DNA from: Escherichia coli | GTDB taxonomy: Bacteria; Pseudomonadota; Gammaproteobacteria; Enterobacterales; Enterobacteriaceae | Length of the DNA stretch: 64,000 bases | Direction: 5' to 3' (one strand) | Assembly: GCF_003334765.1 (NCBI RefSeq) | Contig: NZ_QOWT01000003.1 | In this document: in pieces, positions 1-64,000 of the stretch | Layout of the letters: every line of letters starts with the position of its first letter | Position numbering within the stretch: position 1 is the stretch's first letter | Translations under genes and position numbers: made by a program | Notes under the pieces: model-generated | The model's input: only the letters and a program-made list of their open reading frames with translations | The model's database searches: none | What the model was told of the DNA's origin: nothing

Positions 1-60
1 ATGATTTGCGTTAACGTGTTGAATCTGGACAGAAAATTAAGTTGATTATGAGGTCCGTGA

Positions 61-2949
61 ATGCCCCGCAGCACCTGGTTCAAAGCATTATTGTTGTTAG
101 TTGCCCTTTGGGCACCCTTAAGTCAGGCAGAAACGGGATGGCAGCCGATTCAGGAAACCATCCGTAAAAGTGATAAAGATAACCGCCAGTATCAGGCTAT
201 ACGTCTGGATAACGGTATGGTGGTCTTGCTGGTTTCTGATCCGCAGGCAGTTAAATCGCTCTCGGCGCTGGTGGTGCCCGTTGGGTCGCTGGAAGATCCC
301 GAGGCGTACCAGGGGCTGGCACATTACCTTGAACATATGAGTCTGATGGGGTCGAAAAAGTACCCGCAGGCTGACAGTCTGGCCGAATATCTCAAAATGC
401 ACGGCGGTAGTCACAATGCCAGCACTGCGCCGTATCGCACGGCTTTCTATCTGGAAGTTGAGAACGACGCCTTGCCTGGTGCGGTAGACCGCCTGGCCGA
501 TGCTATTGCTGAACCTTTGCTCGACAAGAAATATGCCGAACGTGAGCGTAATGCGGTGAACGCTGAATTAACCATGGCGCGTACGCGTGACGGGATGCGC
601 ATGGCACAGGTCAGCGCAGAAACCATTAACCCGGCACACCCCGGTTCAAAGTTTTCTGGTGGTAACCTCGAAACTTTAAGCGACAAACCTGGTAATCCGG
701 TGCAGCAGGCGCTGAAAGATTTCCACGAGAAGTACTATTCCGCCAATTTGATGAAGGCGGTTATTTACAGTAATAAACCGCTGCCGGAGTTGGCAAAAAT
801 GGCGGCGGACACCTTTGGTCGCGTGCCGAACAAAGAGAGCAAAAAACCGGAAATCACCGTGCCGGTAGTCACCGACGCGCAAAAGGGCATTATCATTCAT
901 TACGTCCCTGCGCTGCCGCGTAAAGTGTTGCGCGTTGAGTTTCGCATCGATAACAACTCAGCGAAGTTCCGTAGTAAAACCGATGAATTGATTACCTATC
1001 TGATTGGCAATCGCAGCCCAGGTACACTTTCTGACTGGCTGCAAAAGCAGGGATTAGTTGAGGGCATTAGCGCCAACTCCGATCCTATCGTCAACGGCAA
1101 CAGCGGCGTATTAGCGATCTCTGCGTCTTTAACCGATAAAGGCTTGGCTAATCGCGATCAGGTTGTGGCGGCAATTTTTAGCTATCTCAATCTGTTACGT
1201 GAAAAAGGCATTGATAAACAATACTTCGATGAACTGGCGAATGTGCTGGATATCGACTTCCGTTATCCGTCGATCACCCGTGATATGGATTACGTCGAAT
1301 GGCTGGCAGATACCATGATTCGCGTTCCTGTTGAGCATACGCTGGATGCAGTCAATATTGCCGATCGGTACGATGCTAAAGCAGTAAAGGAACGTCTGGC
1401 GATGATGACGCCGCAGAATGCGCGTATCTGGTATATCAGCCCGAAAGAGCCGCACAACAAAACGGCTTACTTTGTCGATGCGCCGTATCAGGTCGATAAA
1501 ATCAGCGCACAAACTTTCGCCGACTGGCAGAAAAAAGCCGCCGACATTGCGCTCTCTTTGCCAGAGCTTAACCCTTATATTCCTGATGATTTCTCGCTGA
1601 TTAAGTCAGAGAAGAAATACGACCATCCAGAGCTGATTGTTGATGAGTCGAATCTGCGCGTGGTGTATGCGCCAAGCCGTTATTTTGCCAGCGAGCCCAA
1701 AGCTGATGTCAGCCTGATTTTGCGTAATCCGAAAGCCATGGACAGCGCCCGCAATCAGGTGATGTTTGCGCTCAATGATTATCTCGCAGGGCTGGCGCTT
1801 GATCAGTTAAGCAACCAGGCGTCGGTTGGTGGCATAAGTTTTTCCACCAACGCTAACAACGGCCTTATGGTTAATGCTAATGGTTACACCCAGCGTCTGC
1901 CGCAGCTGTTCCAGGCATTGCTCGAGGGGTACTTTAGCTATACCGCTACGGAAGATCAGCTTGAGCAGGCGAAGTCCTGGTATAACCAGATGATGGATTC
2001 CGCAGAAAAGGGTAAAGCGTTTGAGCAGGCGATTATGCCCGCGCAGATGCTCTCGCAAGTGCCGTACTTCTCGCGAGATGAACGGCGTAAAATTTTGCCC
2101 TCCATTACGTTGAAAGAGGTGCTGGCCTATCGCGACGCCTTAAAATCAGGGGCTCGACCAGAGTTTATGGTTATCGGCAACATGACCGAGGCCCAGGCAA
2201 CAACGCTGGCACGCGATGTGCAAAAACAGTTGGGCGCTGATGGTTCAGAGTGGTGTCGAAACAAAGATGTAGTGGTCGATAAAAAACAATCCGTCATCTT
2301 TGAAAAAGCCGGTAACAGCACCGACTCCGCACTGGCAGCGGTATTTGTACCGACTGGCTACGATGAATACACCAGCTCAGCCTATAGCTCTCTGTTGGGG
2401 CAGATCGTACAGCCGTGGTTCTACAATCAGTTGCGTACCGAAGAACAATTGGGCTATGCCGTGTTTGCGTTTCCAATGAGCGTGGGGCGTCAGTGGGGCA
2501 TGGGCTTCCTTTTGCAAAGCAATGATAAACAGCCTTCATTCTTGTGGGAGCGTTACAAGGCGTTTTTCCCAACCGCAGAGGCAAAATTGCGAGCGATGAA
2601 GCCAGATGAGTTTGCGCAAATCCAGCAGGCGGTAATTACCCAGATGCTGCAGGCACCGCAAACGCTCGGCGAAGAAGCATCGAAGTTAAGTAAAGATTTC
2701 GATCGCGGCAATATGCGCTTCGATTCGCGTGATAAAATCGTGGCCCAGATAAAACTGCTGACGCCGCAAAAACTTGCTGATTTCTTCCATCAGGCGGTGG
2801 TCGAGCCGCAAGGCATGGCTATTCTGTCGCAGATTTCCGGCAGCCAGAACGGGAAAGCCGAATATGTACACCCTGAAGGCTGGAAAGTGTGGGAGAACGT
2901 CAGCGCGTTGCAGCAAACAATGCCCCTGATGAGTGAAAAGAATGAGTGA
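61..2949 (+). CDS. ptrA: Protease III (pitrilysin), M16 zinc metallopeptidase, periplasmic
   Basis: 962-aa ORF with N-terminal signal peptide and inverted zinc motif HxxEH (HYLEHM); sequence recognised as E. coli PtrA; sits upstream of recB as expected. Confidence 0.95.
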   Translation: MPRSTWFKALLLLVALWAPLSQAETGWQPIQETIRKSDKDNRQYQAIRLDNGMVVLLVSDPQAVKSLSALVVPVGSLEDPEAYQGLAHYLEHMSLMGSKKYPQADSLAEYLKMHGGSHNASTAPYRTAFYLEVENDALPGAVDRLADAIAEPLLDKKYAERERNAVNAELTMARTRDGMRMAQVSAETINPAHPGSKFSGGNLETLSDKPGNPVQQALKDFHEKYYSANLMKAVIYSNKPLPELAKMAADTFGRVPNKESKKPEITVPVVTDAQKGIIIHYVPALPRKVLRVEFRIDNNSAKFRSKTDELITYLIGNRSPGTLSDWLQKQGLVEGISANSDPIVNGNSGVLAISASLTDKGLANRDQVVAAIFSYLNLLREKGIDKQYFDELANVLDIDFRYPSITRDMDYVEWLADTMIRVPVEHTLDAVNIADRYDAKAVKERLAMMTPQNARIWYISPKEPHNKTAYFVDAPYQVDKISAQTFADWQKKAADIALSLPELNPYIPDDFSLIKSEKKYDHPELIVDESNLRVVYAPSRYFASEPKADVSLILRNPKAMDSARNQVMFALNDYLAGLALDQLSNQASVGGISFSTNANNGLMVNANGYTQRLPQLFQALLEGYFSYTATEDQLEQAKSWYNQMMDSAEKGKAFEQAIMPAQMLSQVPYFSRDERRKILPSITLKEVLAYRDALKSGARPEFMVIGNMTEAQATTLARDVQKQLGADGSEWCRNKDVVVDKKQSVIFEKAGNSTDSALAAVFVPTGYDEYTSSAYSSLLGQIVQPWFYNQLRTEEQLGYAVFAFPMSVGRQWGMGFLLQSNDKQPSFLWERYKAFFPTAEAKLRAMKPDEFAQIQQAVITQMLQAPQTLGEEASKLSKDFDRGNMRFDSRDKIVAQIKLLTPQKLADFFHQAVVEPQGMAILSQISGSQNGKAEYVHPEGWKVWENVSALQQTMPLMSEKNE

Positions 2950-5900
2950 TGTCGCCGAGACACTAGATCCTTTGCGCTTGCCCTTACAGGGTGAGCGCCT
3001 GATTGAAGCCTCTGCCGGCACAGGCAAAACCTTTACGATTGCGGCGCTCTATTTGCGCCTGTTACTTGGACTAGGCGGTTCCGCCGCCTTTCCCCGCCCG
3101 CTGACCGTTGAAGAACTGCTGGTGGTCACCTTTACCGAGGCTGCCACGGCAGAATTGCGCGGTCGTATCCGTAGCAATATCCACGAGTTGCGCATCGCCT
3201 GTCTGCGTGAAACCACCGACAATCCACTGTACGAACGCCTGCTGGAAGAGATCGACGATAAAGCGCAAGCCGCGCAGTGGTTGTTGTTAGCCGAACGGCA
3301 GATGGATGAAGCGGCAGTCTTTACTATTCACGGCTTTTGCCAGCGCATGCTCAACCTGAATGCCTTTGAATCCGGCATGCTGTTTGAGCAGCAGCTGATT
3401 GAAGATGAGTCTCTGCTACGCTACCAGGCCTGCGCCGATTTCTGGCGTCGCCACTGCTACCCGCTGCCGCGTGAAATAGCCCAGGTCGTCTTTGAAACCT
3501 GGAAAGGGCCGCAGGCGTTGCTGCGCGATATTAATCGTTATCTGCAAGGCGAAGCGCCGGTTATCAAAGCACCGCCGCCCGATGATGAAACGCTGGCTTC
3601 CCGTCACGCGCAAATTGTGGCGCGTATTGATACGGTAAAACAGCAGTGGCGCGACGCAGTGGGTGAACTGGATGCGCTGATCGAATCTTCTGGTATTGAT
3701 CGACGCAAGTTTAACCGTAGCAATCAGGCTAAATGGATCGACAAGATCAGCGCCTGGGCAGAAGAAGAGACAAACAGTTATCAGTTGCCGGAGTCGCTGG
3801 AAAAATTCTCCCAGCGTTTCTTAGAAGATCGCACGAAGGCCGGGGGGGGAACCCCGCGACATCCACTGTTTGAGGCGATCGATCAACTGCTTGCAGAACC
3901 ATTGTCGATCCGCGATCTGGTGATCACCCGCGCATTGGCTGAGATCCGCGAAACAGTAGCGCGTGAAAAACGCCGCCGTGGCGAATTGGGTTTTGATGAC
4001 ATGTTAAGTCGGCTCGATTCCGCGCTGCGTAGCGAAAGCGGTGAGGTGTTGGCAGCGGCGATCCGTACGCGATTCCCGGTGGCAATGATCGATGAATTTC
4101 AGGATACCGACCCCCAGCAGTACCGAATTTTTCGCCGTATCTGGCACCATCAGCCGGAAACCGCATTGTTGCTAATTGGCGACCCGAAGCAGGCCATATA
4201 TGCATTCCGGGGTGCGGATATCTTCACTTATATGAAGGCGCGTAGCGAAGTTCACGCCCACTACACTTTAGACACCAACTGGCGTTCCGCACCAGGAATG
4301 GTGAACAGCGTGAATAAGCTTTTCAGCCAGACTGATGACGCGTTCATGTTTCGCGAAATACCGTTTATTCCAGTGAAATCAGCCGGGAAAAATCAGGCGT
4401 TACGTTTTGTATTTAAAGGTGAAACACAGCCTGCGATGAAAATGTGGCTGATGGAAGGCGAAAGCTGCGGCGTTGGCGATTATCAAAGTACCATGGCGCA
4501 GGTATGTGCTGCGCAAATCCGCGACTGGCTACAAGCCGGACAGCGGGGCGAAGCGTTGCTGATGAACGGCGACGACGCGCGTCCGGTGCGTGCTTCGGAC
4601 ATCAGTGTGCTGGTGCGCAGCCGCCAGGAGGCCGCCCAGGTGCGCGATGCCTTAACGTTGCTGGAAATCCCTTCCGTTTACCTTTCGAACCGCGACAGTG
4701 TTTTTGAAACTCTGGAAGCGCAGGAAATGCTTTGGTTGTTGCAGGCGGTGATGACGCCCGAACGTGAGAACACCCTGCGTAGTGCGCTGGCAACGTCAAT
4801 GATGGGGCTGAACGCGCTGGATATCGAAACGCTGAACAATGACGAACATGCGTGGGATGTGGTAGTCGAAGAGTTCGATGGTTATCGGCAAATCTGGCGC
4901 AAACGTGGCGTTATGCCGATGCTGCGGGCGCTGATGTCGGCGCGTAACATTGCTGAAAACTTGCTGGCAACGGCAGGCGGTGAGCGGCGTCTTACCGATA
5001 TCTTGCATATCAGCGAACTGCTACAAGAAGCCGGAACGCAGCTGGAAAGTGAACATGCGCTGGTACGCTGGTTATCGCAACATATCCTCGAGCCAGACAG
5101 TAATGCCTCCAGCCAACAAATGCGTCTCGAAAGTGATAAACATCTGGTGCAGATTGTCACGATCCACAAATCGAAAGGGCTGGAATATCCATTGGTCTGG
5201 CTGCCGTTTATCACCAATTTCCGCGTCCAGGAGCAGGCGTTTTATCACGATCGCCACTCGTTTGAGGCAGTTCTGGATCTTAATGCTGCGCCAGAAAGCG
5301 TCGACCTCGCGGAGGCCGAACGTCTGGCGGAAGATCTGCGTTTGCTTTACGTGGCGCTGACACGTTCGGTTTGGCATTGCAGTCTCGGCGTTGCACCGCT
5401 GGTGCGCCGTCGTGGCGATAAAAAAGGTGACACCGACGTCCACCAAAGTGCGCTCGGGCGTTTGCTGCAAAAAGGGGAACCGCAAGATGCGGCAGGGCTT
5501 CGCACCTGTATTGAAGCGTTATGCGATGATGATATTGCCTGGCAAACGGCACAAACTGGTGATAACCAACCCTGGCAGGTTAATGATGTTTCTACAGCAG
5601 AGCTGAATGCGAAGACGTTACAACGATTGCCCGGCGATAACTGGCGCGTCACCAGCTACTCTGGTTTGCAACAGCGTGGTCACGGTATCGCCCAGGATTT
5701 GATGCCTCGGCTGGATGTCGATGCTGCAGGCGTTGCCAGCGTCGTTGAAGAACCGACGTTAACACCACATCAGTTTCCGCGCGGTGCGTCACCGGGGACG
5801 TTCTTGCACAGTTTGTTTGAAGACCTGGATTTTACCCAGCCGGTTGACCCGAACTGGGTGCGGGAAAAACTGGAACTCGGCGGCTTTGAATCGCAGTGGG

Positions 5901-6484
5901 AACCGGTATTGACCGAGTGGATCACGGCTGTCCTCCAGGCACCTCTCAATGAAACCGGCGTAAGCCTGAGTCAACTTTCCGCCCGCAATAAACAGGTGGA
6001 GATGGAGTTTTATCTGCCGATTAGTGAACCGCTTATCGCCAGTCAGCTTGATACGTTAATCCGCCAGTTTGACCCGCTATCCGCAGGCTGCCCGCCGCTG
6101 GAGTTCATGCAGGTACGTGGCATGTTAAAAGGCTTTATCGACCTGGTGTTCCGCCACGAAGGGCGTTATTACCTGCTCGACTATAAATCCAACTGGTTGG
6201 GTGAAGACAGTTCGGCTTACACCCAACAGGCTATGGCAGCGGCAATGCAGGCACACCGCTATGATCTGCAATATCAGCTTTATACCCTGGCGCTGCATCG
6301 TTATCTGCGCCATCGCATTGCTGATTACGACTATGAGCACCACTTTGGCGGCGTTATTTATCTGTTCCTGCGTGGCGTTGATAAAGAACATCCGCAACAG
6401 GGGATTTACACAACCCGACCCAACGCCGGGTTGATTGCCCTGATGGATGAGATGTTTGCCGGTATGACCCTGGAGGAGGCGTAA
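2942..6484 (+). CDS. recB: RecBCD helicase/nuclease subunit RecB
   Basis: ORF track gives 2933..6484 from a GTG; the recognised N-terminus [15 protein letters not shown] begins at ATG 2942, giving 1180 aa; Walker A motif AGTGKT; start overlaps ptrA stop by 8 nt. Confidence 0.95.
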
Positions 6485-8310
6485 TGAAATTGCAAAAGCA
6501 ATTACTGGAAGCTGTGGAGCACAAACAGCTACGCCCGCTGGATGTGCAATTTGCCCTGACCGTGGCGGGAGATGAACATCCTGCCGTCACCCTCGCGGCG
6601 GCACTGTTAAGTCATGATGCCGGAGAGGGACACGTTTGTTTGCCGCTTTCACGACTGGAAAATAACGAGGCGTCGCATCCGCTGTTGGCGACCTGTGTCA
6701 GTGAAATCGGTGAGCTACAAAATTGGGAAGAATGCTTGCTGGCTTCTCAAGCGGTCAGCAGGGGAGATGAACCCACGCCGATGATCCTCTGTGGCGATCG
6801 TCTTTATTTGAATCGCATGTGGTGTAACGAGCGCACAGTGGCACGCTTTTTCAACGAAGTGAATCATGCCATTGAGGTTGATGAAGCTCTACTGGCGCAA
6901 ACCCTGGACAAACTTTTTCCAGTAAGCGATGAAATTAACTGGCAAAAAGTTGCGGCGGCAGTGGCGCTGACGCGGCGGATCTCGGTGATTTCCGGCGGCC
7001 CTGGCACCGGTAAAACGACCACCGTAGCGAAGTTGCTGGCAGCGTTAATTCAAATGGCCGACGGCGAACGCTGCCGTATCCGTCTGGCTGCACCAACGGG
7101 TAAAGCTGCCGCGCGCTTAACCGAATCTCTCGGCAAGGCTTTGCGACAGTTACCGCTGACCGATGAACAAAAGAAACGCATTCCGGAAGATGCCAGCACT
7201 TTGCACCGATTGCTGGGCGCGCAGCCGGGTAGCCAGCGTTTACGTCATCATGCCGGTAACCCGCTGCATCTTGATGTGCTGGTGGTAGATGAAGCGTCAA
7301 TGATCGATCTGCCTATGATGTCGAGACTGATCGACGCCTTGCCCGATCATGCGCGAGTGATCTTTCTCGGCGATCGTGATCAACTGGCCTCGGTTGAGGC
7401 TGGGGCTGTGCTGGGCGATATCTGCGCTTATGCCAACGCGGGCTTTACCGCCGAGCGTGCCAGGCAGCTAAGCCGCCTGACGGGGACTCACGTTCCGGCA
7501 GGAACCGGCACAGAAGCGGCATCTTTGCGCGACAGTCTCTGCCTGCTGCAAAAAAGCTATCGTTTCGGCAGCGATTCTGGCATTGGTCAGTTAGCTGCGG
7601 CGATCAACCGTGGTGATAAAACGGCAGTGAAAACCGTTTTTCAGCAGGATTTTACTGATATCGAAAAACGGCTTTTACAGAGCGGCGAAGATTATATTGC
7701 GATGCTTGAGGAAGCTCTTGCGGGTTACGGACGTTATCTGGATCTGCTGCAAGCGCGTGCCGAGCCGGATTTAATCATTCAGGCGTTCAATGAGTACCAG
7801 CTTTTGTGCGCCCTGCGGGAAGGGCCGTTTGGCGTGGCTGGACTGAATGAGCGAATTGAGCAGTTTATGCAACAGAAGCGCAAAATTCATCGTCATCCGC
7901 ACTCTCGTTGGTACGAAGGTCGACCGGTGATGATTGCCCGTAATGACAGCGCGCTTGGGTTGTTTAATGGCGATATCGGTATTGCGCTGGATCGCGGGCA
8001 GGGGACGCGCGTCTGGTTTGCGATGCCGGACGGCAATATTAAGTCTGTGCAACCGAGTCGCTTGCCAGAGCACGAAACTACGTGGGCGATGACGGTACAT
8101 AAATCGCAGGGATCGGAGTTCGACCATGCGGCGTTGATTTTGCCGAGCCAACGCACGCCGGTAGTAACGCGAGAGCTGGTTTATACCGCGGTGACCCGCG
8201 CGCGTCGCCGTCTGTCGCTGTATGCCGATGAGCGCATATTAAGTGCGGCAATCGCCACTCGTACTGAGCGGCGCAGTGGTCTGGCGGCGTTGTTTAGTTC
8301 ACGGGAATAA
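6484..8310 (+). CDS. recD: RecBCD helicase subunit RecD
   Basis: 608-aa ORF with P-loop GGPGTGKTT; start ATG overlaps recB stop (TAATG); recognised as RecD. Confidence 0.95.
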
Positions 8311-8320
8311 ACGTAATTGC

Positions 8321-8358
8321 CGGATGCGACGTACGAGTGTTACGCATGTCGCATCCGA
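8321..8358. repeat. REP-like palindrome / bidirectional terminator hairpin between convergent recD and argA
   Basis: Inverted repeat CGGATGCGAC...GTCGCATCCG seen in sequence; resembles the REP consensus. Confidence 0.6.
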
Positions 8359-8371
8359 CGATTTTCATCGC

Positions 8372-9703
8372 TTACCCTAAATCCGCCATCAACACTTTGG
8401 ATTTACGCTGGTAGTTGTACAACTGCTTTTTGCTCTCGGGCAGTAAATCAATATCCACTGGGGTAAATCCACGTTCCTGGAACCAGTGAATACTGCGCGT
8501 GGTCAGCACAAACAATTTGCTTAAGCCGCTCTGCTTCGCCTGAGCGGCAATGCGTTCCAGCAGAACTTCACCCCTTGATGAACTGCGGTAATCCGGGTGA
8601 ACTGCCACACAGGCCATTTCCCCAATCTTCTCTTCCGGGAACGGATAGAGCGCGGCGCAGGCAATAGTCGTGTTATCGCGCTGAATAATGGTGAATTTGT
8701 CGATTTCCATCTCCAGCTGCTCGCGAGAACGGCGTACCAGAATACCTTGCTGCTCCAGTGGGCGAATCAACTCCAGAATACCGCCAATATCGTTGATTGT
8801 TGCGCGACGAATCTGCTCGGCGCTTTCCATCACAATCTGCGTACCGATACCGTCGCGTGAGAACAACTCTTGCAACAGCGCGCCATCTTCCTGATAACTG
8901 ATTAAATGACAGCGACGCACGCCGCTGCGGCAGGCTTTCACTGCGCCACGCAAAAAGCGCACCGTACCGGAGTTGTAATCGCCTTTCTCTTCCTGGGCTT
9001 CTACCCGCGCTTGCGCTTCGTTAGGGAAAAGTTCGGAGACAATATCACCGTCGTCATTAGTGACGCCCTGGGAAGAGCAAAAACCAATCATCTTTTCAGC
9101 TTTCAGTTTGATGGCCAGTTGAGTGGCAATCTCTTCCGAGGTCAGGTTAAAGCTCTCGCCAGTGACTGAAACAGCGACCGGCCCCATTAGCACTATTGCA
9201 CCGCTGTCCAGTTGACGATGGATCGCGTCTTCATCAATCCGCCGGATACGCCCGCTATGGCAGTAATCCACGCCGTCATCGACGCCCAGCGGCTGGGCAA
9301 TAATAAAATTGCCACTGACGACGTTGATATGCGCGCCCTGCAGCGGCGTGTTATTGAGACTCATCGACAGGCGAGCAGTAATATCCAGTTGCAATGTTCC
9401 CGCAGCCTGCTTCACCAGTTCCAGTGTTTTGGCGTCGGTCACACGTATATTCTTGTGATACAGCGGTTCGTGGTGATGCGCAGCCAGATTTGCGTCGATC
9501 TGCGGACGTGCGCCATAGACCACCACCAGACGGATGCCGAGGCTGTGCAACAACCCGATATCATTAACGATACTGGAGAAATTCTCATGCTCAATGGCTT
9601 CACCGCCGAGCATGATGACAAACGTTTTTCCCCGGTGGGTATTGATATAGGGAACCGAATGGCGGAATCCCTCGACCAACTCGGTTTTACGTTCCTTTAC
9701 CAC
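8372..9703 (-). CDS. argA: N-acetylglutamate synthase
   Basis: ORF track 8372..9769; the recognised ArgA N-terminus [19 protein letters not shown] starts at a GTG (plus-strand CAC at 9701-9703), giving 443 aa; C-terminal GNAT acetyltransferase domain. Confidence 0.92.
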
Positions 9704-9934
9704 GGCACACCTCTTTGCATGATTATTCGAAATTAGTGTATTTTTATTCTGTTTTTTCGCAGGGTGCAAGTGTAAATTTTATGCGAGAGCGACTTTTTTA
9801 TCAGTAATGCCGTGAATATAAAAAGAATGTTTACCGTTTATTAGATGACAGATTATGCGTCTTTCGCTAAAGTTTCCGGTCAAATTAGTCGTTTACTTGT
9901 TACACAGCTTAGATTTCTTTTGCTCGGGAGAGGC

Positions 9935-11188
9935 ATGTCAGGATCCAACACTGCAATCAGCCGTCGTCGTTTACTGCAAGGCGCGGGTGCCATGTGGCTA
10001 TTGAGCGTAAGTCAGGTCAGTCTGGCTGCGGTCAGCCAGGTCGTGGCGGTGCGCGTCTGGCCTGCGTCCAGCTACACCCGCGTGACGGTGGAATCAAATC
10101 GTCAGCTGAAATATAAGCAGTTCGCGTTGAGTAACCCTGAACGCGTGGTGGTGGATATCGAAGATGTAAACCTGAACTCGGTACTCAAGGGGATGGCGGC
10201 ACAAATTCGTGCAGACGACCCGTTCATCAAGTCGGCGCGCGTCGGGCAATTTGACCCGCAAACCGTACGGATGGTTTTTGAATTAAAGCAAAACGTAAAA
10301 CCGCAGCTGTTTGCCCTTGCGCCGGTCGCCGGGTTTAAAGAGCGTCTGGTGATGGACCTCTATCCGGCCAATGCACAGGATATGCAGGACCCGCTGCTGG
10401 CGCTGCTGGAGGATTACAACAAAGGCGACCTCGAAAAGCAGGTGCCGCCAGCGCAAAGTGGTCCACAACCGGGTAAAGCAGGGCGCGATCGTCCGATTGT
10501 CATTATGCTTGACCCTGGCCACGGTGGCGAAGACTCCGGTGCGGTGGGGAAATACAAAACGCGCGAAAAAGATGTGGTATTGCAAATAGCTCGCCGTTTG
10601 CGCTCTCTGATCGAGAAAGAGGGCAATATGAAGGTGTACATGACGCGCAATGAAGACATCTTCATTCCATTGCAAGTGCGCGTAGCAAAAGCCCAGAAAC
10701 AGCGTGCTGACCTGTTTGTCTCTATCCATGCCGACGCCTTTACCAGTCGTCAGCCGAGCGGTTCCTCTGTGTTTGCGCTCTCAACCAAAGGTGCAACCAG
10801 TACTGCGGCAAAATATCTGGCACAAACCCAGAACGCCTCGGACTTGATTGGTGGCGTGAGCAAAAGCGGTGACCGCTATGTCGACCACACCATGTTCGAT
10901 ATGGTACAGTCGCTGACCATTGCCGACAGCCTGAAGTTTGGTAAAGCGGTACTGAATAAGCTCGGTAAAATCAACAAGCTGCATAAAAATCAAGTTGAAC
11001 AGGCCGGGTTTGCCGTACTAAAGGCACCAGATATTCCCTCCATTCTGGTCGAAACGGCGTTTATCAGTAACGTTGAGGAAGAGCGTAAACTGAAAACGGC
11101 GACTTTCCAGCAGGAAGTTGCGGAGTCTATTCTTGCGGGGATTAAAGCGTATTTTGCCGATGGGGCGACGCTGGCGAGAAGGGGATGA
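9935..11188 (+). CDS. amiC: N-acetylmuramoyl-L-alanine amidase AmiC (Tat-exported)
   Basis: ORF track starts at 9845; the recognised start [19 protein letters not shown] (twin-arginine signal) is ATG 9935, giving 417 aa; Amidase_3 domain. Confidence 0.92.
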
Positions 11189-11261
11189 TAAAAAGGCGCT
11201 GAATGGCGCTTTTTTATGGGAGACCAGAAACAAAAAAACACCCGTTAGGGTGTTCAATAAT

Positions 11262-11338
<77 letters not shown>

Positions 11339-11546
11339 TCCGTGGATGCGCACTATACTCCGCTCGCGTTTTCATGCAACCTTTTTTTTACCCCGATCAC
11401 GGATTTGGCATGATTTTGAACAAAAACAAATCACTAAAGCCTATTTTTTGTGCAAAATTTGCGTCAGGGAGAGGCTGCTCATTTCATTAAACGCGGCGGT
11501 TTGTTATCTTCGTTGCGCCTTATTTTTTAACCTGAAGAAGAGAACA

Positions 11547-12644
11547 ATGAAAGGACGTTGGGTAAAGTACCTTCTTATGGGCACGGTTGTGGCAATGCTT
11601 GCCGCCTGCTCTTCCAAACCAACCGATCGCGGACAGCAATATAAAGACGGGAAATTTACCCAGCCTTTCTCTCTGGTGAACCAGCCAGATGCCGTTGGCG
11701 CGCCGATTAACGCCGGTGATTTTGCCGAGCAAATTAACCATATCCGTAATTCGTCACCGCGTCTGTATGGCAACCAGAGTAATGTTTATAACGCGGTGCA
11801 AGAGTGGCTGCGCGCAGGCGGTGATACCCGCAATATGCGCCAGTTCGGCATTGATGCCTGGCAGATGGAAGGTGCCGACAACTATGGTAACGTGCAGTTT
11901 ACCGGTTATTACACGCCGGTAATTCAGGCGCGCCATACCCGCCAGGGCGAGTTCCAGTATCCTATTTACCGTATGCCGCCAAAACGTGGTCGTCTGCCGT
12001 CTCGTGCGGAGATCTACGCGGGGGCATTGAGTGATAAATATATTCTCGCTTACAGTAACTCCCTGATGGATAACTTCATTATGGATGTGCAGGGTAGTGG
12101 GTATATCGACTTTGGTGATGGCAGTCCGCTTAACTTTTTCAGCTATGCAGGGAAAAACGGTCATGCCTATCGCAGCATTGGTAAGGTGCTGATCGACCGT
12201 GGCGAAGTGAAAAAAGAAGATATGTCGATGCAGGCGATTCGTCACTGGGGCGAAACACACAGTGAAGCCGAGGTTCGCGAGCTGCTGGAACAGAACCCGT
12301 CTTTCGTCTTCTTTAAACCGCAATCTTTTGCTCCGGTGAAAGGGGCAAGTGCGGTGCCGCTGGTTGGTCGCGCGTCAGTTGCCTCTGATCGTTCCATTAT
12401 TCCGCCAGGTACTACCTTGCTGGCAGAAGTGCCGTTGCTGGATAATAACGGCAAATTTAATGGTCAGTACGAACTGCGTCTGATGGTGGCGCTGGATGTC
12501 GGTGGTGCAATCAAAGGCCAACACTTCGATATCTATCAAGGGATCGGGCCGGAAGCCGGACACCGCGCAGGTTGGTACAACCACTATGGACGTGTCTGGG
12601 TGCTGAAAACCGCCCCGGGCGCAGGTAACGTCTTTAGCGGCTGA
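11547..12644 (+). CDS. mltA: Membrane-bound lytic murein transglycosylase A (lipoprotein)
   Basis: ORF track starts at 11118 and spuriously runs through the tRNA; the real start MKGRWVKYLLMGTVVAMLAACSS (lipobox LAAC) is ATG 11547, giving 365 aa. Confidence 0.93.
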   Translation: MKGRWVKYLLMGTVVAMLAACSSKPTDRGQQYKDGKFTQPFSLVNQPDAVGAPINAGDFAEQINHIRNSSPRLYGNQSNVYNAVQEWLRAGGDTRNMRQFGIDAWQMEGADNYGNVQFTGYYTPVIQARHTRQGEFQYPIYRMPPKRGRLPSRAEIYAGALSDKYILAYSNSLMDNFIMDVQGSGYIDFGDGSPLNFFSYAGKNGHAYRSIGKVLIDRGEVKKEDMSMQAIRHWGETHSEAEVRELLEQNPSFVFFKPQSFAPVKGASAVPLVGRASVASDRSIIPPGTTLLAEVPLLDNNGKFNGQYELRLMVALDVGGAIKGQHFDIYQGIGPEAGHRAGWYNHYGRVWVLKTAPGAGNVFSG

Positions 12645-12678
12645 TGTGATATTCTGTATGCCGTTTTTACGGATATGA

Positions 12679-12863
12679 CAGGGTGAGGGGTAACCTCACA
12701 TCCTGATTATTGACTAAGTGCGCGTTGTTCATGCCGGATGCGGCGTGAACGCCTTATCCGGCCTACAAATCATGCAAATCCAAAATATTGCAGGAGTTAT
12801 GTAGGCCTGATAAGCGTAGCGCATCAGGCATTTATGCGTTTAGGGTGAGGGATAACCTCGCCC
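12679..12863. repeat. BIME/REP cluster: two inverted REP palindromes flanked by near-identical hairpin-forming direct repeats
   Basis: REP copies GCCGGATGCGGCGTGAACGCCTTATCCGGCCTAC (12733-12766) and inverted GTAGGCCTGATAAGCGTAGCGCATCAGGC (12801-12829); flanking GGGTGAGGG(G/A)TAACCTC at 12681-12700 and 12843-12860. Confidence 0.8.
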
Positions 12864-12882
12864 TTTTTAATTCTGAGGTGCT

Positions 12883-13689
12883 ATGTCTGTGGTAATTAGT
12901 GATGCATGGCGTCAGCGTTTTGGTGGCACAGCGCGTCTGTATGGTGAAAAAGCGTTGCAACTGTTTGCTGACGCGCATATTTGTGTGGTTGGTATCGGTG
13001 GTGTCGGTTCCTGGGCGGCGGAAGCGCTGGCGCGCACGGGGATTGGCGCAATCACGCTTATCGATATGGATGATGTGTGCGTCACCAATACCAATCGGCA
13101 AATTCATGCCCTGCGCGATAACGTTGGGCTGGCAAAAGCGGAAGTTATGGCGGAGCGTATTCGCCAGATTAACCCGGAGTGCCGTGTAACGGTGGTGGAT
13201 GATTTCGTGACGCCGGATAACGTAGCGCAGTATATGAGCGTGGGTTATTCGTACGTGATTGATGCCATTGATAGTGTACGGCCCAAAGCGGCGCTGATTG
13301 CTTATTGTCGGCGCAATAAAATCCCACTGGTCACAACCGGTGGCGCGGGTGGGCAGATTGATCCGACGCAGATTCAGGTTACCGATCTGGCGAAAACGAT
13401 TCAGGACCCGCTGGCGGCGAAGTTGCGCGAGCGCCTGAAAAGCGATTTTGGCGTAGTGAAAAACAGTAAAGGTAAGCTCGGCGTGGATTGCGTGTTTTCT
13501 ACTGAAGCGCTGGTGTACCCGCAGTCAGACGGTACGGTGTGTGCGATGAAAGCCACGGCAGAAGGGCCGAAGCGGATGGATTGTGCATCTGGATTTGGCG
13601 CGGCAACGATGGTGACCGCCACCTTTGGGTTTGTTGCGGTTTCTCATGCGCTGAAGAAGATGATGGCGAAAGCGGCGCGTCAGGGTTAA
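12883..13689 (+). CDS. tcdA: tRNA threonylcarbamoyladenosine dehydratase (ThiF/MoeB-like E1 fold)
   Basis: 268-aa ORF with nucleotide-binding motif GIGGVGS; recognised as TcdA (CsdL/YgdL). Confidence 0.9.
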   Translation: MSVVISDAWRQRFGGTARLYGEKALQLFADAHICVVGIGGVGSWAAEALARTGIGAITLIDMDDVCVTNTNRQIHALRDNVGLAKAEVMAERIRQINPECRVTVVDDFVTPDNVAQYMSVGYSYVIDAIDSVRPKAALIAYCRRNKIPLVTTGGAGGQIDPTQIQVTDLAKTIQDPLAAKLRERLKSDFGVVKNSKGKLGVDCVFSTEALVYPQSDGTVCAMKATAEGPKRMDCASGFGAATMVTATFGFVAVSHALKKMMAKAARQG

Positions 13690-13739
13690 ACAATCAGGTC
13701 GGATGAGACGCGAACGTCTTATCCGACCCGGTTCTGTGC

Positions 13740-14183
13740 TTAAACCTGCTTCGTCGCAGCGATAATCGCCTCGCTTAACGCATTTAACCCCTGGCTGCGT
13801 GAGGCGCTAAGCTGCGCACGTAATCCCAGCTCATCAAACAATGCCAGTGGTGACTGTGCCTGCAACTCGGCGGCGGTTTTCCCCTCAACGGCAGTCAACA
13901 ACACCGCCAGCAGGCCGCGCACAATGCGCCCTTCGCTGTCGCCAAAGAAATGCATTTTGCCGTTTTCAGCCACTGTATATCCCAGCCAGACGCGGTTTTC
14001 GCATCCGGCAATCTCTTTAGCCTGCGCTTTTAACTCGTCTGGCAATGCCGGAAGCTGTTTCCCCAGCATGATCAACTGGCGATATTTATCTTCCCATTGC
14101 GTCAACGGTGCGAAGGTATTGCGTAACGTTTCTGCGGTTACGGTTGTGCCGAACGGATGTCCGGCGAATTGCGGGTTTGTCAT
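13740..14183 (-). CDS. csdE: Sulfur acceptor protein CsdE (SufE-like)
   Basis: 147-aa ORF recognised as CsdE; immediately downstream of csdA with overlapping stop/start. Confidence 0.9.
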
Positions 14184-15388
14184 TAATCCACCAATAATTC
14201 CAGCGCGCGGTCAACGGCATTCACCAGCGCATCCACATCACTCTTTGTATTATATGGCGCAAAAGAGGCGCGCAGTGTGCCGGTTACGCCTAATTCTGCC
14301 AGTAGCGGCTGAGCGCAATGCTGCCCGGCCCGCAGGGCAATACCGTACTCCGCCAGCAGCGTCACCATATCGCTATGATGAACGCCAGCAAAATCAAAGG
14401 CCAGCAGGCTGGAATCCTGGCAGCGGAATGAACGAAAGCCGGGACGTTTCGCCAGCGCATCTTCCGCCAGCGTTGCTAAGCTACGGCTCCAGCTTTCGGC
14501 CTGGTTGATATCGTAATCTGCCAGCCATTCCAGCGCCGCGCTTAATCCTATGACACCAGCGACATTTGGCGTTCCAGCTTCCAGTTTCCACGGCGCAGAT
14601 TGAGTCGTGAAGCCGTCAAAACTCACTTCGTGAACCATTTTGCCGCCGCCCAGCCAGGGCGACATCGCCTCCAGCAGTTCTGATTTACCATACAGCACGC
14701 CGATACCTGTCGGGCCATACAGTTTGTGACCTGAAAAAGCATAGAAATCAATATCCAGTTGCTGAACATCCGCGGGGAAATGCACTGCCCCCTGAGCACC
14801 ATCAACCATCACCACCATCCCGGCTGAATGAGCAAAGGTAATCGCTCGCGCCAGATCCGGGCAACCGCCAGTAACGTTCGACATCTGACCCAACGCCAGA
14901 ATCCGACTACGGGGAGTAATCAGTTCTGGCAACAAATCGACATCCGGCAGTCGCTGCGCATTAAGCGGCAATTTCACCACTTTGGCTCCAGTTTGTTGGG
15001 CGACCATCAGCCAGGGGACGAGGTTGGCGTGGTGTTCTGCCACGCTGACAATAATCTCATCGCCCGGTTGCAGACGCGGACGCGCATAGCATTGTGCCAC
15101 CATGTTGATGGATTCAGTGGTGCCGCGCGTCCAGACGATAGTTTTATCATCCGGTGCATTCAGTAATTGCGCCACTTTCTCTCGTGCAGCTTCATAACGC
15201 GCGGTCAGGCGTTGGGCTTCGGCAAACTGGCTGCGATGGACGTTTCCGGCGCTCAGACTGTAAAACTGTTGGGTGGCTTCAACCACGGCTTCAGGTTTAA
15301 GCGCGGTCGCGGCGCTGTCGAGATAGACGCCCGCATCCTGTAGTGCGGGAAACTGGGCGCGAAACTGCGCGGGATTAAAAACGTTCAT
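14183..15388 (-). CDS. csdA: Cysteine desulfurase/sulfinate desulfinase CsdA (PLP-dependent)
   Basis: ORF track 14183..15424; the recognised start [16 protein letters not shown] is plus-strand CAT 15386-15388, giving 401 aa; class V aminotransferase fold. Confidence 0.92.
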
Positions 15389-15579
15389 GGTACTCCTCGG
15401 CTTGATGCACCGATCGTGACGCAAAATTCACTTTGATACAAGGAGAGTGCTAACCATCAGAATTATCTGGATATCCTGGCGAAGCCGCGTAAGTAACATA
15501 TGCTGAATAGTGTTAGGCGTTAATTTTAGCCTGTTAATCAATACTATTAAGATTTATTAATCACTTTAAGGAGAAGATG

Positions 15580-15807
15580 ATGAAAAAGACTGCCGCAATT
15601 ATTTCTGCCTGTATGCTGACTTTTGCCCTGAGCGCCTGTTCCGGTTCGAACTATGTGATGCACACCAATGACGGACGTACCATCGTCTCTGACGGCAAAC
15701 CACAGACTGATAACGATACCGGTATGATTTCGTATAAAGACGCTAATGGCAACAAACAGCAGATCAACCGTACTGACGTGAAAGAGATGGTCGAACTGGA
15801 TCAGTAA
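15580..15807 (+). CDS. ygdI: Small DUF903-family lipoprotein
   Basis: 75-aa ORF with lipobox LSAC; recognised as YgdI; start taken at the second of two tandem ATGs. Confidence 0.8.
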
Positions 15808-15823
15808 TTCGCGATCGCAAGGT

Positions 15824-16029
15824 AAAAAAAAGCACCGCAATTAGGCGGTGCTACATTAATCACTATGGACAGACAGGGTAAATGTACAGGAAGTGAAAAA
15901 AGGTAGCTTTGCTACCATGGTCTGAATCGCAGACCAATTGCAAACACAACAACACAACATCACAACCGTAAGCCAAAAGTTCACCAGAACACGCATTCCG
16001 ATAAAACTTTTCGTTCCGGCTCAGGAAGT
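15824..16029 (-). ncRNA. gcvB: GcvB small regulatory RNA (Hfq-dependent, regulates amino-acid transporters)
   Basis: Reverse complement reads ACTTCCTGAGCCGGAACGAAAAG...GCACCGCCTAATTGCGGTGCTTTTTTT, the 206-nt GcvB sequence with GU-rich R1 region and intrinsic terminator; divergent from gcvA. Confidence 0.92.
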
Positions 16030-16157
16030 GCCGCCACTATAGGTATTTGCTGGTAGAAGCTCAACGGACAATTTATAATGGCTAAGATTAAAAAAACTAA
16101 TAGGTTACATAGTGTGATCTAATTGTTAAATTCATTTAACATCAAAGTTTAATAGCC

Positions 16158-17075
16158 ATGTCTAAACGATTACCACCGCTAAATGCCTTACGAGTTTTTG
16201 ATGCCGCAGCACGCCATTTAAGTTTCACTCGCGCAGCAGAAGAGCTTTTTGTGACCCAAGCCGCAGTAAGTCATCAAATCAAGTCTCTTGAGGATTTTTT
16301 GGGGCTAAAACTGTTCCGCCGCCGTAATCGTTCACTCCTGCTGACCGAGGAAGGGCAAAGCTATTTCCTCGATATCAAAGAGATATTTTCGCAATTAACC
16401 GAAGCGACGCGTAAACTCCAGGCCCGTAGCGCCAAGGGGGCGTTGACGGTCAGTTTACTCCCCAGTTTCGCCATTCATTGGTTGGTTCCGCGACTTTCCA
16501 GCTTTAATTCAGCTTATCCGGGAATTGACGTTCGAATCCAGGCGGTTGATCGTCAGGAAGATAAGCTGGCGGATGATGTTGATGTGGCGATATTTTATGG
16601 TCGGGGCAACTGGCCGGGGCTACGGGTGGAAAAACTGTACGCCGAATATTTATTGCCGGTGTGTTCGCCGCTACTGCTGACTGGCGAAAAACCCTTGAAG
16701 ACACCGGAAGATCTGGCTAAACATACGTTATTACATGATGCTTCGCGCCGTGACTGGCAGACATATACCCGACAGTTGGGGTTAAATCATATCAACGTTC
16801 AGCAAGGGCCAATTTTTAGCCATAGCGCCATGGTGCTGCAAGCGGCTATCCACGGGCAGGGAGTGGCGCTGGCAAATAACGTGATGGCGCAATCTGAAAT
16901 CGAGGCCGGACGTCTTGTTTGCCCGTTTAATGATGTTCTGGTCAGTAAAAATGCTTTTTATCTGGTTTGTCATGACAGTCAGGCAGAACTGGGTAAAATA
17001 GCCGCCTTTCGCCAATGGATCCTGGCGAAAGCCGCTGCTGAACAAGAAAAATTCCGCTTTCGTTATGAACAATAA
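16158..17075 (+). CDS. gcvA: LysR-family transcriptional regulator of the glycine cleavage system
   Basis: 305-aa ORF with N-terminal LysR helix-turn-helix; recognised as GcvA. Confidence 0.95.
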   Translation: MSKRLPPLNALRVFDAAARHLSFTRAAEELFVTQAAVSHQIKSLEDFLGLKLFRRRNRSLLLTEEGQSYFLDIKEIFSQLTEATRKLQARSAKGALTVSLLPSFAIHWLVPRLSSFNSAYPGIDVRIQAVDRQEDKLADDVDVAIFYGRGNWPGLRVEKLYAEYLLPVCSPLLLTGEKPLKTPEDLAKHTLLHDASRRDWQTYTRQLGLNHINVQQGPIFSHSAMVLQAAIHGQGVALANNVMAQSEIEAGRLVCPFNDVLVSKNAFYLVCHDSQAELGKIAAFRQWILAKAAAEQEKFRFRYEQ

Positions 17076-17093
17076 TTTACGTAGGGTACGACC

Positions 17094-17489
17094 ATGACCA
17101 GCCGTTTTATGCTGATTTTCGCCGCCATTAGCGGCTTCATTTTTGTGGCTCTGGGCGCTTTTGGCGCGCATGTGTTAAGTAAAACCATGGGGGCCGTTGA
17201 GATGGGCTGGATCCAGACCGGCCTCGAATACCAGGCGTTTCATACGCTGGCGATCTTAGGTCTGGCGGTGGCAATGCAGCGTCGCATCAGTATCTGGTTT
17301 TACTGGAGTAGCGTTTTCCTCGCGTTAGGCACGGTGTTGTTCAGCGGCAGCCTTTATTGCCTGGCGCTGTCCCATCTGCGTTTGTGGGCGTTTGTCACTC
17401 CGGTTGGCGGCGTGAGCTTCCTCGCGGGCTGGGCGTTAATGTTAGTTGGTGCTATCCGTTTAAAGCGCAAGGGCGTAAGTCATGAATAA
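17094..17489 (+). CDS. ygdD: DUF423 inner-membrane protein
   Basis: 131-aa hydrophobic ORF recognised as YgdD; overlaps rlmM start by 8 nt. Confidence 0.85.
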
Positions 17490-18582
17490 GGTTGTATTGC
17501 TGTGCCGTCCGGGCTTTGAAAAAGAGTGCGCCGCAGAAATTACCGATAAAGCCGGCCAGCGGGAAATTTTCGGTTTTGCCCGCGTGAAAGAGAATGCGGG
17601 TTATGTCATTTATGAATGTTATCAACCTGATGATGGCGATAAGTTAATCCGTGAGCTGCCGTTCAGTTCATTAATTTTTGCCCGCCAGTGGTTTGTGGTG
17701 GGGGAACTCCTGCAGCATTTGCCGCCAGAAGATCGTATTACCCCCATTGTCGGCATGTTACAGGGCGTAGTAGAGAAGGGCGGTGAACTGCGTGTTGAAG
17801 TTGCCGATACCAACGAAAGCAAAGAGTTACTGAAATTCTGCCGTAAATTTACTGTTCCGCTACGCGCTGCCTTGCGCGATGCCGGGGTGCTGGCGAACTA
17901 TGAAACGCCGAAGCGTCCGGTTGTGCATGTATTCTTTATTGCACCAGGCTGCTGCTATACCGGTTACTCATACAGCAACAATAATTCGCCGTTCTATATG
18001 GGCATTCCGCGCCTGAAATTTCCGGCAGATGCGCCGAGTCGTTCCACGCTCAAACTGGAAGAGGCATTTCATGTGTTTATTCCTGCGGATGAGTGGGATG
18101 AACGCCTGGCGAACGGGATGTGGGCGGTGGATTTAGGCGCTTGCCCTGGCGGCTGGACCTACCAACTGGTGAAGCGCAACATGTGGGTTTATTCCGTCGA
18201 CAACGGCCCGATGGCGCAAAGTCTGATGGATACCGGACAGGTGACGTGGCTGCGGGAAGACGGTTTCAAATTCCGTCCGACGCGCAGCAATATCTCCTGG
18301 ATGGTATGCGATATGGTTGAAAAACCGGCGAAAGTTGCGGCATTGATGGCGCAGTGGCTGGTTAATGGCTGGTGCCGTGAAACCATTTTCAACCTCAAAC
18401 TGCCGATGAAAAAACGCTACGAAGAAGTGTCACACAATCTGGCGTATATTCAGGCACAGCTTGATGAACATGGCATAAATGCTCAGATTCAGGCGCGGCA
18501 GTTGTATCACGATCGCGAAGAAGTGACGGTGCACGTCCGCCGCATCTGGGCTGCGGTGGGTGGTCGTCGCGACGAGCGATAA
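17482..18582 (+). CDS. rlmM: 23S rRNA 2'-O-ribose C2498 methyltransferase
   Basis: 366-aa ORF recognised as RlmM (YgdE). Confidence 0.9.
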
Positions 18583-18625
18583 CAGGCAAGGCCGGGGCGT
18601 CGTCTCCGGCCTGCTACCCTTTCCG

Positions 18626-19357
18626 TCAGGCTGTTACCAAAGAAGTTGCAACCTGGCGCTCATCAGAAATAATGTGCGTTACCTCATCCAGATGCCCGAT
18701 GCGGGCTTCCCCTGAACGATTAAATTTACTTTTATCAATCAATAACAACGATTGCGCGGCACGTTTTAATAGCATCGATTTGTAATCAGCGTTGATCGCA
18801 TTGGAGTCCCACAGTGCGCCGCTGCTATCGATCCCTTCACAAGAAAAAATAAACAGATCGATTTCCAGCGATTTAAGTTGGGAAATCAGCGAGGGATTGA
18901 CGTAACAGCCATATTTGCGCTCAAGTGTGCCGCCGGAACTGATCAGTTGAATGCGTTCGCGTTTACCGAGTTCATGGCAAATCGGATGGCTATTGGTGAA
19001 GACCTGAATGTTGATGTCAGGCAACTGGCGTGCCAGATACCAGCAAGTTGAACTGGCGTCTAAGGCTATCACCATCCCTTCTTCAATCCACGCGAGCGCC
19101 TCGCGCGCGATATCTGCTTTATGCGCATAATGGCTTTTCAGCCTGATGTGAAAGGGATCGCCACTGTCTTGATTTTGACGGTGGATATATTTAGCGCGTC
19201 CATGATTGCGCAGAATTTTACCCTGCGTCTGTAATTCATTGAGATCGCGACGAATGGTTTCTTTACTGACCTTTAGCTGTTCAGAGAGAGCTTCCGTGGT
19301 CAGGCTGGTATGGTTCAGCAGCAGGTCGACTATCGCTTGCTGGCGTGCCGCTTTCAT
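18626..19357 (-). CDS. fucR: DeoR-family activator of the L-fucose regulon
   Basis: ORF track begins MKNMKAARQQ; the recognised FucR N-terminus MKAARQQAIVDLL gives 243 aa; N-terminal DeoR HTH. Confidence 0.9.
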   Translation of the reverse strand: MKAARQQAIVDLLLNHTSLTTEALSEQLKVSKETIRRDLNELQTQGKILRNHGRAKYIHRQNQDSGDPFHIRLKSHYAHKADIAREALAWIEEGMVIALDASSTCWYLARQLPDINIQVFTNSHPICHELGKRERIQLISSGGTLERKYGCYVNPSLISQLKSLEIDLFIFSCEGIDSSGALWDSNAINADYKSMLLKRAAQSLLLIDKSKFNRSGEARIGHLDEVTHIISDERQVATSLVTA

Positions 19358-19414
19358 ATTTTTCACCCCATCATTCGATAACCGCCCGCGTCATGCGGGC
19401 GTACCGGTATGAGA

Positions 19415-19837
19415 TTACGGTGTTACCCCTTTTTTTAAAAGAATATTCCCGTACTTCGCTCGTTCGCCTGTGATAACGATCGCAAAGGCTTTTTGCGCCC
19501 GTTCATAAAACGCAAAACGATTGATGCGGATGATGTCAGGACACGGGGCTTGTAGTGAAAGCGCATTACGGTAACGTCGTTCTACTTCAGGATCGAGAGT
19601 GTCACCTTCTACCGCCGCCATCATCACCAGCGGCGGTGCATAACTGTCCAGTTCAAATAACGGGATAATCGCCTGGAGCAAGTCGCTCACCAACAGGCCA
19701 TCAGCGCGGATCACCTGCGGTCCCATCGAATGGGCGGGAAAGTGAGCATCGGAAAAAATAATTTCATCTCCATGTCCCATCTCTGCCAGCACTTTCAATA
19801 GTTCGGGAGAAATTAACGGCGAAATTGTTTTCAGCAT
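19415..19837 (-). CDS. fucU: L-fucose mutarotase
   Basis: 140-aa ORF recognised as FucU (RbsD/FucU family). Confidence 0.9.
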
Positions 19838-19838
19838 T

Positions 19839-21287
19839 TCACACTTCCTCTATAAATTCAGGTTCAGTTTGCGGGTAGAAATAACGGTACTGATAATGAA
19901 TCTGTGCGCGGGCTTCTTCCGGGCTGTTAAATTCCCCTACGCCATACCAACCGAACAGCGCAGCTCCTGCGACGGTCGTTTCGGCGTCGTCGAGAACTTT
20001 TACCGGAATATCAAGCATATTGGCTTTAATCTGATTCCACAATGTGTTGCGACTTCCTCCACCGACTAACAATAATTCAGAGGCCTTAAAGTGCCCGATT
20101 TTTTCCAGCATCTGTAGATTGCGCTGTAATTGCGCAGTTAACCCTTCCAGCGCCGCGCGATAGAAATGCCCCCGCGTGGTATTAAGCGTCACTCCTTGCC
20201 AGCCAGCGTTCTGACACGACAATAAATCACACTGCATTTTTACGCCATCCGCGCCAGGCGCGATCAGACGAGCTTCTTCAATCAACATTTGCCAGGGTGT
20301 TTCAGCCGTCCAGAACAGTTTTCTCACCCATTCCAGCACGCCGGATGCCAGCCATTGCATACCTGGGTTATACAACCCTGCCTGGCTATCCAGTTCGCAG
20401 GTGGAACCGGCGTACTGACTTAACAGCGAAGTATCAACCTGGGCGCTGCGAACCATTAAAATTTCCCATGTACCGGAAGAGAGCACGGGTTCATTTTGTT
20501 CAGCACCAGCGCCAAAAAGGGCGAACTGGGTATCGTGACCTGCGGAAATCACCGGTATGCCAACGGGTAAGCCGAGCATTGCTGCGGCGCTGTTCTGTAG
20601 CGTACCAATCTGTTCACCCGCTTCCACCAGACGAGGGAAGAGTCGGCGTGGAATACCGGTGGCTTGTAAAATTTGCGGACTGAAATCGCGTTGCTGGATA
20701 TCCAGCATCTGGCTGGTTCCGGCCATCGTGATATCAGTAGTGAATTCGCCGGTTAAACGGTGGTTAATCAGCGACGAAATAAAGAGCCAGGCGTGCGCGC
20801 GTTCCAGCAGTTGTGGATGATTTTCTTTCAACCACACCAACTTATATAACGTATTGAAACTAAAGGCTCCGACGCCAGAAATAGCCTGCAACCGCTGTGC
20901 GGAGATTAACCGTTCAATATTGTCCATAACCGCTGCTGTTCGCGGACATTTCCAGCTAATAATCGGATAGAGCAGATTGCCTTGCTTATCTACCAGAGCG
21001 CCATCCACACCAAAGGTGGTGACGGCGATACCGCGGATGTGGCATTCAGTCAGTTCACTATTGATTTGCCGACAGCAATCAGCAAAGCGTTGCAAAATGG
21101 CGTCTAAAGACCACTGGTGCCAGGTGTTGTTTTCCATCGCGATATCGCTGGCATTAGGCGTTGAGGCGCGGGCAACAATTTTGCCCTGCCGATTAACCGC
21201 GATGGCCCTGACATTGGTCGCGCCACAGTCGAGTACCAGGATAACTTCTTGTTTCATAATCGCTCCTGCAATATAGCCGGATAACAT
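19839..21287 (-). CDS. fucK: L-fuculokinase (FGGY carbohydrate kinase)
   Basis: 482-aa ORF; an internal Met at [17 protein letters not shown] (start 21257) is a plausible alternative start. Confidence 0.9.
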
Positions 21288-21365
21288 TGCTTATCCGGCT
21301 AACCACTCTTGCTTGTTCAGGCCCGGTAGCCGGAGCGACCGGGCATCACATCAGGGAGTAATGTA

Positions 21366-23141
21366 TTAACGCTTGTACAACGGACCGTAGTTCTGGCAAG
21401 CGCGGTAATCCTGGCCTTCAATATCCATGCCGTGCGCAGCCCAGGCAGAAGGACGATACACTTTGGTCTCTTCAACGTTGTGCATACATACCGGGATACG
21501 CAGCATGGAGGCGAGAGTGATAAAGTCTGCGCCAACGTGGCCGATGGTCAGAACCCCATGGTTAGCGCCCCAGTTCGCCATTACCGAGTACACATCCGTA
21601 AACGGCCCTTTACCGGTGAGGCGCGGTGCAAACCAGGTGGTTGGCCAGGTTGAGTTGGTGCGTTTGTTGAGGATGTCATGCACATCCTTCGGCAATTCCA
21701 CGCTCCAGCCTTCCGCGATTTGCAGTACCGGTCCCAGGCCTTTGATGATGTTGACACGAGTCATGGTGAACGGGACGCCGCCTTCGGTAAGGAAGCGGGA
21801 AGAGTAACCGCCGCCACGGAAGTATTCGTGGATCGCCGGGCACCATTCGGTAGCGGCGAGGCAAGCGTCAGCCTCTTGCTGAGAGATTTCCCAGTGTGGC
21901 TTCATCGTCGGGTTACCTTCGCTGTCGCGTTGTTTACAGGAACCGTCCAGCGCAGCAGAACCGGAGTTGATCAAATGGATGATGCCGTGTTCTGCCAGTC
22001 CATCCAGTTTATGCCCCGTTACACGCTCAATTGCTTCTGGTGACCAGTAGGTACGCACATCGGCAAATACCTGAGCGGTGCCGGTGAGCTGGTGACCCAT
22101 TAGCATTGCCACGCCGTTAAGACTGTCGTTTTCGGTCGCCACGACAAAGGGTTCGCGCACGCCATTCCAGTCAAATGAACTGTTGAGGATCGCTTCGGCG
22201 GTGTCACCATTGGGATATTGATCGGTCCAGTGACGTTGCCCCTGGAAGCCCGCAGCGATGGCGTTGTAGCCAAGTGATTCTTCCACGCGACCAATATCGG
22301 CCAGTTTGCTGTTGCCTTGCATCATGTCGCGGATACACATCGCCATCAGTAAACTTTCGCGCAGAACTGCGCGGCTTTGCTCGGCATTACGTTGATACTG
22401 TTTGTTATTTTCATCTTCGCCATAGCGGAAGTTTTTATCAGCCCAGGCCAGTGCCATTTCCAATTCGGCTTCGTCGTAAATCTTCTGATCGATACGGCGA
22501 CGCAGTTCGGTCATATCCACCGCCTGGACTTTCATTCCCAGCCAGGATTCAAAGAAGTTGTGATCAACAATGGAACCGGCGATACCCATCGAAACGCCGC
22601 CCAGCGACAGATAGCTTTTACCTTTCATGCTGGCGACGGCCAAACCGGCGCGGGCAAAGCGCAGCAGTTTTTCTTCAACATCGGCAGGAATCGATGTGTC
22701 ATCGGCATCCTGAACGTCATGACCGTAAATGGAGAATGCTGGGATGCCTTTCTGGCTGTGAGCTGCCAGAGCCGCTGCCAGGTAAACAGCGCCGGGGCGT
22801 TCAGTGCCGTTAAAGCCCCAAATGGCCTTCGGGCGGGTTGGATCCATGTCGATGGTTTCACTGCCATAGCACCAGCAAGGCGTTACCGTAATGGTGAGGC
22901 CTACATTCTGACTGCTGAATTTTTCTTCGCAAGCAGCGGCTTCAGCCATACCCGCGATACAGGTATCGGAAATGACACACTCGACGGCAGCTCCGCAGGC
23001 ATGGCGCAGTTTCTCGGTCAGCAGTGCGGCCGTAGCTTTCGCCATATTCATTGTTTGTTCTTCAAGCGACTCACGAACACCCATGCGACGACCGTCAATA
23101 ACCGGGCGGATACCAATTTTCGGTAAGCTGATTTTTTTCAT
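21366..23141 (-). CDS. fucI: L-fucose isomerase
   Basis: 591-aa ORF recognised as FucI. Confidence 0.95.
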
Positions 23142-23173
23142 TACAGATTCCTCACTTTATTCGGAAAATATGT

Positions 23174-24490
23174 TCAGTTAGTTGCCGTTTGAGAACGGAA
23201 ACGGGCAAAGATAAAGATGACCGCGAAGCAGAGTGCGGGGATCAGTTCAGCAGTGGGGATGTTGCCCGCCGCGTCACTGACAAAACCCATGACCGGAGTG
23301 ACAATACCGCCGCCAATAATGGTCATAACGATGAAGGACGAACCATATTTGGTGTCCTGGCCGAGATTCTTAATGCCCAGCGAGAAGATTGTTGGGTACT
23401 GAATCGACATAAAGGCGCTGCATAAAGTCAGGGCTATTAAGCCCACATGACCGCCAGCGAAGGCTGAGATCAGGCACAGTGCCATAGCGATTAATGCGTA
23501 GGCGGCCAGGACTTTGTGTGGTGCGAAGCGACTGATGAGCCAGGTACCGGTGAAACGACCAATAAAGAAGCACACCATGGTTCCGGTTAAATAGTTAGCG
23601 GCAAAGCCTGCAGTCATACCTGGAATTTCTTCTACAGCGTAGCGAATCAAATAGCTCCAGCAGGCCGTTTGTGCGCCGACATAGCAGAATTGCGCTAATA
23701 CCGCCCAGCGCCAGTGGCGAATACGCGCCAGGCGAGAAAGCGATGCGGAGAACGATCCTTGTTTGGCGTCACTGTGATTATCACTCTGCAATGCCGGGAA
23801 TTTCGTCAGCATGATCAGCAGGGCGACCAGTAACACGATAGCCACGATGATCATATAAGGTGTCTGTACCGATAATACCAGGCTGTGTTTATACGCACTC
23901 AATTGCTCTGGAGACATTTTATCGAGAACGTCTTGCGATTGATGTGGCACGTTAGACAAAATAAGACTTTGCCCAAAGACAACCGCGATAATTGCGCCAA
24001 ACGAGTTAAATGTTTGCGCAAGATTTAAGCGGAAGTGACCACTACTTTCCGGCCCTAATACCGTAACAAAAGGGTTTGCGGCAGTTTCCAGACAACCTAA
24101 TCCGGCTGCAATAATAAATAGGCCAACTAAAAATAAGGTGTAGTTCATTATTTCTGCGGCGGGCCAGAATAATGCAGCACCCAAGGCATATAAAAATAAC
24201 CCGGTAATAATCCCTGCTTTATAACTGAGTTTTTTCATCAATATCCCAGCAGGGATTGGGATAATGAAATAACCAAAGTAAAAGGCCGATTGGATCAGGC
24301 CAGCCTGGAAATTTGTCAGCGTAAAAGCCTGCTGGAATTGAGGTAATAAAATGTCGTTAAGGTTATTGGCTACCGCCCAAAGAAAAAACAGTGAGCACAG
24401 CAGCGCGAATGGAATAATGTAACTTCTGCTTTGCCCTGCATCTTTATCTACCGCACGGTAACTCTGCGTTTGTATTGATGTGTTTCCCAT
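23174..24490 (-). CDS. fucP: L-fucose:H+ symporter (MFS)
   Basis: 438-aa polytopic membrane ORF recognised as FucP. Confidence 0.95.
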   Translation of the reverse strand: MGNTSIQTQSYRAVDKDAGQSRSYIIPFALLCSLFFLWAVANNLNDILLPQFQQAFTLTNFQAGLIQSAFYFGYFIIPIPAGILMKKLSYKAGIITGLFLYALGAALFWPAAEIMNYTLFLVGLFIIAAGLGCLETAANPFVTVLGPESSGHFRLNLAQTFNSFGAIIAVVFGQSLILSNVPHQSQDVLDKMSPEQLSAYKHSLVLSVQTPYMIIVAIVLLVALLIMLTKFPALQSDNHSDAKQGSFSASLSRLARIRHWRWAVLAQFCYVGAQTACWSYLIRYAVEEIPGMTAGFAANYLTGTMVCFFIGRFTGTWLISRFAPHKVLAAYALIAMALCLISAFAGGHVGLIALTLCSAFMSIQYPTIFSLGIKNLGQDTKYGSSFIVMTIIGGGIVTPVMGFVSDAAGNIPTAELIPALCFAVIFIFARFRSQTATN

Positions 24491-24678
24491 AGCATCCTCT
24501 TAGGTTCAGAAGCTTAAGCACGTAATCGGTTATGTTTTCAAAAGTGCAAAACCAGCGAGTTCGGGCTTCATATCAGTGAATATTTGCCTGTCTGAAATGA
24601 ACTCATGGATTCATTTTCAAATAAAAAACGCTCTGTAATATGACGGCGGTCACACTTATTAGCTAGAAGGTGACTTTA

Positions 24679-24694
24679 TGTGACTACCATCACT
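24679..24694. promoter_or_regulatory. CRP-like site in the fucPIK/fucAO divergent control region
   Basis: TGTGA-CTACCA-TCACT seen in sequence; one mismatch from the TGTGA-N6-TCACA consensus. Confidence 0.5.
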
Positions 24695-24752
24695 TTAATA
24701 ATCGAAATTTCATGCCCGTTTCAGAAAATAAATCATAAAAAACACAAATCAG

Positions 24753-24847
24753 ATGACCGTATTAATTGTTTGTGCCGAAAACGGTCATTCCGGGCTTGGA
24801 GGAATAGAAAAATGACCGTTTTGATAAATATTTTTAAGAGCGGTCAT
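24753..24847. promoter_or_regulatory. Four evenly spaced ATGACCGT/ACGGTCAT half-sites in alternating orientation (putative FucR operators)
   Basis: ATGACCGT at 24753-24760 and 24812-24819; ACGGTCAT at 24781-24788 and (C)GGTCAT at 24841-24847; about 30-bp periodicity. Confidence 0.45.
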
Positions 24848-25036
24848 TTTTAATGGGGTTATAAAAAGAGAACTTGCAGTTATTTACTGTGATTAGTTGA
24901 ACCAGGTCACAAAATATAAGCTTGTGAATTTCTTTCTTGTTAATCAGGAAGAAGATGGTGGGTAATTAAACGGCTAATTCAATAGTGTGAAAGGAACAAC
25001 ATTATTGCCCTGTTTTGAATCAGAGAGAGGTAGCTA

Positions 25037-25684
25037 ATGGAACGAAATAAACTTGCTCGTCAGATTATTGACACTTGCCTGGAAATGACCCGCCTGGGAC
25101 TGAACCAGGGGACAGCGGGGAACGTCAGTGTACGTTATCAGGATGGGATGCTGATTACGCCTACAGGCATTCCATATGAAAAACTGACGGAGTCGCATAT
25201 TGTCTTTATTGATGGCAACGGTAAACATGAGGAAGGAAAGCTCCCCTCAAGCGAATGGCGTTTCCATATGGCAGCCTATCAAAGCAGACCGGATGCCAAC
25301 GCGGTTGTTCACAATCATGCCGTTCATTGCACGGCAGTTTCCATTCTTAACCGATCGATCCCCGCTATTCACTACATGATTGCGGCGGCTGGCGGTAATT
25401 CTATTCCTTGCGCGCCTTATGCGACCTTTGGAACACGCGAACTTTCTGAACATGTTGCGCTGGCTCTCAAAAATCGTAAGGCAACTTTGTTACAACATCA
25501 TGGGCTTATCGCTTGTGAGGTGAATCTGGAAAAAGCGTTATGGCTGGCGCATGAAGTTGAAGTGCTGGCGCAACTTTACCTGACGACCCTGGCGATTACG
25601 GACCCGGTGCCAGTGCTGAGCGATGAAGAGATTGCCGTAGTGCTGGAGAAATTCAAAACCTATGGGTTACGAATTGAAGAGTAA
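25037..25684 (+). CDS. fucA: L-fuculose-1-phosphate aldolase (class II)
   Basis: 215-aa ORF recognised as FucA. Confidence 0.95.
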   Translation: MERNKLARQIIDTCLEMTRLGLNQGTAGNVSVRYQDGMLITPTGIPYEKLTESHIVFIDGNGKHEEGKLPSSEWRFHMAAYQSRPDANAVVHNHAVHCTAVSILNRSIPAIHYMIAAAGGNSIPCAPYATFGTRELSEHVALALKNRKATLLQHHGLIACEVNLEKALWLAHEVEVLAQLYLTTLAITDPVPVLSDEEIAVVLEKFKTYGLRIEE

Positions 25685-25711
25685 TTTCGTAAAGCAACAA
25701 GGAGAAGGATG

Positions 25712-26860
25712 ATGGCTAACAGAATGATTCTGAACGAAACGGCATGGTTTGGTCGGGGTGCTGTTGGGGCTTTAACCGATGAGGTGAAACGCCGTGGTTA
25801 TCAGAAGGCGCTGATCGTCACCGATAAAACGCTGGTGCAATGCGGCGTGGTGGCGAAAGTGACCGATAAGATGGATGCTGCAGGGCTGGCATGGGCGATT
25901 TACGACGGCGTAGTGCCCAACCCAACAATTACTGTCGTCAAAGAAGGGCTCGGTGTATTCCAGAATAGCGGCGCGGATTACCTGATCGCTATTGGTGGTG
26001 GTTCTCCACAGGATACTTGTAAAGCGATTGGCATTATCAGCAACAACCCGGAGTTTGCCGATGTGCGTAGCCTGGAAGGGCTTTCCCCGACCAATAAACC
26101 CAGTGTACCGATTCTGGCAATTCCTACCACAGCAGGTACTGCGGCAGAAGTGACCATTAACTACGTGATCACTGACGAAGAGAAACGGCGCAAGTTTGTT
26201 TGCGTTGATCCGCATGATATCCCGCAGGTGGCGTTTATTGACGCTGACATGATGGATGGTATGCCTCCAGCGCTGAAAGCTGCGACGGGTGTCGATGCGC
26301 TCACTCATGCTATTGAGGGGTATATTACCCGTGGCGCGTGGGCGCTAACCGATGCACTGCACATTAAAGCGATTGAAATCATTGCTGGGGCGCTGCGAGG
26401 ATCGGTTGCTGGTGATAAGGATGCCGGAGAAGAAATGGCGCTCGGGCAGTATGTTGCGGGTATGGGCTTCTCGAATGTTGGGTTAGGGTTGGTGCATGGT
26501 ATGGCGCATCCACTGGGCGCGTTTTATAACACTCCACACGGTGTTGCGAACGCCATCCTGTTACCGCATGTCATGCGTTATAACGCTGACTTTACCGGTG
26601 AGAAGTACCGCGATATCGCGCGCGTTATGGGCGTGAAAGTGGAAGGTATGAGCCTGGAAGAGGCGCGTAATGCCGCTGTTGAAGCGGTGTTTGCTCTCAA
26701 CCGTGATGTCGGTATTCCGCCACATTTGCGTGATGTTGGTGTACGCAAGGAAGACATTCCGGCACTGGCGCAGGCGGCACTGGATGATGTTTGTACCGGT
26801 GGCAACCCGCGTGAAGCAACGCTTGAGGATATTGTAGAGCTTTACCATACCGCCTGGTAA
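25712..26860 (+). CDS. fucO: L-1,2-propanediol oxidoreductase / lactaldehyde reductase (iron-containing ADH)
   Basis: ORF track starts one codon earlier (MMANRM); the recognised start MANRMILNETAWFGRG gives 382 aa. Confidence 0.95.
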   Translation: MANRMILNETAWFGRGAVGALTDEVKRRGYQKALIVTDKTLVQCGVVAKVTDKMDAAGLAWAIYDGVVPNPTITVVKEGLGVFQNSGADYLIAIGGGSPQDTCKAIGIISNNPEFADVRSLEGLSPTNKPSVPILAIPTTAGTAAEVTINYVITDEEKRRKFVCVDPHDIPQVAFIDADMMDGMPPALKAATGVDALTHAIEGYITRGAWALTDALHIKAIEIIAGALRGSVAGDKDAGEEMALGQYVAGMGFSNVGLGLVHGMAHPLGAFYNTPHGVANAILLPHVMRYNADFTGEKYRDIARVMGVKVEGMSLEEARNAAVEAVFALNRDVGIPPHLRDVGVRKEDIPALAQAALDDVCTGGNPREATLEDIVELYHTAW

Positions 26861-26914
26861 ATGCGCTGATGTGATAATGCCGGATACGACGTTTGCGGCG
26901 TATCCGGCTCGCCG

Positions 26915-27781
<867 letters not shown>

Positions 27782-29149
27782 TTAATCGCAGGCAACGATC
27801 TTCATTGCCAGGCCGCCGCGAGAGGTTTCGCGGTACTTGGCGTTCATATCTTTACCTGTTTCGTACATGGTTTCGATAACTTTATCGAGGCAGACGCGCG
27901 GCTCGCTGGTACGGCGCAGCGCCATACGTGCGGCGTTCACCGCTTTTACTGCCGCAATGGCGTTACGCTCGATGCATGGCACCTGTACCTGTCCGGCGAC
28001 CGGGTCACACGTCAGACCGAGGTTGTGCTCCATGGCGATTTCCGCCGCGATGCACACCTGCGCCGGGCTTGCGCCTAATAGTTCTGCCAGACCAGCCGCC
28101 GCCATTGAGCACGCCACGCCAACTTCACCCTGGCAACCCACTTCAGCACCAGAAATCGACGCGTTCATCTTATAAAGAGAACCAATGGCGCTGGCTACCA
28201 GCAGGTAACGAGCCAGTGAGTTAGCGTTCACTTCGCGGATAAACTTGTCGTAGTACGCCAGAACTGCCGGGATAATCCCGCACGCACCGTTAGTCGGCGC
28301 AGTCACCACGCGACCGCCAGCAGCGTTCTCTTCGTTCACTGCCAGTGCAAACATGTTGATCCAGTCAACAACCGCCATCGGGTCAGTGGTGGTTTTATCC
28401 TGGCTGACCAGCATCCGGCGTAGTGCCGCAGCACGGCGTGGAACGCGCAGTTTGCCAGGCAACACGCCTTCGGTGGAAATACCGCGCTCAATACCGCCGC
28501 GCATGACTTCCCAGACGTTCGCCAGGTGCTGTTCCAGCTCTTCTTTGCTGTGCAGCGCCAGCTCGTTTTTCATCATCAGGCCAGAGAGTGACAGCCCGGT
28601 TTCCTGACAATGTTTTTGCAGATCGGCTGCTGAACTGTACGGATAAGGAACTTCAACCGGTGCGCTATCCTGCTGGCCAAAATGCTCTTCATCAACGATA
28701 AAGCCACCGCCAATAGAGTAGTAAGTCTGGCTGTAAACGACTTTATCGCCCGCCAGCGCGGTAATGCGCATACCGTTTTCATGCAGAGAAAGGTTGTCGG
28801 CGTGGAAGTTCATGCACTGATCAACCGGGAACTCCACTTCATGCTGACCGTTTGCCAGCATCAGGCGACCATGAGTATTCACATCCTGAATAAAACTGGG
28901 GATGGAATCGATATCCACGGTATCCGGCAGGTTACCCGCCAGGCCCATAATAATGGCGATATCAGTGTGGTGGCCTTTACCGGTCAGAGAGAGCGAGCCG
29001 TACACGTCAACCACCACGCGGGTCACGTCTTTAAGCAGGTTACGGGCAATCAGATCGTCGGTAAATTGTTTACCCGCTTTCATTGGTCCAACGGTATGAG
29101 AACTGGAAGGGCCAATGCCGATTTTGAAAATATCGAATACGCTAATCAT
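27782..29149 (-). CDS. sdaB: L-serine dehydratase 2 (Fe-S)
   Basis: 455-aa ORF recognised as SdaB. Confidence 0.95.
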   Translation of the reverse strand: MISVFDIFKIGIGPSSSHTVGPMKAGKQFTDDLIARNLLKDVTRVVVDVYGSLSLTGKGHHTDIAIIMGLAGNLPDTVDIDSIPSFIQDVNTHGRLMLANGQHEVEFPVDQCMNFHADNLSLHENGMRITALAGDKVVYSQTYYSIGGGFIVDEEHFGQQDSAPVEVPYPYSSAADLQKHCQETGLSLSGLMMKNELALHSKEELEQHLANVWEVMRGGIERGISTEGVLPGKLRVPRRAAALRRMLVSQDKTTTDPMAVVDWINMFALAVNEENAAGGRVVTAPTNGACGIIPAVLAYYDKFIREVNANSLARYLLVASAIGSLYKMNASISGAEVGCQGEVGVACSMAAAGLAELLGASPAQVCIAAEIAMEHNLGLTCDPVAGQVQVPCIERNAIAAVKAVNAARMALRRTSEPRVCLDKVIETMYETGKDMNAKYRETSRGGLAMKIVACD

Positions 29150-29206
29150 AGGAAATACATCGCGTTAAAACGGAGGAAGCGCCGCCCGAAAGCGGCGCGA
29201 AAGGAC

Positions 29207-30496
29207 TTAGCTGAACAGAGAGTAGAAGATTGCGGAGATTGCAATCAGACCCATCACGACAACGAATACGTTGCTGATGTGACCGCTGTACTTACGCATT
29301 GCCGGTACTTTCTGAATTGCGTACATCGGCATCAGGAACAGGATCATCGCGATGATTGGACCGCCCAGGGTTTCAATCATACCCAGGATGCTCGGGTTCA
29401 GGGTGGCAACAATCCAGGTCGTTACCAGCATGAACAGCGCAGTGATACGGTTCAGCTTGTTGATTTCGATAGACTTACCTTTACCACGCAGAGATTTAAT
29501 CACCATACCGTTGAAGCCTTCACGTGCGCCCAGGTAGTGACCGAGGAAGGATTTGGTGATAGCGATAATCGCGATAATCGGAGCCATCCACGCGATAACC
29601 GGTGCGTTAAAGTGGTTAGCCAGGTAAGACAGAATCGAGATGTTCTGCTCTTTAGCCGCAGCCAGGTCTGCCGGAGTCAGGCTCAGTACACAGCTGAAGA
29701 CGAAGAACATTACGGTCAGCACCATCATGATGTGTGCGAATGCCAGGATCTTCGAGCATTTCTGTTCTGCCATATCGCCGTACTCTTCACGCTTCGCAAC
29801 GGCGAAAGAAGAGATGATCGGAGAGTGGTTGAACGAGAACACCATTACCGGAATTGCCAGCCACAGGGTCATCCACAGACCGTTTCCGGTTGCAGATGCA
29901 GTGTCCAGAGACAGCGTTTCCAGTGCAGCGCCGTTCCACTGCGGGATCAGGTACAGAGCCAGCAGCATCAGTACGCCAACAAACGGGAATACCAGAATAC
30001 TCATCGCTTTAACGATCATCTGCTCACCGAAGCGAACGATGGTCATCATACCCACGATCAGGATCAGCGACAGAATCGCACGCGGCGGTGGCGTCATACC
30101 CAGCTGGTGAGACATGAAGCTTTCAACGGTATTGGTGATTGCCACGCTATAAACCAGCAGGATCGGGTAGATAGCGAAGAAGTAGAGCAGGGTAATCAGT
30201 TTACCTGCGCCAATACCAAAGTGTTCTTCTACAACCTCGGTGATGTCTTCGCCCGGGTTTTTACCAGACAGTACGAAGCGAGTCAGGCCGCGGTGAGCAA
30301 AAAACGTCATCGGGAACGCAAGGATAGCCATGATGATCAGCGGGATCATACCGCCAACACCGGCGTTGATTGGCAGGAACAGCACGCCCGCGCCGATTGC
30401 CGTGCCGTAAAGGCCCAGCATCCACATGGTGTCTGTCTTGCGCCAGGCACTACGAGAGTCTTTCGACGCAATCGTGCTGGTTTGAGTCGTTTCCAT
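29207..30496 (-). CDS. sdaC: Serine:H+ symporter (HAAAP family)
   Basis: 429-aa polytopic membrane ORF recognised as SdaC. Confidence 0.95.
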
Positions 30497-31052
30497 CTAT
30501 TTCTCCTGGAGGAATGCAAATAATTCAGCTTTTAGCCAGTTCAGCCCGGGAAGGTGCCTGACCGTAAAAATGAAATCTGTCTATCGGCGATGGCTTAATC
30601 ATTTACCGCCGTAATAATTTGAGGGCGGAAAGATACACACAAGTTATGTATCTATCAGTGATCTTGATCTCAAATACAATAATCTACTTGGAAGATAGAT
30701 TATCCCAACGCTTTACTCTGTAAATCAAAAGTAAAAGAGAATTTAAGGGCAATATTTGCCCATTAAACGACATCTGACTTCTTCCGGGGCGCGCAATATA
30801 TGTAGGTTGAACTGAAAAAATCAATACTTTTAGTTAATCATGGCGATAATTTCTTTTTCATAGCGATAAAATACGGTTTATGAAAATAGGGAAACGTTTG
30901 CGTTGCAACATAAATTGTATGACATATTAACTGTGATGATATTTGTCGCGTGAGGGTGGTAAGAAACATTCATATAACAAATGAAATGAGTTGATGAGTA
31001 AGTGACCAAAAACGAGAAAACCCGGCAACAAACGTCACCGGGGGAGCGGAGA

Positions 31053-32417
31053 TTACGTGCAGATTTCGTAGCAAGGGATGTAGGCTGAGCCTGGCAACTT
31101 CATACGATGCTGGGCAACAAAACCCTGTAGCAGGTCGTCCATACGACGCATAATCTCTTTATCGCCGTTGATTTTGTAAGGACCAAACTCTTCAATGGCG
31201 CGAATACCGACTTCTTTTACGTTACCCGCCACAATACCGGAGAACGCACGGCGCAGGTCGGCAGCCAGCACTTCAACAGGTTGATCCGGGTAAAGCTTCA
31301 GATTAGCCATATTCTCGTGAGACGGCTCAAACGGCATTTGCAAATCTGGCGCAATGCGCATTGACCAGTTAAAGCTGTAGGCATCGCCTGTATCACGGCG
31401 ATTTTCTTTCACCAGCGGCATCGATTTTTTCATCTGACGAGCGACTTCAGCTGCGTCATCAATGATGATGCGGTAATGGCGGCGCGCGTTTTCACCCAGC
31501 GTATGCACGACAAACTCGTCCAGTACGCGGAAGTAGTCGGCGCTCTCTTTCGGGCCGGTGAGGATCAATGGTAAAACCTGATCTTTGTTGGCCGGGTTCA
31601 TTAAAATTCCCAGCAAATAGAGCAACTCTTCTGCCGTACCCACACCGCCAGGGAAGATAATGATACCGTGAGCGATACGGACAAACGCTTCCAGACGTTT
31701 TTCGATATCTGGCATGATGATCAATTCGTTGACCAGCGGGTTAGGCGGTTCAGCGGCGATAATCGACGGCTCTGTCATACCAATAAAACGACTGTCTTTG
31801 TAACGCTGCTGCGCGTGTCCGACCGCAGCACCTTTCATCGGCGCTTCCATCGCTCCCGGACCACAGCCGGTGCAGATATTCAGCTCACGCAGGCCCAGCT
31901 GGTTTCCGACGCGACGGGCATACAAATACTCGTTTTCGTTAATTGAGTGACCGCCCCAGCAGACCACCATATTTGGCGCTTCACCCACATGCAGCGCGCG
32001 AGCGTTACGCAAGATGGAAAAGACCAGGTTAGTGATGTGGACGGAGTTGTCGAGATTCAGGTTGGGAAAACGAACGGTGTTATGGATTTGCCCGTAAACG
32101 AAGAGAATGTCACGCAGGACCGCGAACAAGTTGGCCTGCAAAGCGCGAATAATTCGCCCATCGACAAAAGCCTCTTCCGGGGGATTAATCAGTTCCAGCT
32201 TTACGCCGCGTTCACGGCGCAAGACGTTAATATCGAAATTTTCAAAACGAGACAGCAATTCTTTGCTGTTATCGGTCAAACTACCGGAGTTCAGTACGGC
32301 AAGTGAACAGTTGCGAAACAGTTGATAGAGGTCGCTGCTGGCGGTGCGTTTAAGCATATCCACTTCCAGCTGCGACAACATATCCATGGAGCCAAGCGGG
32401 CTAATATGTGTAATCAA
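31053..32417 (-). CDS. ppnN: Pyrimidine/purine nucleotide 5'-monophosphate nucleosidase (LOG-like)
   Basis: 454-aa ORF recognised as PpnN (YgdH); downstream hairpin plus T-run on the minus strand at about 31008-31045. Confidence 0.9.
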
Positions 32418-32528
32418 GAAAAACTCCTTATGGGACGAATATCGTCATTCCCTTTGATTACAATAGCCCTGCCTGATGACCTTTCACAACCTTCTGCGTG
32501 AATCCAGCACGCAAAATTGAGAAAAAAT

Positions 32529-33377
32529 TTATTGCCGAACCAGTCTTGTGGTCGATGGGACAAAATCGCTATTACTGCGCCACGGGTTAATGTCCAGACC
32601 GCCACGACGGGTATAACGTGCGTAAACGCTCAATTTTTCTGGCTGGCAGAAGCGTAACAGGTCATTAAAGATGCGTTCCACGCACTGTTCGTGGAACTCG
32701 TTGTGATGACGGAATGAGACCAGGTAACGCAGCAGTTTTTCTCTGTCAATTTGGCGTCCACGATACTGAATTTGGAGCGAACCCCAATCTGGTTGATGGG
32801 TGATCAGGCAGTTTGATTTCAGCAGGTGGCTGACAAGCGTCTCTTCCACTACTTTTTCACCACAGGTGGCATTCTCCAGATAGTCAGTAGTGAATTCATA
32901 GTTATCGATAGTGATATCCTGGTCATCAATGCAAGTGCCATTAAAATGACCTATCGGCTGGCCTTCCAGTTCATCAAGACGATATAACGCCACGCTAATC
33001 TTACCCTGAGCGCAAGTGCTTAAGTCGCGCTCCAGCGTCTGGCGCACCTCATCCCAGTTATTAAAACGCGTCTGGTTAAAACTGTTGAGATAGAGCTTAA
33101 AACTCTTCGACTCAATCAGATTTACGCTGGTGTAATCAAGTTCAACATGACCGACAGCGACCTGCGGCAAACCTTTCGCATTCAGCCAGGAAAGTTCATA
33201 CAGCGTCCAGATATCCGTACCGTGAAAAGGCAGGTTATCCGCTTTCAGACCCAGCGGGTCGCGATTCAGGCTGCGTGGAACGCCTTGCAGTAGGCTGGCG
33301 TCATAGGTATCCCGGTAATCGGTTGATTTTCCAAGAGTCAGGCCCGCAAGTGCCTGATGGTTTGCATAAGAAGACAT
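32529..33377 (-). CDS. queF: NADPH-dependent 7-cyano-7-deazaguanine reductase (queuosine pathway)
   Basis: 282-aa ORF recognised as QueF. Confidence 0.92.
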
Positions 33378-33444
33378 GTTTCACCGTCATAAACCAGATA
33401 AACTAAACGACAAGTGTATCTGGTTTAAGTGAAGAGAGAAATTA

Positions 33445-33990
33445 GTGGACGATTTGACCGCACAAGCCCTGAAAGATTTTACTGCACGCTACTGCGATGC
33501 GTGGCATGAAGAGCATAAAAGCTGGCCGTTAAGTGAGGAACTGTACGGTGTTCCTTCACCGTGCATTATTTCAACTACCGAAGATGCCGTATACTGGCAA
33601 CCCCAGCCGTTTACCGGGGAACAAAATGTAAACGCGGTTGAACGCGCTTTTGATATTGTGATACAACCCACAATTCATACCTTTTATACGACTCAGTTTG
33701 CCGGGGATATGCACGCGCAGTTTGGCGATATCAAACTGACATTGCTGCAAACCTGGAGTGAAGACGACTTCCGTCGGGTGCAGGAAAATCTGATTGGTCA
33801 TCTGGTGACTCAGAAAAGGCTAAAACTGCCGCCCACACTATTTATCGCGACGCTGGAAGAAGAGTTAGAGGTCATCTCGGTGTGTAATCTCTCCGGTGAA
33901 GTGTGCAAAGAGACGCTGGGAACACGTAAACGGACGCATTTAGCCTCAAATCTTGCGGAATTCCTTAATCAACTTAAGCCTCTTCTGTAA
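33445..33990 (+). CDS. syd: SecY-interacting protein Syd
   Basis: 181-aa ORF recognised as Syd. Confidence 0.9.
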
Positions 33991-34009
33991 TCCAAATACC
34001 CCATCTGGT

Positions 34010-34027
34010 TGTGAGAGATCTCTTACA
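34010..34027. promoter_or_regulatory. UvrY (SirA) response-regulator box upstream of csrB
   Basis: Near-perfect 18-bp palindrome TGTGAGAGATCTCTTACA seen in sequence about 175 bp upstream of the csrB start. Confidence 0.85.
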
Positions 34028-34200
34028 GACTCTGTAGGAGATCGCCAGGAAATAAGCGAATACTTAAAAAGATAAGAATCGTTATTTTCATTTAAAATCA
34101 AAATGTTGATTGTTAATTCTTAACTTTCATATGAAATTTTCCTTAAGGCATTGTCTGTAAGCGCCTTGTAAGACTTCGCGAAAAAGACGATTCTATCTTC

Positions 34201-34569
34201 GTCGACAGGGAGTCAGACAACGAAGTGAACATCAGGATGATGACACTTCTGCAGGACACACCAGGATGGTGTTTCAGGGAAAGGCTTCTGGATGAAGCGA
34301 AGAGGATGACGCAGGACGCGTTAAAGGACACCTCCAGGATGGAGAATGAGAACCGGTCAGGATGATTCGGTGGGTCAGGAAGGCCAGGGACACTTCAGGA
34401 TGAAGTATCACATCGGGGTGGTGTGAGCAGGAAGCAATAGTTCAGGATGAACGATTGGCCGCAAGGCCAGAGGAAAAGTTGTCAAGGATGAGCAGGGAGC
34501 AACAAAAGTAGCTGGAATGCTGCGAAACGAACCGGGAGCGCTGTGAATACAGTGCTCCCTTTTTTTATT
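34201..34569 (+). ncRNA. csrB: CsrB sRNA, CsrA-sequestering decoy
   Basis: About 369 nt beginning GTCGACAGGGAGTCAGACAACGAAG with roughly 18-22 GGA motifs, mostly CAGGA(U/A)G in predicted loops; ends in hairpin GGGAGCGCTGTGAATACAGTGCTCCC plus T7. Confidence 0.93.
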
Positions 34570-34611
34570 CCTGCTATCCTTCGCGGCAGTTTTTCTTATT
34601 GAGGTTGCTTT

Positions 34612-34941
34612 ATGACCACTCATGACCGCGTTCGTCTCCAGTTGCAGGCGCTTGAAGCGTTACTGCGTGAACATCAGCACTGGCGAAACGATGAACCCCA
34701 GCCGCATCAATTTAATAGTACCCAACCGTTCTTTATGGACACCATGGAACCACTGGAGTGGTTGCAGTGGGTGCTGATCCCGCGAATGCACGATTTGTTA
34801 GATAACAAACAGCCGTTACCGGGCGCTTTTGCCGTTGCACCCTATTATGAAATGGCGCTGGCGACGGACCATCCGCAACGCGCGCTTATTCTGGCTGAGC
34901 TGGAAAAACTGGATGCTCTTTTTGCGGATGATGCGAGCTAA
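34612..34941 (+). CDS. yqcC: DUF446-family protein
   Basis: 109-aa ORF recognised as YqcC; stop overlaps truC start (TAATG). Confidence 0.85.
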   Translation: MTTHDRVRLQLQALEALLREHQHWRNDEPQPHQFNSTQPFFMDTMEPLEWLQWVLIPRMHDLLDNKQPLPGAFAVAPYYEMALATDHPQRALILAELEKLDALFADDAS

Positions 34942-35723
34942 TGCTGGAAATACTCTATCAGGATGAATGGCTGGTTGCGGTAAATAAACCCTCCGGCTGG
35001 CTGGTTCACCGCAGCTGGCTGGATCGCGACGAGAAAGTAGTGGTCATGCAAACCGTGCGTGACCAGATAGGCCAGCATGTTTTTACTGCTCATCGTCTGG
35101 ACCGACCCACTTCTGGTGTGTTGTTGATGGGATTATCCAGCGAGGCCGGACGGCTGCTGGCACAACAGTTTGAACAGCACCAAATCCAGAAACGTTACCA
35201 TGCGATTGTGCGCGGCTGGTTGATGGAAGAAGCGGTGCTGGATTATCCACTGGTGGAAGAACTGGACAAAATCGCTGATAAATTTGCCCGCGAAGATAAA
35301 GGCCCGCAGCCAGCAGTGACGCATTATCGCGGTCTGGCGACCGTAGAAATGCCGGTAGCGACCGGACGTTACCCGACCACGCGCTACGGCCTGGTGGAAC
35401 TGGAGCCGAAAACCGGACGCAAACATCAGCTTCGCCGACATCTTGCCCATTTGCGTCATCCGATTATTGGCGATAGCAAACATGGCGATTTACGCCAGAA
35501 TCGCAGCGGTGCTGAGCATTTTGGCCTCCAGCGGTTAATGCTACATGCCAGTCAGTTGTCATTGACGCATCCTTTTACTGGCGAGCCGCTGACTATTCAC
35601 GCGGGCCTGGACGACACCTGGATGCAGGCGTTATCACAATTTGGCTGGCGCGGTCTGCTTCCTGAAAATGAAAGGGTTGAGTTCAGTGCGCCATCGGGTC
35701 AGGATGGAGAGATAAGTTCCTAA
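34941..35723 (+). CDS. truC: tRNA pseudouridine(65) synthase
   Basis: 260-aa ORF with catalytic motif [11 protein letters not shown]; recognised as TruC. Confidence 0.92.
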
Positions 35724-35740
35724 TCCAGGGAGAAAACGGT

Positions 35741-36190
35741 ATGGCGGAAATTGGTATTTTTGTCGGCACCATGTACGGGAATTCACTGTTAGTGGCCGAA
35801 GAAGCGGAAGCGATTCTGACCGCGCAGGGCCACAAAGCAACGGTATTTGAAGATCCTGAATTAAGCGACTGGCTGCCCTATCAGGATAAGTATGTTCTGG
35901 TGGTTACGTCCACGACCGGGCAGGGCGACCTTCCTGATAGCATTGTGCCACTCTTTCAGGGAATCAAAGATAGTCTGGGCTTCCAGCCGAATCTGCGTTA
36001 TGGCGTGATTGCGCTCGGCGACAGTAGTTATGTGAATTTCTGCAATGGCGGCAAACAGTTCGATGCCTTGTTGCAGGAACAGAGCGCTCAGCGGGTTGGC
36101 GAAATGCTGTTGATTGACGCCAGTGAGAACCCGGAACCGGAAACGGAATCAAATCCGTGGGTCGAACAGTGGGGCACGCTGTTGTCCTGA
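35741..36190 (+). CDS. yqcA: Flavodoxin-like FMN-binding protein
   Basis: 149-aa ORF with flavodoxin fold signature; recognised as YqcA. Confidence 0.88.
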
Positions 36191-36624
36191 TATGTTCAGC
36201 GAGCGGTAAATGTCGTTTTAGCGGTGCTGAATCGAATCTTTTCAGGCAAATGTCAGTAAAAACTGCTTCATAGCGCGGATTTTTACTGGCGTTTGCCTGG
36301 AGTCAAGCGATCCATTTCATACTCTTCTTTATTTCTTCGTTTTAACCCTTCCTTTCTTGTTCTTGTTTTCATTTCCGTGAAGTGGATTCCACCGTCCAGG
36401 GCTAATGCCAAAATCGGGCCTCATTGAACGCATTAATGTTGTGTTGTTGCACGGTGAGCCGCTATGGCGCGCTTTTTATACTGCTATTGCCAGATATAAA
36501 CACGCGCCGTATTCGGCGAACGACCTATAAAAACGGCAAAAAACACCCTACGTCACCTCTGATTTCCTGGCGATGTCGCAGTCCAGAGTGAGCGTGGCTA
36601 ACGCGAATTTTCAGGAGTGCAACA

Positions 36625-37977
36625 ATGAGTTCTTTAAGTCAGGCTGCGAGCAGTGTGGAAAAACGCACAAATGCTCGTTACTGGATAGTGGTGATGTTGT
36701 TTATCGTCACATCCTTCAACTACGGCGACCGCGCTACGCTCTCTATCGCCGGTTCGGAAATGGCCAAAGATATCGGCCTTGATCCCGTGGGAATGGGCTA
36801 TGTGTTCTCTGCTTTCTCATGGGCTTATGTTATCGGGCAGATCCCTGGTGGCTGGTTGCTGGACCGTTTTGGTTCAAAACGCGTCTACTTCTGGTCGATC
36901 TTTATCTGGTCGATGTTTACCTTGCTGCAAGGCTTCGTCGATATCTTTAGTGGATTCGGCATTATCGTTGCCCTGTTTACGCTGCGCTTCCTGGTCGGGC
37001 TTGCTGAAGCGCCATCTTTCCCCGGCAACAGTCGCATTGTTGCGGCCTGGTTTCCGGCGCAGGAAAGGGGAACGGCGGTGTCGATTTTTAACTCCGCTCA
37101 ATACTTCGCAACGGTGATCTTCGCGCCGATTATGGGCTGGCTGACGCATGAAGTGGGCTGGTCACACGTCTTCTTCTTTATGGGCGGTCTGGGGATTGTC
37201 ATCAGCTTTATCTGGTTGAAAGTCATCCACGAGCCAAATCAACATCCGGGGGTAAATAAGAAAGAGCTGGAGTACATCGCCGCGGGTGGTGCGCTGATCA
37301 ATATGGATCAGCAAAACACCAAAGTTAAAGTGCCGTTCAGCGTGAAGTGGGGGCAGATCAAACAGCTGCTAGGGTCACGGATGATGATCGGCGTTTATAT
37401 CGGTCAGTACTGTATCAACGCCCTGACTTACTTCTTTATTACCTGGTTCCCGGTTTATCTGGTGCAGGCACGCGGGATGTCGATTCTGAAAGCGGGCTTT
37501 GTGGCTTCCGTGCCGGCGGTTTGCGGTTTTATCGGCGGTGTGCTGGGTGGGATTATTTCCGACTGGCTGATGCGCCGCACGGGATCGCTGAACATTGCGC
37601 GTAAAACACCGATCGTAATGGGCATGTTGCTGTCGATGGTGATGGTGTTCTGCAACTACGTCAACGTTGAGTGGATGATCATCGGCTTTATGGCGCTGGC
37701 CTTCTTCGGTAAGGGCATCGGGGCGCTGGGTTGGGCAGTAATGGCAGATACCGCGCCAAAAGAGATCAGCGGTCTTTCCGGTGGCCTGTTCAACATGTTC
37801 GGTAACATTTCTGGCATCGTCACGCCAATCGCAATTGGTTATATCGTTGGCACGACTGGCTCGTTTAATGGGGCGCTGATTTATGTTGGTGTTCATGCCT
37901 TAATCGCGGTACTGAGCTACCTGGTGCTGGTGGGCGATATCAAGCGTATCGAGTTGAAACCTGTTGCGGGGCAATAA
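36625..37977 (+). CDS. gudP: Glucarate/galactarate transporter (MFS)
   Basis: 450-aa polytopic membrane ORF recognised as GudP. Confidence 0.92.
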
Positions 37978-37978
37978 G

Positions 37979-39319
37979 ATGGCGACACAATCCAGTCCTG
38001 TTATTACTGATATGAAAGTCATTCCGGTGGCCGGGCATGACAGCATGTTGCTTAATATTGGTGGGGCACATAACGCATATTTCACCCGCAATATTGTGGT
38101 ACTCACCGATAACGCCGGGCATACCGGCATTGGTGAAGCGCCGGGCGGAGATGTGATTTATCAGACGCTTGTCGATGCTATTCCGATGGTTCTGGGCCAG
38201 GAAGTTGCGCGACTGAATAAAGTGGTCCAGCAGGTGCATAAAGGTAATCAGGCCGCCGATTTTGATACCTTCGGTAAAGGTGCCTGGACCTTTGAATTAC
38301 GCGTTAACGCCGTGGCGGCGCTGGAAGCCGCTTTGCTTGACCTGCTAGGTAAGGCGCTGAATGTTCCGGTCTGCGAACTGTTAGGGCCAGGCAAGCAACG
38401 CGAGGCTATTACCGTCCTCGGTTATCTGTTTTATATCGGTGATCGGACCAAAACCGATCTTCCTTATGTGGAAAATACGCCGGGCAACCATGAGTGGTAT
38501 CAGTTGCGGCATCAGAAAGCAATGAACAGCGAAGCCGTTGTGCGTCTGGCGGAAGCCTCACAGGATCGCTACGGCTTTAAAGATTTCAAACTTAAGGGCG
38601 GCGTGTTACCTGGCGAGCAAGAAATCGACACTGTTCGTGCATTGAAGAAACGCTTCCCGGATGCGCGGATTACCGTTGATCCCAACGGTGCATGGCTGCT
38701 TGATGAAGCCATTTCTTTATGCAAAGGGCTGAATGATGTTCTTACCTATGCCGAAGATCCATGCGGCGCAGAACAGGGCTTCTCCGGACGTGAAGTGATG
38801 GCGGAATTTCGACGGGCGACCGGCTTGCCCGTCGCGACTAACATGATCGCCACCAACTGGCGCGAAATGGGTCATGCGGTGATGCTCAATGCGGTAGATA
38901 TTCCACTTGCCGATCCGCACTTCTGGACGCTTTCCGGTGCAGTCCGTGTGGCGCAGCTTTGCGACGACTGGGGGCTGACCTGGGGCTGCCATTCTAATAA
39001 CCATTTCGATATCTCTCTGGCGATGTTTACCCATGTGGGCGCGGCGGCACCGGGTAATCCTACCGCTATCGATACCCACTGGATTTGGCAGGAGGGCGAT
39101 TGTCGCCTGACCCAAAATCCGCTGGAGATTAAAAACGGAAAAATTGCCGTTCCTGATGCGCCCGGTCTGGGCGTGGAACTGGACTGGGAACAGGTACAAA
39201 AGGCACATGAGGCCTATAAACGTCTGCCTGGCGGTGCGCGTAACGACGCAGGTCCGATGCAGTACCTGATCCCCGGCTGGACCTTTGACCGTAAACGTCC
39301 CGTTTTCGGCCGTCATTGA
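37979..39319 (+). CDS. gudX: Glucarate dehydratase-related protein (enolase superfamily)
   Basis: ORF track starts at 37964; the recognised start [14 protein letters not shown] is ATG 37979, giving 446 aa; paralogous to the next gene. Confidence 0.9.
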
Positions 39320-39339
39320 TTCTGAAAAAGGACATAAAT

Positions 39340-40680
39340 ATGAGTTCTCAATTTACGACGCCTGTTGTTACTGAAATGCAGGTTATCCCGGTGGCGGGTC
39401 ATGACAGTATGCTGATGAATCTGAGTGGTGCACACGCACCGTTCTTTACGCGTAATATTGTGATTATCAAAGATAATTCTGGTCACACTGGCGTAGGGGA
39501 AATTCCCGGCGGCGAGAAAATCCGTAAAACGCTGGAAGATGCGATTCCGCTGGTGGTAGGTAAAACGCTGGGTGAATACAAAAACGTTCTGACGCTGGTG
39601 CGTAATACTTTTGCCGATCGTGATGCTGGTGGGCGCGGTTTGCAGACATTTGACCTACGTACCACTATTCATGTAGTTACCGGGATAGAAGCGGCAATGC
39701 TGGATCTGCTGGGGCAGCATCTGGGGGTAAACGTGGCATCGCTGCTGGGCGATGGTCAACAGCGTAGCGAAGTCGAAATGCTCGGTTATCTGTTCTTCGT
39801 CGGTAATCGCAAAGCCACGCCGCTGCCGTATCAAAGCCAGCCGGATGACTCATGCGACTGGTATCGCCTGCGTCATGAAGAAGCGATGACGCCGGATGCG
39901 GTGGTGCGCCTGGCGGAAGCGGCATATGAAAAATATGGCTTCAACGATTTCAAACTGAAGGGCGGTGTACTGGCCGGGGAAGAAGAGGCCGAGTCTATTG
40001 TGGCACTGGCGCAACGCTTCCCGCAGGCGCGTATTACGCTCGATCCTAACGGTGCCTGGTCGCTGAACGAAGCGATTAAAATCGGTAAATACCTGAAAGG
40101 TTCGCTGGCTTATGCAGAAGATCCGTGTGGTGCGGAGCAAGGTTTCTCCGGGCGTGAAGTGATGGCAGAGTTCCGTCGCGCGACAGGTCTACCGACTGCA
40201 ACCAATATGATCGCCACCGACTGGCGGCAAATGGGCCATACGCTCTCCCTGCAATCCGTTGATATCCCGCTGGCGGATCCGCATTTCTGGACAATGCAAG
40301 GTTCGGTACGTGTGGCGCAAATGTGCCATGAATTTGGCCTGACCTGGGGTTCACACTCTAACAACCACTTCGATATTTCCCTGGCGATGTTTACCCATGT
40401 TGCCGCCGCTGCACCGGGTAAAATTACTGCTATTGATACGCACTGGATTTGGCAGGAAGGCAATCAGCGCCTGACCAAAGAACCGTTTGAGATCAAAGGC
40501 GGGCTGGTACAGGTGCCAGAAAAACCGGGGCTGGGTGTAGAAATCGATATGGATCAAGTGATGAAAGCCCATGAGCTGTATCAGAAACACGGGCTTGGCG
40601 CGCGTGACGATGCGATGGGAATGCAGTATCTGATTCCTGGCTGGACGTTCGATAACAAGCGCCCGTGCATGGTGCGTTAA
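39340..40680 (+). CDS. gudD: D-glucarate dehydratase (enolase superfamily)
   Basis: ORF track starts at 39316; the recognised start [15 protein letters not shown] is ATG 39340, giving 446 aa; followed by hairpin AAACCGGCTC...GAGCCGGTTT. Confidence 0.93.
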
Positions 40681-40803
40681 GACAGAAAACCAAAACCGGC
40701 TCTATCTGGAGCCGGTTTGAGACTGATGCTAAACGCAAAATAGCCTGTTGTGCTATGTATCAGGTCTACATCATTTTTTAATTCATTGAATTTAATTGGT
40801 TTT

Positions 40804-40839
40804 GTAGGCCGGATAAGGCGTTAACGCCGCATCCGGCAT
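40804..40839. repeat. REP palindrome
   Basis: GTAGGCCGGATAAGGCGTTAACGCCGCATCCGGCAT seen in sequence. Confidence 0.8.
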
Positions 40840-40911
40840 AAACACAGGCACTTTGTCACCAATCTGAAACCAGCGTCATAAAAAGCCGATTGCTACTCGA
40901 CAAGACATCCA

Positions 40912-43668
40912 TTACCCGAGAATTTTGCTGGCTTCGCGCGCGACATTATCCATCTCGTCCAACAGTTCCAGCAGCTCCGGTTCCAAATCTTCTTCTTTAG
41001 TACCGCTACGTAGCTGTTGTTCGATCAGTTGGCAGAGATTCTTCATACGTGGCACACCGCTATAGCCGCAACTGCCATGCAGTTTATGAATCAAATCAAC
41101 CAGGCCTTCCGGGTTTTCTCCAACCAGCTGTTCCTCAACTTTGTTGCGAACTTCAGGCAGGAAATCGAGTAACATTTGCAGCATATCGCGCGCTAAATCG
41201 GTTTTTCCTGCTGCCTGGCGTAGTGCCAGTTGCCAGTCGAGGGTCGCATTCGGGTTCACCACAATTTCGTTGACTTCGGGCGTCACGACGCGAGAGGAAA
41301 TACCGCTGCCAGGCTTGTAGCGCAACAACAAATTATGCAATCGCTCTTCTTCAATCGGTTTCGCCAGATAATCGCTCATCCCTGCGCCAAGCAGCTTCTC
41401 TTTTTGCCCGGCCATTGCATGCGCCGTTACCGCGATAACCGGCGTTTGTTGCTGATGCGGGAGTTGGTGGATGAGTTCGCAGGCCCGAATGCCATCCATG
41501 TCCGGCATTTGAATATCCATTAAGATCAAATCGAACGGCATCTGTTTCGCCCGTTCAACCGCCTGATGCCCGCTATCGCAAAGTTCCACATGTTGCACCA
41601 TATCTTCCAGCAATGCGCCGATAAGTTTCAGGTTAGCGGGGTTGTCATCAACCGCCATGACTGTCATTGCCAGCTTACTTTCATCGGTTACAGGCAAAAG
41701 CGTGTTTTGTTTGTGATGACAAAATTCCGTCAGGGCAGGCAACAGGCGTGTAGGTGTTAATGGTTTCAGCAGACACGCGCCGATACCATCTTGCTTGAGT
41801 TTTTCAGCATTGACTTGTGCATGGCAAGGAAGTGCCAGCATCAGGAAATCGGTCATCGATACCGCTTTCGCTAATCGCTCATGTTGCATTGTTAGCGGCT
41901 CGCGGAAGGTCACCGCGATGCCTAACAACATCATGTCGTAATGCGCGGGAGGCAGCGCGGAGAACGTTGGGCTATAAACCACTTCCAGCGGCGTTTCACT
42001 TAAAATATCCAGCGTGCATTGCGCTGCTGCGGAGTTTGGTTCGACATAGGCCAGGCGCTTACCTGCGAGGCACTGGGTGGATGGCCCTTCGATAATAATG
42101 TTCGGGTTCAGATCGAGATTAATGTGGAACCAGAAAGTTGAACCGCGATTCGGCTGGCTATGGAACGAAATATCGCCGCCCATTTCATTAACCAGTTTTT
42201 GTGTAATCACCAGCCCCAGCCCGGTGCCACCATGACGGCGGGAAATACTGGCATCAGCCTGTCGGAAGGCCTGGAATAAGCGCGATTGATCGCGTTCAGG
42301 AATACCAATGCCGGTATCCCGAATCTGCACTTCAATCTGCACTTTGGTATTACTCAGCGCACGTTTTTCTACCAGAATATCAATGTTGCCATTCTCGGTG
42401 AATTTAATTGCATTCCCCACCAGGTTAGTGATGATTTGCTGTAATCGCAGCGGGTCGCCGATCACGTTATCAGGCACGTCGCTTTTAATATTGAGCGTCA
42501 GTTCTAACCCTTTATCGTGAGAAGAATGTGCCAGCAGAGTAACGACTTCATCCAGCGTGCTGCGTAGTGGGAATGGAATACTTTCCAGAATCAGCTTACC
42601 TGCTTCCAGTTTCGAGAAGTCGAGAACATCATTAATAATTGCCAGCAAATTATTTGCCGAACGTTCAATCGTATTCAGGTGATCGCGCTGCGTTGGTGTT
42701 AATTCTGTTTTCAGCGTCAGGCGGGTAAAGCCAATAACACCATTCAGTGGTGTACGCAGCTCGTGTGACATATTTGCCAGAAACTCGGATTTAATACGCG
42801 CCGCTTCCTGGGCGCGCTTTTTCGCCAGATCTAACTCAACGTTCTGAATTTCCATCTGCTCCAGCGTTTCACGCAGATCGGACGTCGCCTGGTCGATATT
42901 GTGCTGCATCTCTTCGTGATAAGCAGCCAGCGACATTGCCATCGAGTTGATACCGTTTTTCAGCATATCCAGCTCGCCGAGCATAAATCCTTCCACCCGG
43001 CTGTCGAGTTGCCCGCGACGGATGCGGTCGACGGTATTCACCATGTTGCGAATCGGACCGGTTACATCGCGCATTAAGCGCCAGCCAAAAATAAGCGCAA
43101 TACCGATACAAAACAGCATCATCACGCTGGAAATAAAGATCTCTTTATATTGCTGCAAGCGAACCGATTTAAGATCCAGCTCCAGCGCAATATATCCCAA
43201 CATATTTTGACTATTTTTGGCATCGCTACTGGGCGATTCGTCGGGGGAGTAACTCTCAGAAATAATCGGCGTGCGGAGGATCATAATATCGCCGTCACGA
43301 GTGACAGTGAGCTGGCGAGGAAACGGCACGTTGCTGCCGAGCTGCATTGATGAGGGATCAAGATGAAAATTGGAGGTGACAAAGAGTCGGTTATTTTCAT
43401 CATAAACCGAAATCGCGCGAACAATATCGGAATGGCGACGATGCAGTACGCTTATTAACTGACCGATAGATTCGCGATTTTGCAGGCTCATGCCATATTC
43501 AGTAGAAACTGCAAGCGGCTCAATAATGCTGGCACCGGCATCTTCCAGTTGACGCTGCAAGTCGTTATAGCGATGCACGACGAAAAAGATACTCAGCAAT
43601 AAACCAATAAGGACGGTCGGTGCCAGGATCAGAATCATCATGCGTGCGCGCAGGCTGTAGTTGGTCAT
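40912..43668 (-). CDS. barA: Hybrid sensor histidine kinase BarA (tripartite HK-REC-HPt)
   Basis: 918-aa ORF with HAMP, H-box SHELRTPLN, receiver domain and C-terminal HPt; recognised as BarA. Confidence 0.95.
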
Positions 43669-43724
43669 GGAGTTCCGTTATGGGACAATTAAGGTCACAC
43701 TGTTAAATTGAGAAAGTCTCGCCA

Positions 43725-45026
43725 ATGGCGCAATTCTACTCTGCAAAACGACGCACGACGACGCGTCAGATCATAACCGTTTCAGTCAACGACCTCGACT
43801 CTTTTGGTCAGGGCGTGGCGCGACATAACGGCAAAACGCTATTTATCCCCGGATTATTGCCGCAGGAAAACGCGGAAGTTACTGTTACTGAAGATAAAAA
43901 ACAGTATGCCCGCGCTAAAGTCGTACGCCGGTTAAGCGATAGCCCGGAACGCGAAACGCCACGCTGTCCTCATTTTGGCGTATGCGGTGGCTGTCAGCAA
44001 CAACACGCCAGCGTGGATTTACAGCAGCGAAGCAAAAGTGCGGCACTCGCCCGATTAATGAAACACGATGTCTCTGAAGTGATCGCCGATGTTCCCTGGG
44101 GCTATCGCCGTCGCGCGCGTTTAAGTCTGAACTACTTACCGAAAACACAGCAACTTCAGATGGGGTTTCGCAAAGCGGGCTCCAGTGACATTGTCGACGT
44201 CAAACAATGCCCCATTTTAGCGCCCCAACTTGAAGCATTGCTGCCCAAAGTCAGGGCATGTCTGGGCAGCTTACAAGCTATGCGCCATCTTGGTCATGTT
44301 GAACTGGTACAGGCAACCAGCGGCACGCTGATGATTTTGCGCCATACCGCACCGCTAAGTTCGGCAGATCGCGAAAAACTGGAACGCTTTTCGCATTCTG
44401 AAGGCCTGGATCTGTATCTCGCCCCCGATAGTGAGATACTCGAAACCGTCTCTGGTGAGATGCCCTGGTATGACTCAAACGGGTTGCGCTTAACTTTTAG
44501 CCCGCGCGATTTTATTCAGGTCAATGCGGGTGTGAACCAAAAAATGGTAGCGCGTGCGTTGGAATGGCTGGATGTGCAACCTGAAGATCGCGTACTGGAT
44601 CTGTTCTGCGGTATGGGCAACTTTACACTGCCATTGGCGACACAAGCTGCCAGTGTGGTCGGTGTAGAAGGTGTTCCGGCGCTGGTGGAAAAAGGCCAGC
44701 AGAATGCGCGTCTTAATGGCTTACAGAATGTGACGTTTTATCACGAAAATCTTGAAGAAGATGTCACAAAGCAGCCGTGGGCGAAAAACGGCTTCGATAA
44801 AGTGTTGCTGGACCCGGCGCGAGCAGGTGCCGCAGGTGTTATGCAGCAAATTATAAAACTGGAACCTATTCGTATAGTTTATGTATCCTGTAACCCTGCA
44901 ACGCTGGCTCGGGATAGCGAAGCGTTATTAAAAGCAGGATATACCATTGCGCGACTGGCGATGCTGGATATGTTCCCACACACGGGACATCTGGAATCGA
45001 TGGTACTTTTCTCGCGCGTTAAATAG
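43725..45026 (+). CDS. rlmD: 23S rRNA m5U1939 methyltransferase (RumA)
   Basis: 433-aa ORF with Cys cluster [11 protein letters not shown] and SAM-MTase fold; recognised as RlmD. Confidence 0.92.
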
Positions 45027-45073
45027 TTGCGATTTGCCGATTTCGGCAGGTCTGGTCCCTAAAGGAGAGGACG

Positions 45074-47308
45074 ATGGTTGCGGTAAGAAGTGCACATATC
45101 AATAAGGCTGGTGAATTTGATCCGGAAAAATGGATCGCAAGTCTGGGTATTACCAGCCAGAAGTCGTGTGAGTGCTTAGCCGAAACCTGGGCGTATTGTC
45201 TGCAACAGACGCAGGGGCATCCGGATGCCAGTCTGTTATTGTGGCGTGGTGTTGAGATGGTGGAGATCCTCTCGACATTAAGTATGGACATTGACACGCT
45301 GCGGGCGGCGCTGCTTTTCCCTCTGGCGGATGCCAACGTAGTCAGCGAAGATGTGCTGCGTGAGAGCGTCGGTAAGTCGGTCGTTAACCTTATTCACGGC
45401 GTGCGTGATATGGCGGCGATCCGCCAGCTGAAAGCGACGCACACTGATTCTGTTTCCTCCGAACAGGTCGATAACGTTCGCCGGATGTTATTGGCGATGG
45501 TCGATGATTTTCGCTGCGTAGTCATCAAACTGGCGGAGCGTATTGCTCATCTGCGCGAAGTAAAAGATGCGCCGGAAGATGAACGTGTACTGGCGGCAAA
45601 AGAGTGTACCAACATCTACGCACCGCTGGCTAACCGTCTCGGAATCGGACAACTGAAATGGGAACTGGAAGATTACTGCTTCCGTTACCTCCATCCAACC
45701 GAATACAAACGAATTGCCAAACTGCTGCATGAACGGCGTCTCGACCGCGAACACTACATCGAAGAGTTCGTTGGTCATCTGCGCGCTGAGATGAAAGCTG
45801 AAGGCGTTAAAGCGGAAGTGTATGGTCGTCCGAAACACATCTACAGCATCTGGCGTAAAATGCAGAAAAAGAACCTCGCCTTTGATGAGCTGTTTGATGT
45901 GCGTGCGGTACGTATTGTCGCCGAGCGTTTACAGGATTGCTATGCCGCACTGGGGATAGTGCACACTCACTATCGCCACCTGCCGGATGAGTTTGACGAT
46001 TACGTCGCTAACCCGAAACCAAACGGTTATCAGTCTATTCATACCGTGGTTCTGGGGCCGGGTGGAAAAACCGTTGAGATCCAAATCCGCACCAAACAGA
46101 TGCATGAAGATGCAGAGTTGGGTGTTGCTGCGCACTGGAAATATAAAGAGGGCGCGGCTGCTGGCGGCGCACGTTCGGGACATGAAGACCGGATTGCCTG
46201 GCTGCGTAAACTGATTGCGTGGCAGGAAGAGATGGCTGATTCCGGCGAAATGCTCGACGAAGTACGTAGTCAGGTCTTTGACGACCGGGTGTACGTCTTT
46301 ACGCCGAAAGGTGATGTCGTTGATTTGCCTGCGGGATCAACGCCGCTGGACTTCGCTTACCACATCCACAGTGATGTCGGACACCGCTGCATCGGGGCAA
46401 AAATTGGCGGGCGCATTGTGCCGTTCACCTACCAGCTGCAGATGGGCGACCAGATTGAAATTATCACCCAGAAACAGCCGAACCCCAGCCGTGACTGGTT
46501 AAACCCAAACCTCGGTTACGTCACAACCAGCCGTGGGCGTTCGAAAATTCACGCCTGGTTCCGTAAACAGGACCGTGACAAAAACATTCTGGCTGGGCGG
46601 CAAATCCTTGACGACGAGCTGGAACATCTGGGGATCAGCCTGAAAGAAGCAGAAAAACATCTGCTGCCGCGTTACAACTTCAATGATGTCGACGAGTTGC
46701 TGGCGGCGATTGGTGGCGGGGATATCCGTCTCAATCAGATGGTGAACTTCCTGCAATCGCAATTTAATAAGCCGAGTGCCGAAGAGCAGGACGCCGCCGC
46801 GCTGAAGCAACTTCAGCAAAAAAGCTACACGCCGCAAAACCGCAGTAAAGATAACGGTCGCGTGGTAGTCGAAGGTGTTGGCAACCTGATGCACCACATC
46901 GCGCGCTGCTGCCAGCCGATTCCTGGAGATGAGATTGTCGGCTTCATTACCCAGGGGCGCGGTATTTCAGTACACCGCGCCGATTGCGAACAACTGGCGG
47001 AACTGCGCTCCCATGCGCCAGAACGCATTGTTGACGCGGTATGGGGTGAGAGCTACTCCGCCGGATATTCGCTGGTGGTCCGCGTGGTAGCTAATGATCG
47101 TAGTGGGTTGTTACGTGATATCACGACCATTCTCGCCAACGAGAAGGTGAACGTGCTTGGCGTTGCCAGCCGTAGCGACACCAAACAGCAACTGGCGACC
47201 ATCGACATGACCATTGAGATTTACAACCTGCAAGTGCTGGGGCGCGTGCTGGGTAAACTCAACCAGGTGCCGGATGTTATCGACGCGCGTCGGTTGCACG
47301 GGAGTTAG
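45074..47308 (+). CDS. relA: GTP pyrophosphokinase, (p)ppGpp synthetase I
   Basis: 744-aa ORF recognised as RelA. Confidence 0.95.
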   Translation: MVAVRSAHINKAGEFDPEKWIASLGITSQKSCECLAETWAYCLQQTQGHPDASLLLWRGVEMVEILSTLSMDIDTLRAALLFPLADANVVSEDVLRESVGKSVVNLIHGVRDMAAIRQLKATHTDSVSSEQVDNVRRMLLAMVDDFRCVVIKLAERIAHLREVKDAPEDERVLAAKECTNIYAPLANRLGIGQLKWELEDYCFRYLHPTEYKRIAKLLHERRLDREHYIEEFVGHLRAEMKAEGVKAEVYGRPKHIYSIWRKMQKKNLAFDELFDVRAVRIVAERLQDCYAALGIVHTHYRHLPDEFDDYVANPKPNGYQSIHTVVLGPGGKTVEIQIRTKQMHEDAELGVAAHWKYKEGAAAGGARSGHEDRIAWLRKLIAWQEEMADSGEMLDEVRSQVFDDRVYVFTPKGDVVDLPAGSTPLDFAYHIHSDVGHRCIGAKIGGRIVPFTYQLQMGDQIEIITQKQPNPSRDWLNPNLGYVTTSRGRSKIHAWFRKQDRDKNILAGRQILDDELEHLGISLKEAEKHLLPRYNFNDVDELLAAIGGGDIRLNQMVNFLQSQFNKPSAEEQDAAALKQLQQKSYTPQNRSKDNGRVVVEGVGNLMHHIARCCQPIPGDEIVGFITQGRGISVHRADCEQLAELRSHAPERIVDAVWGESYSAGYSLVVRVVANDRSGLLRDITTILANEKVNVLGVASRSDTKQQLATIDMTIEIYNLQVLGRVLGKLNQVPDVIDARRLHGS

Positions 47309-47324
47309 GCCGAAATTTGCTCGT

Positions 47325-47367
47325 ATCTACAATGTAGATTGATATATACTGTATCTACATATGATAG
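47325..47367. promoter_or_regulatory. mazEF promoter region with alternating palindrome (MazE/MazF autoregulation site)
   Basis: ATCTACAATGTAGAT and GTATCTACATATGATAG palindromic elements seen immediately upstream of mazE. Confidence 0.7.
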
Positions 47368-47385
47368 CGGTTTGAGGAAAGGGTT

Positions 47386-47634
47386 ATGATCCACAGTAGC
47401 GTAAAGCGTTGGGGAAATTCACCGGCGGTGCGGATCCCGGCTACGTTAATGCAGGCGCTCAATCTGAATATTGATGATGAAGTGAAGATTGACCTGGTGG
47501 ATGGCAAATTAATTATTGAGCCAGTGCGTAAAGAGCCCGTATTTACGCTTGCTGAACTGGTCAACGACATCACGCCGGAAAACCTCCACGAGAATATCGA
47601 CTGGGGAGAGCCGAAAGATAAGGAAGTCTGGTAA
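47386..47634 (+). CDS. mazE: Antitoxin MazE
   Basis: 82-aa ORF (AbrB/SpoVT fold) recognised as MazE; stop overlaps mazF start. Confidence 0.93.
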
Positions 47635-47969
47635 TGGTAAGCCGATACGTACCCGATATGGGCGATCTGATTTGGGTTGATTTTGACCCGACAAAAGGTA
47701 GCGAGCAAGCTGGACATCGTCCAGCTGTTGTCCTGAGTCCTTTCATGTACAACAACAAAACAGGTATGTGTCTGTGTGTTCCTTGTACAACGCAATCAAA
47801 AGGATATCCGTTCGAAGTTGTTTTATCCGGTCAGGAACGTGATGGCGTAGCGTTAGCTGATCAGGTAAAAAGTATCGCCTGGCGGGCAAGAGGAGCAACG
47901 AAGAAAGGAACAGTTGCCCCAGAGGAATTACAACTCATTAAAGCCAAAATTAACGTACTGATTGGGTAG
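47634..47969 (+). CDS. mazF: Toxin MazF, ACA-specific mRNA interferase
   Basis: 111-aa ORF recognised as MazF (PemK/CcdB fold). Confidence 0.93.
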   Translation: MVSRYVPDMGDLIWVDFDPTKGSEQAGHRPAVVLSPFMYNNKTGMCLCVPCTTQSKGYPFEVVLSGQERDGVALADQVKSIAWRARGATKKGTVAPEELQLIKAKINVLIG

Positions 47970-48039
47970 TGTTACTAACTCACTTCTATTCTGGTCACAG
48001 GTTTCCACCTGACAGACCCGCAATTTTCAGGACAATTCA

Positions 48040-48831
48040 ATGAATCAAATCGACCGTTTGCTCACTATTATGCAGCGCCTGCGCGATCCGGAAAACGGCT
48101 GCCCGTGGGATAAAGAGCAGACATTTGCCACCATTGCGCCTTACACCCTTGAAGAAACCTACGAAGTGCTGGACGCCATCGCCCGTGAAGATTTTGACGA
48201 TCTTCGCGGTGAACTGGGCGATCTGCTATTCCAGGTGGTGTTTTACGCGCAAATGGCTCAGGAAGAAGGGCGCTTTGACTTTAATGATATTTGCGCTGCT
48301 ATTAGCGATAAATTAGAGCGTCGCCATCCGCATGTTTTTGCTGATAGTTCTGCCGAAAACAGTAGTGAAGTGCTTGCCCGTTGGGAGCAAATCAAAACCG
48401 AAGAGCGCGCGCAGAAAGCGCAGCATTCGGCGCTGGACGATATTCCTCGTAGTTTACCGGCTTTAATGCGTGCGCAAAAAATCCAGAAACGTTGCGCCAA
48501 CGTTGGCTTCGATTGGACGACGCTTGGTCCGGTAGTCGATAAAGTCTACGAAGAGATCGACGAGGTGATGTACGAAGCGCGGCAGGCTGTTGTCGACCAG
48601 GCTAAACTGGAGGAGGAAATGGGGGACCTGCTGTTTGCCACGGTTAATCTGGCTCGCCATTTAGGGACGAAAGCAGAAATCGCATTGCAAAAAGCGAACG
48701 AAAAATTCGAGCGTCGTTTTCGCGAAGTGGAGCGTATTGTTGCCGCGCGTGGACTGGAAATGACAGGTGTTGACCTCGAAACAATGGAAGAAGTCTGGCA
48801 ACAGGTAAAACGGCAGGAAATTGATCTCTAA
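48040..48831 (+). CDS. mazG: Nucleoside triphosphate pyrophosphohydrolase MazG
   Basis: 263-aa ORF with tandem MazG domains; recognised as MazG. Confidence 0.93.
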   Translation: MNQIDRLLTIMQRLRDPENGCPWDKEQTFATIAPYTLEETYEVLDAIAREDFDDLRGELGDLLFQVVFYAQMAQEEGRFDFNDICAAISDKLERRHPHVFADSSAENSSEVLARWEQIKTEERAQKAQHSALDDIPRSLPALMRAQKIQKRCANVGFDWTTLGPVVDKVYEEIDEVMYEARQAVVDQAKLEEEMGDLLFATVNLARHLGTKAEIALQKANEKFERRFREVERIVAARGLEMTGVDLETMEEVWQQVKRQEIDL

Positions 48832-49043
48832 GGGAATTACGCGGTCAAGCGCCATTTGTGTCATTTTTTAAATGACAAGCGCTTGATTTGCGTCAAAAAC
48901 ATTTACCCCAAAGGGGCTATTTTCTCACTCCTGATTTCAATAGTGCGCTGGCGAAGAGGAGGGATAATGAAAGTTTGTGGCACAGGTCATGTTCGGGTAT
49001 ACTGCTTTCCCGTCTTGGTTATTCCATCGTCTTTTCAACCTAA

Positions 49044-50696
<1,653 letters not shown>

Positions 50697-50768
50697 GTAA
50701 AAAAGTTAGAGCGGCAACGCGTACCCTGGGTACGCGTTGTTTGTCTGGAGTTTCAGTTTAACTAGTGA

Positions 50769-52082
<1,314 letters not shown>

Positions 52083-52105
52083 GACTGACTTTATCTGATT
52101 TAAAA

Positions 52106-52132
52106 ATGCCAGCCTCCGGGCTGGCATTTTTT
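52106..52132 (+). terminator. Rho-independent terminator of eno
   Basis: Hairpin GCCAGCC-TCCGG-GCTGGC followed by a T-run. Confidence 0.85.
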
Positions 52133-52141
52133 ATGGTTGAG

Positions 52142-53014
52142 TTACCAGCGGCCGGATGCGCCGCCACCTCCAGAAGAACCGCCCCCGCCGCTAAATCCGC
52201 CGCTATCTGAGCCTCCAGCGGAACCGCTGTTGTCTGAATGATAACTTCTACCAGATGCTCTTTTCTGAAGTACACATAAACAGGTAAAGACCATAAATAT
52301 GGTGAAAGTAAAAAAGAAGGAAAATACAGCAATGGAAAAAATTTTATCGGAGAACAGGAATAAATCTAAAAGATAGATTGCTGAAATACAGACTCCACTT
52401 TTACATGCGCGACAAAAATTACTGCCTTGATGAAAAAACCAGAAAGGGAAGAACATCACTGCAAATACCCAAAAAATAGCAAAGTAATAATGATCACTGG
52501 AAGACGCTGATTCACTTTCTGAAGGATTAGTCGGATATTGGTGTTGTGAAGTGAGTTGGTTATTCAAAGCGTTTATAGCTAGCTCTAATCCCTTAGCTAA
52601 TTTTTGTTGTTTAAATGCGGGTATCATGTTGCTACGGATGATATCTCCAGCCAGAGCATCGGTTACCTTTTCTTCCAGCCCATAACCTACCTGGATGCGG
52701 ACAGTGCGATCCGACCAGGCAACAACGATCAGTATCCCATCATTACGTTTGGCATCTCCTAAACGCCAATTGTCAAAAACTCTTGTAGCATATTGTTCAA
52801 TTGTCTCGTCTTTGGTTGTGGGAACAATTAATACGGCAATTTGCACTTGGGTATTATTGAAAATAGATTCTAACTTGTGCGTCAGTTCTTTCTTTTCTTG
52901 TGAGTTTAAGCTACTCGTAAGATCCGTAACTTGTTGCTGTAATTGTGGGACAATAGTTGGTTGGGCTGCAACAAAGGAACATACGAAAGTGAACATTAGT
53001 ATGAAATAGCGCAT
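52142..53014 (-). CDS. ygcG: TPM-domain membrane protein with Gly/Ser-rich C-terminal tail
   Basis: ORF track 52142..53083; likely start [18 protein letters not shown] (signal peptide; plus-strand CAT 53012-53014) gives 290 aa; TPM/phosphatase-like domain, TM segments, then [16 protein letters not shown] tail; AT-rich codons. Confidence 0.8.
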
Positions 53015-53306
53015 TATAAATTTCTCATTAAATCTGGATAAATAAATTGACGGCGGCATCGGTAATTTTATATTCGTTATCATTAAAAACTAATACAGAA
53101 AAAATAAATATAATTTTGGTGAATGTTTTGACATGATTAAATCCATTTTCTTTATTTTCTTCTGACATAATACGTTACTCCCTTTAATTATTAACGATAT
53201 GTTTCGCATTTTTCTTTAAACCTGCCTGTAACAGAATGTTAATAAGACATGATTGTTGTGGCAGGATCTGCAATAATTAACAATTATCCACTTCACAGAG
53301 AATGCT

Positions 53307-53978
53307 ATGCAGTACCCGATTAACGAGATGTTCCAGACCCTGCAAGGTGAGGGTTACTTTACCGGCGTTCCCGCCATTTTTATTCGTTTACAGGGATGCC
53401 CGGTTGGCTGTGCCTGGTGCGACACCAAACACACCTGGGAAAAGCTTGAGGATCGGGAAGTCTCCCTTTTCAGCATTCTGGCGAAGACCAAAGAGAGTGA
53501 TAAGTGGGGGGCTGCGAGCAGTGAAGATTTGCTGGCTGTCATTGGTCGCCAGGGATACACCGCGCGGCATGTGGTGATTACGGGTGGTGAGCCTTGCATT
53601 CATGATTTGCTGCCACTGACTGATCTGCTCGAAAAGAACGGTTTTAGCTGCCAGATCGAAACCAGTGGTACTCATGAGGTACGCTGCACACCGAATACCT
53701 GGGTTACCGTATCGCCAAAGCTGAACATGCGCGGCGGCTATGAAGTGTTGTCACAGGCACTGGAGCGAGCCAACGAAATCAAGCATCCAGTGGGGCGCGT
53801 ACGCGATATTGAAGCACTGGATGAACTACTGGCAACGCTGACCGATGATAAACCGCGAGTCATTGCACTGCAGCCGATTAGCCAAAAGGATGATGCCACA
53901 CGTTTGTGCATTGAAACCTGCATTGCGCGTAATTGGCGTTTGTCGATGCAAACACATAAATATCTAAATATTGCCTGA
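53307..53978 (+). CDS. queE: 7-carboxy-7-deazaguanine synthase (radical SAM, queuosine pathway)
   Basis: 223-aa ORF with cysteine motif CxxxCxxC (RLQGCPVGCAWCDT); recognised as QueE (YgcF). Confidence 0.92.
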   Translation: MQYPINEMFQTLQGEGYFTGVPAIFIRLQGCPVGCAWCDTKHTWEKLEDREVSLFSILAKTKESDKWGAASSEDLLAVIGRQGYTARHVVITGGEPCIHDLLPLTDLLEKNGFSCQIETSGTHEVRCTPNTWVTVSPKLNMRGGYEVLSQALERANEIKHPVGRVRDIEALDELLATLTDDKPRVIALQPISQKDDATRLCIETCIARNWRLSMQTHKYLNIA

Positions 53979-54099
53979 TTAAACATTTATAAGCGTTATA
54001 AATGGGTGGAACCTGTAAAGACTTCTACTCATTTATATTGTTTGTCGCCTCTGAAAACTCCTCCATTTTACCCATCCAGGGCTAATCATTAGCATTCTC

Positions 54100-54317
54100 T
54101 ACAAATTCTGTGGCATTAATTTTTCGCTGGAGTGAAAATTATTGCGGTAAAGTTTGGTAGATTTTAGTTTGTATAGAGTTATTTTAAATATTTACCTTTT
54201 TAATCAATGGATTAAGTGCTCTTTAACATAATGGATGTGTTGTTTGTGTGATACTATAAAGTTGGTAGATTGTGACTGGCTTAAAAAATCATTAATTAAT
54301 AATAGGTTATGTTTAGA
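54100..54317 (+). promoter_or_regulatory. AT-rich CRISPR leader (promoter-containing) directly upstream of the first repeat
   Basis: AT-rich tract ending ...CTGGCTTAAAAAATCATTAATTAATAATAGGTTATGTTTAGA immediately before repeat 1; upstream boundary approximate. Confidence 0.7.
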
Positions 54318-54712
54318 GTGTTCCCCGCGCCAGCGGGGATAAACCGGCAAAAACCGGGCAATCGCAAAAAGGCGTAATGTGTTCCCCGCGCCAGCGGGGA
54401 TAAACCTGTGTTTGCGGCATTAACGCTCACCAGCATTTCGTGTTCCCCGCGCCAGCGGGGATAAACCGACGTGGTCATGGGTGCTGCTGTTGCAGAGCCA
54501 GTGTTCCCCGCGCCAGCGGGGATAAACCGAGCAGATACACGGCTTTGTATTCCGTGCGCCCGTGTTCCCCGCGCCAGCGGGGATAAACCGAATAGCAATA
54601 GTCCATAGATTTGCGAAAACAGGTGTTCCCCGCGCCAGCGGGGATAAACCGGAGCCTGACGAGACTACTGAGGCCGTTCTGTCGAGTTCCCCGCGCCAGC
54701 GGGGATAAACCA
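54318..54712 (+). CRISPR. Type I-E CRISPR array, 7 repeats and 6 spacers of 32 bp, leader-proximal end at 54318
   Basis: 29-bp repeat GTGTTCCCCGCGCCAGCGGGGATAAACCG at 54318, 54379, 54440, 54501, 54562, 54623 and 54684 with 61-bp period; repeat 2 ends CCT; terminal repeat is degenerate (GAG...ACCA). Confidence 0.96.
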
Positions 54713-55166
54713 CCATATAACCCGTTATCTCTTTCTCAAGTTTTTATATTAGCAGTACTTGTAATAAGCAACATATCCACGTAACACCTCATGTTCAAAA
54801 TAGTTCTCCATGCCAGAGAGGTTCACAATTATCGATACAAAAAATTAAATTTAATCAAAGTGTTATTTGTATGATTCTTAAATCGTTAAGAAATTTTAAT
54901 CTATTATTTTTTTAATATTGAATTAATGCCTGTTAATTTTTTCTTTAGAATAACAGTATATTTTTTAAGCTTGTTATTCATTGGTTAAGTAATAAATCTG
55001 GAAGTTTGTCTTTGTTTTGAGGCTAATGAGTGGTTTTACATAACCGCCTCTATACGCTGTTGATGAATAGTTCTTATGAATAAAGATATCCAGTTCATAC
55101 TTTAAGTGAAAATTGATAAAGTGCGATTCGTATTGTCTTTTATTCTAAAGACATCGAGTGTAGTTA

Positions 55167-55304
55167 ATATTCCTTGTAAAAACAGGGATAAACCGAACTA
55201 GTTAAAGTTTTTATTATGTTCCCTGCATCAGCGGGGATAAACCGGACTTGTTATCATTTTTTAAGTTGTCGAACTTATGTTCCCCGCGTCAGCGGGGATA
55301 ACCA
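55167..55304 (+). CRISPR. Degenerate I-E mini-array: 2 recognisable repeats, 1 clean 32-bp spacer, 1 eroded repeat
   Basis: ATGTTCCCTGCATCAGCGGGGATAAACCG (55216-55244), spacer GACTTGTTATCATTTTTTAAGTTGTCGAACTT (55245-55276), ATGTTCCCCGCGTCAGCGGGGATAACC (55277-55303); eroded repeat ending GGGATAAACCG at about 55195. Confidence 0.75.
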
Positions 55305-55350
55305 TTCAGGTATGTTCAGGCCGGGCAGTTTCCCGCCCGGCCTTCCTCAC

Positions 55351-56829
55351 TTACGCATTCGACCAGCTCTGGATCGAATCCACATTCCCCAATTCCCCAT
55401 GCATCACTTCATACGATTTTTTCAGGATCACATCAGTATGTTTGGTTAGGTCTTTGAAAATGCCTTTATTCATCGCGTCGTAGCGTTTGGCATTGCTCTC
55501 AATCGGTATAAAGATATCTTTCACGCGAACCATGTTATCGACAGCCGTTGCGTAATCCGGGTATAGCCCCAGACCTACCGCTGTATTAATCGCTGCCCCC
55601 AGGCTTGCACAACCGTTAATGGCGTTACGTCGTGCCGGAAGGTTGAACACGTCGGCAAAAATCTGCATAAACAGATCGCTGTTCGAACCGCCGCCAGTAA
55701 TGATCACATGCTTCGCAAAGTGATTCATTTCATTACACATATTGTCGTAATTGTTCTTCAGCGTCAGCGCCACGCTTTCCAGTATCGAACGATATATCCA
55801 TGCGTAATCCATGCTGGAATCAAAGCCGATCATAATCCCGCGTTTGTACGGTTCCCACGGATTGGTCAGCCAGTCCAGCACCGTCATCAGACCATTACAG
55901 CCTGGCGGCACACAAGAAGCTTTTTTGTTGAGTAAATCTTCCGGTGAAAGATCCTGCGCCCTGGCATCCTGAATTAACGACTCGCCTAGCATGTCGCGCA
56001 GCCAGCTCACCGTCCACATGCCTTTGCGAATACCGTAACCTTCATACAGCAATGTTTGCGGAATAGAAGACATAATCGGCCAGTACGCTACTGGATCTTT
56101 CGGCAGTGCTTTGCCGTTCATCATCAATGCGATGTAAGTGCCAAGAGAAATTACCGCCGTTTCATCATCCAGTAATCCGGCCCCCAGAGCTTCTACCGGT
56201 TTATCACTGGTGGTACAAACAACCGGCAGTCCTGCCGGGAAATGTGTCGCCAGTGCGGCTTGTGGTGTGATATGTCCGAGGACGGTGCCAGGCATTTGCA
56301 CATCAAACAGCATATGACGGGGGATATTAAACTTATCCATTACCGCAGCATCTTCGCTCCATGCCCAGCTCTTATAATCCACCGGCCACTGACCAAAATA
56401 GTTGGCGATATTGTCTTTAAACTCGCCGGTTAAGCGATGCGTCAGATAACCCGAAAAAGAGGTGACATATGCCACGTCAGGGTTAGTGTGTTCGTAAGGG
56501 CGTGTAACGCGTGCATCCTGCCAGCTAATCAACGGCGCAGCAGGCGTGCCATCGGCTTTCAATAACGCACGGCAGCAACGGATGGATCCCAGACCAATAC
56601 CGACAATATCTTCTTTATTCCCGGCAAACTGACTCATCAAATCGTGACCGGCAAAACATAATGATGCCCATAAATCGTCGTCAGGATGTTCTGCAGTATC
56701 GGCATCTGGCGTGTGCATCGGCTGTAATAAGCCTTTGCCTTCGCAAACCACGTTACCTTCCAGATCGTACATCACCACTTTTGTGCTCTGACTTCCGCCA
56801 TCAATCCCTATGATGTATTTTTTCGACAT
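55351..56829 (-). CDS. ygcE: FGGY-family carbohydrate kinase, substrate unknown
   Basis: 492-aa ORF recognised as YgcE; FGGY N- and C-terminal domains. Confidence 0.88.
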   Translation of the reverse strand: MSKKYIIGIDGGSQSTKVVMYDLEGNVVCEGKGLLQPMHTPDADTAEHPDDDLWASLCFAGHDLMSQFAGNKEDIVGIGLGSIRCCRALLKADGTPAAPLISWQDARVTRPYEHTNPDVAYVTSFSGYLTHRLTGEFKDNIANYFGQWPVDYKSWAWSEDAAVMDKFNIPRHMLFDVQMPGTVLGHITPQAALATHFPAGLPVVCTTSDKPVEALGAGLLDDETAVISLGTYIALMMNGKALPKDPVAYWPIMSSIPQTLLYEGYGIRKGMWTVSWLRDMLGESLIQDARAQDLSPEDLLNKKASCVPPGCNGLMTVLDWLTNPWEPYKRGIMIGFDSSMDYAWIYRSILESVALTLKNNYDNMCNEMNHFAKHVIITGGGSNSDLFMQIFADVFNLPARRNAINGCASLGAAINTAVGLGLYPDYATAVDNMVRVKDIFIPIESNAKRYDAMNKGIFKDLTKHTDVILKKSYEVMHGELGNVDSIQSWSNA

Positions 56830-56855
56830 GATTTTTCTCCTGTAATTTTCCTGGC

Positions 56856-58133
56856 TTACTTGCTGCTAGCCATTGCGGGGGCGCTATCAGCAGTACGAAT
56901 TTTTTGGAACAGCAAAAAGGTAAAGACAATCACCATGCCAAGCGCCGCCATGCCCATCAGCCACATATTGCGGTAGGCTTCTGCAGCGGGCAGGGTGTCT
57001 TGCCAGTGGCCGATAATTGGGTAAACGAAGACATCCGGCAGGAATCCAATCACCGAACAAATACCTACCGTGGTGCCCATAATGTAAGACGGTGTTCTCG
57101 CTTCGCCAGGGCAGGCCCAGTACAGCCCGCGTGAGGCGTAACAGGTGAATCCCAGCAGTAAAATCAGGCCAATCCCCATCGCGACCGATTGCGGGTTAGA
57201 GTTCGTGACGAGCAGGGCAGTTAACGTCAGCAGGCCGAGTACGGAAAGGATTTGGATCACGCGGGTAGGGGATTTCACTTTGCTGTAGGTGGTGATTATG
57301 CCGCCAAGTGGGCCGCACAGCGCGCGGAATATTTTGTTGATCACAATCCCCATGTAGCTCGCCGCCACCAGCGACATGCCATACATTTCGGTCAGATAGT
57401 TGGTGGAGTAACTCAGAATGGCGTAGATGGTGAAGACGCCAAAAATCACCATGCTGCAATACCAGGTGGTGCTGATACGCAAAACGGCCAGGATGTCGCT
57501 AAGCTGGAATGACTGTTTTTCTTCGTTATTGGCACTGCGCAGGTTGTTGTTATCGCTAACAAAAAACCAGCACAGAATCCCCAACAAGATGTAAACCACA
57601 CTATAGATGATAATGACCGTTTTCAGGCTGGTGCTGTCATCCGGTGCAAAGCGAGAAAAGACCCACATGGTAAACACCGCCAGCGACATTACACCGACGC
57701 CGCGCAGCCCTTCCATCCAGCCCATAATTTTCCCTTGCTCGCTATGATCGCCAAGCAACGATGCAGCTTTAATCGACACCGACCACAGCATTAAAATCGT
57801 CGTTATCGCAAAGGCGATCTGAATACAGAGCATTACCCACAGCGGTGGATACGTTGCCATTAACAGACCCAGTAATCCGGTAATGATCATCGCGGAAGTA
57901 ATCATTTTGCGGTGTGAAAATTTATCGGCAATAACGCCGCTGGGGGCATAAAGAATAATGGCCGCAATACCAAAGGTACTCATTATTAAACCTATCTCGG
58001 TATTGCTGAATCCCATAAATTTCGCCATGGGAATTTGATAAATATAACGTAAATAAGCCAGGTCGAAACTAACGCCGCCGCTAAAACTAATTATCGCGAG
58101 GGTTATCCAACGGCGATATGAGTTGTGTTGCAT
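56856..58133 (-). CDS. yqcE: MFS transporter, substrate unknown
   Basis: 425-aa polytopic membrane ORF recognised as YqcE. Confidence 0.85.
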   Translation of the reverse strand: MQHNSYRRWITLAIISFSGGVSFDLAYLRYIYQIPMAKFMGFSNTEIGLIMSTFGIAAIILYAPSGVIADKFSHRKMITSAMIITGLLGLLMATYPPLWVMLCIQIAFAITTILMLWSVSIKAASLLGDHSEQGKIMGWMEGLRGVGVMSLAVFTMWVFSRFAPDDSTSLKTVIIIYSVVYILLGILCWFFVSDNNNLRSANNEEKQSFQLSDILAVLRISTTWYCSMVIFGVFTIYAILSYSTNYLTEMYGMSLVAASYMGIVINKIFRALCGPLGGIITTYSKVKSPTRVIQILSVLGLLTLTALLVTNSNPQSVAMGIGLILLLGFTCYASRGLYWACPGEARTPSYIMGTTVGICSVIGFLPDVFVYPIIGHWQDTLPAAEAYRNMWLMGMAALGMVIVFTFLLFQKIRTADSAPAMASSK

Positions 58134-58311
58134 ATCGTATTCCCATTTGTAATAGACAAAAAAAAGAGAAAAGTAAGCCGCCCTTTCAGGTGGATTACTT
58201 TTCTCAGGTCTCTAGTAATTGAAATAATAAATAACATGGAAAGCAGAGGTGTTGTGTGAGAGTAATCACGCTTCTGCTTTTTAAAATTATTTGACAATAC
58301 GAATATCACAC

Positions 58312-58327
58312 TGTGATTACGATCACA
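58312..58327. promoter_or_regulatory. Consensus CRP site in the yqcE/ygcW divergent region
   Basis: TGTGA-TTACGA-TCACA, a perfect match to both CRP half-sites, overlapped by a second palindrome TCACACTGTGA; TTGACA at 58291-58296. Confidence 0.6.
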
Positions 58328-58380
58328 TTAGCAGTTATGCCCTTATGCTAAAAATTATCTCCAGTTACCAGAGATAATGA

Positions 58381-58427
58381 GAAAGGTAACTTCCCTCTCG
58401 CGGGGGAAGTTACCTTTCTTTTTTTTT
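58381..58427 (+). terminator. Intrinsic-terminator-like hairpin about 25 nt upstream of the ygcW start codon (possible attenuator or leader structure)
   Basis: Perfect 15-bp stem GAAAGGTAACTTCCC / GGGAAGTTACCTTTC with 8-nt loop, followed by 9 consecutive T. Confidence 0.6.
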
Positions 58428-58451
58428 GCCTTACGGAAATTGGAGCTAACT

Positions 58452-59237
58452 ATGTCAATCGAATCTCTCAATGCGTTCTCAATGGATTTTTTCTCCCTGA
58501 AAGGTAAAACCGCAATTGTTACCGGTGGGAATAGCGGTTTAGGCCAGGCATTTGCCATGGCGTTGGCCAAAGCTGGCGCAAATATCTTTATTCCTAGTTT
58601 CGTCAAAGATAACGGCGAAACAAAGGAAATGATTGAAAAACAGGGTGTTGAGGTGGACTTCATGCAGGTGGATATCACCGCAGAAGGCGCGCCGCAGAAG
58701 ATTATCGCTGCTTGCTGTGAGCGTTTCGGTACAGTTGATATTCTGGTTAACAATGCCGGTATTTGTAAGCTGAATAAGGTGCTGGACTTCGGTCGTGCCG
58801 ACTGGGATCCGATGATTGATGTGAACCTGACCGCCGCATTCGAGTTAAGCTATGAAGCTGCAAAAATTATGATCCCGCAGAAAAGCGGCAAAATTATTAA
58901 TATCTGTTCATTGTTCTCTTACTTAGGTGGACAATGGTCACCTGCATATTCTGCCACTAAACATGCTCTTGCCGGGTTCACCAAAGCTTATTGTGATGAA
59001 CTAGGTCAATATAATATTCAGGTAAATGGTATCGCCCCTGGCTATTATGCAACAGATATTACGCTGGCGACACGCAGTAATCCAGAAACCAATCAGCGCG
59101 TTCTTGATCATATTCCGGCAAACCGTTGGGGCGATACTCAGGATTTAATGGGCGCAGCCGTATTCCTCGCAAGTCCGGCATCGAATTATGTCAACGGGCA
59201 TTTATTAGTGGTTGATGGCGGTTATTTAGTGCGCTAA
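58452..59237 (+). CDS. ygcW: Short-chain dehydrogenase/reductase (SDR), substrate unknown
   Basis: ORF track starts at 58377; the likely start MSIESLNAFSMDFFSLKGKTAIVTGGNSGLG gives 261 aa; Rossmann motif TGGNSGLG; catalytic YxxxK. Confidence 0.85.
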   Translation: MSIESLNAFSMDFFSLKGKTAIVTGGNSGLGQAFAMALAKAGANIFIPSFVKDNGETKEMIEKQGVEVDFMQVDITAEGAPQKIIAACCERFGTVDILVNNAGICKLNKVLDFGRADWDPMIDVNLTAAFELSYEAAKIMIPQKSGKIINICSLFSYLGGQWSPAYSATKHALAGFTKAYCDELGQYNIQVNGIAPGYYATDITLATRSNPETNQRVLDHIPANRWGDTQDLMGAAVFLASPASNYVNGHLLVVDGGYLVR

Positions 59238-59306
59238 CCCATAACGGTGGTTTCTGTTTTCTCTTATTAATGATTATTCCATTTTTATTATCAGGAAGGA
59301 ATTACT

Positions 59307-60761
59307 ATGTCTTTATCTCGCGCAGCGATTGTCGACCAGCTAAAGGAAATTGTTGGTGCAGATCGCGTAATTACCGATGAAACAGTATTAAAGAAAAACA
59401 GTATTGACCGTTTTCGTAAATTTCCGGATATTCATGGCATTTATACTTTGCCGATTCCGGCAGCGGTCGTAAAACTCGGTTCCACAGAGCAAGTATCCCG
59501 TGTGCTGAATTTTATGAATGCGCACAAAATTAACGGTGTGCCGCGTACCGGTGCTTCCGCCACCGAAGGTGGGCTGGAAACTGTTGTAGAAAACTCGGTG
59601 GTGCTCGACGGCTCCGCCATGAATCAAATCATTAATATTGATATTGAGAATATGCAGGCGACGGCGCAATGTGGTGTTCCGCTGGAAGTGCTGGAAAACG
59701 CGTTGCGTGAAAAAGGTTACACCACGGGGCATTCTCCGCAGTCAAAGCCGCTGGCGCAGATGGGCGGCCTGGTAGCAACCCGAAGTATCGGGCAGTTCTC
59801 CACACTCTACGGCGCAATCGAAGATATGGTCGTTGGTCTGGAAGCAGTATTGGCTGATGGCACCGTCACACGCATTAAAAACGTGCCACGCCGCGCGGCT
59901 GGCCCGGACATTCGTCACATCATCATCGGCAACGAAGGTGCATTGTGCTATATCACTGAAGTAACAGTGAAAATCTTTAAATTCACCCCGGAAAACAACC
60001 TCTTCTACGGCTATATCCTGGAAGACATGAAAACCGGCTTCAACATCCTGCGTGAAATCATGGTGGAAGGGTATCGTCCGTCAATCGCTCGTTTGTATGA
60101 CGCTGAAGATGGCACCCAACACTTCACCCATTTTGCCGACGGAAAATGCGTGCTGATCTTTATGGCTGAAGGTAACCCTCGCATTGCGAAGGTGACGGGC
60201 GAAGGGATTGCGGAAATCGTTGCCCGCTACCCGCAATGCCAGCGCGTGGACAGCAAGCTGATCGAAACCTGGTTTAACAACCTGAACTGGGGACCGGATA
60301 AAGTGGCTGCCGAACGTGTGCAGATCCTCAAAACCGGCAACATGGGCTTTACCACCGAAGTATCCGGCTGCTGGAGCTGCATCCACGAAATCTACGAAAG
60401 CGTTATTAACCGTATTCGTACTGAGTTCCCGCACGCCGACGACATCACCATGCTGGGCGGTCATTCCTCTCATAGCTATCAGAACGGCACCAACATGTAC
60501 TTCGTCTACGATTACAACGTCGTTGACTGTAAGCCGGAAGAGGAAATCGACAAGTACCACAATCCGCTCAACAAGATCATCTGTGAAGAAACCATTCGCC
60601 TCGGCGGTTCGATGGTGCACCACCACGGTATCGGTAAACATCGCGTTCACTGGAGCAAACTGGAACACGGCAGCGCGTGGGCGTTGCTGGAAGGGCTGAA
60701 AAAGCAGTTCGATCCTAATGGCATTATGAATACGGGTACTATCTATCCGATTGAAAAATAA
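59307..60761 (+). CDS. ygcU: FAD-linked oxidase (GlcD/D-lactate dehydrogenase-like)
   Basis: 484-aa ORF recognised as YgcU; FAD-binding PCMH-type domain. Confidence 0.85.
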   Translation: MSLSRAAIVDQLKEIVGADRVITDETVLKKNSIDRFRKFPDIHGIYTLPIPAAVVKLGSTEQVSRVLNFMNAHKINGVPRTGASATEGGLETVVENSVVLDGSAMNQIINIDIENMQATAQCGVPLEVLENALREKGYTTGHSPQSKPLAQMGGLVATRSIGQFSTLYGAIEDMVVGLEAVLADGTVTRIKNVPRRAAGPDIRHIIIGNEGALCYITEVTVKIFKFTPENNLFYGYILEDMKTGFNILREIMVEGYRPSIARLYDAEDGTQHFTHFADGKCVLIFMAEGNPRIAKVTGEGIAEIVARYPQCQRVDSKLIETWFNNLNWGPDKVAAERVQILKTGNMGFTTEVSGCWSCIHEIYESVINRIRTEFPHADDITMLGGHSSHSYQNGTNMYFVYDYNVVDCKPEEEIDKYHNPLNKIICEETIRLGGSMVHHHGIGKHRVHWSKLEHGSAWALLEGLKKQFDPNGIMNTGTIYPIEK

Positions 60762-60854
60762 TGTGTCAGGCAGCGTTCCGCGATGACGGGGCGTTGCCTT
60801 TTCGGCTTCTCAGGCGAGAAGCCGTTCTTATTACCGGACAATGAAGGGGTAAAG

Positions 60855-62192
60855 ATGAACACTTCACCGGTGCGAATGGATGATTTACCGCTTAACCGTT
60901 TTCACTGCCGCATTGCTGCGCTCACTTTCGGCGCACACCTGACCGACGGTTATGTTCTCGGCGTCATTGGTTACGCCATTATTCAGCTTACGCCCGCCAT
61001 GCAACTGACGCCGTTTATGGCGGGAATGATCGGCGGCTCGGCGCTCCTTGGTTTGTTCCTTGGCAGCCTGGTTCTTGGGTGGATCTCCGACCATATTGGT
61101 CGGCAAAAAATCTTCACCTTCAGCTTTTTGCTGATTACGCTTGCTTCGTTTTTACAATTTTTTGCCACCACGCCAGAGCATCTTATTGGACTGCGCATTT
61201 TGATTGGCATTGGTCTGGGAGGCGATTATTCAGTAGGTCACACCTTGCTGGCTGAATTTTCCCCGCGCCGCCATCGCGGTATTTTGCTGGGCGCATTCAG
61301 CGTGGTGTGGACCGTAGGCTATGTGCTGGCAAGTATTGCCGGACATCACTTTATTTCCGAAAACCCGGAGGCCTGGCGCTGGCTACTGGCATCGGCAGCT
61401 CTGCCCGCGTTGTTGATTACGTTATTACGCTGGGGAACGCCAGAATCACCACGCTGGCTACTGCGCCAGGGGCGTTTTGCAGAAGCTCACGCTATCGTGC
61501 ATCGCTATTTTGGTCCCCATGTTTTACTGGGCGATGAAGTGGTAACGGCGACCCATAAACACATCAAAACCTTGTTCTCTTCGCGTTACTGGCGGCGCAC
61601 GGCGTTTAACAGCGTCTTCTTTGTCTGCCTCGTAATCCCATGGTTTGTGATTTATACCTGGCTGCCAACTATCGCCCAGACTATTGGTCTGGAAGATGCG
61701 CTGACTGCCAGCCTGATGCTTAATGCGTTGTTAATTGTGGGCGCGCTGCTGGGATTAGTTCTGACGCACCTGCTGGCACATCGCAAATTTTTGCTGGGAA
61801 GTTTTTTGCTGCTGGCGGCAACGCTGGTAGTCATGGCCTGTTTGCCTTCCGGCAGTTCATTAACGCTGCTGCTTTTTGTTCTCTTCAGCACCACCATTTC
61901 GGCAGTCAGTAATCTGGTGGGCATTTTGCCTGCGGAAAGTTTTCCTACTGACATTCGCTCGCTGGGCGTCGGTTTTGCCACTGCCATGAGTCGACTTGGC
62001 GCGGCGGTAAGTACTGGCCTGCTGCCGTGGGTGCTGGCGCAGTGGGGAATGCAAGTCACCTTATTGCTCCTGGCGACAGTGTTGTTGGTTGGTTTTGTTG
62101 TGACCTGGCTATGGGCACCAGAAACTAAAGCCCTCCCGCTGGTGGCGGCGGGAAATGTAGGAGGTGCGAATGAACATTCTGTTAGCGTTTAA
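60855..62192 (+). CDS. ygcS: MFS transporter (sugar porter-like), substrate unknown
   Basis: ORF track starts at 60783; the likely start MNTSPVRMDDLPLNRFH gives 445 aa. Confidence 0.85.
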   Translation: MNTSPVRMDDLPLNRFHCRIAALTFGAHLTDGYVLGVIGYAIIQLTPAMQLTPFMAGMIGGSALLGLFLGSLVLGWISDHIGRQKIFTFSFLLITLASFLQFFATTPEHLIGLRILIGIGLGGDYSVGHTLLAEFSPRRHRGILLGAFSVVWTVGYVLASIAGHHFISENPEAWRWLLASAALPALLITLLRWGTPESPRWLLRQGRFAEAHAIVHRYFGPHVLLGDEVVTATHKHIKTLFSSRYWRRTAFNSVFFVCLVIPWFVIYTWLPTIAQTIGLEDALTASLMLNALLIVGALLGLVLTHLLAHRKFLLGSFLLLAATLVVMACLPSGSSLTLLLFVLFSTTISAVSNLVGILPAESFPTDIRSLGVGFATAMSRLGAAVSTGLLPWVLAQWGMQVTLLLLATVLLVGFVVTWLWAPETKALPLVAAGNVGGANEHSVSV

Positions 62193-62949
62193 AGCCGAAC
62201 CGGATGCCGGAATGCTGGCGGAAAAAGAGTGGCAGGCGGCGGCTCAGGGTAAAAGCGGACCGGATATTTCGCTACTGCGAAGTTTACTCGGTGCTGATGA
62301 ACAGGCCGCTGCCGCGCTGCTGTTGGCGCAGAGAAAAAACGGTACGCCGATGTCTTTAACCGCGTTGAGCATGGGGGATGAACGGGCATTGCACTGGCTG
62401 CGCTATCTCATGGCTCTTGGGTTTGAGGAAGCTGTATTGCTGGAGACGGCGGCAGATCTGCGCTTTGCGCCGGAATTTGTCGCTCGCCATATTGCCGAAT
62501 GGCAGCATCAGAATCCGCTGGATCTGATAATTACCGGCTGCCAAAGCAGCGAAGGGCAGAATGGGCAAACGCCATTTTTGCTGGCGGAAATGCTGGGCTG
62601 GCCCTGCTTCACCCAGGTGGAGCGTTTCACTCTCGACGCGCTGTTTATCACCCTCGAACAGCGTACTGAACATGGGTTGCGTTGTTGCCGGGTTCGCTTG
62701 CCTGCGGTGATTGCCGTGCGTCAGTGCGGTGAAGTGGCCTTGCCAGTACCGGGAATGCGCCAGCGAATGGCTGCGGGGAAAGCAGAAATTATCCGTAAAA
62801 CTGTTGCTGCCGAAATGCCAGCGATGCAGTGTCTGCAACTGGCAAGAGCAGAGCAACGACGCGGAGCGACGCTGATTGATGGGCAAACGGTAGCAGAAAA
62901 AGCTCAAAAGCTATGGCAGGACTATTTACGCCAAAGGATGCAGCCATGA
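62170..62949 (+). CDS. ygcR: Electron-transfer flavoprotein beta-subunit-like protein
   Basis: ORF track begins MRMNILL; the recognised start MNILLAFKAEPDAG gives 259 aa; overlaps ygcS stop and ygcQ start. Confidence 0.82.
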   Translation: MNILLAFKAEPDAGMLAEKEWQAAAQGKSGPDISLLRSLLGADEQAAAALLLAQRKNGTPMSLTALSMGDERALHWLRYLMALGFEEAVLLETAADLRFAPEFVARHIAEWQHQNPLDLIITGCQSSEGQNGQTPFLLAEMLGWPCFTQVERFTLDALFITLEQRTEHGLRCCRVRLPAVIAVRQCGEVALPVPGMRQRMAAGKAEIIRKTVAAEMPAMQCLQLARAEQRRGATLIDGQTVAEKAQKLWQDYLRQRMQP

Positions 62950-63806
62950 ATATCGCAATTGTGACAATAAATCAGGAGAATGCCGCAATAGCAAGCTGGC
63001 TGGCGGCGCAGGATTTCAGCGGTTGTACCCTGGCGCACTGGCAGATTGAACCTCAGCCTGTAGTGGCGGAACAGGTGCTGGATGCGTTGGTGGAACAGTG
63101 GCAGCGAACGCCTGCGGACGTTGTTCTCTTTCCGCCGGGAACGTTTGGCGATGAACTGTCGACCCGGCTGGCCTGGCGTTTACATGGTGCAAGCATCTGC
63201 CAGGTGACTTCGTTAGATATTCCAACCGTAAGCGTGCGCAAATCCCACTGGGGAAATGCGCTAACGGCGACGCTGCAAACAGAAAAACGCCCGCTATGCC
63301 TTTCCCTGGCGCGTCAGGCGGGAGCAGCGAAAAACGCCACGTTGCCCTCTGGAATGCAACAACTGAACATTGTCCCGGGTGCGCTTCCGGACTGGCTGGT
63401 TAGCACAGAGGATCTGAAAAATGTTACCCGCGACCCATTAGCTGAGGCCAGACGGGTGCTGGTGGTGGGGCAGGGCGGAGAGGCAGATAACCAGGAAATC
63501 GCTATGCTGGCAGAAAAGCTGGGAGCCGAAGTGGGCTACAGTCGGGCGCGAGTGATGAACGGTGGCGTTGATGCTGAAAAAGTGATTGGTATTTCCGGAC
63601 ATCTGCTGGCACCTGAGGTGTGTATTGTTGTTGGCGCTTCTGGCGCAGCAGCGTTAATGGCGGGCGTACGCAATAGCAAGTTTGTGGTGGCGATTAATCA
63701 TGACGCCAGCGCTGCGGTATTTTCACAGGCAGATGTTGGCGTGGTTGATGACTGGAAAGTGGTGCTGGAGGCACTGGTGACAAACATTCACGCAGATTGC
63801 CAATAA
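62946..63806 (+). CDS. ygcQ: Electron-transfer flavoprotein alpha-subunit-like protein
   Basis: ORF track starts at 62913; the likely start MNIAIVTINQENAAIASWL gives 286 aa; FAD-binding ETF-alpha C-terminal region. Confidence 0.82.
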   Translation: MNIAIVTINQENAAIASWLAAQDFSGCTLAHWQIEPQPVVAEQVLDALVEQWQRTPADVVLFPPGTFGDELSTRLAWRLHGASICQVTSLDIPTVSVRKSHWGNALTATLQTEKRPLCLSLARQAGAAKNATLPSGMQQLNIVPGALPDWLVSTEDLKNVTRDPLAEARRVLVVGQGGEADNQEIAMLAEKLGAEVGYSRARVMNGGVDAEKVIGISGHLLAPEVCIVVGASGAAALMAGVRNSKFVVAINHDASAAVFSQADVGVVDDWKVVLEALVTNIHADCQ

Positions 63807-63808
63807 CG

Positions 63809-63917
63809 TGTTGCCGGATGATCCTGCCTACGGTTCTGGCCTGGGGACTTGTAGGCCTGATAAGACGCGTCAAGCGTCGCATCAGGCGCTGAATGTCGGA
63901 TGTGGCGTGCGGCCTAC
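63809..63917. repeat. BIME/REP cluster downstream of ygcQ
   Basis: REP copies in alternating orientation, e.g. GTAGGCCTGATAAGACGCGTCAAGCGTCGCATCAGGC and TGTCGGATGTGGCGTGCGGCCTAC. Confidence 0.8.
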
Positions 63918-64000
63918 AAATCAAACCAAATTCAATTGGTTACGATTATCCCGTCAAAGTAATTTTTTCGCTAACGTCCAGACCCCGGTATTCGTGGTGG

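Follow-up and report, generated by a model that had tools for sequence, protein, structure and literature searches.

A BIME-1 element between mltA and tcdA of Escherichia coli is probably bracketed by two copies of the mltA terminator hairpin, a pattern that recurs at other BIME-1 loci

The two near-identical direct repeats that bracket a REP pair between mltA and tcdA of Escherichia coli are most probably two copies of the mltA terminator, which arose together with the insertion of a 142-bp BIME-1 element. The best explanation we can offer, with a probability of roughly 0.8, is that BIME-1 inserted at a hairpin, that the whole hairpin was duplicated in this process, that this is a general rule for BIME-1 and that the element was later lost again in E. 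coli. The evidence for this putative insertion footprint is comparative throughout: comparison of loci and alleles shows element junctions at fixed positions, a hairpin as target, a duplication equal to this hairpin and one hairpin at the empty site.

Direct repeats and BIME-1 in the mltA-tcdA spacer

The window, which is the whole 64-kb stretch of E. coli DNA (64,000 nucleotides) that was analysed, contains the following features in and around the mltA-tcdA spacer:

11547-12644, plus strand: mltA coding sequence with the stop codon at 12642-12644 (ORF list; RefSeq records 100% identical to the window name it mltA)
12680-12699, plus strand: direct-repeat copy 1, a probable duplicate of the mltA terminator hairpin on the upstream side (alignable with the one terminator of empty alleles)
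12700-12841, plus strand: 142-bp insert, BIME-1 (alignment to empty alleles; outgroup intergenic regions)
12703-12718, plus strand: left terminal inverted repeat CTGATTATTGACTAAG, family consensus CAGATTGCTGACAAAG (alignment to other copies; 14-copy consensus)
12733-12766, plus strand: Y-type REP or palindromic unit, with CTAC at its end (REP search; inverted repeat finder)
12767-12800, plus strand: L linker of BIME-1 (Rfam ES036/CssrF match at 12766-12808)
12801-12829, plus strand: Z1-type REP with GTAG at its start, inverted relative to the Y REP (REP search; inverted repeat finder)
12830-12841, plus strand: sub-terminal segment on the right, ATTTATGCGTTT (compared to the usual right inverted repeat GTCATCAGTCTC, the outermost 12 nt are absent)
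12842-12868, plus strand: intact intrinsic terminator containing direct-repeat copy 2 at 12842-12861 (terminator scan and fold)
12883-13689, plus strand: tcdA coding sequence, the downstream neighbour (ORF list and RefSeq records with a 100% match to the window)

The sequence order is thus mltA stop codon, a short spacer, copy 1, 142 bp with the REP pair, copy 2, CCTTTTTAATTCTGAGGTGCT and the tcdA ATG. The initial annotation had described near-identical, hairpin-forming direct repeats around a REP pair between mltA and tcdA; window search, shuffles and folds bear this out, a Y REP and a Z1 REP are found between genes annotated as mltA and tcdA, and the repeat coordinates given there (12681-12700 and 12843-12860) are right within 1-2 nt. 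Copy 1 (AGGGTGAGGGGTAACCTCAC, 12680-12699) and copy 2 (AGGGTGAGGGATAACCTCGC, 12842-12861) are identical in 18 of 20 positions and have a start-to-start spacing of 162 according to the repeat finder. Their common motif AGGGTGAGGG[G/A]TAACCTC[A/G]C occurs in the 64-kb window only at these two places, and an 18-mer search of the same window with up to three mismatches returned just these two matches, a result obtained in none of 100 dinucleotide-preserving shuffles. Copy 1 folds into a 6-bp stem (GTGAGG/CCTCAC, -10.3 kcal/mol), with the final stem bases and the T-run gone. Copy 2 folds into a 9-bp stem (-17.2 kcal/mol, z = -4.9) and was also found by the terminator scan, with the stem at 12842-12864 and the T-run TTTTT at 12864-12868. 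It has the form of an intrinsic terminator, a G+C-rich stem-loop with a T-run directly after it, and ends about 14-18 nt 5' of the tcdA ATG (12883). A promoter scan of the mltA-tcdA intergenic region found none.

The REP pair consists of one Y and one Z1 unit in inverted orientation with a long conserved L linker between them, a composition which we take to be that of BIME-1, alias RIB or RIP. The L linker presumably represents the IHF-site region of RIB/RIP elements, with putative IHF binding. Such elements are reportedly composed of a Y REP, an L linker with an IHF site, a Z1 REP and flanking motifs named 'A' and 'B', as is said to have been described by Gilson in 1991, by Boccard and Prentki in 1993 and by Bachellier in 1994. 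The composition of BIME-1 is also summarised in PMC3333891, which shares part of this naming. The window element is extragenic, present as a single non-tandem copy and located at the 3' end of a transcription unit (12644 to 12883); sharing composition, size and place with BIME-1/RIB/RIP, it is a member of this group. As in a REPIN, its two inverted REPs with the conserved GTAG are able to fold into one long hairpin. The linker aligns to the linkers of other BIME-1 copies, and the whole 43-nt Rfam model ES036/CssrF is matched at 12766-12808 with 46.5 bits (gathering score 37.6). This 'sRNA' family, which matches the L linker in full, may describe a part of repeated DNA and not a dedicated sRNA gene.

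The window copy is incomplete at its right end. Its left inverted repeat is present (12703-12718) and preceded by 3 nt (ATC) that separate it from copy 1, the right repeat stops 12 nt short, and the alignment to the 152-nt consensus of the family ends at position 140. As the right repeat is shortened and the ATC filler unexplained, the window junction is not a textbook transposon end.

Some other features of the window can be mentioned here. Further Rfam matches above the gathering score are located at 34210-34569 (plus strand), 15824-16029 (minus strand) and 11265-11338 (minus strand) and correspond to CsrB, GcvB and one tRNA, the tRNA match being placed just upstream of mltA. Weak Rfam matches below the gathering score (naRNA4, mir-76, Ysr224 and others) are REP-derived or due to chance. 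A CRISPR array at 54314-55306 has seven repeats GTGTTCCCCGCGCCAGCGGGGATAAACCG with a spacing of 61 bp at 54314-54713, and three further, degenerate ones are located at 55163-55306.

Empty sites, outgroups and the age of the insertion

A 421-bp query across the site matched in all of 5,426 complete E. coli genomes, with the full-length form being present in 2,752 of them. In the remaining genomes the match is split in two and covers, among the matches listed, 259 bp (258 in two) compared to 421, and all 19 short alleles that were sampled are 162-163 bp shorter. Four short alleles and one divergent long allele were retrieved for alignment. Each of the four short ones carries one motif copy, GACAGGGTGAGGG[G/A]TAACCTC[A/G]CCCTTTTTAATTCTGAGG, with the single hairpin forming a perfect terminator (-17.7 kcal/mol), and their alignment shows that the filled site is longer than the empty one by exactly 142 bp and a second 20-bp copy.

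We also extracted the mltA-tcdA spacers from 80 loci identified by a TcdA scan of species-representative genomes. One terminator copy within a spacer of 76-77 nt is found in Citrobacter amalonaticus, C. sedlakii, Citrobacter sp. NCU1 and Phytobacter massiliensis, and one copy is also present in Enterobacter spp., Leclercia, Lelliottia and Salmonella arizonae. The hairpin of C. sedlakii is identical to that of one E. coli empty allele, and copy 2 of the window is the same in form as the single terminator of the empty alleles and of C. sedlakii. Two hairpin copies without an insert were found in none of the examined spacers from the 80 TcdA loci. Since the outgroups have one copy and no genome examined combines two copies with the absence of the insert, we take one terminator to be the ancestral condition, with the second copy having arisen together with the insertion.

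Judged from these alleles, the repeats are a target duplication and not the ends of a composite element, and as in MITEs the duplication flanks the insert and is reduced to a single copy at the empty site. The initial annotation had left two origins open and suggested comparing strains that lack the REP pair. Its second suggestion, a duplication of the mltA terminator upon insertion of the REP pair, agrees with empty sites and outgroups, all of which have one copy and are 162 bp shorter, and a two-copy empty site was not seen in the strains without the pair. Its first suggestion did not hold. A larger composite mobile element with terminal direct repeats of its own might be imagined from the symmetric position of the repeats around the REP pair, but the motif is found nowhere else in the window and occurs once at the empty site in E. 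coli as well as in other genera; it is locus-specific and belongs to a target that existed before, and other BIME-1 copies are flanked by different, unrelated hairpins specific for their own locus. We regard this origin as hardly credible.

Only slightly more credible, and still very improbable, is that the two-hairpin state is older than the element, with a tandem duplication followed by a later entry of BIME-1, or that the filled form came first and every single-copy form goes back to a deletion. Within E. coli such deletions between the repeats apparently do take place, but no genome examined has two hairpins and no element, and the non-Escherichia genera are all single-copy. Moreover, many unrelated loci show the order hairpin-element-hairpin with the repeat in direct contact with the ends of the element, which makes a two-step accident unlikely.

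The insertion is not restricted to E. coli proper, as we found it in E. albertii, in Escherichia sp. E1V33 and in a record named E. coli SCPM-O-B-8794. All three have the same idiosyncratic right junction as the window, in which ...ATGCGTTT is followed by AGGGTGAGG. Their flanks show 41-55 differences to K-12-like sequence over 600 nt (7-9%); filled and empty alleles of E. coli differ at 7-17 positions over 600 nt (~2%) and are intermixed. The simplest reading of these sequences is a single old insertion before the split of E. coli, E. albertii and the cryptic Escherichia lineages. With the insertion being common to E. albertii and two deep lineages of Escherichia, the empty alleles of E. coli are probably secondary and precise losses by deletion via the 20-bp repeats, and recombination between lineages could also shuffle filled and empty alleles. 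An abstract by Bachellier from 1997 is said to mention a presence/absence polymorphism and 'excisions of a whole BIME-1'. Filled and empty alleles alike vary at the two positions in which the repeat copies differ, so that these positions are uninformative on the history of loss, and the mismatches between the two copies (2 of 20) need later mutation or recombination as an explanation.

In E. albertii copy 1 reads AGAGTGAGAAATAATCTCGCTCT (L008, ~1013-1035) and differs from the ancestral hairpin by G3>A together with C21>T and by G9>A together with C15>T, with the 9-bp stem being kept. This hints that the T-less upstream hairpin may be maintained under selection in the mltA 3' UTR of E. albertii. 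The BIME-1 copy of the same E. albertii locus is without the left inverted repeat.

Two other spacers are rearranged in different ways. In E. coli D10 (L003, 1-405) the 3' part of mltA is duplicated beside the empty BIME site, and RefSeq annotates a partial '3D domain-containing protein' pseudogene after the complete mltA. Enterobacteriaceae bacterium UBA5654 (L027, 562-1200) possesses a 639-nt mltA-tcdA spacer with four to five tandem units, each consisting of the last ~30 nt of mltA (GGGACGGGTAACGTGTTTAGCGGCTGA) and a CCCTCTCCCT...AGGGAGAGGG palindrome.

Element ends and flanking hairpins at other BIME-1 loci

A metagenome scan with a 19-mer from the Y/L junction gave 120 stretches mostly from E. 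coli-like gut contigs, and a BLAST search of the 152-nt consensus over these stretches and the window (1.06 Mb) yielded 32 distinct BIME-1 loci; a scan of viral contigs for the Y/L junction gave 7 loci only. The ends of the element at these 32 loci are 14-16-bp terminal inverted repeats (CAGATTGCTGACAAA). In the consensus of 14 complete copies the left end is CAGATTGcTGACAAaGTGCgCg and the right end, reverse-complemented, GAGACTGATGACAAAcGcAAAA, and 13 of 16 positions match between both. The best other match to the 142-bp insert in empty-site strains is located in the fepA-entD spacer (90% identity, positions 6-142), where the copy starts with CAGATTGTTGACAAAGTGCGCG and ends with GCGTTTGTCATCAGTCTC, together again an inverted repeat. 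Three loci including the window (L152 at ~2912, L187/L094 and window position 12841) end at consensus position 140-141 (...GCGTTTG) and in two of the three the flanking repeat begins directly after it, so that this may be an alternative short right end and not decay. A likeness of the inverted repeats to the ends of IS1 or IS26 was discarded, being weak and judged by eye. When looking for an autonomous partner, BLAST of the left end against plasmids gave BIME-1 copies only, several of them in chromosomes filed as plasmids. The exact 16-mer had 82 matches in viral contigs, which we treat as chance because none is adjacent to a REP or has a second inverted repeat as its partner within 6 kb. Neither plasmids nor viral contigs thus yielded an autonomous element bounded by these inverted repeats.

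For each element the 45 nt on the left were then compared with the 45 nt on the right, using 992 mismatched left/right pairs as controls. The flank-to-flank local alignment score is higher than all 992 controls in 9 of the 32 loci and above the 99th percentile in 10, and two or three further loci have visibly decayed versions of the flanking repeat. In the high-scoring loci the repeats adjoin both ends of the element and are themselves hairpins, and flanks folding at -8 kcal/mol or better are much more frequent next to the element (47% left, 50% right) than among distal controls (2%). In 10 of 11 loci the repeat and the main hairpin have the same limits within ~2 nt, and the length of the repeat, 18-28 nt, tracks the size of the hairpin while its sequence is different at each locus. 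As the loop has the same orientation in both copies, the flanking repeats are direct and not an extension of the inverted repeats. At least 10 loci are thus flanked by direct repeats of 18-28 bp that are particular to the locus and correspond to a terminator hairpin; ~60% of the sampled loci have no clear flanking repeat, with decay or secondary deletion being demonstrated at two loci only. From these comparisons we conclude that BIME-1 elements in general are associated with a duplication of the entire hairpin. The cleanest example, L182, is identical in 23 of 23 positions, and since this locus has no counterpart in E. coli genomes no empty site was recovered. T-runs are equally frequent on the right (11 of 32 loci) and on the left (12 of 32), so there is no bias with respect to terminator direction, and a strand-specific model tied to the direction of transcription was dropped.

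The window itself harbours another copy:

40686-40891, minus strand: second BIME-1 in the window, with the element at 40719-40866, a strong terminator hairpin at 40686-40718 and a decayed hairpin copy at 40867-40891

It is located between a 918-aa ORF (40912-43668, minus strand) and a convergent 454-aa ORF. The terminator hairpin on its right side is AAACCGGCTCCAGATAGAGCCGGTTTT, and the decayed look-alike on its left side, AATCGGCTTTTTATGACGCTGGTTT, abuts the left inverted repeat and agrees in ~16 of 26 positions, a likeness judged by eye.

A flanking duplication together with a single copy at the empty site is also found at three further loci and in one Cedecea-like pair. At ysgA-metE a filled contig has ACGGGTGGCGTTGCCACCCGa before and ACGGGTGGTGTTACCACCCGG after the element, and E. 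coli 442/2 is empty with a single CGGGTGGTATTACCACCCGG. The uspB-pitA locus, read as filled when the query coverage is >=80%, is so in 1,941 of 5,426 E. coli genomes, and it is empty in strain L65 with the single terminator CGAGCGGGTCAGTTTACTGGCCCGCTTTTTTT. At tsx-yajD strain 550 is empty with one terminator, and the repeats of a filled contig are 27 bp long. In K-12 BW25113 both the right inverted repeat and the right hairpin of this copy are gone, a 40-bp deletion relative to L129, and a comparison of L214 with L208 revealed a second one-sided loss; the one-sided hairpins at some copies can therefore be attributed to secondary loss, which is seen at these two loci. In BW25113 (L300) the left hairpin of the tsx-yajD copy is changed on both sides of the stem (GCCGGGAT...ATTCCCGGC).

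In other genera the mltA-tcdA spacer has received different elements. A Kosakonia/Phytobacter spacer (L021) has a different REP-bearing element between two copies of a GGGTGAGG terminator, and in three Cedecea-like spacers (L045, L047 and L061) the insert has a copy of the terminator of these genomes, the unrelated CGGGCTGTATAATCAGCCCG, on either side. L047 and the empty L058 differ almost only by the insert, with a 22-bp repeat. The L047 element (1017-1152) is 136 bp long, starts with AGGTTGCTGACAAAG and ends with GGTTTGTCAGTGGTCT, and has the same kind of inverted repeats and no REP, which suggests that the inverted repeats rather than the REPs may be the conserved ends. The elements of L047, L045 and L061 are all ~140 bp long and REP-less with TGACAAA...TTTGTCA ends, and the first 47 nt of the L047 element form a hairpin built from inverted-repeat-like sequence.

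Proposed insertion mode and relation to known elements

In the course of events that the comparisons show, an ancestor had one intrinsic terminator after mltA, GAC-AGGGTGAGGGATAACCTCACCCT-TTTT. A non-coding BIME-1 of ~150 bp, consisting of left inverted repeat, Y REP, L linker, Z1 REP and right inverted repeat, entered at the 3' foot of this hairpin, leaving the 20-bp hairpin segment on both sides of the element. The downstream copy kept the T-run and is the predicted terminator of mltA transcription just before tcdA. The upstream copy lost its T-run, so that transcription of mltA would be expected to pass copy 1 as well as BIME-1 and to end at copy 2, and BIME-1 presumably becomes part of the mltA 3' UTR. 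In about half of E. coli, recombination or slippage between the 20-bp repeats could later have restored the single terminator exactly.

The integration itself would be specific for the ends of the element as well as for the target structure. The two target strands might undergo breakage or joining at either foot of the folded hairpin, in a cruciform or in single-stranded DNA, and repair synthesis would then result in the duplication of the whole palindrome. As the 18-28 bp track the hairpin size, the length of the duplication would be set by the hairpin and not by a fixed stagger, and a single-strand context is favoured because 6-11 bp is a short stem length for a cruciform to be extruded from duplex DNA. 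That BIME-1 and its REP-less relatives in Enterobacteriaceae integrate at the feet of folded terminator hairpins and thereby duplicate the whole hairpin of 18-28 bp is a tentative model to which we give slightly less than even odds.

Candidate enzymes would be the REP-associated Y1 transposase or another transposase that recognises the inverted repeats. The tips of the inverted repeats contain a C|T dinucleotide (...TC|TG, ...TC|TC), and TnpA-REP is described to cleave C|T dinucleotides in vitro at variable distance from REPs (PMC3333891). Against TnpA-REP speaks that IS200-type transposition proceeds without target repeats, and the REP-less relative argues against a dependence on REPs. Single-strand transposition of the IS200/IS605 type is described in PMC3333891 and PMC2817692 as causing no target duplication and as needing no terminal inverted repeats.

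The footprint might also result from a replication error without any element-specific enzyme, if a polymerase stalled at the terminator hairpin, copied BIME-1 from elsewhere and returned to a position upstream. With targets that are always hairpins, an element that is itself a long palindrome, a duplication of variable length and a window copy with an incomplete right end and a 3-nt filler, this would have its appeal. Yet at no fewer than nine (>=9) independent loci the repeat abuts the same positions of the element (CAGATTG..., ...CAGTCTC) to the nucleotide, the same ends bound the REP-less element of another genus and no microhomology is visible at the junctions, and we consider such an error unlikely, although less so than the composite element or the older two-hairpin state. 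Insertion of BIME-1 at a hairpin with duplication of this hairpin is thus the reading that we prefer.

Among known systems, MITEs such as ERIC/IRU, Correia/NEMIS and RUP share with BIME-1 the size of ~150 bp, the lack of coding capacity, terminal inverted and flanking direct repeats, many copies and a long hairpin; their target duplications are short, fixed and often TA, whereas here they are long, variable and equal to the hairpin. IS1397 and ISKpn1, which use REP loops, the IS110/IS1111 family with REPs and attC as targets, and group IIC introns also choose their target by extragenic hairpin structure. They enter in or beside the hairpin with a duplication of 0-4 bp, and in contrast to BIME-1 none of them duplicates the whole hairpin; group IIC introns insert after terminator stems. 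Long and variable direct repeats, with target duplications much longer than 10 bp, are known from IS1634 and IS1549. These elements share the length-variable duplication with BIME-1, but they are autonomous and occur in unrelated hosts, and we know of no tie of their repeats to a hairpin. REPIN/RAYT systems (TnpA-REP, an IS200/IS605-like Y1 HUH enzyme) share the inverted REP doublet, the GTAG, the non-autonomous nature, the vertical inheritance and the slow movement. REPINs are considered to insert without target duplication, whereas BIME-1 shows 20 bp at the window locus and 18-28 bp elsewhere, in addition to conserved inverted repeats outside the REPs; the C|T dinucleotide in the tips of these repeats is the one cleaved by TnpA-REP in vitro (PMC3333891). 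Correia elements have an IHF site as well (PMC2229807, PMC3184786).

Previous descriptions of BIME-1, as far as their accessible text goes, come without transposon-like terminal inverted repeats or a duplication of flanking terminator hairpins. Ton-Hoang 2012 defines BIME-1 by its REPs and the linker and states the mechanism as unknown, Delihas 2011 describes REPs without MITE signatures, a 2026 preprint calls the insertion 'semi-random' and its in vivo mechanism not established, and Di Nocera 2013 describes insertions of REPs within small palindromes in other species, with the word 'duplication' being absent from the main text. Targeted term searches within the available text of PMC3333891, PMC2817692, PMC3116915, PMC3733652, PMC3184786, PMC2229807, PMC2267715, PMC8049555, PMC1525189, PMC12306157 and preprints gave no passage in which REP/BIME insertions are linked to a duplicated terminator or hairpin; the papers of the Hofnung and Gilson groups from the 1990s, in which the flanking motifs 'A' and 'B' were reportedly described, may have noted the repeats.

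Taken alone, the mltA-tcdA case is a routine target duplication, and its value is that of an example for a regular and apparently unremarked footprint of BIME-1. REP and BIME sequences are the most abundant repeats in E. coli, and a reproducible footprint with fixed element ends, a hairpin as target and duplication of the whole hairpin makes the question of their insertion testable, as it predicts where new copies land, which form a trap target should have and what an enzyme has to do at the two feet of the hairpin. If true, this mode of insertion would be one that is not described for REP/BIME, REPIN or MITE elements, and movement would depend on the outer inverted repeats as ends instead of on the REPs. 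In annotation, a hairpin that lacks a T-run and directly precedes a BIME-1 should be taken as an old terminator and not as a separate feature. The precise loss via the duplicated hairpin would lead back to the site as it was before, in agreement with the ~50/50 polymorphism in E. coli. An insertion that regenerates an intact terminator downstream would be tolerated, which could explain in a simple way the known bias of these elements towards the 3' ends of transcription units, where termination would be left intact.

What the first reader, a model, noticed from the sequence alone, without database searches (positions are those of the whole stretch)
24679..24847. Periodic array of ATGACCGT half-sites in the fuc divergent promoter region
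Four copies of an 8-bp motif in strictly alternating orientation (24753, 24781, 24812, 24841), spaced about 30 bp apart, lie between fucP and fucA, downstream of a CRP-like site (24679-24694). The phasing of roughly three helical turns suggests cooperative binding of an oligomeric regulator, most plausibly the DeoR-family activator FucR encoded in the same window. I do not recall whether the FucR operator has been precisely defined.
Basis: partly seen in the sequence, partly recalled or inferred. Interest (0 to 1): 0.3.

Follow-up and report, generated by a model that had tools for sequence, protein, structure and literature searches.

The report
Known FucR operator sites, fuc promoters
The repeated ATGACCGT motif between fucP and fucA is real and marks the binding sites of FucR, the fucose activator; published work from 2021 to 2025 already describes these sites, so the finding is correct but not new.

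Summary
The window is E. coli K-12 sequence; the 546-bp fucP-fucA spacer is identical to MG1655. The motif is there: ATGACCGT exact at 24753(+), 24781(-) and 24812(+), and ATGACCGC (7 of 8) at 24840-24847(-). The CRP-like site at 24679-24694 is the published OCrp1.

The FucR reading is right but already published. A DAP-seq FucR motif with core CGGnCA was reported in 2021. Zhang et al. 2024 mutated two of these copies. Changing 24774-24788 cost about 30% of induced fucAO promoter activity. Changing 24834-24848 cost more than 50-fold. A 2025 paper speaks of four FucR operators.

My comparison of 80 Enterobacterales loci adds three points.
- There are five sites, not four.
- The conserved core is TGnCCGTTT.
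- The array is not evenly periodic. It consists of one single site plus two convergent pairs with a fixed 20-bp spacer, each side at a fixed distance from a CRP site. The linker between the pairs varies from 25 to 53 bp.

Every one of 49 loci with fucR nearby has such a pair, against 1 of 31 without.

Verdict: real, functional, ordinary and already known. Low interest.

The parts
24710..24723 (+). S0, a FucR half-site (TCATGCCCGTTTCA, core ATGCCCGT at 24712-24719). It lies on the fucP side, 29 bp centre to centre from OCrp1.
   Evidence: PWM score 13.9. It is a conserved island in the footprint, and most other genera have exact ATGACCGT here. The distance to OCrp1 is 29 bp in 36 of 36 five-site loci. 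It has not been tested by mutation. The published V4 versus V5 deletions show it is not needed for the fucAO promoter.
24751..24764 (+). S1, a FucR half-site (core ATGACCGT at 24753-24760). It is the left arm of convergent pair 1.
   Evidence: Searches show the exact match. It is conserved. S0 to S1 is 41 or 42 bp and S1 to S2 is 28 bp in 35 of 36 loci. Construct V5 removes this site and keeps full fucAO promoter activity.
24777..24790 (-). S2, a FucR half-site (plus strand ACGGTCAT at 24781-24788). It equals the published OFucR2, CCGAAAACGGTCATT at 24774-24788. It is the right arm of pair 1.
   Evidence: Searches show the match; PWM score 19.0. PMC11011485 reports that mutating it lowers induced fucAO promoter activity by about 30%. 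The same paper says the 2021 DAP-seq study identified this site.
24810..24823 (+). S3, a FucR half-site (core ATGACCGT at 24812-24819). It is the left arm of convergent pair 2. No text I could read names it as an operator.
   Evidence: Searches show the match; PWM score 18.3. It is among the most conserved blocks of the spacer. S3 to S4 is 28 or 29 bp in 36 of 36 loci. With S4 it forms a 44-bp palindrome at 24808-24851. It has never been mutated on its own. Construct V6 removes S2 and S3 together and loses only about 30%.
24836..24849 (-). S4, a FucR half-site (plus strand GCGGTCAT at 24840-24847, 7 of 8). It equals the published OFucR3, TTAAGAGCGGTCATT at 24834-24848. It is the right arm of pair 2.
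   Evidence: Searches show the match; PWM score 13.3, the weakest of the five. PMC11011485 reports that mutating it lowers induced fucAO promoter activity more than 50-fold. It lies 59 or 60 bp from the centre of OCrp2 in the 35 five-site loci where a CRP-like site was scored on that side.
24636..24657 (.). OCrp0, the CRP site nearest the fucPIK promoter (TATGA-CGGCGG-TCACA, centre 24646.5).
   Evidence: 9 of 10 match. Conserved. Named in PMC11011485 and PMC11894529. A T insertion at -146 from the fucP ATG, which maps to 24636, is described there as immediately downstream of OCrp0.
24676..24697 (.). OCrp1, the second CRP site on the fucP side (TGTGA-CTACCA-TCACT, centre 24686.5).
   Evidence: 9 of 10 match. 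Strongly conserved. It lies 40 bp from OCrp0. The published IS5 target (CTAG, -374.5 from the fucA ATG, about 24662) lies between OCrp0 and OCrp1.
24893..24914 (.). OCrp2, the CRP site essential for the fucAO promoter (ttagtTGAaccaggTCACAaaa, centre 24903.5). That is -70.5 from the published transcription start at 24974.
   Evidence: The sequence is given in PMC11011485, and mutating it abolishes promoter activity. It is conserved. The transcription start is a C at -63 from the fucA ATG, which maps to 24974.
18626..19357 (-). fucR, the gene for the DeoR-family activator that reads these sites. The annotated 243-aa form starts MKAARQQ.
   Evidence: ORF found. NCBIfam equivalog NF007720, 'L-fucose operon activator', 508 bits against a cut-off of 259. 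Pfam HTH_DeoR plus DeoRC. The K-12 annotation agrees.

Best explanation
These are the operator half-sites of FucR, the DeoR-family activator of the fucose regulon that responds to fuculose-1-phosphate.

Anatomy: there are five asymmetric half-sites of about 14 bp, consensus aAaTGnCCGTTTt. They lie in the middle of the divergent fucPIKUR/fucAO control region, between CRP sites that serve each promoter. Two fixed-geometry blocks are joined by a linker of variable length.
- fucP-side block: OCrp0, 40 bp, OCrp1, 29 bp, S0, 41-42 bp, then the pair S1 and S2.
- fucA-side block: the pair S3 and S4, 59-60 bp, then OCrp2.
- Each pair is ATGACCGT-N20-ACGGTCAT with an AT-rich centre.

Shown:
- The sites match the published FucR motif.
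- S2 and S4 are needed for fucose induction of the fucAO promoter. S4 is essential and S2 accessory.
- Activation needs CRP bound at OCrp2.
- All five sites and their spacings are conserved wherever fucR is linked.

Inferred:
- Each convergent pair is bound by one FucR dimer or a higher oligomer across a bent AT-rich spacer.
- S0, S1 and S2 mainly serve the fucPIKUR promoter, and S3 and S4 mainly serve the fucAO promoter.
- FucR works from far upstream (-130 to -260 from the fucAO start) by helping CRP and RNA polymerase, as Zhang et al. proposed, rather than by touching the core promoter.
For: Sequence:
- Across the whole 64-kb window only two convergent pairs at 27-30 bp exist at a lax threshold, and both are here.

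Literature:
- PMC11011485 quotes the DAP-seq FucR consensus with CGG and CA most conserved.
- It reports that mutating OFucR2 (S2) costs about 30% and OFucR3 (S4) more than 50-fold, under fucose only.
- It reports that mutating OCrp2 abolishes activity.
- The deletion series, mapped from the primer table, gives V4 and V5 full activity, V6 (S4 only) about 70% and V7 none.
- PMC11894529 refers to operators OR0 to OR3 and to 'all four known binding sites' downstream of the IS5 insertion point at about 24662.

Comparative:
- The footprint over 43 non-Escherichia loci shows the five half-sites and three CRP sites as the main conserved islands in an otherwise mostly poorly conserved spacer.
- The conserved core TGnCCG equals the DAP-seq CGGnCA.
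- Spacings are given.
- 49 of 49 fucR-linked loci carry at least one 28/29-bp convergent pair, against 1 of 31 FucA-paralogue loci without fucR (Fisher 3.5e-21).
- No such pair occurs in 1.2 Mb outside the promoter regions.
- Spacer centres are 81% AT against 65% for the whole spacer region.
- FucR identity is confirmed.
Against: - I found no footprint or gel-shift result that resolves single sites. Binding at S0, S1 and S3 rests on motif match and conservation only.
- The weight matrix was trained on the same alignment it was then used to scan. The E. coli 8-mer with at most one mismatch gives the same picture, and spacing was not part of the training.
- The idea that a pair is the obligatory unit fits poorly with V6, where S4 without S3 still gives about 70% of induced activity. 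It also fits poorly with the S2 point mutant equalling the combined S2 and S3 deletion. That result could instead mean that S2 and S3 act together; their arms are a perfect 12-nt inverted repeat.
- Those assays used a reporter at the lac locus in fully induced cells, which could hide cooperativity.
- The role of S0 to S2 at the fucPIKUR promoter is inferred from position and from the non-inducible phenotype of the IS5 insertion. No site mutants exist for that promoter.
Confidence: 0.85

Rival explanations
1. One reading: one evenly phased array of about 30 bp, or three helical turns, bound cooperatively by a single FucR oligomer that spans all four sites.
For: In E. coli the spacings are 28, 31 and 28 bp. 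In 29 of the 36 five-site loci the S2 to S3 gap is also 27-31 bp. DeoR-family proteins are commonly oligomers; that is general knowledge and was not tested here.
Against: The S2 to S3 gap ranges from 25 to 53 bp and takes the values 38, 47, 49 and 53 within Yersinia, so it is not kept in phase. The invariant distance of 28 bp is 2.7 turns, not 3. A fifth site, 41-42 bp from S1 and in the same orientation, breaks the pattern. S4 alone supports about 70% of fucAO promoter induction. Photorhabdus has a different layout, + - + - + with gaps of 28, 12, 28 and 20 bp.
Confidence: 0.12
2. The sites are read by a regulator other than FucR, for example SrsR (YgfI) or another DeoR paralogue.
For: No tool result supports this. 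The gap it relies on is that no published experiment resolves FucR binding to each single site, and an SrsR site has been proposed in the same intergenic region.
Against: The motif equals the FucR DAP-seq consensus. The site mutations affect activity only in fucose, the condition that activates FucR. Deleting srsR has no effect on the operon. The pairs are present in 49 of 49 fucR-linked loci against 1 of 31 others.
Confidence: 0.02
3. A chance cluster, or a relic of a local duplication, with no function.
For: Some 7-mer reaches four copies within 100 bp in 3.25% of random 64-kb sequences. Some 8-mer reaches three copies in 34.5%.
Against: The cores are conserved while the sequence around them drifts, from Escherichia to Yersinia and Photorhabdus. 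Published mutations have phenotypes. The spacers of the two pairs show no similarity beyond the motif.
Confidence: 0.01

Closest known systems
Published E. coli FucR operators OFucR2 and OFucR3, also called OR0 to OR3 (Zhang et al. 2024, PMC11011485; Zhou et al. 2025, PMC11894529), and the DAP-seq FucR motif (Baumgart et al. 2021, as quoted in those papers)
   Same: It is the same DNA. The window's spacer is 100% identical to MG1655. S2 equals OFucR2 and S4 equals OFucR3. The core CGGnCA is the same one.
   Different: The 2024 paper names only the two copies that read CGGTCAT on the fucA-sense strand. The 2025 paper mentions two further 'putative' operators for the fucPIKR promoter but gives no coordinates in the text I could read. 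I therefore cannot tell whether S3, or S0, is among them. The count of five, the N20 pair unit, the fixed distances to CRP sites and the cross-genus conservation are not stated in either text.
MelR and CRP at the E. coli melAB promoter, a case of co-dependence on two activators (from my own knowledge, not checked with tools)
   Same: A sugar-specific activator binds several upstream sites. Its main contribution is to let CRP occupy a weak site, and CRP then recruits RNA polymerase. This is the mechanism Zhang et al. propose for FucR and OCrp2.
   Different: MelR belongs to the AraC family and has 18-bp sites, with CRP sitting between the MelR sites. FucR belongs to the DeoR family, and its sites lie 60 bp or more upstream of the CRP site.
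Other DeoR-family operator sets, such as E. coli DeoR, GlpR and AgaR (from my own knowledge; PMC12632272 summarises the family as repressors)
   Same: The protein architecture is the same, HTH_DeoR plus DeoRC. There are multiple operator copies per control region, and a sugar-phosphate acts as effector.
   Different: Those proteins are repressors whose operators overlap or flank core promoters, and the effector releases them from DNA. FucR is an activator, its effector is reported to enable binding, and its sites lie 110-260 bp upstream of the transcription starts. The half-site sequences are unrelated.

Membership tests
FucR operator site | Match to the FucR consensus, with CGG and CA invariant (CGGnCA, which reads TGnCCG on the other strand) | tested here: met
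   All five sites carry TGnCCG: ATGCCCGT, ATGACCGT three times, and ATGACCGC. The consensus is quoted. The same invariant positions come out of 176 orthologous sites.
FucR operator site | Located in the control region of an operon that depends on FucR | tested here: met
   The sites lie between fucP (23174-24490, minus strand) and fucA (25037-25684, plus strand). Dependence of both operons on FucR comes from the literature.
FucR operator site | Mutating the site reduces fucose-dependent induction | not testable with these tools
   Published for S2 (about 30% loss) and S4 (more than 50-fold loss) in PMC11011485. S0, S1 and S3 have not been mutated individually. Deletions show S0 and S1 are dispensable for the fucAO promoter. 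I found no data for the fucPIKUR promoter.
FucR operator site | Direct binding of FucR protein, resolved at the single site | not testable with these tools
   Only DAP-seq evidence at the level of the region is cited. I found no footprint or gel shift in the papers searched.
FucR operator site | Conserved in orthologous loci and found together with the regulator gene | tested here: met
   Footprint. Site maps for 50 loci (the window plus 49 fucR-linked loci). 49 of 49 loci with fucR against 1 of 31 without.
   9 of 10 match with centre at 24686.5. Conservation scores of 8-9 across the half-sites. Named OCrp1 in the literature. Its position relative to the fucP transcription start (-81.5) is my inference from a class II placement of OCrp0 and was not verified.
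Evenly phased operator array bound by one cooperative oligomer | Constant spacing between all neighbouring sites across orthologues, in whole helical turns | tested here: not met
   S1 to S2 and S3 to S4 are fixed at 28 or 29 bp, but S2 to S3 varies from 25 to 53 bp. 28 bp is 2.7 turns.
DeoR-family regulator (FucR protein) | N-terminal HTH_DeoR domain and C-terminal DeoRC sensor domain; match to the FucR equivalog model | tested here: met
   PF08220 at 1.3e-21 and PF00455 at 2.5e-45. NF007720 at 508 bits against a cut-off of 259.

The most novel reading that the evidence does not exclude
The FucR operator may not be four equivalent boxes. It may be a five-site, two-block structure. Each block would be locked at a fixed distance and helical face to its own CRP site: 29 bp on the fucP side and 59-60 bp on the fucA side, a difference of about three turns, with the ATG end of the nearest half-site facing CRP in both. 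The basic FucR unit would span 36 bp (half-site, N20, half-site) across an AT-rich, presumably bent, spacer. On this reading S3, the most conserved half-site on the fucA side, and S0 are genuine operators that current reporter assays have not probed. The two blocks would also let FucR control the two divergent promoters semi-independently.
Probability: 0.45. Interest if true: 0.3.

Novelty: already known. Interest (0 to 1): 0.15.

Why it matters
The fuc regulon is a textbook system for experimental evolution, through IS5 activation of growth on propanediol, and for gut colonisation. Knowing exactly where FucR binds explains why an IS5 insertion at about 24662 makes fucPIK non-inducible: it cuts the promoter off from every FucR site and from OCrp1. 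The main point, that these boxes are FucR sites, is already published, so the finding adds nothing new.

The comparative map made here is a modest refinement. It covers the five sites, the invariant N20 pairs, the fixed distances between FucR and CRP sites, and the variable linker. It tells experimenters which mutations are still missing: S0, S1 and S3, and changes in spacer length. It also gives a usable motif and spacing rule for annotating FucR regulons across Enterobacterales.

Tried and rejected
- Obligatory partner test. I expected S3 to be as essential as S4 for the fucAO promoter. I mapped the published deletion end-points from the primer table. V6 lacks S2 and S3 yet keeps about 70% activity, so the prediction is not supported under those assay conditions.
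- Partner for S0. I looked for an inverted partner of S0 at +28 bp. The sequence at 24740-24747 is AAACACAA, so E. coli has none. Photorhabdus does have one.
- Duplication origin. The spacers of the two pairs share nothing beyond the motif, so I rejected a recent duplication.
- Extra conserved FucR sites. Hit density outside the intergenic region of the fuc loci, which takes in the sequence upstream of fucR, is at background: 0.035 per kb against 7.4 per kb at threshold 13. None were found.
- Promoter scan. The consensus scan of the spacer found no sigma-70-like promoter and no terminator. This fits activator-dependent promoters but gave no independent fucP transcription start.
- Primary sources. 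Baumgart 2021, Zhang 2010, Podolny 1999 and Zheng 2004 are not held. The DAP-seq motif is therefore cited second-hand, and the coordinates of OR0 and OR1 remain unknown to me.
- Solved structures. A PDB sequence search with FucR found nothing at E <= 0.001, so I could not check the geometry.

Full report
**What is in the sequence.** The window carries the E. coli fucose locus. On the minus strand are fucP (23174-24490), fucI, fucK, fucU and fucR (18626-19366). On the plus strand are fucA (25037-25684) and fucO. The 546-bp fucP-fucA spacer is 100% identical to K-12 MG1655 and is present in 5,040 of 5,426 complete E. coli genomes. ATGACCGT is exact at 24753(+), 24781(-) and 24812(+). The fourth copy, at 24840-24847(-), reads ATGACCGC. 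Start-to-start spacing is 28, 31 and 28 bp. An independent repeat finder recovers the same copies. It also shows that the last two copies sit inside a 44-bp imperfect palindrome at 24808-24851, and that the middle two have perfectly complementary 12-nt arms.

**Is it more than chance?** For the given 8-mer, the window holds 6 exact matches against 1.6 expected, and none of 100 shuffles reached 6. The motif was chosen after looking at the sequence, so a fairer null asks how often any word clusters like this. Some 8-mer reaches three copies within 100 bp in 34.5% of random 64-kb sequences. Some 7-mer reaches four copies in 3.25%. Counting alone is therefore only moderately persuasive, and the case rests on the evidence below.

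**What the literature already says.** Zhang et al. 2024 (PMC11011485) quote a FucR consensus from the DAP-seq study of Baumgart et al. 2021, in which CGG and CA are the most conserved positions.
- They name two sites. OFucR2 is CCGAAAACGGTCATT, which maps to 24774-24788. OFucR3 is TTAAGAGCGGTCATT, which maps to 24834-24848.
- Mutating OFucR2 lowered fucose-induced fucAO promoter activity by about 30%. Mutating OFucR3 lowered it more than 50-fold. Neither mutation mattered in glycerol.
- The fucAO transcription start was mapped to a C 63 bp upstream of the fucA ATG, which is 24974.
- The CRP site OCrp2 (24893-24914) is essential. The authors propose that FucR acts mainly by helping CRP bind there.

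I mapped their deletion series from the primer table.

| Construct | Starts at about | Lacks | Induced activity |
|---|---|---|---|
| V4 | 24698 | OCrp0, OCrp1 | full |
| V5 | 24760 | the copy at 24712 and the first ATGACCGT | full |
| V6 | 24826 | all but the last copy | about 70% |
| V7 | 24871 | all copies | almost none |

Zhou et al. [quoted passage not shown] They state that 'all four known binding sites' lie downstream of the IS5 insertion point, at -374.5 from the fucA ATG, or about 24662. The texts I could read do not give coordinates for OR0 and OR1.

A search with FucA returned 80 loci from species-representative Enterobacterales genomes. Of these, 49 have fucR within 8 kb. Of those 49, 46 also have a close fucP, and three Edwardsiella loci have a divergent one. 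The other 31 are FucA paralogues without fucR and serve as negative controls.

An alignment of the 46 spacers with the window shows a mostly poorly conserved background with sharp conserved islands.
- CRP sites: OCrp0, OCrp1 and OCrp2.
- FucR half-sites: five, not four. The extra one is 24712-24719. It reads ATGCCCGT in E. coli but exact ATGACCGT in most other genera.

Across 176 orthologous sites the invariant positions are T, G, then any base, then C, C, G, followed by a T-run. The consensus is aAaTGnCCGTTTt. This is the reverse complement of the DAP-seq CGGnCA core.

**Architecture.** The orientation pattern + + - + - is found in 36 of the 50 spacers scanned (the window plus 49 loci) at the threshold used, and a 37th shows it with one extra hit. 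Most of the rest keep the positions but have a degenerate last site.

| Interval | Spacing in the 36 five-site loci |
|---|---|
| OCrp1 to S0 (centre to centre) | 29 bp in 36 of 36 |
| S0 to S1 | 41 or 42 bp |
| S1 to S2 | 28 bp in 35 of 36 |
| S2 to S3 | 25 to 53 bp (38, 47, 49 and 53 within Yersinia) |
| S3 to S4 | 28 or 29 bp |
| S4 to OCrp2 (centre to centre) | 59 or 60 bp (scored in 35 loci) |

The conserved object is therefore not an evenly spaced array. It is two fixed-geometry blocks joined by a variable linker.
- The repeating unit is a convergent pair, ATGACCGT-N20-ACGGTCAT, with an AT-rich centre (81% AT against 65% for the whole spacer).
- Every one of the 49 fucR-linked loci has at least one such pair, against 1 of 31 loci without fucR (Fisher 3.5e-21).
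- No such pair occurs in 1.2 Mb outside the promoter regions of these loci.
- In the 64-kb window the only two pairs are the ones in the fuc spacer.
- The single exception among the controls is Serratia sp. DD3. It has a fucA-fucO operon preceded by one perfect pair, with fucR presumably elsewhere in the genome.

One caveat applies. The weight matrix was built from the same alignment it was used to scan. However, spacing was not part of the training, and the plain E. coli 8-mer with one mismatch gives the same maps.

**How it most likely works.** FucR is confirmed as the NCBIfam 'L-fucose operon activator' equivalog, with HTH_DeoR and DeoRC domains. When loaded with fuculose-1-phosphate it binds these half-sites.
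- The sites lie far from both core promoters. From the fucAO start at 24974 they are at -130 to -260. The whole spacer contains no consensus-like sigma-70 promoter. Both facts fit promoters that depend on activators.
- Shown by others: S4 is necessary and nearly sufficient, and S2 is accessory, for the fucAO promoter. S0 and S1 are dispensable for that promoter. CRP at OCrp2 is indispensable.
- Inferred here from conserved geometry: S0, S1 and S2 together with OCrp1 and OCrp0 form the fucPIKUR control block. S3 and S4 together with OCrp2 form the fucAO block. In both blocks the half-site nearest CRP points its ATG end towards CRP. The two FucR-to-CRP distances differ by 30-31 bp, about three turns, so the same face of the helix is presented.
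- The IS5 insertion point at about 24662 lies between OCrp0 and OCrp1. It therefore separates the fucPIK core promoter from every FucR site, which fits the published non-inducible phenotype.

**What does not fit neatly.** If a pair were an obligatory unit, removing S3 should cripple the fucAO promoter. Instead V6 keeps about 70% activity, the same as the S2 point mutant. Two readings are possible. Cooperativity may be masked in a fully induced reporter at the lac locus, or S2 and S3 may act together. The variable S2 to S3 distance in other genera argues against the second reading, but the published data cannot decide. I found no footprint that resolves single sites.

**Comparison with known systems and novelty.** This is the published FucR operator region. 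Membership is met on motif, location, conservation and co-occurrence with the regulator gene. Mutational evidence exists for two of the five sites, and direct single-site binding has not been shown. Mechanistically it resembles co-dependent activation of the kind seen with MelR and CRP, rather than the promoter-overlapping repressor operators of DeoR, GlpR or AgaR. The 'evenly phased oligomer array' description fails its defining test. The finding as written is already known. The five-site, two-block map is an incremental refinement.

**Verdict.** Novelty: already known. Interest 0.15.

Noticed in passing
window 24922-24969: PMC11011485 places the fucAO -35 element 'TTGtgA' at -96 to -91 from the fucA ATG. 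By my indexing of the identical K-12 sequence, those positions (24941-24946) read TAATCA. TTGTGA sits at 24922-24927, which is -115 to -110 and 36 bp from the stated -10 element AATTAA at 24964-24969. The stated -35 and its coordinates do not agree with each other.
   Followed up: partly
L082 (NZ_CP110117.1), locus 392-1170; hits H1-H4: Several natural E. coli isolates, from sewage and from humans, carry an IS1 element in the fucP 5' leader. It sits just upstream of the fucP start codon and leaves all FucR and CRP sites intact. It may silence or rewire fucPIK in the wild, much as the laboratory IS5 insertion does.
   Followed up: partly
L057 (Serratia sp. DD3) 7740-8000: A fucA-fucO operon lies downstream of a co-directional four-gene cluster I did not identify. 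It is preceded by a single perfect FucR-type pair, ATGCCCGTTT-N-AAACGGGCAT at 28-bp spacing. No fucR or fucP lies within 8 kb. This looks like a minimal one-pair FucR operator, or control by a regulator encoded elsewhere.
   Followed up: partly
L076, L077, L079, L081 (Photorhabdus) fucP-fucA spacers: Photorhabdus has a different site layout, + - + - + with gaps of 28, 12, 28 and 20 bp. The site next to the CRP site on the fucP side has gained an inverted partner, and the last site (TATTCCGT) is degenerate.
   Followed up: partly
window 34210-34569 (+): CsrB small RNA (Rfam RF00018, 380 bits). Its repeated CAGGATGA CsrA-binding motifs showed up as another cluster of an 8-mer three times within 100 bp.
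   Followed up: yes
window 54322-54591: A short CRISPR array with the E. coli type I-E repeat (GTGTTCCCCGCGCCAGCGGGGATAAACCG, period 61). The 7-mer cluster test picked it up.
   Followed up: partly
window 15824-16029 (-), 12766-12808 (+), 11265-11338 (-): GcvB small RNA, an ES036 (CssrF) small-RNA match and a tRNA gene, all found by the Rfam scan.
   Followed up: no
window 21274-21334: An inverted repeat, TAGCCGGATAACATTGCTTATCCGGCTA, plus a third TAGCCGGA copy lie at the boundary between fucI and fucK. It looks like a REP-type or stem-loop element between the two genes.
   Followed up: no
window 12157 (-), 57613 (+), 59404 (+): Isolated high-scoring matches to the FucR half-site matrix (scores 16-18) occur outside the fuc spacer. 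None has an inverted partner at 27-30 bp. They are probably chance single sites, but their gene context was not examined.
   Followed up: no

Follow-up and report, generated by a model that had tools for sequence, protein, structure and literature searches.

The long gap between ppnN and sdaC in Escherichia coli as probable non-coding control DNA of the sdaCB operon

Introduction

Class II CRP-dependent promoters such as galP1, the PUR boxes of the purine regulon and Hfq-dependent repression at ribosome-binding sites are the described systems closest to the DNA upstream of the sdaCB operon. Classical PUR boxes are mostly found at, or close to, the promoter that they serve.

The region upstream of sdaC is itself already known as a published sdaCB control region. 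CRP control of sdaC has been reported (Hollands 2007, via PMC10882989). An IPOD-HR study mapped two YieP activator sites upstream of sdaC and notes that EcoCyc lists a repressive Lrp site, with the YieP peak ca. 200 bp upstream of it (PMC8282354). In the small-RNA literature that we found, sdaC appears solely as a target of ArcZ and OmrA. Here, we bring published transcript ends, binding data and mutations together with a conservation analysis of the gap between ppnN and sdaC and compare the resulting arrangement with the systems named above.

Results

The analysed window is a stretch of 64,000 nucleotides of E. coli DNA (contig NZ_QOWT01000003.1), in which sdaC (29207-30496, ATG at 30494-30496) and ppnN (31053-32417, TAA at 31053-31055) are both encoded on the minus strand. 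Positions are those of the window unless marked as K-12 positions, which refer to NC_000913.3 and are obtained as 2958725 minus the window position. A preliminary description, made from the sequence alone, had reported an AT-rich space of 556 bp between the two genes that is much longer than most others in the window. This is in full agreement with our measurements: the sdaC start codon and the ppnN stop codon delimit a gap of exactly 556 bp (30497-31052), which ranks second in length among 46 annotated gaps (median 68 bp) and has a GC content of 37.9% compared with 50.7% for the whole window. The sole longer gap, between ygcE and queE (53979-55350, 1372 bp, 40% GC), has no feature listed in the NC_000913.3 annotation. 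The ppnN-sdaC gap is 100% identical to that of E. coli K-12 strains, and the window is K-12-like. A search of 5426 complete E. coli genomes found the gap in every one, with at least 80% of it present in all but five of them. The curated K-12 record NC_000913.3 holds no annotation between ppnN (end 2927672) and sdaC (start 2928229).

For the conservation analysis, one genome per species was scanned, which gave 80 loci from Enterobacteriaceae that encode a close relative of SdaC. In 76 of the 80, ppnN lies directly upstream of sdaC with gaps of 436-648 bp. Since both the arrangement and the gap length are kept in these loci, the long gap is an ancestral trait of the locus. Alignment of the gaps showed that the terminator-proximal part varies, that a block at 30700-30595 is nearly invariant and that smaller conserved islands occur elsewhere. 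The nearly invariant block contains an Lrp-like box AGTAGATTATTG(T/C)A, a CRP-like motif TGAGA-N6-TCACT and GTGTATCTTTCC, within which TATCTT is found. The preliminary description had proposed a comparison with other enterobacterial sdaC upstream regions; in this comparison the block with the CRP motif and the -10 element is kept and is the best conserved portion of the gap across Enterobacteriaceae, while the candidate open reading frames are not kept. Separately, in one E. coli locus (L085; strain 23AR0151, NZ_CP195448.1) an IS903B element stands where the 5' end of sdaC, its leader and the proximal promoter would be, and sdaC of this strain is annotated as a pseudogene.

The upstream end of the gap is occupied by the intrinsic terminator of ppnN (31006-31042, minus strand). 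The terminator scan returned a stem-loop, CCCGGTGAC-GTTT-GTTGCCGGG (31042-31021), with a 9-bp stem containing 6 GC pairs and followed by the T tract TTTTCTCGTT. Published Term-seq data place a 'primary' 3' end of ygdH/ppnN at K-12 position 2927709 (PMC7815308), which corresponds to 31016, 5 nt past the stem, and the structure qualifies as an intrinsic terminator. A b2795-b2796 transcript is listed in the SMRT-Cappable-seq data, starting at the ppnN promoter (window position 32454, K-12 position 2926271) and extending through 30496; therefore, some transcription reads through the ppnN terminator into sdaC.

Downstream of the terminator, two YieP sites reported in PMC8282354 could be located on the minus strand. 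Site 1, ATTTGTTATATGAAT, lies at 30968-30982 and was subjected to reporter mutagenesis in that study, and site 2, ATATGTCATACAATT, lies at 30913-30927 and sits at a peak of IPOD-HR and ChIP-exo occupancy. They are followed by a 16-bp PurR operator, ACGCAAACGTTTCCCT (30888-30903, minus strand), identified by motif match and by ChIP-chip. The box has one mismatch to ACGCAAACGTTTKCNT and is the sole such site within the 64-kb window; most of the 76 loci have a counterpart ca. 386-413 nt before the ATG. A PurR-bound ChIP-chip region was assigned to sdaC-sdaB by Cho 2011 with the motif AGGGAAACGTTTGCGT, which reads on the opposite strand, and with log2 enrichments of 2.08 with and 0.83 without adenine; Table 1 is the only place where that paper names sdaC (PMC3159470).

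Several short palindromes had been noted in the preliminary description, among them one near 30905. They are present, but not enriched: the gap contains two perfect 8-mers, GTTGCAAC and AAACGTTT, compared with 2.56 +/- 1.6 in shuffled sequences. The first (30902-30909, not strand-specific) is flanked by YieP site 2 and the PurR box, shares 2 nt with the latter and is poorly conserved between genera. The second forms the core of the PurR operator. An inverted-repeat search also returned the perfect, E. coli-specific palindrome GGGCAA-ATA-TTGCCC (30747-30761, not strand-specific), whose aligned position in other genera is taken by a well conserved TAGCCTACGCGCCC. We considered this palindrome, GGGCAAATATTGCCC, as an operator or terminator and rejected both, as its left arm is broken already in E. 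whittamii and no 3' end is located there. Further, two 12-nt direct repeats, TTATCGC(T/C)ATGA (30838-30849 and 30858-30869, minus strand), were found by repeat search, at a distance of exactly 20 bp, in the stretch that separates the PurR box from the distal promoter described below. They are partly conserved and could, judged by sequence, be bound by a regulator; in a pull-down with bait DNA spanning this stretch, UlaR was recovered (PMC8282354).

The geometry of the nearly invariant block predicted a transcription start near 30623. The SMRT-Cappable-seq operon table then gave exactly this position, which rests on that one dataset: a start at K-12 position 2928102 (window position 30623, minus strand) is listed in the supplement of PMC6131387 for the transcripts b2796 and b2796-b2797-b2798, i.e. 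for sdaC and for sdaC-sdaB-ygdG. The hexamer TATCTT occupies 30630-30635 (-12 to -7, minus strand) and serves as the -10 element of the main sdaCB promoter. The CRP-like site TGAGA-TCAAGA-TCACT (30657-30672, minus strand), recognized by sequence match and spacing, has its centre at 30664.5 (K-12 position 2928060.5), exactly -41.5 from the mapped start, and matches TGTGA-N6-TCACA at 8 of 10 core positions. CRP-like motifs with two mismatches occur 28 times in the window versus 26.6 expected, and because the bare motif count is not above chance, the case for CRP depends on position and conservation. In 60 of 74 loci, the site lies at this same 41.5-bp spacing from the predicted start. Based on this geometry and its conservation, we infer that the main sdaCB promoter is a class II CRP-dependent sigma-70 promoter. 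Elsewhere in the window, a perfect CRP consensus, TGTGATTACGATCACA, is found at 58312-58327 in the ygcW-yqcE gap (58134-58451), along with a one-mismatch site at 58255-58270.

Directly adjoining the CRP site is a box resembling the Lrp consensus, AAGTAGATTATTGTA (30675-30689, -52 to -66, minus strand). It is the sole match in the gap to YAGHAWATTWTDCTR at up to three mismatches, a count that is not above chance, and it is strongly conserved in the gap alignment. Consensus match and conservation suggest that it is an Lrp site. The mapped start and the CRP-like site at -41.5, together with the CRP and Lrp control reported in the literature, bear out the preliminary assignment of the gap as the CRP- and Lrp-controlled promoter of sdaCB. 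The same description had also taken the gap to be the sdaCB leader. A leader exists, but it measures 127 nt rather than 556; of the remainder, ca. 390 bp are upstream regulatory DNA (YieP sites, PurR operator, distal promoter) plus the ppnN terminator and not leader.

The promoter scan found its best sigma-70 consensus match in the gap further upstream on the minus strand (30795-30824). This distal promoter combines a -35 element TTGATT (30824-30819), an 18-nt spacer and a -10 element TATATT (30800-30795), with an implied start near 30788. Two suppressor insertions of cya mutants map to its -10 element, +A at K-12 position 2927924 (30801) and +ATT at K-12 position 2927928 (30797) (PMC8546631 supplement; PMC10882989), which marks it as a hotspot of activating insertions in this background. 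The authors of PMC10882989 accordingly annotate the sdaC -10 box here, while in their words no sdaC promoter has been experimentally verified. Were the distal promoter the principal one, the leader would be ca. 290 nt long and the CRP/-10 block would lie inside the transcript. The consensus match and the promoter-up insertions both favor such a reading. However, capped full-length reads begin at 30623, ca. 165 bp downstream of the implied distal start, and the SMRT-Cappable-seq table lists no start near 30788. The suppressor mutants were selected without cAMP, where CRP is inactive, a condition that favors a CRP-independent upstream promoter. Further, the distal hexamers are poorly conserved outside Escherichia, in contrast to the proximal block and its 41.5-bp geometry, which hardly vary. 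We thus regard the distal promoter as an improbable principal promoter of sdaC. Because of the position of the capped reads, the poor conservation of the hexamers and the selection without cAMP, it appears to be a separate, weak or conditional promoter that normally plays a minor role, and probably one that needs no CRP and comes into use when CRP is inactive. The principal promoter would accordingly be the class II promoter at 30623.

The 127-nt sdaC leader (30497-30623, minus strand) extends from the mapped start to the start codon. Its 3' end contains the Shine-Dalgarno sequence GGAG (30506-30503) and the published ArcZ pairing site, which covers -13 to -2 relative to the start codon (30498-30509, minus strand; Papenfort 2009, via PMC11331407). 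By eye, the ArcZ segment 5'-UUUC/CCUGG is complementary to CCAGG(A)GAAA at -13 to -4, and the block around this site, TTCCTCCAGGAGA, is conserved in the gap alignment. Overexpression of ArcZ in E. coli lowers sdaC mRNA (PMC7213987). Since shuffled leaders give duplex energies with the ArcZ seed that are at least as good as that of the real leader, the ArcZ assignment rests on the published experiments. For the R1 region of GcvB, the predicted pairing energy with the sdaC leader was worse than with shuffled leaders. The window itself encodes the small RNA genes csrB (34201-34569, plus strand) and gcvB (15824-16029, minus strand), as mapped from K-12 coordinates.

The leader as a whole shows no excess folding stability (z = +0.28 versus shuffles), and RNAalifold on the leader alignment predicted 3 pairs at -0.63 kcal/mol and thus no consensus structure. 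These two results speak against a riboswitch or a structured cis-regulatory leader; only a short local hairpin covaries. In the E. coli minimum free energy fold, this tentative stem-loop consists of CGGCGGU, a 13-nt loop and AUCGCCG (+13 to +39; 30585-30611, minus strand). In other genera (loci L005-L081), stems of 4-9 bp enclose an A-rich loop of ca. 20 nt at ca. +8 to +45. The arms differ in sequence, with CGGCGGU/AUCGCCG in E. coli, AUUGCGGU/GCCGCAAU in Kosakonia, ACGGGC/GCCCGU in Cedecea and GUAACG/CGUUAC in Pseudescherichia. When the helix was laid on the alignment, 70% of cells were paired compared with 21-51% in slid controls, and compensatory changes were seen in 4 of 5 pairs. Among 28 genus representatives, complementarity of the arms against shuffled 3' arms gave a mean z of -1.82, with 82% of values below -1. 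The helix was read off the same sequences that were used for its test, and these sequences are mutually related, so we treat the stem-loop as tentative. A different hairpin, the 5'-most CCGCC...GGCGG, appeared in folds begun upstream of +1 and was rejected for E. coli, as its 5' arm precedes the mapped start. The stem-loop matched no Rfam family, and we found no mention of it in the literature on sdaC. It is the only feature of the gap that may be undescribed. That the element (+8 to +45, 4-9 bp stem, ca. 20-nt A-rich loop) is a functional RNA structure is, on comparative sequence evidence, possible although we lean against it. Its loop might, for instance, be bound by the distal face of Hfq, which would aid repression of sdaCB by ArcZ and other small RNAs; alternatively, the element might influence mRNA stability.

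A gap of this size, the preliminary description had cautioned, could hold an unannotated small RNA or small open reading frame. In case of a small RNA, the transcript could stem from its own gene, arise by premature termination within the leader, or extend from the distal promoter to the palindrome found in E. coli (30761-30747) and the T-rich run beyond it. The length of the gap would accommodate such a gene, the distal promoter is plausible and is followed ca. 30 nt on by a 6-bp GC-rich hairpin with a T-rich stretch, and the leader stem-loop has complementary arms in many genera. The published transcript ends, however, yield only the sdaC start and the ppnN 3' end. Term-seq shows no 3' end between K-12 positions 2927709 (31016) and 2928350 (30375, already inside sdaC; PMC7815308), and 30623 is the only sdaC start in the gap in the SMRT-Cappable-seq operon table, both results being valid for the growth conditions of those studies. 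The terminator scan of the gap returned the ppnN terminator alone, and a permissive Rfam scan gave best matches with E > 1, far under the gathering thresholds. Neither the palindrome nor the distal promoter is conserved outside E. coli, and no small RNA in the gap is given in the curated K-12 record or was found in our literature search. A hidden small RNA is therefore highly improbable. The Term-seq 3' end at 30375 lies 121 nt into the sdaC coding sequence, and a second internal one is located at K-12 position 2928864 (29861); these ends could reflect pausing, processing or premature termination.

Equally far-fetched, in our estimate, is a translated small open reading frame or regulatory leader peptide. 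The sense strand does contain a 25-codon frame (ATG at 30602), which lies entirely within the mapped leader, and a 29-codon frame (ATG at 30773) preceded by GGAAGAAG. Yet no frame is conserved on either strand. Of 73 non-Escherichia loci, 3 keep the ATG at 30602 and 1 has a frame of similar length, and GGCGG ends just 3 nt before this ATG, a poor Shine-Dalgarno spacing. The ATG at 30773 is kept in 21 of the 73 loci and its frame lies upstream of the mapped start at 30623, while a longer, TTG-initiated frame containing it (30824) has a counterpart of similar length in none. Plus-strand frames are kept in at most one of the 73 loci, save one that overlaps the sdaC start.

Discussion

Taken together, we consider it very likely that the gap is non-coding DNA made up of the sdaCB control region and the end of the ppnN transcript, and that it holds no independent gene. 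Public data directly support the start site, the 3' end at the terminator, binding of PurR and YieP, the promoter-up insertions and repression by ArcZ. In the mechanism we propose, ppnN transcripts would mostly end at the intrinsic terminator (3' end at 31016), with some readthrough into sdaC. The following ca. 390 bp of AT-rich DNA would bear the two YieP activator sites, the PurR operator and the weak distal sigma-70 promoter. The main promoter would be of the class II CRP-dependent type, with CRP at -41.5, the TATCTT -10 element, the start at 30623 and an Lrp-like box abutting the CRP site, and its 127-nt leader would be under post-transcriptional control through ArcZ pairing over the Shine-Dalgarno sequence.

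Signals for carbon (CRP), amino acids (Lrp) and purines (PurR), along with YieP and ArcZ, would thus converge on serine catabolism. The start at K-12 position 2928102 and the class II geometry point to a separate distal promoter, which alters the interpretation of the cya suppressor mutants: the '-10 box' mutated in them (PMC10882989) would belong to this separate promoter, ca. 165-170 bp upstream of the start at 30623. The leader stem-loop is a cheap, testable candidate for a post-transcriptional element. Beyond a tidier annotation the finding matters little, although the region illustrates well how densely a promoter can be wired.

Compared with class II CRP-dependent promoters such as galP1, the sdaC promoter has the expected TGAGA/TCACT half-sites centred 41.5 bp before its start, a recognisable -10 element (TATCTT) and no good -35 element, as expected where CRP occupies that position. 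The operon is likewise catabolic and its expression is reported to be cAMP-CRP-dependent. It differs from them in that the CRP site is off consensus at one position per half and adjoins an Lrp-like box, and in that YieP and PurR sites are present far upstream. The PurR box resembles the PUR boxes of the purine regulon (ACGCAAACGTTTTCNT, purF, purEK) in its 16-bp length, its central CG and one perfect half-site, in its in vivo occupancy by PurR, which adenine increases, and in a position that is conserved across genera, some species keeping the left half perfect and others the right. In contrast to those boxes, it lies ca. 270 bp upstream of the sdaC start and is known there as a binding site only. 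Finally, repression of sdaC by ArcZ resembles other cases of Hfq-dependent repression at the ribosome-binding site, as the stretch complementary to the ArcZ seed (-13 to -4) covers the Shine-Dalgarno sequence and falls within a conserved block.

Follow-up and report, generated by a model that had tools for sequence, protein, structure and literature searches.

In a 64-kb stretch of Escherichia coli DNA (the window), the gene for the BarA sensor kinase lies close to csrB, the sRNA gene that its pathway activates, which raises the question of whether this closeness is part of the Csr circuit or simply inherited gene order. A preliminary description had placed the two genes within 7 kb of each other, and this observation was confirmed: 6,342 bp separate the csrB 3' end (34569) from the barA stop (40912), the two genes are convergent, and the segment 34010-43668 extends from the UvrY box through the barA start codon. 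A full-text literature search returned no relevant earlier comment on how close barA and csrB lie.

The window proved to be unremarkable Escherichia coli chromosome. A BLAST report gave 33900-43800 as 100% identical to E. coli FDAARGOS_1248, and a separate comparison recorded one mismatch with that genome, at window position 37512. Full colinearity of the two was ruled out by indels upstream of 11262 and near 54469, so gene coordinates derived from FDAARGOS_1248 are trustworthy only from 11262 to ~54469. Gene names were taken from the PGAP annotation of this near-identical genome and protein families from NCBIfam profiles. Between csrB and barA lie six unrelated genes, yqcC-truC-yqcA and gudP-gudX-gudD, with the start codon of yqcC 43 nt beyond the end of csrB (34569); these and the outer neighbors are as follows.

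33445-33990, plus strand: syd, SecY-interacting protein (NCBIfam NF003439, 286.7 bits; PGAP)
34612-34941, plus strand: yqcC (PGAP name)
34941-35723, plus strand: truC (NCBIfam TruC, 500.5 bits; PGAP name)
35741-36190, plus strand: yqcA (NCBIfam flavodoxin, 258.6 bits; PGAP name)
36625-37977, plus strand: gudP, glucarate-catabolism spacer (NCBIfam, PGAP)
37979-39319, plus strand: gudX, glucarate-catabolism spacer (NCBIfam, PGAP)
39340-40680, plus strand: gudD, glucarate-catabolism spacer (NCBIfam, PGAP)
43725-45026, plus strand: rlmD (NCBIfam RlmD, 640.8 bits; PGAP name)
45074-47308, plus strand: relA (PGAP name)

The preliminary description had identified the two genes correctly. The RNA gene belongs to the CsrB/RsmB family (Rfam RF00018), which it matches over the full length of the covariance model (positions 1-356 of 356) with 380.4 bits (E 1e-110; gathering score 71).

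34201-34569, plus strand: csrB, predicted CsrA-sequestering sRNA (Rfam match 34210-34569; start 34201 inferred from the published inverted-repeat position)
34534-34569, plus strand: intrinsic terminator of csrB, in which a T7 run follows a GC-rich stem of 11 bp (terminator scan, with stem and T7 at 34534-34566; Rfam terminal hairpin; MFE fold)

GGA occurs 21 times in 34210-34569 and once more at 34209-34211, giving 22 copies in 369 nt and making csrB the GGA-densest stretch of the window (22 per 360 nt, versus 13 for the next-best and a median of 4). Folding had been proposed as a check on how these motifs are presented, and it placed them largely as expected of CsrB/RsmB RNAs, in loops and linkers: the Rfam consensus structure has GGA in the loop of 11 of the 12 csrB hairpins, and the MFE fold (z = -3.99) has 8 GGA in hairpin loops, 9 otherwise unpaired and 4 paired. 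The 3' Rho-independent terminator is likewise a family trait. CsrA binding and sequestration are known for E. coli CsrB from literature cited in PMC1488887 and PMC4682653, and the product encoded here, from a locus that is 100% identical to a complete E. coli genome over 33900-43800, is expected to be the same CsrA-sequestering RNA. A simple sigma-70 consensus scan of 33950-34650 returned zero promoters and was uninformative, because the known csrB promoter also escaped detection.

The UvrY palindrome reported upstream of csrB was also recovered exactly, together with a second element.

34010-34027, no strand assigned: UvrY-P binding site, 18-nt inverted repeat TGTGAGAGATCTCTTACA (exact match; published footprint)
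34033-34041, plus strand: extra half-site TGTAGGAGA, partially conserved, 5 bp 3' of the inverted repeat (sequence reading; PMC4682653)

The repeat has this single exact occurrence in the window, where 0 were expected from 100 shuffles. It is identical to the repeat footprinted in E. coli csrB, which is centered at -183/-182 (PMC4682653), and an 18-nt palindrome at about -183 is what characterizes promoters activated by UvrY/SirA/GacA. A similar inverted repeat was present upstream of every csrB found by nhmmer (36 copies at 35 loci, the reference E. coli locus being counted as one), with 0-4 mismatches and at a near-constant distance; the exact repeat accompanied 25 of the 36 copies. The csrB of Vibrio stylophorae has a perfect UvrY box upstream, though its linkage to barA is absent.

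40912-43668, minus strand: barA, tripartite hybrid sensor kinase (ORF of 918 aa; NF008318; Pfam)

BarA was assigned to the NCBIfam equivalog NF008318 with 1623.9 bits over residues 1-917 (cutoff 890). Its Pfam domains follow the order sCache_4, HAMP, HisKA, HATPase_c, Response_reg, Hpt, and His302, Asp718 and His861 each lie in the expected motif, in agreement with a tripartite architecture. Neither uvrY nor csrA was found within the 64-kb window. That UvrY is encoded elsewhere, as had been stated, agrees with the annotation of the near-identical genome, which lists no uvrY across the window, and with a search using a UvrY probe, whose sole match was the receiver domain of BarA itself (28.6% identity).

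These parts would assemble into a familiar circuit. BarA would autophosphorylate and pass phosphate from His302 to Asp718 to His861 and on to UvrY; UvrY-P would then bind the inverted repeat, which lies ~183 bp before the csrB start, and activate csrB transcription with the help of IHF, and CsrB would tie up CsrA at roughly 22 GGA sites. A 2002 study by Suzuki is reportedly a source for the E. coli K-12/Salmonella BarA(-SirA)-UvrY to csrB circuit. The pathway is indeed well characterized, as had been remarked, and the phosphorelay, UvrY binding and IHF requirement are taken from Zere 2015 (PMC4682653). No difference from that circuit was apparent, the window showing this locus as it stands in a further E. 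coli strain: both the inverted repeat, which keeps its published distance, and the TGTAGGAGA half-site are unchanged, and a full-length CsrB is accompanied by a BarA equivalog that has the phosphorelay residues. The genes, the UvrY box and their map positions are thus textbook E. coli and already known biology. Since the circuit works in trans through diffusible UvrY, its mechanism needs no closeness of barA and csrB.

How widely is the closeness shared? Of 5426 complete E. coli genomes, 5414 (>99.7%) carry the intact 9.9-kb segment in one piece; among the 12 without it, one exceptional genome has a truncated barA fused beside hofP, with csrB-gudD absent from the record. Conservation across Enterobacteriaceae had been suggested as a check, and was assessed with one genome per species and 10-kb flanks (BarA at least 70% identical, downstream flank at least 9.9 kb). 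In this set csrB lay at most 10 kb from barA in 31 of 32 species loci, always convergent and with constant gene order; at the 32nd locus, the sequence ends at yqcC. The distance ranged from 1,669 to 8,944 bp (median 7.3 kb), and about 20 genera besides E. coli's own showed the linkage. Three species of Erwiniaceae keep the order at somewhat greater distances (P. stewartii, 9.5 kb; Erwinia endophytica, 10.2 kb; Pantoea sp., 11.0 kb), so that the spacer varies ~six-fold across genera, from 1.7 to 11 kb. Spacers that hold genes hold mostly gar/gud, the presence of gud varies between genera, and several genera have no gud genes there. The linkage was to be judged unremarkable if absent from most related genera, which is not the case in the sampled Enterobacteriaceae and Erwiniaceae.

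Outside these families, other arrangements were found. In Edwardsiella and Moritella, barA is followed by acpS/pdxJ-recO-era-rnc-lepA, and in Yersinia nurmii by degP-dgt-mtnN-btuF, the linkage being absent from all three. In Rahnella, barA is followed by gar genes, which adjoin it there too, and then exbDB-metC, with no CsrB found within 18 kb. An Rfam search of 12 unlinked barA loci detected CsrB in 0 of 12. A GGA-dense 300-nt window in Edwardsiella (locus L036, ~7939-8238) was considered as CsrB and rejected as relA coding sequence with chance enrichment. From the other side of the junction, a word-indexed homolog search with Syd gave, among the matches listed (at least 120), Enterobacteriaceae alone, with identities of no less than 69%, and csrB of Yersiniaceae could not be located among them; published tables place Yersinia csrB beside syd. 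Among representatives clustered at 50% identity, the cluster names identified Syd only in Providencia, Vibrio stylophorae and Utexia, and the first two were used. Both have syd...yqcC-truC-yqcA followed by glnD-map-rpsB, with barA absent there; in V. stylophorae, csrB lies between syd and yqcC.

Two blocks of different depth emerge from these comparisons. Gene order relA-rlmD-barA persists as far as Moritella and Alcanivorax, and syd adjoins csrB in the window and in all csrB-positive loci examined, V. stylophorae included. The neighbor of csrB that is deeply conserved is syd, and yqcC-truC-yqcA moves with both as one old block. Judged from gene order, the barA junction is evidently younger than either flanking block; its age is only bracketed, because the sample is without Pectobacteriaceae and Budviciaceae.

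We therefore consider it very probable that the window holds the standard E. coli barA...csrB neighborhood and that the closeness is inherited gene order (neutral synteny) and not part of the circuit. The variable spacer, the convergent and separate transcription units, the younger junction and the occurrence of the UvrY box without linkage all argue for inherited synteny with no functional module. Nor were the traits of a functional two-component module found: the cognate response regulator is not in the cluster (uvrY is absent from the 64 kb), the genes are neither adjacent nor co- or divergently transcribed with constrained spacing, and linkage does not accompany both components wherever they occur (six unlinked taxa: Yersinia, Rahnella, Edwardsiella, Moritella, Providencia and Vibrio stylophorae). 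We infer a single ancestral juxtaposition followed by neutral retention. Two older blocks, queF-syd-csrB-yqcC-truC-yqcA and barA-rlmD-relA, would have come together, with sugar-diacid (gar/gud) genes where they met, in an ancestor shared by Enterobacteriaceae and Erwiniaceae; colinearity would then have been kept, while in some lineages gene loss cut a spacer of about 10-11 kb down to 1.7 kb. What this adds to known biology is a dated picture of the neighborhood, in which the blocks would have been joined only in the Enterobacteriaceae-Erwiniaceae lineage and gar/gud genes gained and lost where they meet. The linkage is useful as a synteny marker for finding csrB in new genomes of these families, and it gives no evidence for mechanistic coupling. 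The preliminary interpretation is thus supported overall, with one adjustment: the linkage, put forward as notable for Csr circuit evolution, is real and clade-wide, but the comparison lends a function no support, given the ~six-fold variation of the spacer.

Alternatively, selection might maintain the linkage as a loose functional neighborhood, which we regard as unlikely. It might pay for the sensor to be inherited together with its target, the two might profit from gene dosage or from sharing a chromosomal domain, or there might be a functional tie between carboxylate-sensing BarA, the gar/gud spacer genes and Csr control of carbon metabolism. Order and convergence are constant in every adequately flanked Enterobacteriaceae/Erwiniaceae genome sampled, but the spacer is not, and the convergent genes are separate transcription units with a strong terminator after csrB. 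The mostly gar/gud content of the spacer, with gar also beside barA in Rahnella, would suit a metabolic tie, but several genera do without gud, and BarA acts only via diffusible UvrY (PMC4682653). By our own arithmetic, the a priori chance of two named genes lying no more than 6.3 kb apart in a 4.9-Mb genome is ~0.3%, and the junction persists across two families; however, the flanking blocks are conserved more deeply than the junction, and the linkage is missing in Yersiniaceae, Hafniaceae, Morganellaceae, Vibrio and Moritella, V. stylophorae still having the UvrY box. A stronger form, in which the barA/gar-gud/csrB juxtaposition is non-neutral and has been selected since the Enterobacteriaceae-Erwiniaceae ancestor, e.g. 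for co-inheritance or a shared chromosomal domain, appears more doubtful still; if it were true, the Csr decoy RNA, the sensor of carboxylates and a gene cluster for their catabolism would gain from staying together.

That the proximity is an E. coli peculiarity or strain-level chance, absent from related genera, could draw on the 12 E. coli genomes without the intact segment, including the one with truncated barA by hofP, but is refuted, to the point of being hardly credible, by its presence in >99.7% of complete E. coli genomes, about 20 other Enterobacteriaceae genera and Erwiniaceae.

The csrB-syd neighborhood was published by Kulkarni et al. 2006 (PMC1488887), whose tabulated context has csrB beside syd, as in the window; the flanking genes given in those tables are syd (and yqcC), with no mention of barA, and the barA juxtaposition belongs to the Enterobacteriaceae/Erwiniaceae sampled here. 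The GacS/GacA-RsmY/Z system of Pseudomonas and VarS/VarA-CsrB/C/D of Vibrio resemble the BarA circuit in that a hybrid kinase feeds a FixJ-type regulator, and in having a palindromic upstream box before a GGA-rich decoy RNA. Unlike csrB in E. coli here, their decoy sRNAs are often multi-copy, and gacS and varS are not among the sRNA flanking genes in the tables of PMC1488887. At the V. stylophorae locus examined, the sRNA gene does not lie near the sensor gene, unlike in E. coli, and a box exactly matching the VarA consensus, TGTG[AC]GAGATCTCT[TC]ACA (PMC6262261), stands upstream of its CsrB.

Gene order in the window was found to be ppnN, queF, syd, the UvrY box (the 18-nt inverted repeat TGTGAGAGATCTCTTACA), csrB, yqcC, truC, yqcA, gudP, gudX, gudD, barA (reverse), rlmD and relA. 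The barA stop codon lies 6,342 bp from the csrB 3' end and the two genes are convergent, in agreement with a preliminary description that had placed the BarA sensor kinase within 7 kb of the CsrB RNA and its UvrY palindrome.

Features of the csrB and barA genes in the window
34010-34027: UvrY box TGTGAGAGATCTCTTACA, the single exact match in the window (0 matches in 100 shuffles)
34033-34041: TGTAGGAGA half-site, as published
34210-34569, plus strand: csrB match to Rfam RF00018, 380.4 bits against a gathering score of 71, model covered end to end
40912-43668, minus strand: barA ORF, 918 aa

The BarA product scored 1623.9 bits against the NCBIfam BarA equivalog (cutoff 890), contains the Pfam domains sCache_4, HAMP, HisKA, HATPase_c, Response_reg and Hpt, and carries His302, Asp718 and His861 in the expected motifs. 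Zere et al. (2015; PMC4682653) mapped the inverted repeat to -183/-182 from the csrB start of E. coli, with an additional half-site 5 bp downstream; this places csrB +1 at 34201 and the gene at 34201-34569 (369 nt).

Counting GGA motifs in CsrB, as the preliminary description had proposed, gave 22 in the full RNA: 21 in the 360-nt Rfam match and one at 34209-34211. csrB is the GGA-densest 360-nt stretch on either strand of the window (22 vs. 13 for the next best; median 4). The Rfam consensus structure, as aligned, has 12 hairpins, of which 11 present GGA in the loop and the twelfth is the terminator; for the latter, a terminator scan found a stem of 11 bp followed by a T7 run. Minimum-free-energy folding (-118.8 kcal/mol, z = -3.99) places 8 GGA motifs in hairpin loops, 9 in otherwise unpaired positions and 4 in paired positions.

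The yqcC start codon follows the csrB 3' end (34569) at a distance of only 43 nt (window 34570-34611), and this distance is likewise 42-60 nt across most Enterobacteriaceae loci. There is little space for a separate promoter; yqcC-truC-yqcA may be expressed by read-through from csrB or from a promoter within it. RefSeq/PGAP annotation of the near-identical genome of E. coli FDAARGOS_1248 contains no ncRNA feature for csrB (34201-34569) or GcvB (15824-16029), despite Rfam scores of 380 and 199 bits, both far over threshold. An ES036/CssrF sRNA match (46.5 bits) was also observed at 12766-12808 (plus strand).

Positions 33900-43800 are 100% identical to FDAARGOS_1248 by BLAST, and this segment is unbroken in 5414 of 5426 complete E. 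coli genomes. Across the extent of the window, the FDAARGOS_1248 annotation includes no uvrY, csrA, csrC or csrD; a UvrY probe matched only BarA's own receiver domain in the window, and a CsrA probe gave no meaningful match there. Thus UvrY is encoded elsewhere, as originally described. The tRNA-Met gene at 11262-11338 (minus strand) is the only copy in the window, vs. three tandem copies in FDAARGOS_1248, so the two sequences are out of register upstream of it (window 10900-11500); a second indel lies near 54469. In the urine isolate E. coli CNR20180903 (NZ_OZ369161.1 364346-385085, from a 4.28-Mb chromosome record), barA is a pseudogene, truncated at the C terminus and fused next to hofP. 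That record contains no match to the csrB-yqcC-truC-yqcA-gudPXD segment, and mazEF is likewise missing between relA and mazG.

Conservation of the linkage was surveyed with a BarA query, one genome per species and 10-kb flanks, yielding 71 loci in which csrB was mapped by nhmmer and neighboring genes by tblastn. Among the 32 Enterobacteriaceae loci (BarA identity of at least 70%, downstream flank of at least 9.9 kb), 31 had csrB within 10 kb of barA, always convergent, in the constant order barA-[spacer]-yqcA-truC-yqcC-csrB-syd-queF. The exception was Citrobacter gillenii, whose flank stops at yqcC, so that csrB would fall just past it. The barA-csrB distance ranged from 1,669 to 8,944 bp (median 7.3 kb).

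Spacer classes in Enterobacteriaceae
1.7 kb, without gud genes: E. albertii, strain RIT691
2.8 kb: Pluralibacter
3-5 kb, gud genes none or gudD only: several genera
About 7.3 kb, with a glycerate kinase gene also present between barA and gudD: most genera

About 1 kb of additional DNA separates yqcC from csrB in Pluralibacter gergoviae (locus L021, 14441-15497) and Klebsiella sp. BIGb0407 (L031, 11968-12942). In Citrobacter werkmanii NBRC 105721 (L046, 10001-12753), the length of the barA match (2,753 nt) is not divisible by three, and 60% or more of BarA is not spanned by any single tblastn segment, a pattern suggestive of a frameshift that reflects either a pseudogene or a sequencing error.

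Twelve loci gave no Rfam match to CsrB within 10 kb of barA. Five are Erwiniaceae whose flank stopped at yqcA (Erwinia endophytica, Mixta, [Erwinia] mediterraneensis, Pantoea sp. WMus005 and a Pantoea MAG). Two of these were extended with the YqcA protein, and Rfam placed CsrB just past the flank, 10.2 kb from barA in E. endophytica and 11.0 kb in WMus005; in P. stewartii the distance is 9.5 kb. The extended spacers read yqcC(-truC)-yqcA-garD-gudP-gudX-gudD-garL-garR-garK; E. endophytica is without truC between yqcC and yqcA (L073, 9523-10450), and WMus005 retains it. The other seven are Yersinia nurmii, Rahnella, Rouxiella, Edwardsiella, two Moritella and Ca. Pantoea persica, in whose reduced genome the junction is broken. 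In Ca. P. persica, the region downstream of barA also contains two matches to the OmrA-B family (L056, 17109-17216 and 18918-18994).

Genes following barA where the linkage is absent
Edwardsiella, Moritella: acpS/pdxJ-recO-era-rnc-lepA
Yersinia nurmii: degP-dgt-mtnN-btuF...clcA
Rahnella: gar genes, then exbDB...metC; neither CsrB nor UvrY box within 18 kb

The arrangement common to Edwardsiella and Moritella is probably ancestral, given the large distance between these taxa. At the syd loci of Providencia and Vibrio stylophorae, the order is queF-syd-...-yqcC-truC-yqcA-...-glnD-map-rpsB, and a hybrid kinase gene is absent. The V. stylophorae CsrB is flanked by syd and yqcC and is preceded, at about 209 nt, by a perfect TGTGAGAGATCTCTTACA. 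In Providencia alcalifaciens (L079, 10561-12090), a DUF535 gene lies between syd and yqcC, and neither Rfam, nhmmer nor GGA density revealed a CsrB beside syd; judging from this locus, Providencia csrB must be located elsewhere or strongly diverged.

Of two old, conserved blocks, one, queF-syd-csrB-yqcC-truC-yqcA, is common to Vibrio and Enterobacterales, and the other, barA-rlmD-relA, extends to Moritella and Alcanivorax; in the sampled set the two abut only in Enterobacteriaceae and Erwiniaceae, which established taxonomy treats as sister families (reported by Adeolu et al. 2016). The simplest account would be that the blocks were joined once, by rearrangement in the ancestor of both families, the order then being kept by ordinary synteny retention. 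Selection maintaining the linkage is very improbable: both flanks are more conserved than the junction, which tolerates a six-fold length change and the gain or loss of gar/gud genes; BarA acts through diffusible UvrY-P, which activates csrB transcription from the inverted repeat with IHF help (PMC4682653), so regulation needs no proximity; and the UvrY box is intact in V. stylophorae, where barA and csrB are unlinked. Therefore, we consider the linkage to be real and present across the clade, but not functional.

The pathway is well characterised, as the preliminary description had said, and everything in its finding is standard E. coli biology. No remark on the proximity of the two genes was found in the open-access literature; their map positions have nevertheless been public since the K-12 genome, and the observation brings no new mechanism. 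Published tables place csrB/rsmB beside syd in Yersinia, Pectobacterium and Photorhabdus (PMC1488887; PMC3672283), the former reporting the conserved csrB-syd context in 2006.

A UvrY-box-like inverted repeat (0-4 mismatches) was present at near-constant distance upstream of all 36 csrB copies from 35 loci, reference E. coli included, and was exact in 25. An uncultured Enterobacteriaceae MAG (CALYPF010000002.1; L028) has two tandem copies between yqcC and syd (15982-16331 and 16673-17017; nhmmer, 135 bits each), each with its own palindrome about 203 nt upstream, apparently a csrB duplication in an enterobacterial genome, similar in kind to those described for Vibrio. In Pseudocitrobacter faecalis (L011, 20249-20656), the csrB match is in two pieces with overlapping query ranges (45-359 and 2-89), suggesting that about 45 nt are duplicated internally and that this CsrB is longer; accordingly, the UvrY box lies farther from the main match (285 nt).

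Follow-up and report, generated by a model that had tools for sequence, protein, structure and literature searches.

The 64-kb window analyzed here, a contiguous stretch of 64,000 nucleotides of Escherichia coli DNA, contains two short open reading frames between relA and mazG. These frames raise the question of whether the locus holds a complete and intact mazEF toxin-antitoxin module and, if so, what such a module would do for a cell that carries it. On sequence grounds, the locus is almost certainly mazEF (chpA), the chromosomal type II toxin-antitoxin module known from E. coli K-12, in intact form, and it is most likely an accessory cassette and no integral part of the operon in which it is located.

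Gene layout of the locus

An earlier note on this DNA had described a toxin-antitoxin pair with a MazE of 82 and a MazF of 111 amino acids and with overlapping stop and start codons, placed straight after relA in a relA-mazEFG-pyrG-eno cluster. The open reading frames and the raw sequence agreed with this description to the base, and the placement was borne out by the coordinates (Table 1) and by RefSeq, which annotates the identical segment of MG1655 with the gene order relA-mazE-mazF-mazG-pyrG-eno. The two genes are adjacent on the same strand with the antitoxin gene mazE first, which is the MazEF-type layout, and the mazE stop codon and the mazF start codon share one base (TAATG). The gap between the relA stop codon and the mazE ATG is 77 nt, and 70 nt separate the mazF stop codon from the mazG ATG at 48040. 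A purine-rich region upstream of mazE is a putative ribosome-binding region (Table 1), and AAGGAAG at 47620-47626 may serve mazF in the same manner.

The ACA trinucleotide occurs twice in the mazE coding sequence and nine times in that of mazF; the same counts have been used to model the cutting by MazF of its own message (PMC5888573). At the gathering threshold, Rfam yielded no match within 47300-48040. Elsewhere in the window, three small RNAs, namely CsrB, GcvB, and ES036/CssrF, were matched at the gathering level (Table 1).

Table 1. Features located in the 64-kb window (positions count from the first base of the window)
Feature	Position	Strand	Remarks
recB and recD, RecBCD subunits	2942-8310		Caveat to the exclusivity of mazEF as a defense-type module
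tRNA-Met (CAT) gene	11262-11338	-	Single copy
ES036/CssrF small RNA	12766-12808	+	Rfam, 46.5 bits
GcvB small RNA	15824-16029	-	Rfam, 199 bits
CsrB small RNA	34210-34569	+	Rfam, 380 bits
relA, GTP diphosphokinase	45074-47308	+	Directly upstream of mazE; stop TAG 47306-47308
Sense-promoter reporter fragment	47282-47356		PMC8749433; bounds the promoter
mazEF cassette, 699 bp	47309-48007	+	Alignment of 47250-48060 with the empty site of E. coli FDAARGOS_1260
Operator cab, three MazE-dimer sites	47320-47369	+	Exact, unique match to PMC4333400 oligonucleotides; overlaps the promoter
Operator site c	47323-47341		Exact match to PMC4333400 oligonucleotide
Alternating palindrome	47325-47360		Arms ATCTACA 47325-47331, TGTAGAT 47333-47339, and ATCTACAT 47353-47360
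Operator site a	47339-47352		ATATAT core 47342-47347; exact match to PMC4333400 oligonucleotide
Operator site b	47344-47362		Exact match to PMC4333400 oligonucleotide
Putative ribosome-binding region GAGGAAAGGG	47374-47383	+	Purine-rich; ends 2 nt before the mazE ATG; read from the sequence
mazE, antitoxin, 82 aa	47386-47634	+	ATG 47386, TAA 47632-47634 (ORF list, raw sequence)
aMEF Northern probe	47626-47669		Mapped from PMC8749433
mazF, toxin, 111 aa	47634-47969	+	ATG 47634, TAG 47967-47969 (ORF list, raw sequence)
aMEF promoter fragment	47674-47748	-	Within mazF codons 14-39, transcribed leftward to mazE; oligonucleotides asmazE_F/R, PMC8749433 Data Set S1
Promoter-like site, CTGACA, 16 nt, GACAAT	48009-48036	+	Upstream of mazG; consensus match only
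mazG, nucleoside triphosphate pyrophosphohydrolase	48040-48831	+	Downstream of mazF; TIGR00444 419.1 bits, NF007113 370.1 bits
CRISPR array, 7 repeats	54319-54711		Between queE and ygcE; type I-E-like repeats
CRISPR array, 2 repeats	55217-55301		Between queE and ygcE; type I-E-like repeats

Identity and integrity of mazEF

We compared the locus with 5426 complete E. coli genomes by using megablast. The 741-bp segment at 47300-48040 matched K-12 MG1655 and many other strains with 100% identity, and the annotated features under the match were relA, mazE, mazF, and mazG. At the protein level, MazF was identical over its full length to the wild-type PDB chains 3nfc_A and 5ck9_A, and MazE was identical over all 82 residues to 1mvf_D and 1ub4_C, the latter belonging to an entry in which MazE and MazF are in complex. 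Profile searches led to the same assignment. MazE scored 196.2 bits against the NCBIfam equivalog NF007312 (cut-off, 113), with Pfam PF04014, the AbrB/SpoVT/MazE DNA-binding domain, over the N-terminal residues 6-51. MazF scored 227.4 bits against NF007386 (cut-off, 120), with profile positions 1-111 of 111 covered, and matched PF02452 of the PemK/MazF family (E = 6.4e-24).

The earlier note had called for a comparison with characterized MazEF proteins and for a search for frameshifts or inactivating MazF substitutions. The comparison revealed identity throughout; the search found neither type of lesion, both frames being full length. As read from the translation, MazF retains E24, R29, and T52. 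In E. coli MazF, R29 is the general acid/base and T52 a stabilizing residue (PMC8887465), and the mutant commonly used as inactive carries E24A (PMC5888573). MazE retains K7, R8, W9, N11, R16, and A19, all of which contact DNA in an NMR/SAXS model (PMC4333400), and its C-terminal tail, the MazF-binding part, is present, as the identity with 1mvf_D and 1ub4_C over all residues demonstrates. No sequence feature speaks against the identity or the integrity of this mazEF copy. The characterization of the module in the earlier note as well described, established knowledge is therefore apt: it is the reference K-12 copy, with thirty years of study behind it.

Relationship to known systems

The closest known system is MazE/MazF of E. 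coli K-12 (ChpAI/ChpAK; PDB 1UB4, 1MVF, 3NFC, 5CK9, and 2MRN), with which the pair shares its DNA, proteins, operator, ACA counts, and neighborhood, and from which it does not differ at any point inside the module. The second MazEF-like pair of K-12, ChpBI/ChpBK (chpB), has the same fold families and architecture, and the chpB models cross-matched the window pair weakly, at 55.2 bits for the ChpB toxin (cut-off, 129) and 34.6 bits for the ChpS antitoxin (cut-off, 101). Both scores are far below the cut-offs, and we rejected an assignment of the pair to chpB, which is a paralogue. Kis/Kid (PemI/PemK) of plasmid R1/R100 has the PemK/MazF toxin fold and the two-gene layout in common with mazEF, and Kid (1m1f) matched MazF with E = 7.6e-09. 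In contrast to the chromosomal module, Kis/Kid is plasmid-borne, acts in post-segregational killing, and has only a distant sequence kinship to MazEF; catalytic residues are not conserved between the Kid/PemK family and MazF (PMC8887465).

Operator, promoter, and antisense RNA

The 77-nt spacer between relA and mazE contains an alternating palindrome of three arms, the middle one of which (47333-47339) was found by a repeat search to be complementary to either outer arm. In 5000 dinucleotide-preserving shuffles of the spacer, a 7-nt inverted repeat occurred in 702, and a three-arm repeat occurred in only 5, indicating that the arrangement did not arise by chance from the AT-richness of the spacer. 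The primary paper on this palindrome is reportedly that of Marianovsky et al. from 2001. The spacer also matched, exactly, the published oligonucleotides that were used for isothermal titration calorimetry (ITC) and NMR (PMC4333400), and their match placed three operator sites, c, a, and b, on the window (Table 1). The earlier note had set the start of the module at 47325, where the left arm of the palindrome begins; the operator oligonucleotide starts at 47320, 5 nt further upstream. Three MazE dimers bind this operator with micromolar affinity, and MazF near a 1:1 ratio strengthens the binding, an effect that MazF excess abolishes (PMC4333400). The palindromic autoregulatory promoter that had been proposed for the module is thus present as the published operator with its three-arm repeat, and autoregulation itself would be expected from this identity.

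The documented promoter of mazEF was not among the hits of a simple sigma-70 consensus scan, namely ATGATA/TATGAT at 47361-47390 plus two further weak sites, which is about the rate for shuffled sequences. Because the promoter was not recovered by the scan, we left the -35, -10, and start-site coordinates unassigned and used the published sense-promoter reporter fragment as the bounds of the promoter.

An antisense promoter directing the RNA aMEF is located inside mazF (Table 1). The five positions changed in the knock-down variants (mut5; 47681, 47684, 47687, 47708, and 47711) are all synonymous in mazF. aMEF lifts the MazE and MazF levels approximately two-fold, independently of RNase III (PMC8749433). 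The promoter itself had been published; its coordinates were placed on the window by the present analysis.

Cassette boundaries and distribution in E. coli

A 2-kb query that began in the 3' end of relA and reached mazG had a match in every one of the 5426 genomes, and at least 80% of it was covered in 4416 of them, which carry the full stretch. With the mazEF-centered query (47300-48040), mazEF DNA was undetectable in 962 genomes and only partial in approximately 48. Alignment with one genome that lacks the module, E. coli FDAARGOS_1260, defined the cassette edges: homology ends directly behind the stop codon of relA and starts again at 48008, 32 nt before the mazG ATG. The 699-bp cassette is exchanged for 64 unrelated nucleotides in that strain, where relA and mazG are intact and annotated 95 nt apart. 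That mazEF is present in some strains and absent from others, such as UTI89, whose relA-mazG operon is intact, has been described (PMC7167474).

The 64-nt spacer of the empty site folds with -29 kcal/mol (z = -5.2). In the FDAARGOS_1260 relA-mazG spacer (L004, 1119-1169), a perfect hairpin with a 12-bp stem is followed by a 9-bp stem. The hairpin looks like a terminator, and in the window it is replaced by the mazEF cassette. At the right edge, one base separates the cassette from a promoter-like site at 48009-48036 that genomes lacking mazEF retain; the edge lies just before this element, so the sequence proximal to mazG is equal in both forms. Gain or loss of the cassette may alter relA read-through into mazG, a regulatory side effect apart from the toxin, and we give this suggestion little credence. 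If it were true, only the hairpin detail would be new, since the undisturbed relA-mazG operon without mazEF is in the literature.

One further arrangement was observed in E. coli SW07163 (L005, 2288-3354), in which an IS1 transposase gene is located directly upstream of an intact mazF, beside a truncated xni, and mazE is reduced at this site to its last 19 nt; a second match is located elsewhere in the record. This site looks like an IS1-mediated rearrangement that parted mazF from most of mazE.

Other toxin or defense genes in the window

According to the earlier note, mazEF was the only toxin or defense-type module in the window besides the CRISPR arrays, and this statement held against both the RefSeq annotation and a PADLOC scan, with recB and recD as a caveat. 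In the matching part of MG1655, RefSeq annotates no further toxin, antitoxin, or defense gene. No PADLOC-DB v2 family matched MazE, MazF, or MazG, and no defense system was called at the module. This blank says as much about which families the library contains as about biology and is no argument against a toxin-antitoxin identity.

Among the 47 other annotated proteins, PADLOC matched RecB, RecD, TcdA, CsdA, FucR, RlmD, and RelA. RecB and RecD matched the helicase domains of GajB/RecD-like models as single domains; TcdA (E1-like), FucR (HTH), RlmD (methyltransferase), and RelA (synthetase) each matched one domain of a defense model. CsdA matched a DndA/SspA-like model over its full length, but what is shared is merely the cysteine-desulfurase enzyme. 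All seven were rejected as defense genes because they are known housekeeping genes with no partner genes nearby. The two CRISPR arrays (Table 1) are not accompanied by cas genes within the 64-kb window.

Differences from MG1655 elsewhere in the window

The window is collinear with the MG1655 record NZ_CP032667.1, from which it differs by 10 substitutions (positions 1144, 3849, 15563, 16084, 24134, 27771, 31452, 36253, 37512, and 58672) and one 220-bp deletion. The substitutions nearest to mazEF on either side are those at 37512 and 58672, and none is closer than approximately 10 kb. The window thus belongs to a genome similar to K-12 but distinct from NZ_CP032667.1.

The 220-bp loss is located in the tRNA-fMet array and corresponds to two 110-bp units. 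Against the single tRNA-Met (CAT) gene of the window stand three copies in tandem (metZWV) in the MG1655 record and two copies in many other genomes, DH5a and C600 among them. In a search with the array, two-copy genomes were top-ranked, a ranking in which joined pieces inflate the score. The one-copy array may reflect genuine variation in copy number or a collapse of the tandem repeats during assembly.

Proposed working of the module

Identity, residues, the operator and its repeats, ACA counts, and cassette edges were observed here; RNA cleavage, complex architecture, proteolysis, and regulation are taken from the literature on identical sequences. According to the resulting model, mazE and mazF would be co-transcribed from the promoter in the relA-mazE spacer. 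The MazF dimer would act as an endoribonuclease that cuts single-stranded RNA at ACA, with Arg29 as the general acid/base and Thr52 stabilizing the reaction. ACA-specific cleavage and its neutralization by MazE have been reported for the identical protein sequence (PMC5888573, PMC12541390), and we expect both for the present pair. The disordered C-terminal tail of the MazE dimer would wrap MazF and thus form a blocked MazF2-MazE2-MazF2 complex, and its N-terminal AbrB-type domain would occupy the three adjacent operator sites, which overlap the promoter, and repress transcription. MazF near a 1:1 ratio would raise the affinity of MazE for the operator and MazF in excess would lower it, such that transcription would track the toxin:antitoxin ratio.

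The antitoxin is unstable, being a substrate of ClpAP and Lon, and the toxin is stable (PMC1626106, PMC5888573). When synthesis stops, degradation of MazE by these proteases would leave free MazF, which would cut mRNAs and rRNA precursors and halt growth. MazF probably also cleaves its own message, at ACA sites located mostly in mazF, and the weak antisense promoter inside mazF may tune expression through aMEF. The formation of leaderless mRNAs by MazF and of specialized ribosomes is contested (PMC7167474, PMC12541390); later work describes a broad cleavage of mRNA together with a cleavage of pre-rRNA that blocks ribosome biogenesis (PMC12541390).

Alternative explanations and physiological role

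Chromosomal toxin-antitoxin loci decay in some lineages, and a degenerate remnant in which the toxin or the antitoxin no longer works would have parallels in the survey, namely the approximately 48 genomes with partial mazEF matches only and the single genome in which IS1 abuts mazF next to the 19-nt remainder of mazE. For the present copy, we regard such a remnant as virtually inconceivable and count this reading as already refuted: neither frame is truncated, the DNA matches that of MG1655 at 100% identity, the proteins equal the active wild-type forms used for structures, and the catalytic residues, the DNA-binding residues, and the operator are all intact. The role of the intact module is a separate matter on which the literature is split among programmed cell death, reversible stasis, specialized ribosomes (since contested), phage exclusion, and growth restart (PMC1626106, PMC7167474, PMC12541390). 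The position of the pair directly after relA, in the same orientation, fits the model of a dedicated stringent-response suicide module laid out in PMC1626106, in which ppGpp made by RelA silences the mazEF promoter, MazE decays, and MazF, together with an extracellular death factor, kills most cells. Nevertheless, we consider this model improbable. In 962 of the 5426 genomes, relA is joined to mazG without mazEF, and the species therefore does not require the link to relA. According to reviews, strains deleted for mazEF and four other systems showed no loss of fitness under many stresses, and the models of death and stasis are mutually contradictory (PMC7167474). Later work, moreover, points to general mRNA and pre-rRNA cleavage with no specific death program (PMC12541390).

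Patchy presence and absence is typical of defense genes, and the deletion of mazEF raised P1 infection loads in work cited in a review (PMC7167474); both observations would suit a module selected mainly for phage exclusion by abortive infection, that is, a strict defense system. This role is unlikely in our assessment, since no PADLOC model matches MazE or MazF, and the neighbors relA, mazG, pyrG, and eno do not constitute a defense island. The CRISPR arrays are approximately 6-7 kb away, cas-less, and separated from the module by housekeeping genes, and the evidence for phage exclusion comes from few phages only. By comparison, the presence/absence pattern together with the intact relA-mazG operon supports an accessory cassette over an integral part of the stringent-response operon.

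The mazEF copy in the window is already known and already explained, and nothing in the module departs from the reference. Its examination served as a calibration point: from the raw sequence, the earlier note had placed both genes, their overlap by one base, and the palindrome of the operator exactly, and the window coordinates now given for operator sites, aMEF promoter, and cassette edges are usable as a positive control. For the biology of E. coli, these findings suggest that mazEF is most likely an accessory, horizontally acquired cassette between relA and mazG, neither of which needs it, and that whatever benefit the cassette brings, phage exclusion or growth control for instance, would depend on conditions.

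Follow-up and report, generated by a model that had tools for sequence, protein, structure and literature searches.

Does the AT-rich stretch between eno and ygcE of Escherichia coli, with ygcG at one side and CRISPR arrays at the other, represent one acquired islet? We examined the composition, codon bias, haplotypes, synteny, homology and fold of the interval 52142-55350 within a 64,000-nt sequence (contig NZ_QOWT01000003.1, referred to here as the window), which corresponds to the E. coli K-12 region eno–ygcG–yqcG–queE–CRISPR-II–ygcE. A preliminary description of this interval considered it a markedly AT-rich, old horizontally acquired or fast-evolving segment. It is very likely that the "islet" is made of two independent hypervariable intergenic slots around queE, the first holding a decayed lemA–TPM operon and the second the CRISPR-II locus, each of them AT-rich for a reason of its own.

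The AT-richness of the interval is real, but it is mosaic. The GC content was 41.7%, versus 50.7% for the whole window, and of the 37 400-bp windows that fell below 42% GC, 18 were inside the interval, which makes up 5% of the whole window; the lowest GC window-wide was that of 54801-55200 (27.3%, z ~ -4.8). By part, GC was 40% in ygcG, 28% in the ygcG–queE spacer, 30% in the CRISPR2.3 leader and 28% in the inter-array segment, whereas queE, with 51.6%, and the CRISPR2.3 array, with 59.7%, lie inside the interval without being AT-rich. The low GC reported earlier was thus recovered in the sliding windows, but as separate stretches interrupted by queE and the array. No integrase-like ORF, flanking direct repeats or tRNA target was seen in 52142-55350. 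An Rfam scan of 51900-55500 gave nothing above threshold, with sub-threshold STnc370 matches at the eno terminator, and a consensus promoter/terminator scan, which also missed the obvious eno terminator, gave no enrichment versus shuffled sequences.

The gene that parts the two slots, queE (53307..53978, + strand), encodes 7-carboxy-7-deazaguanine synthase and is a core gene of ordinary composition (GC3 0.549, dN/dS 0.014), with 85-100% amino-acid identity and conserved synteny across 80 Enterobacteriaceae species. The gene order pyrG-eno-[slot]-queE-[slot]-queD/ygcE is kept in these 80 species. Slot 1 (eno–queE) varies from 121 to 5,199 bp across species, being shorter than 300 bp in 9 of 65 loci, and its cargo is mutually unrelated: an RpiR/MurR-like regulator, a PTS-like permease (assigned by reading of the sequence, not by HMM), a NanE-like epimerase, a thioester-reductase-like SDR, transporters, an alcohol dehydrogenase and TPM genes. 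Slot 2 (queE–ygcE) has a median of about 70-100 bp across species, with queD or ygcE directly adjacent. For most genera, the two slots are either empty or carry unrelated cargo.

Within E. coli, slot 1 and slot 2 assort independently. In locus L006, the K-12-type ygcG is found together with sucrose genes that replace the CRISPR, and the lemA cassette described below is found both with and without CRISPR arrays (loci L002, L087 and L088). Since the slots vary independently, the linkage between ygcG and CRISPR is positional rather than functional. CRISPR leaders are AT-rich as part of their function, and the low GC of the leader does not point to foreign DNA. The expected variable presence was indeed found for the ygcG segment and for the CRISPR segment, but queE between them is conserved.

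Variable sites between conserved core genes are known as chromosomal integration hotspots. Both slots resemble such sites, as the flanks eno, queE and queD/ygcE are conserved and the content between them is unrelated across the 80 species, but no integrase or mobile-element signature was seen in the K-12 version. The turnover of the slots appears to come from homologous recombination in the conserved flanks together with IS1 activity.

Slot 2 is the published CRISPR-II locus, which consists of CRISPR2.2 and CRISPR2.3 between ygcE and ygcF (= queE) (PMC3903273, PMC2886076), 0.5 kb apart and with a promoter-bearing leader next to CRISPR2.3 (PMC3903273). The position, the 29-nt repeat, the two arrays about 0.5 kb apart and the leader at CRISPR2.3 only are the same here, and nothing material differs. 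The CRISPR2.3 leader (53979..54317, + strand) is homologous to the leader of the cas-adjacent CRISPR2.1 (z = 8.2), is 93% identical in E. albertii and is present in 4,553 of the 5,426 E. coli genomes; CRISPR leaders are generally AT-rich (PMC2886076). The CRISPR2.3 array (54318..54712, + strand; "CRISPR" in RefSeq) has seven 29-nt type I-E repeats and six 32-nt spacers with a period of 61. This regularity is lost in CRISPR2.2 (55167..55305, + strand), a degenerate remnant of three repeat-like units with start-to-start distances of 49 and 61 nt; in E. albertii and E. whittamii, conservation covers its last 71 bp, up to ygcE. CRISPR2.1, the array next to the cas genes, is about 26 kb further on and not part of the window. 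There are no cas genes in the window; in a K-12 genome with identical DNA over 52000-55500, cas3 to cas2 are located about 17-26 kb beyond ygcE. Accordingly, the two arrays of the preliminary description come down to one seven-repeat array and one degenerate remnant, and of its leaders the queE-proximal block stands, while the block before CRISPR2.2 does not (comparison with each leader gave z = 2.0 and 0.0).

That second block is a non-coding segment of 454 bp between the arrays (54713..55166), which holds the GC minimum of the whole window and no ORF of more than 31 aa wholly inside it. It is present as a single copy in 4,129 of the 5,426 E. coli genomes and is E. coli-specific, as neither E. 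albertii nor E. whittamii nor any other locus compared has it. The same z values reject it as a second leader. A phage or plasmid derivation was also rejected, with no phage match and no genuine plasmid match; the three "plasmid" matches were 4.8-4.9-Mb records, presumably mislabelled chromosomes. What the present analysis adds to CRISPR-II is that this block is missing from E. albertii and E. whittamii and is not leader-like. The slot begins with the AT-rich leader, whose promoter and integration signals are known from the literature, followed by the GC-rich CRISPR2.3 array; the 454-bp AT-rich insertion appears to have split the array, with the CRISPR2.2 remnant last.

Two of the 78 promoter islands published by the Shavkunov/Ozoline group, ygcE/queE and queE/ygcG, flank queE, and predictions class the genes next to them as foreign (PMC3661553). 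Both are bound by H-NS in ChIP-chip data, and ygcE/queE is bound in all ChIP studies compiled (PMC3661553 Table 1). These islands coincide with the two GC minima found here, but they were placed by spacing, not by shared coordinates, and H-NS occupancy is known from the publications; as the two islands are 1,805 bp apart, the 454-bp block is probably the published "ygcE/queE" island. In our scan, which is weakly informative, H-NS-motif-like sites reached densities of 10.3 (in 53015-53306), 5.9 and 4.4 per kb, versus 1.3 in the whole window. The H-NS signature of both AT-rich spacers is already published (PMC3661553, PMC3946193), as are the CRISPR-II locus and the "foreign" flag on ygcG.

In slot 1, ygcG (52142..53014, - strand; RefSeq annotation) encodes a protein of 290 aa and is divergent from queE, as described before. 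Between the convergent eno and ygcG lies a bidirectional intrinsic terminator hairpin (52102..52132), which has a 13-bp stem flanked by an A-run and a T-run and is common to all slot-1 haplotypes. Its folding energy is -26.9 kcal/mol (z = -6.3) for the plus strand and -20.3 kcal/mol (z = -5.6) for the minus strand; 52085-52216 is 94% identical to the O157 haplotype. Among the 39 long ORFs of the window, ygcG had the lowest GC (0.401), GC3 (0.357, z ~ -3.7) and codon-adaptation value (0.587), and the second largest codon-usage distance after eno, in agreement with the unusual codon usage noted earlier. The most AT-rich part of the gene is the TM region, with 34.7% GC.

Most probably, YgcG is a TPM-domain protein that is exported and anchored in the membrane. 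Residues 29-152 matched the Pfam TPM domain PF04536 (E = 2.5e-37, full model coverage), and G or S made up 24 of the last 35 residues, so that both the TPM domain and the Gly/Ser-rich tail of the earlier account were borne out. Searches gave 21,094 representative clusters of homologues at E <= 0.001, many of them aligned over residues 1-290. Full-length collinear homologues share a conserved C-terminal motif of 20 residues; the C-terminus of YgcG reads ...GGGGASGRW, and this tail motif with its invariant G/W columns is conserved across 100 homologues, 73 of which have three hydrophobic segments after the TPM domain. The AF2 model had a mean pLDDT of 82 (~97 over the TPM domain), with helices at model residues 173-192, 198-220 and 225-251 (model number = protein number minus 1) and a confident beta segment at the extreme C-terminus. 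From hydropathy and this model, we predict a signal peptide followed by a TPM domain in the periplasm, three TM helices, then a disordered linker and, in the cytoplasm, a Gly-rich tail, and the architecture signal peptide–TPM–TM–Gly-rich tail is family-wide. With Foldseek, the model matched BA41 (5anp, E = 3e-12, target-normalised TM-score 0.90) as well as 7tbr, 2kw7, TLP18.3 and Psb32, and sequence searches matched the same PDB entries; YgcG has the TPM fold and the family-invariant residues of BA41, TLP18.3 and Psb32. The roles of TPM proteins are contested between phosphatase and chaperone-like (PMC11237479), and the earlier statement that ygcG has no known function holds at the experimental level.

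The dN/dS of ygcG was 0.30, versus 0-0.015 for eno, pyrG, mazG and queE, and the gene is under relaxed but not absent constraint. Together with its retention in about 72% of genomes, this dN/dS means that ygcG is no pseudogene, and YgcG may have a LemA-independent role.

Between ygcG and queE, we noticed a gene missing from the earlier account, namely yqcG (53028..53168, - strand; RefSeq annotation), which has 24% GC and encodes a small membrane protein of 46 aa. Residues ~14-43 of YqcG align in frame with residues ~1-31 of LemA, with the lipobox Cys lost. A DNA alignment of six haplotypes was collinear from queE through the spacer to the lemA 5' end, and pairwise identity was 84% and then 70%. 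On this alignment, yqcG is best read as a diverged, truncated 5' stub of lemA. No match of YqcG to family HMMs (NCBIfam; LemA domain PF04011) was found; as it has only 46 aa and no such match, it is a lemA 5' remnant by DNA collinearity and not a LemA family member. An internal in-frame deletion of lemA that would have fused its N- and C-termini was discarded, the homology in the multiple alignment being limited to lemA codons ~1-31.

The gene is the same, at the same coordinates, as the YqcG known among the small stress-response membrane proteins of E. coli, which has been described as envelope-stress related (PMC4447067) and is annotated as "cell envelope stress response protein"; the homology to the lemA 5' end is the difference added here. 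We found no published link between yqcG and LemA, and this origin is apparently the sole detail not reported before. Perhaps YqcG is more than a remnant, since it is reported to be expressed and stress-induced and its ORF is kept in both allele classes, with differing start codons.

The divergent spacer between yqcG/ygcG and queE (53169..53306) is 79-85% identical across slot-1 haplotypes, and GC over 53084-53306 is 28%. Previous studies showed binding of PhoP-P to the yqcG–queE spacer by EMSA and a rise of queE expression upon yqcG deletion (PMC4974570), a sigma-S ChIP peak at the same spacer (PMC4447067) and an H-NS flag at queE<>yqcG (PMC3946193). The spacer doubles as the control region of queE, bound by PhoP, sigma-S and H-NS.

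At least four haplotypes of a lemA–TPM operon occupy slot 1 in Escherichia. The K-12 type was found in ~3,929 of the 5,426 E. coli genomes (~72% of complete genomes) and lemA with three TPM genes in ~1,103, while 300-350 further genomes match the lemA/tpmA end of the cassette alone at ~85% identity, an example being a haplotype with lemA, a TPM pseudogene and a 120-aa ORF. IS1 insertions and deletions also occur in E. coli. In E. albertii and E. whittamii, it is the four-gene form that is present. Among the 80 species, the cassette is confined to Escherichia, a single species of Klebsiella and a few distant variants, and its genes are all below genome GC (41-48%). LemA is immediately upstream in 5 of 6 distant YgcG-like homologues, as it is in other E. 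coli haplotypes, where lemA–TPM pairs (PF04011 + PF04536) are found; in the K-12 window, by contrast, the stub yqcG alone precedes ygcG. No support for a defence-system link came from the lemA/TPM proteins, for which PADLOC gave only one match (E = 0.0075, no stretch passing alone) and PHROG matched LemA alone.

Comparison of the haplotypes by blastn shows that ygcG itself is a mosaic, in which the 3' three-quarters come from an eno-proximal TPM gene and the 5' quarter is more AT-rich. The common segment (52085..52837, - strand), consisting of the terminator and ygcG codons ~60-290, has its counterpart in the eno-proximal YgcG-family gene of the four-gene haplotype lemA-tpmA-tpmB-ygcG-like, with 91.6-94.6% nucleotide identity over 753-755 bp to L087, L088 and L008; for codons 60-290, dS was 0.13 and dN 0.041. 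The remaining 263 bp (52838..53100, - strand) cover ygcG codons 1-59, a 13-bp gap and the 3' part of yqcG, with a GC of 0.312 and 0.310 in the 400-bp windows starting at 52801 and 52901. This K-12-type-only segment had no blastn match in other haplotypes or in the 80 outgroup loci, and occurs in 3,919 of the 5,426 genomes, always under ygcG/yqcG; no intermediate haplotype with the K-12-specific piece and a full lemA was found among 3,948 genomes. A tpmA::tpmC-type deletion chimera was rejected, as the first 62 residues resemble the eno-proximal TPM paralogues (42-47%) more than they resemble tpmA (29-40%), and no other haplotype gave a DNA match to the 5' 263 bp. Compared with other lemA–TPM pairs, the K-12 ygcG is a mosaic allele whose dN/dS exceeds that of the neighbouring genes ~20-fold or more.

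We infer that the K-12 haplotype is a decayed lemA–TPM envelope operon with one TPM gene, ygcG, left, and with lemA cut to a 46-codon stub that is translated as the small protein YqcG. TPM proteins of the YgcG family would usually act together with LemA, assisting membrane complexes in an accessory or chaperone-like manner, and YgcG in K-12 would have lost this partner. The path of decay from a four-gene operon is incompletely specified, because no donor was found for the 263-bp piece and the 454-bp block.

The opposite direction, with the K-12 yqcG and ygcG being ancestral and the three- and four-gene lemA cassettes arising later by insertion or duplication, is very improbable, although the K-12 type is the commonest haplotype: the sister species carry lemA with three TPM genes, the distant homologues are mostly lemA–TPM pairs, and YqcG has no LemA HMM match, lacks the lipobox and can be aligned with no more than the first ~31 codons of lemA. 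An origin of the AT-richness without any foreign DNA, that is, from a Phe/Ile/Asn/Lys-rich membrane protein, promoter-dense spacers and an AT-rich leader, is scarcely likely. The general AT-richness of leaders (PMC2886076), the PhoP, sigma-S and RpoD promoter signals in the spacers and the low GC of the ygcG TM region would fit it, but the synonymous sites of ygcG are AT-shifted too (GC3 0.36 versus a window mean of 0.54), all the cassette genes are below genome GC, the cassette has a narrow distribution among the 80 species, and the 454-bp block is restricted to E. coli.

A single old horizontally acquired AT-rich island, running as one block from ygcG through the CRISPR arrays, is hardly tenable and is largely refuted already. 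Low mean GC over 52142-55350, the variability of both ends among strains and the published predictions of foreign genes at both sides (PMC3661553) speak for it. However, its middle gene queE is normal in GC, GC3 and dN/dS and syntenic in 80 species, the atypical composition is not contiguous, the slots vary independently in E. coli with no joint presence or absence, no mobility genes, tRNA target or flanking repeats were seen in the interval, and most genera have both slots empty or filled with unrelated cargo. What remains of the acquired or fast-evolving segment of the preliminary description is its variability, its AT-richness and the fast-evolving YgcG protein, rather than one acquired islet. 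A further idea is that the alternative lemA–TPM haplotypes (four-gene, truncated and K-12 stub) are kept by balancing or diversifying selection, perhaps with the periplasmic TPM proteins as phage/colicin targets or envelope-stress modulators, and with the stub co-opted as the expressed YqcG and the AT-rich DNA as H-NS/PhoP control limiting the QueE cell-division block; we regard it as unlikely.

These findings mostly change nothing and are of modest value. With the two independent slots around queE, an AT-rich stretch across a core gene is read as two hotspots, and a tempting misreading as one island is corrected. O157:H7 and about one in five E. coli have the lemA–TPM operon in intact form, and the K-12 ygcG and yqcG would be its leftovers. 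That the natural partner gene is missing in K-12 would matter for studies of YgcG, YqcG and the PhoP control of queE, and a ΔyqcG deletion also takes out regulatory DNA.

The sequence at 52000-55500 matched E. coli chromosomes of the K-12 lineage, including J53, at 100% identity, and the gene layout was taken from the RefSeq annotation of J53. On this basis, eno (50784-52082, + strand) is followed by ygcG (52142-53014, - strand), the 46-aa gene yqcG (53028-53168, - strand), queE (53307-53978, + strand), the CRISPR2.3 array, annotated as a "CRISPR" feature (54318-54711, + strand), and ygcE (55351-56829, - strand). The preliminary description had correctly recognized the TPM domain and Gly/Ser tail encoded by ygcG and its divergent arrangement with queE; yqcG was overlooked. 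A hairpin with a 13-bp stem (52102-52132) is the bidirectional terminator for eno and ygcG. Both strands of 52068-52169 also matched the Rfam sRNA family STnc370 at 31.8 and 28.7 bits, below its gathering score of 54, and these matches are probably merely the hairpin. Elsewhere, the window carries one tRNA-Met(CAT) copy (11262-11338) where J53 has three in tandem, and its recB–tcdA distance is 220 bp shorter than in the K-12-derived J53.

The proposed AT-rich segment from ygcG to the CRISPR arrays was borne out on average, as GC was 41.7% in 52142-55350 and 50.7% in the window overall. Eighteen of the 37 400-bp windows with GC below 42% fell within this interval, as did the lowest 400-bp value of the entire window (27%). 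However, the AT-richness is a mosaic, segment by segment: ygcG (40.1%), the ygcG–queE spacer (27.8%), the CRISPR2.3 leader (30.4%), the inter-array block (28.0%) and the degenerate CRISPR2.2 array (39.6%) are low in GC, whereas queE (51.6%) and the main CRISPR2.3 array (59.7%) are not. The unusual codon usage attributed to ygcG was also found, with the lowest GC, GC3 (0.357, z about -3.7) and codon-adaptation value among the 39 ORFs of the window. Further low-GC patches between the divergent fucP and fucA, 5′ of sdaC and between ygdI and gcvA (24301-24900, 30501-30900 and 15801-16100, respectively) lie in ordinary intergenic regions. Another AT-rich patch (GC 36%) is the divergent yqcE–ygcW spacer (58134-58448), which has been flagged for H-NS association (PMC3946193).

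Loci from 80 Enterobacteriaceae species were collected with QueE as the anchor, and in all of them the order was pyrG, eno, slot 1, queE, slot 2, and then queD or ygcE. Slot 1 ranged from 121 to 5,199 bp, being shorter than 300 bp in 9 of 65 loci and at least 2 kb in 38, and its cargo was unrelated between species: TPM genes in some, an RpiR-like regulator with a PTS-like permease and a NanE-like epimerase, a thioester-reductase-like SDR, transporters, or an alcohol dehydrogenase. The gene 3′ of queE was queD (59 loci) or ygcE (17 loci), mostly no more than about 100 bp away. In slot 2, type I-E repeats were confined to 6 loci; one locus, that of Klebsiella spallanzanii, had them in slot 1. 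This 22-repeat array (L026, the K. spallanzanii locus, 6152-7433) lies beside lemA and two TPM genes, whereas the array of E. coli is across queE, in the other slot. Since synteny is conserved, the contents of the slots vary, and queE has normal GC and GC3 with a dN/dS of 0.014, the region is two variable slots flanking the core gene queE and not a single acquired block. The earlier observation is partly confirmed. Its interpretation is partly supported, in that the slots are variable, but queE belongs to the core. Synonymous divergence of queE between K-12 and a B2-type strain was 0.28, compared with 0.04-0.11 for eno, pyrG and mazG, which suggests that alleles near the hotspot are deeply diverged or recombinant.

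Slot 1 haplotypes were surveyed in 5,426 complete E. coli genomes. The K-12-type core (yqcG and ygcG) was present in about 3,929, and an O157-type cassette of lemA and three TPM genes in about 1,103. A four-gene variant, whose eno-proximal gene is ygcG-like, was also found. The cassette genes had a GC of 41-48%, all under the genome GC. In 300-350 further genomes, the match to the cassette was limited to its lemA/tpmA end (about 85% identity); the example examined carried lemA, a TPM pseudogene and a 120-aa ORF. Deletions and IS1 insertions were seen too. In several E. coli, IS1 lies within or beside ygcG (matches H1, H30 and H41; locus L005, 9292-11229), and in strain HZDC01 IS1 copies occupy the place of the absent stretch from ygcG to part of ygcW.

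All haplotypes share both ends of the slot, namely the terminator and Gly-tail end (52085-52216, 92-95% identity) and the lemA-5′/spacer end (53101-53306, 79-85%). K-12 ygcG shares codons 60-290 with the fourth gene of the four-gene variant at 94% identity, and 52838-53100, with ygcG codons 1-59 and the 3′ end of yqcG, was found in the K-12 type alone. The dN/dS of ygcG was 0.30; none of its neighbours exceeded 0.015. In an alignment of six haplotypes, yqcG was collinear with lemA codons 1 to about 31, retaining the hydrophobic segment and having lost the lipobox Cys; a 1-nt indel sets the start codons of K-12-type and B2-type alleles apart. The B2-type yqcG (L006, the B2-type allele, 6029-6170) is "frameshifted" according to RefSeq, and the ORF from the lemA-equivalent ATG is open across the aligned stretch. 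Because E. albertii and E. whittamii have the four-gene form and LemA is directly upstream in 5 of 6 distant YgcG-like homologues, we take the K-12 form to be the derived one. We found no literature link between yqcG and LemA. The features of the region have been described before. Two minor points seem not to have been reported: that yqcG/ygcG go back to lemA, and that ygcG has a mosaic structure. A TraDIS study called yqcG "potentially essential" (PMC5821084) and a deletion strain is viable (PMC4974570); the call is probably artefactual, the target being short, AT-rich and bound by H-NS.

Slot 2 agrees in structure with the published description of CRISPR-II (PMC3903273, PMC2886076). CRISPR2.3 (54318-54712) has seven 29-nt repeats and six 32-nt spacers, and the 339 bp upstream of it showed homology to the CRISPR2.1 leader (z = 8.2). 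This CRISPR2.3 leader was found in 4,553 of the 5,426 genomes and is 93% conserved in E. albertii. The preliminary description had placed both arrays here, which holds for CRISPR2.3 and CRISPR2.2 but not for the cas-adjacent CRISPR2.1, about 26 kb further on. The 454-bp inter-array block (54713-55166) was single-copy in 4,129 genomes; it contained no ORF of note, was not found outside E. coli, and no phage or plasmid relatives were detected in our searches. Its sequence is not leader-like, and the reading of the block as a second leader was rejected. We read the block as an insertion splitting an older array, of which the degenerate CRISPR2.2 is left over.

ChIP-chip data show H-NS at the promoter islands "ygcE/queE" and "queE/ygcG", whose adjoining genes were predicted foreign (PMC3661553); queE<>yqcG likewise carries an H-NS flag (PMC3946193). 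Our H-NS motif scan agreed weakly with the published binding. Upstream of queE, PhoP-P binding (PMC4974570) and a sigma-S ChIP peak (PMC4447067) have been reported, and queE expression rises on yqcG deletion (PMC4974570).

YgcG matched Pfam TPM (E = 2.5e-37), a domain for which phosphatase and chaperone-like assembly factor roles have been proposed (PMC11237479), and belongs to a very large family (21,094 representative clusters) with the solved structures BA41, 7tbr and 2kw7. No defence-system match was found. The AF2 model had a mean pLDDT of 82, about 97 across the TPM domain, followed by three helices, a linker modelled as disordered and, at the terminus, a beta segment predicted with confidence. 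Foldseek matched the model to BA41 (TM-score 0.90), TLP18.3, Psb32 and mycobacterial respiratory supercomplex subunits. The Gly-rich ...GGGGASGxW tail is a motif of the entire family and is not specific to YgcG. Hydropathy across 100 homologues favoured three TM segments, and the tail is therefore predicted to be cytoplasmic. The beta segment comprises the last six residues of ...ASGRW (52145-52165, pLDDT about 89). Should this segment dock on the TPM domain in the periplasm, the topology with three TM segments would be wrong.
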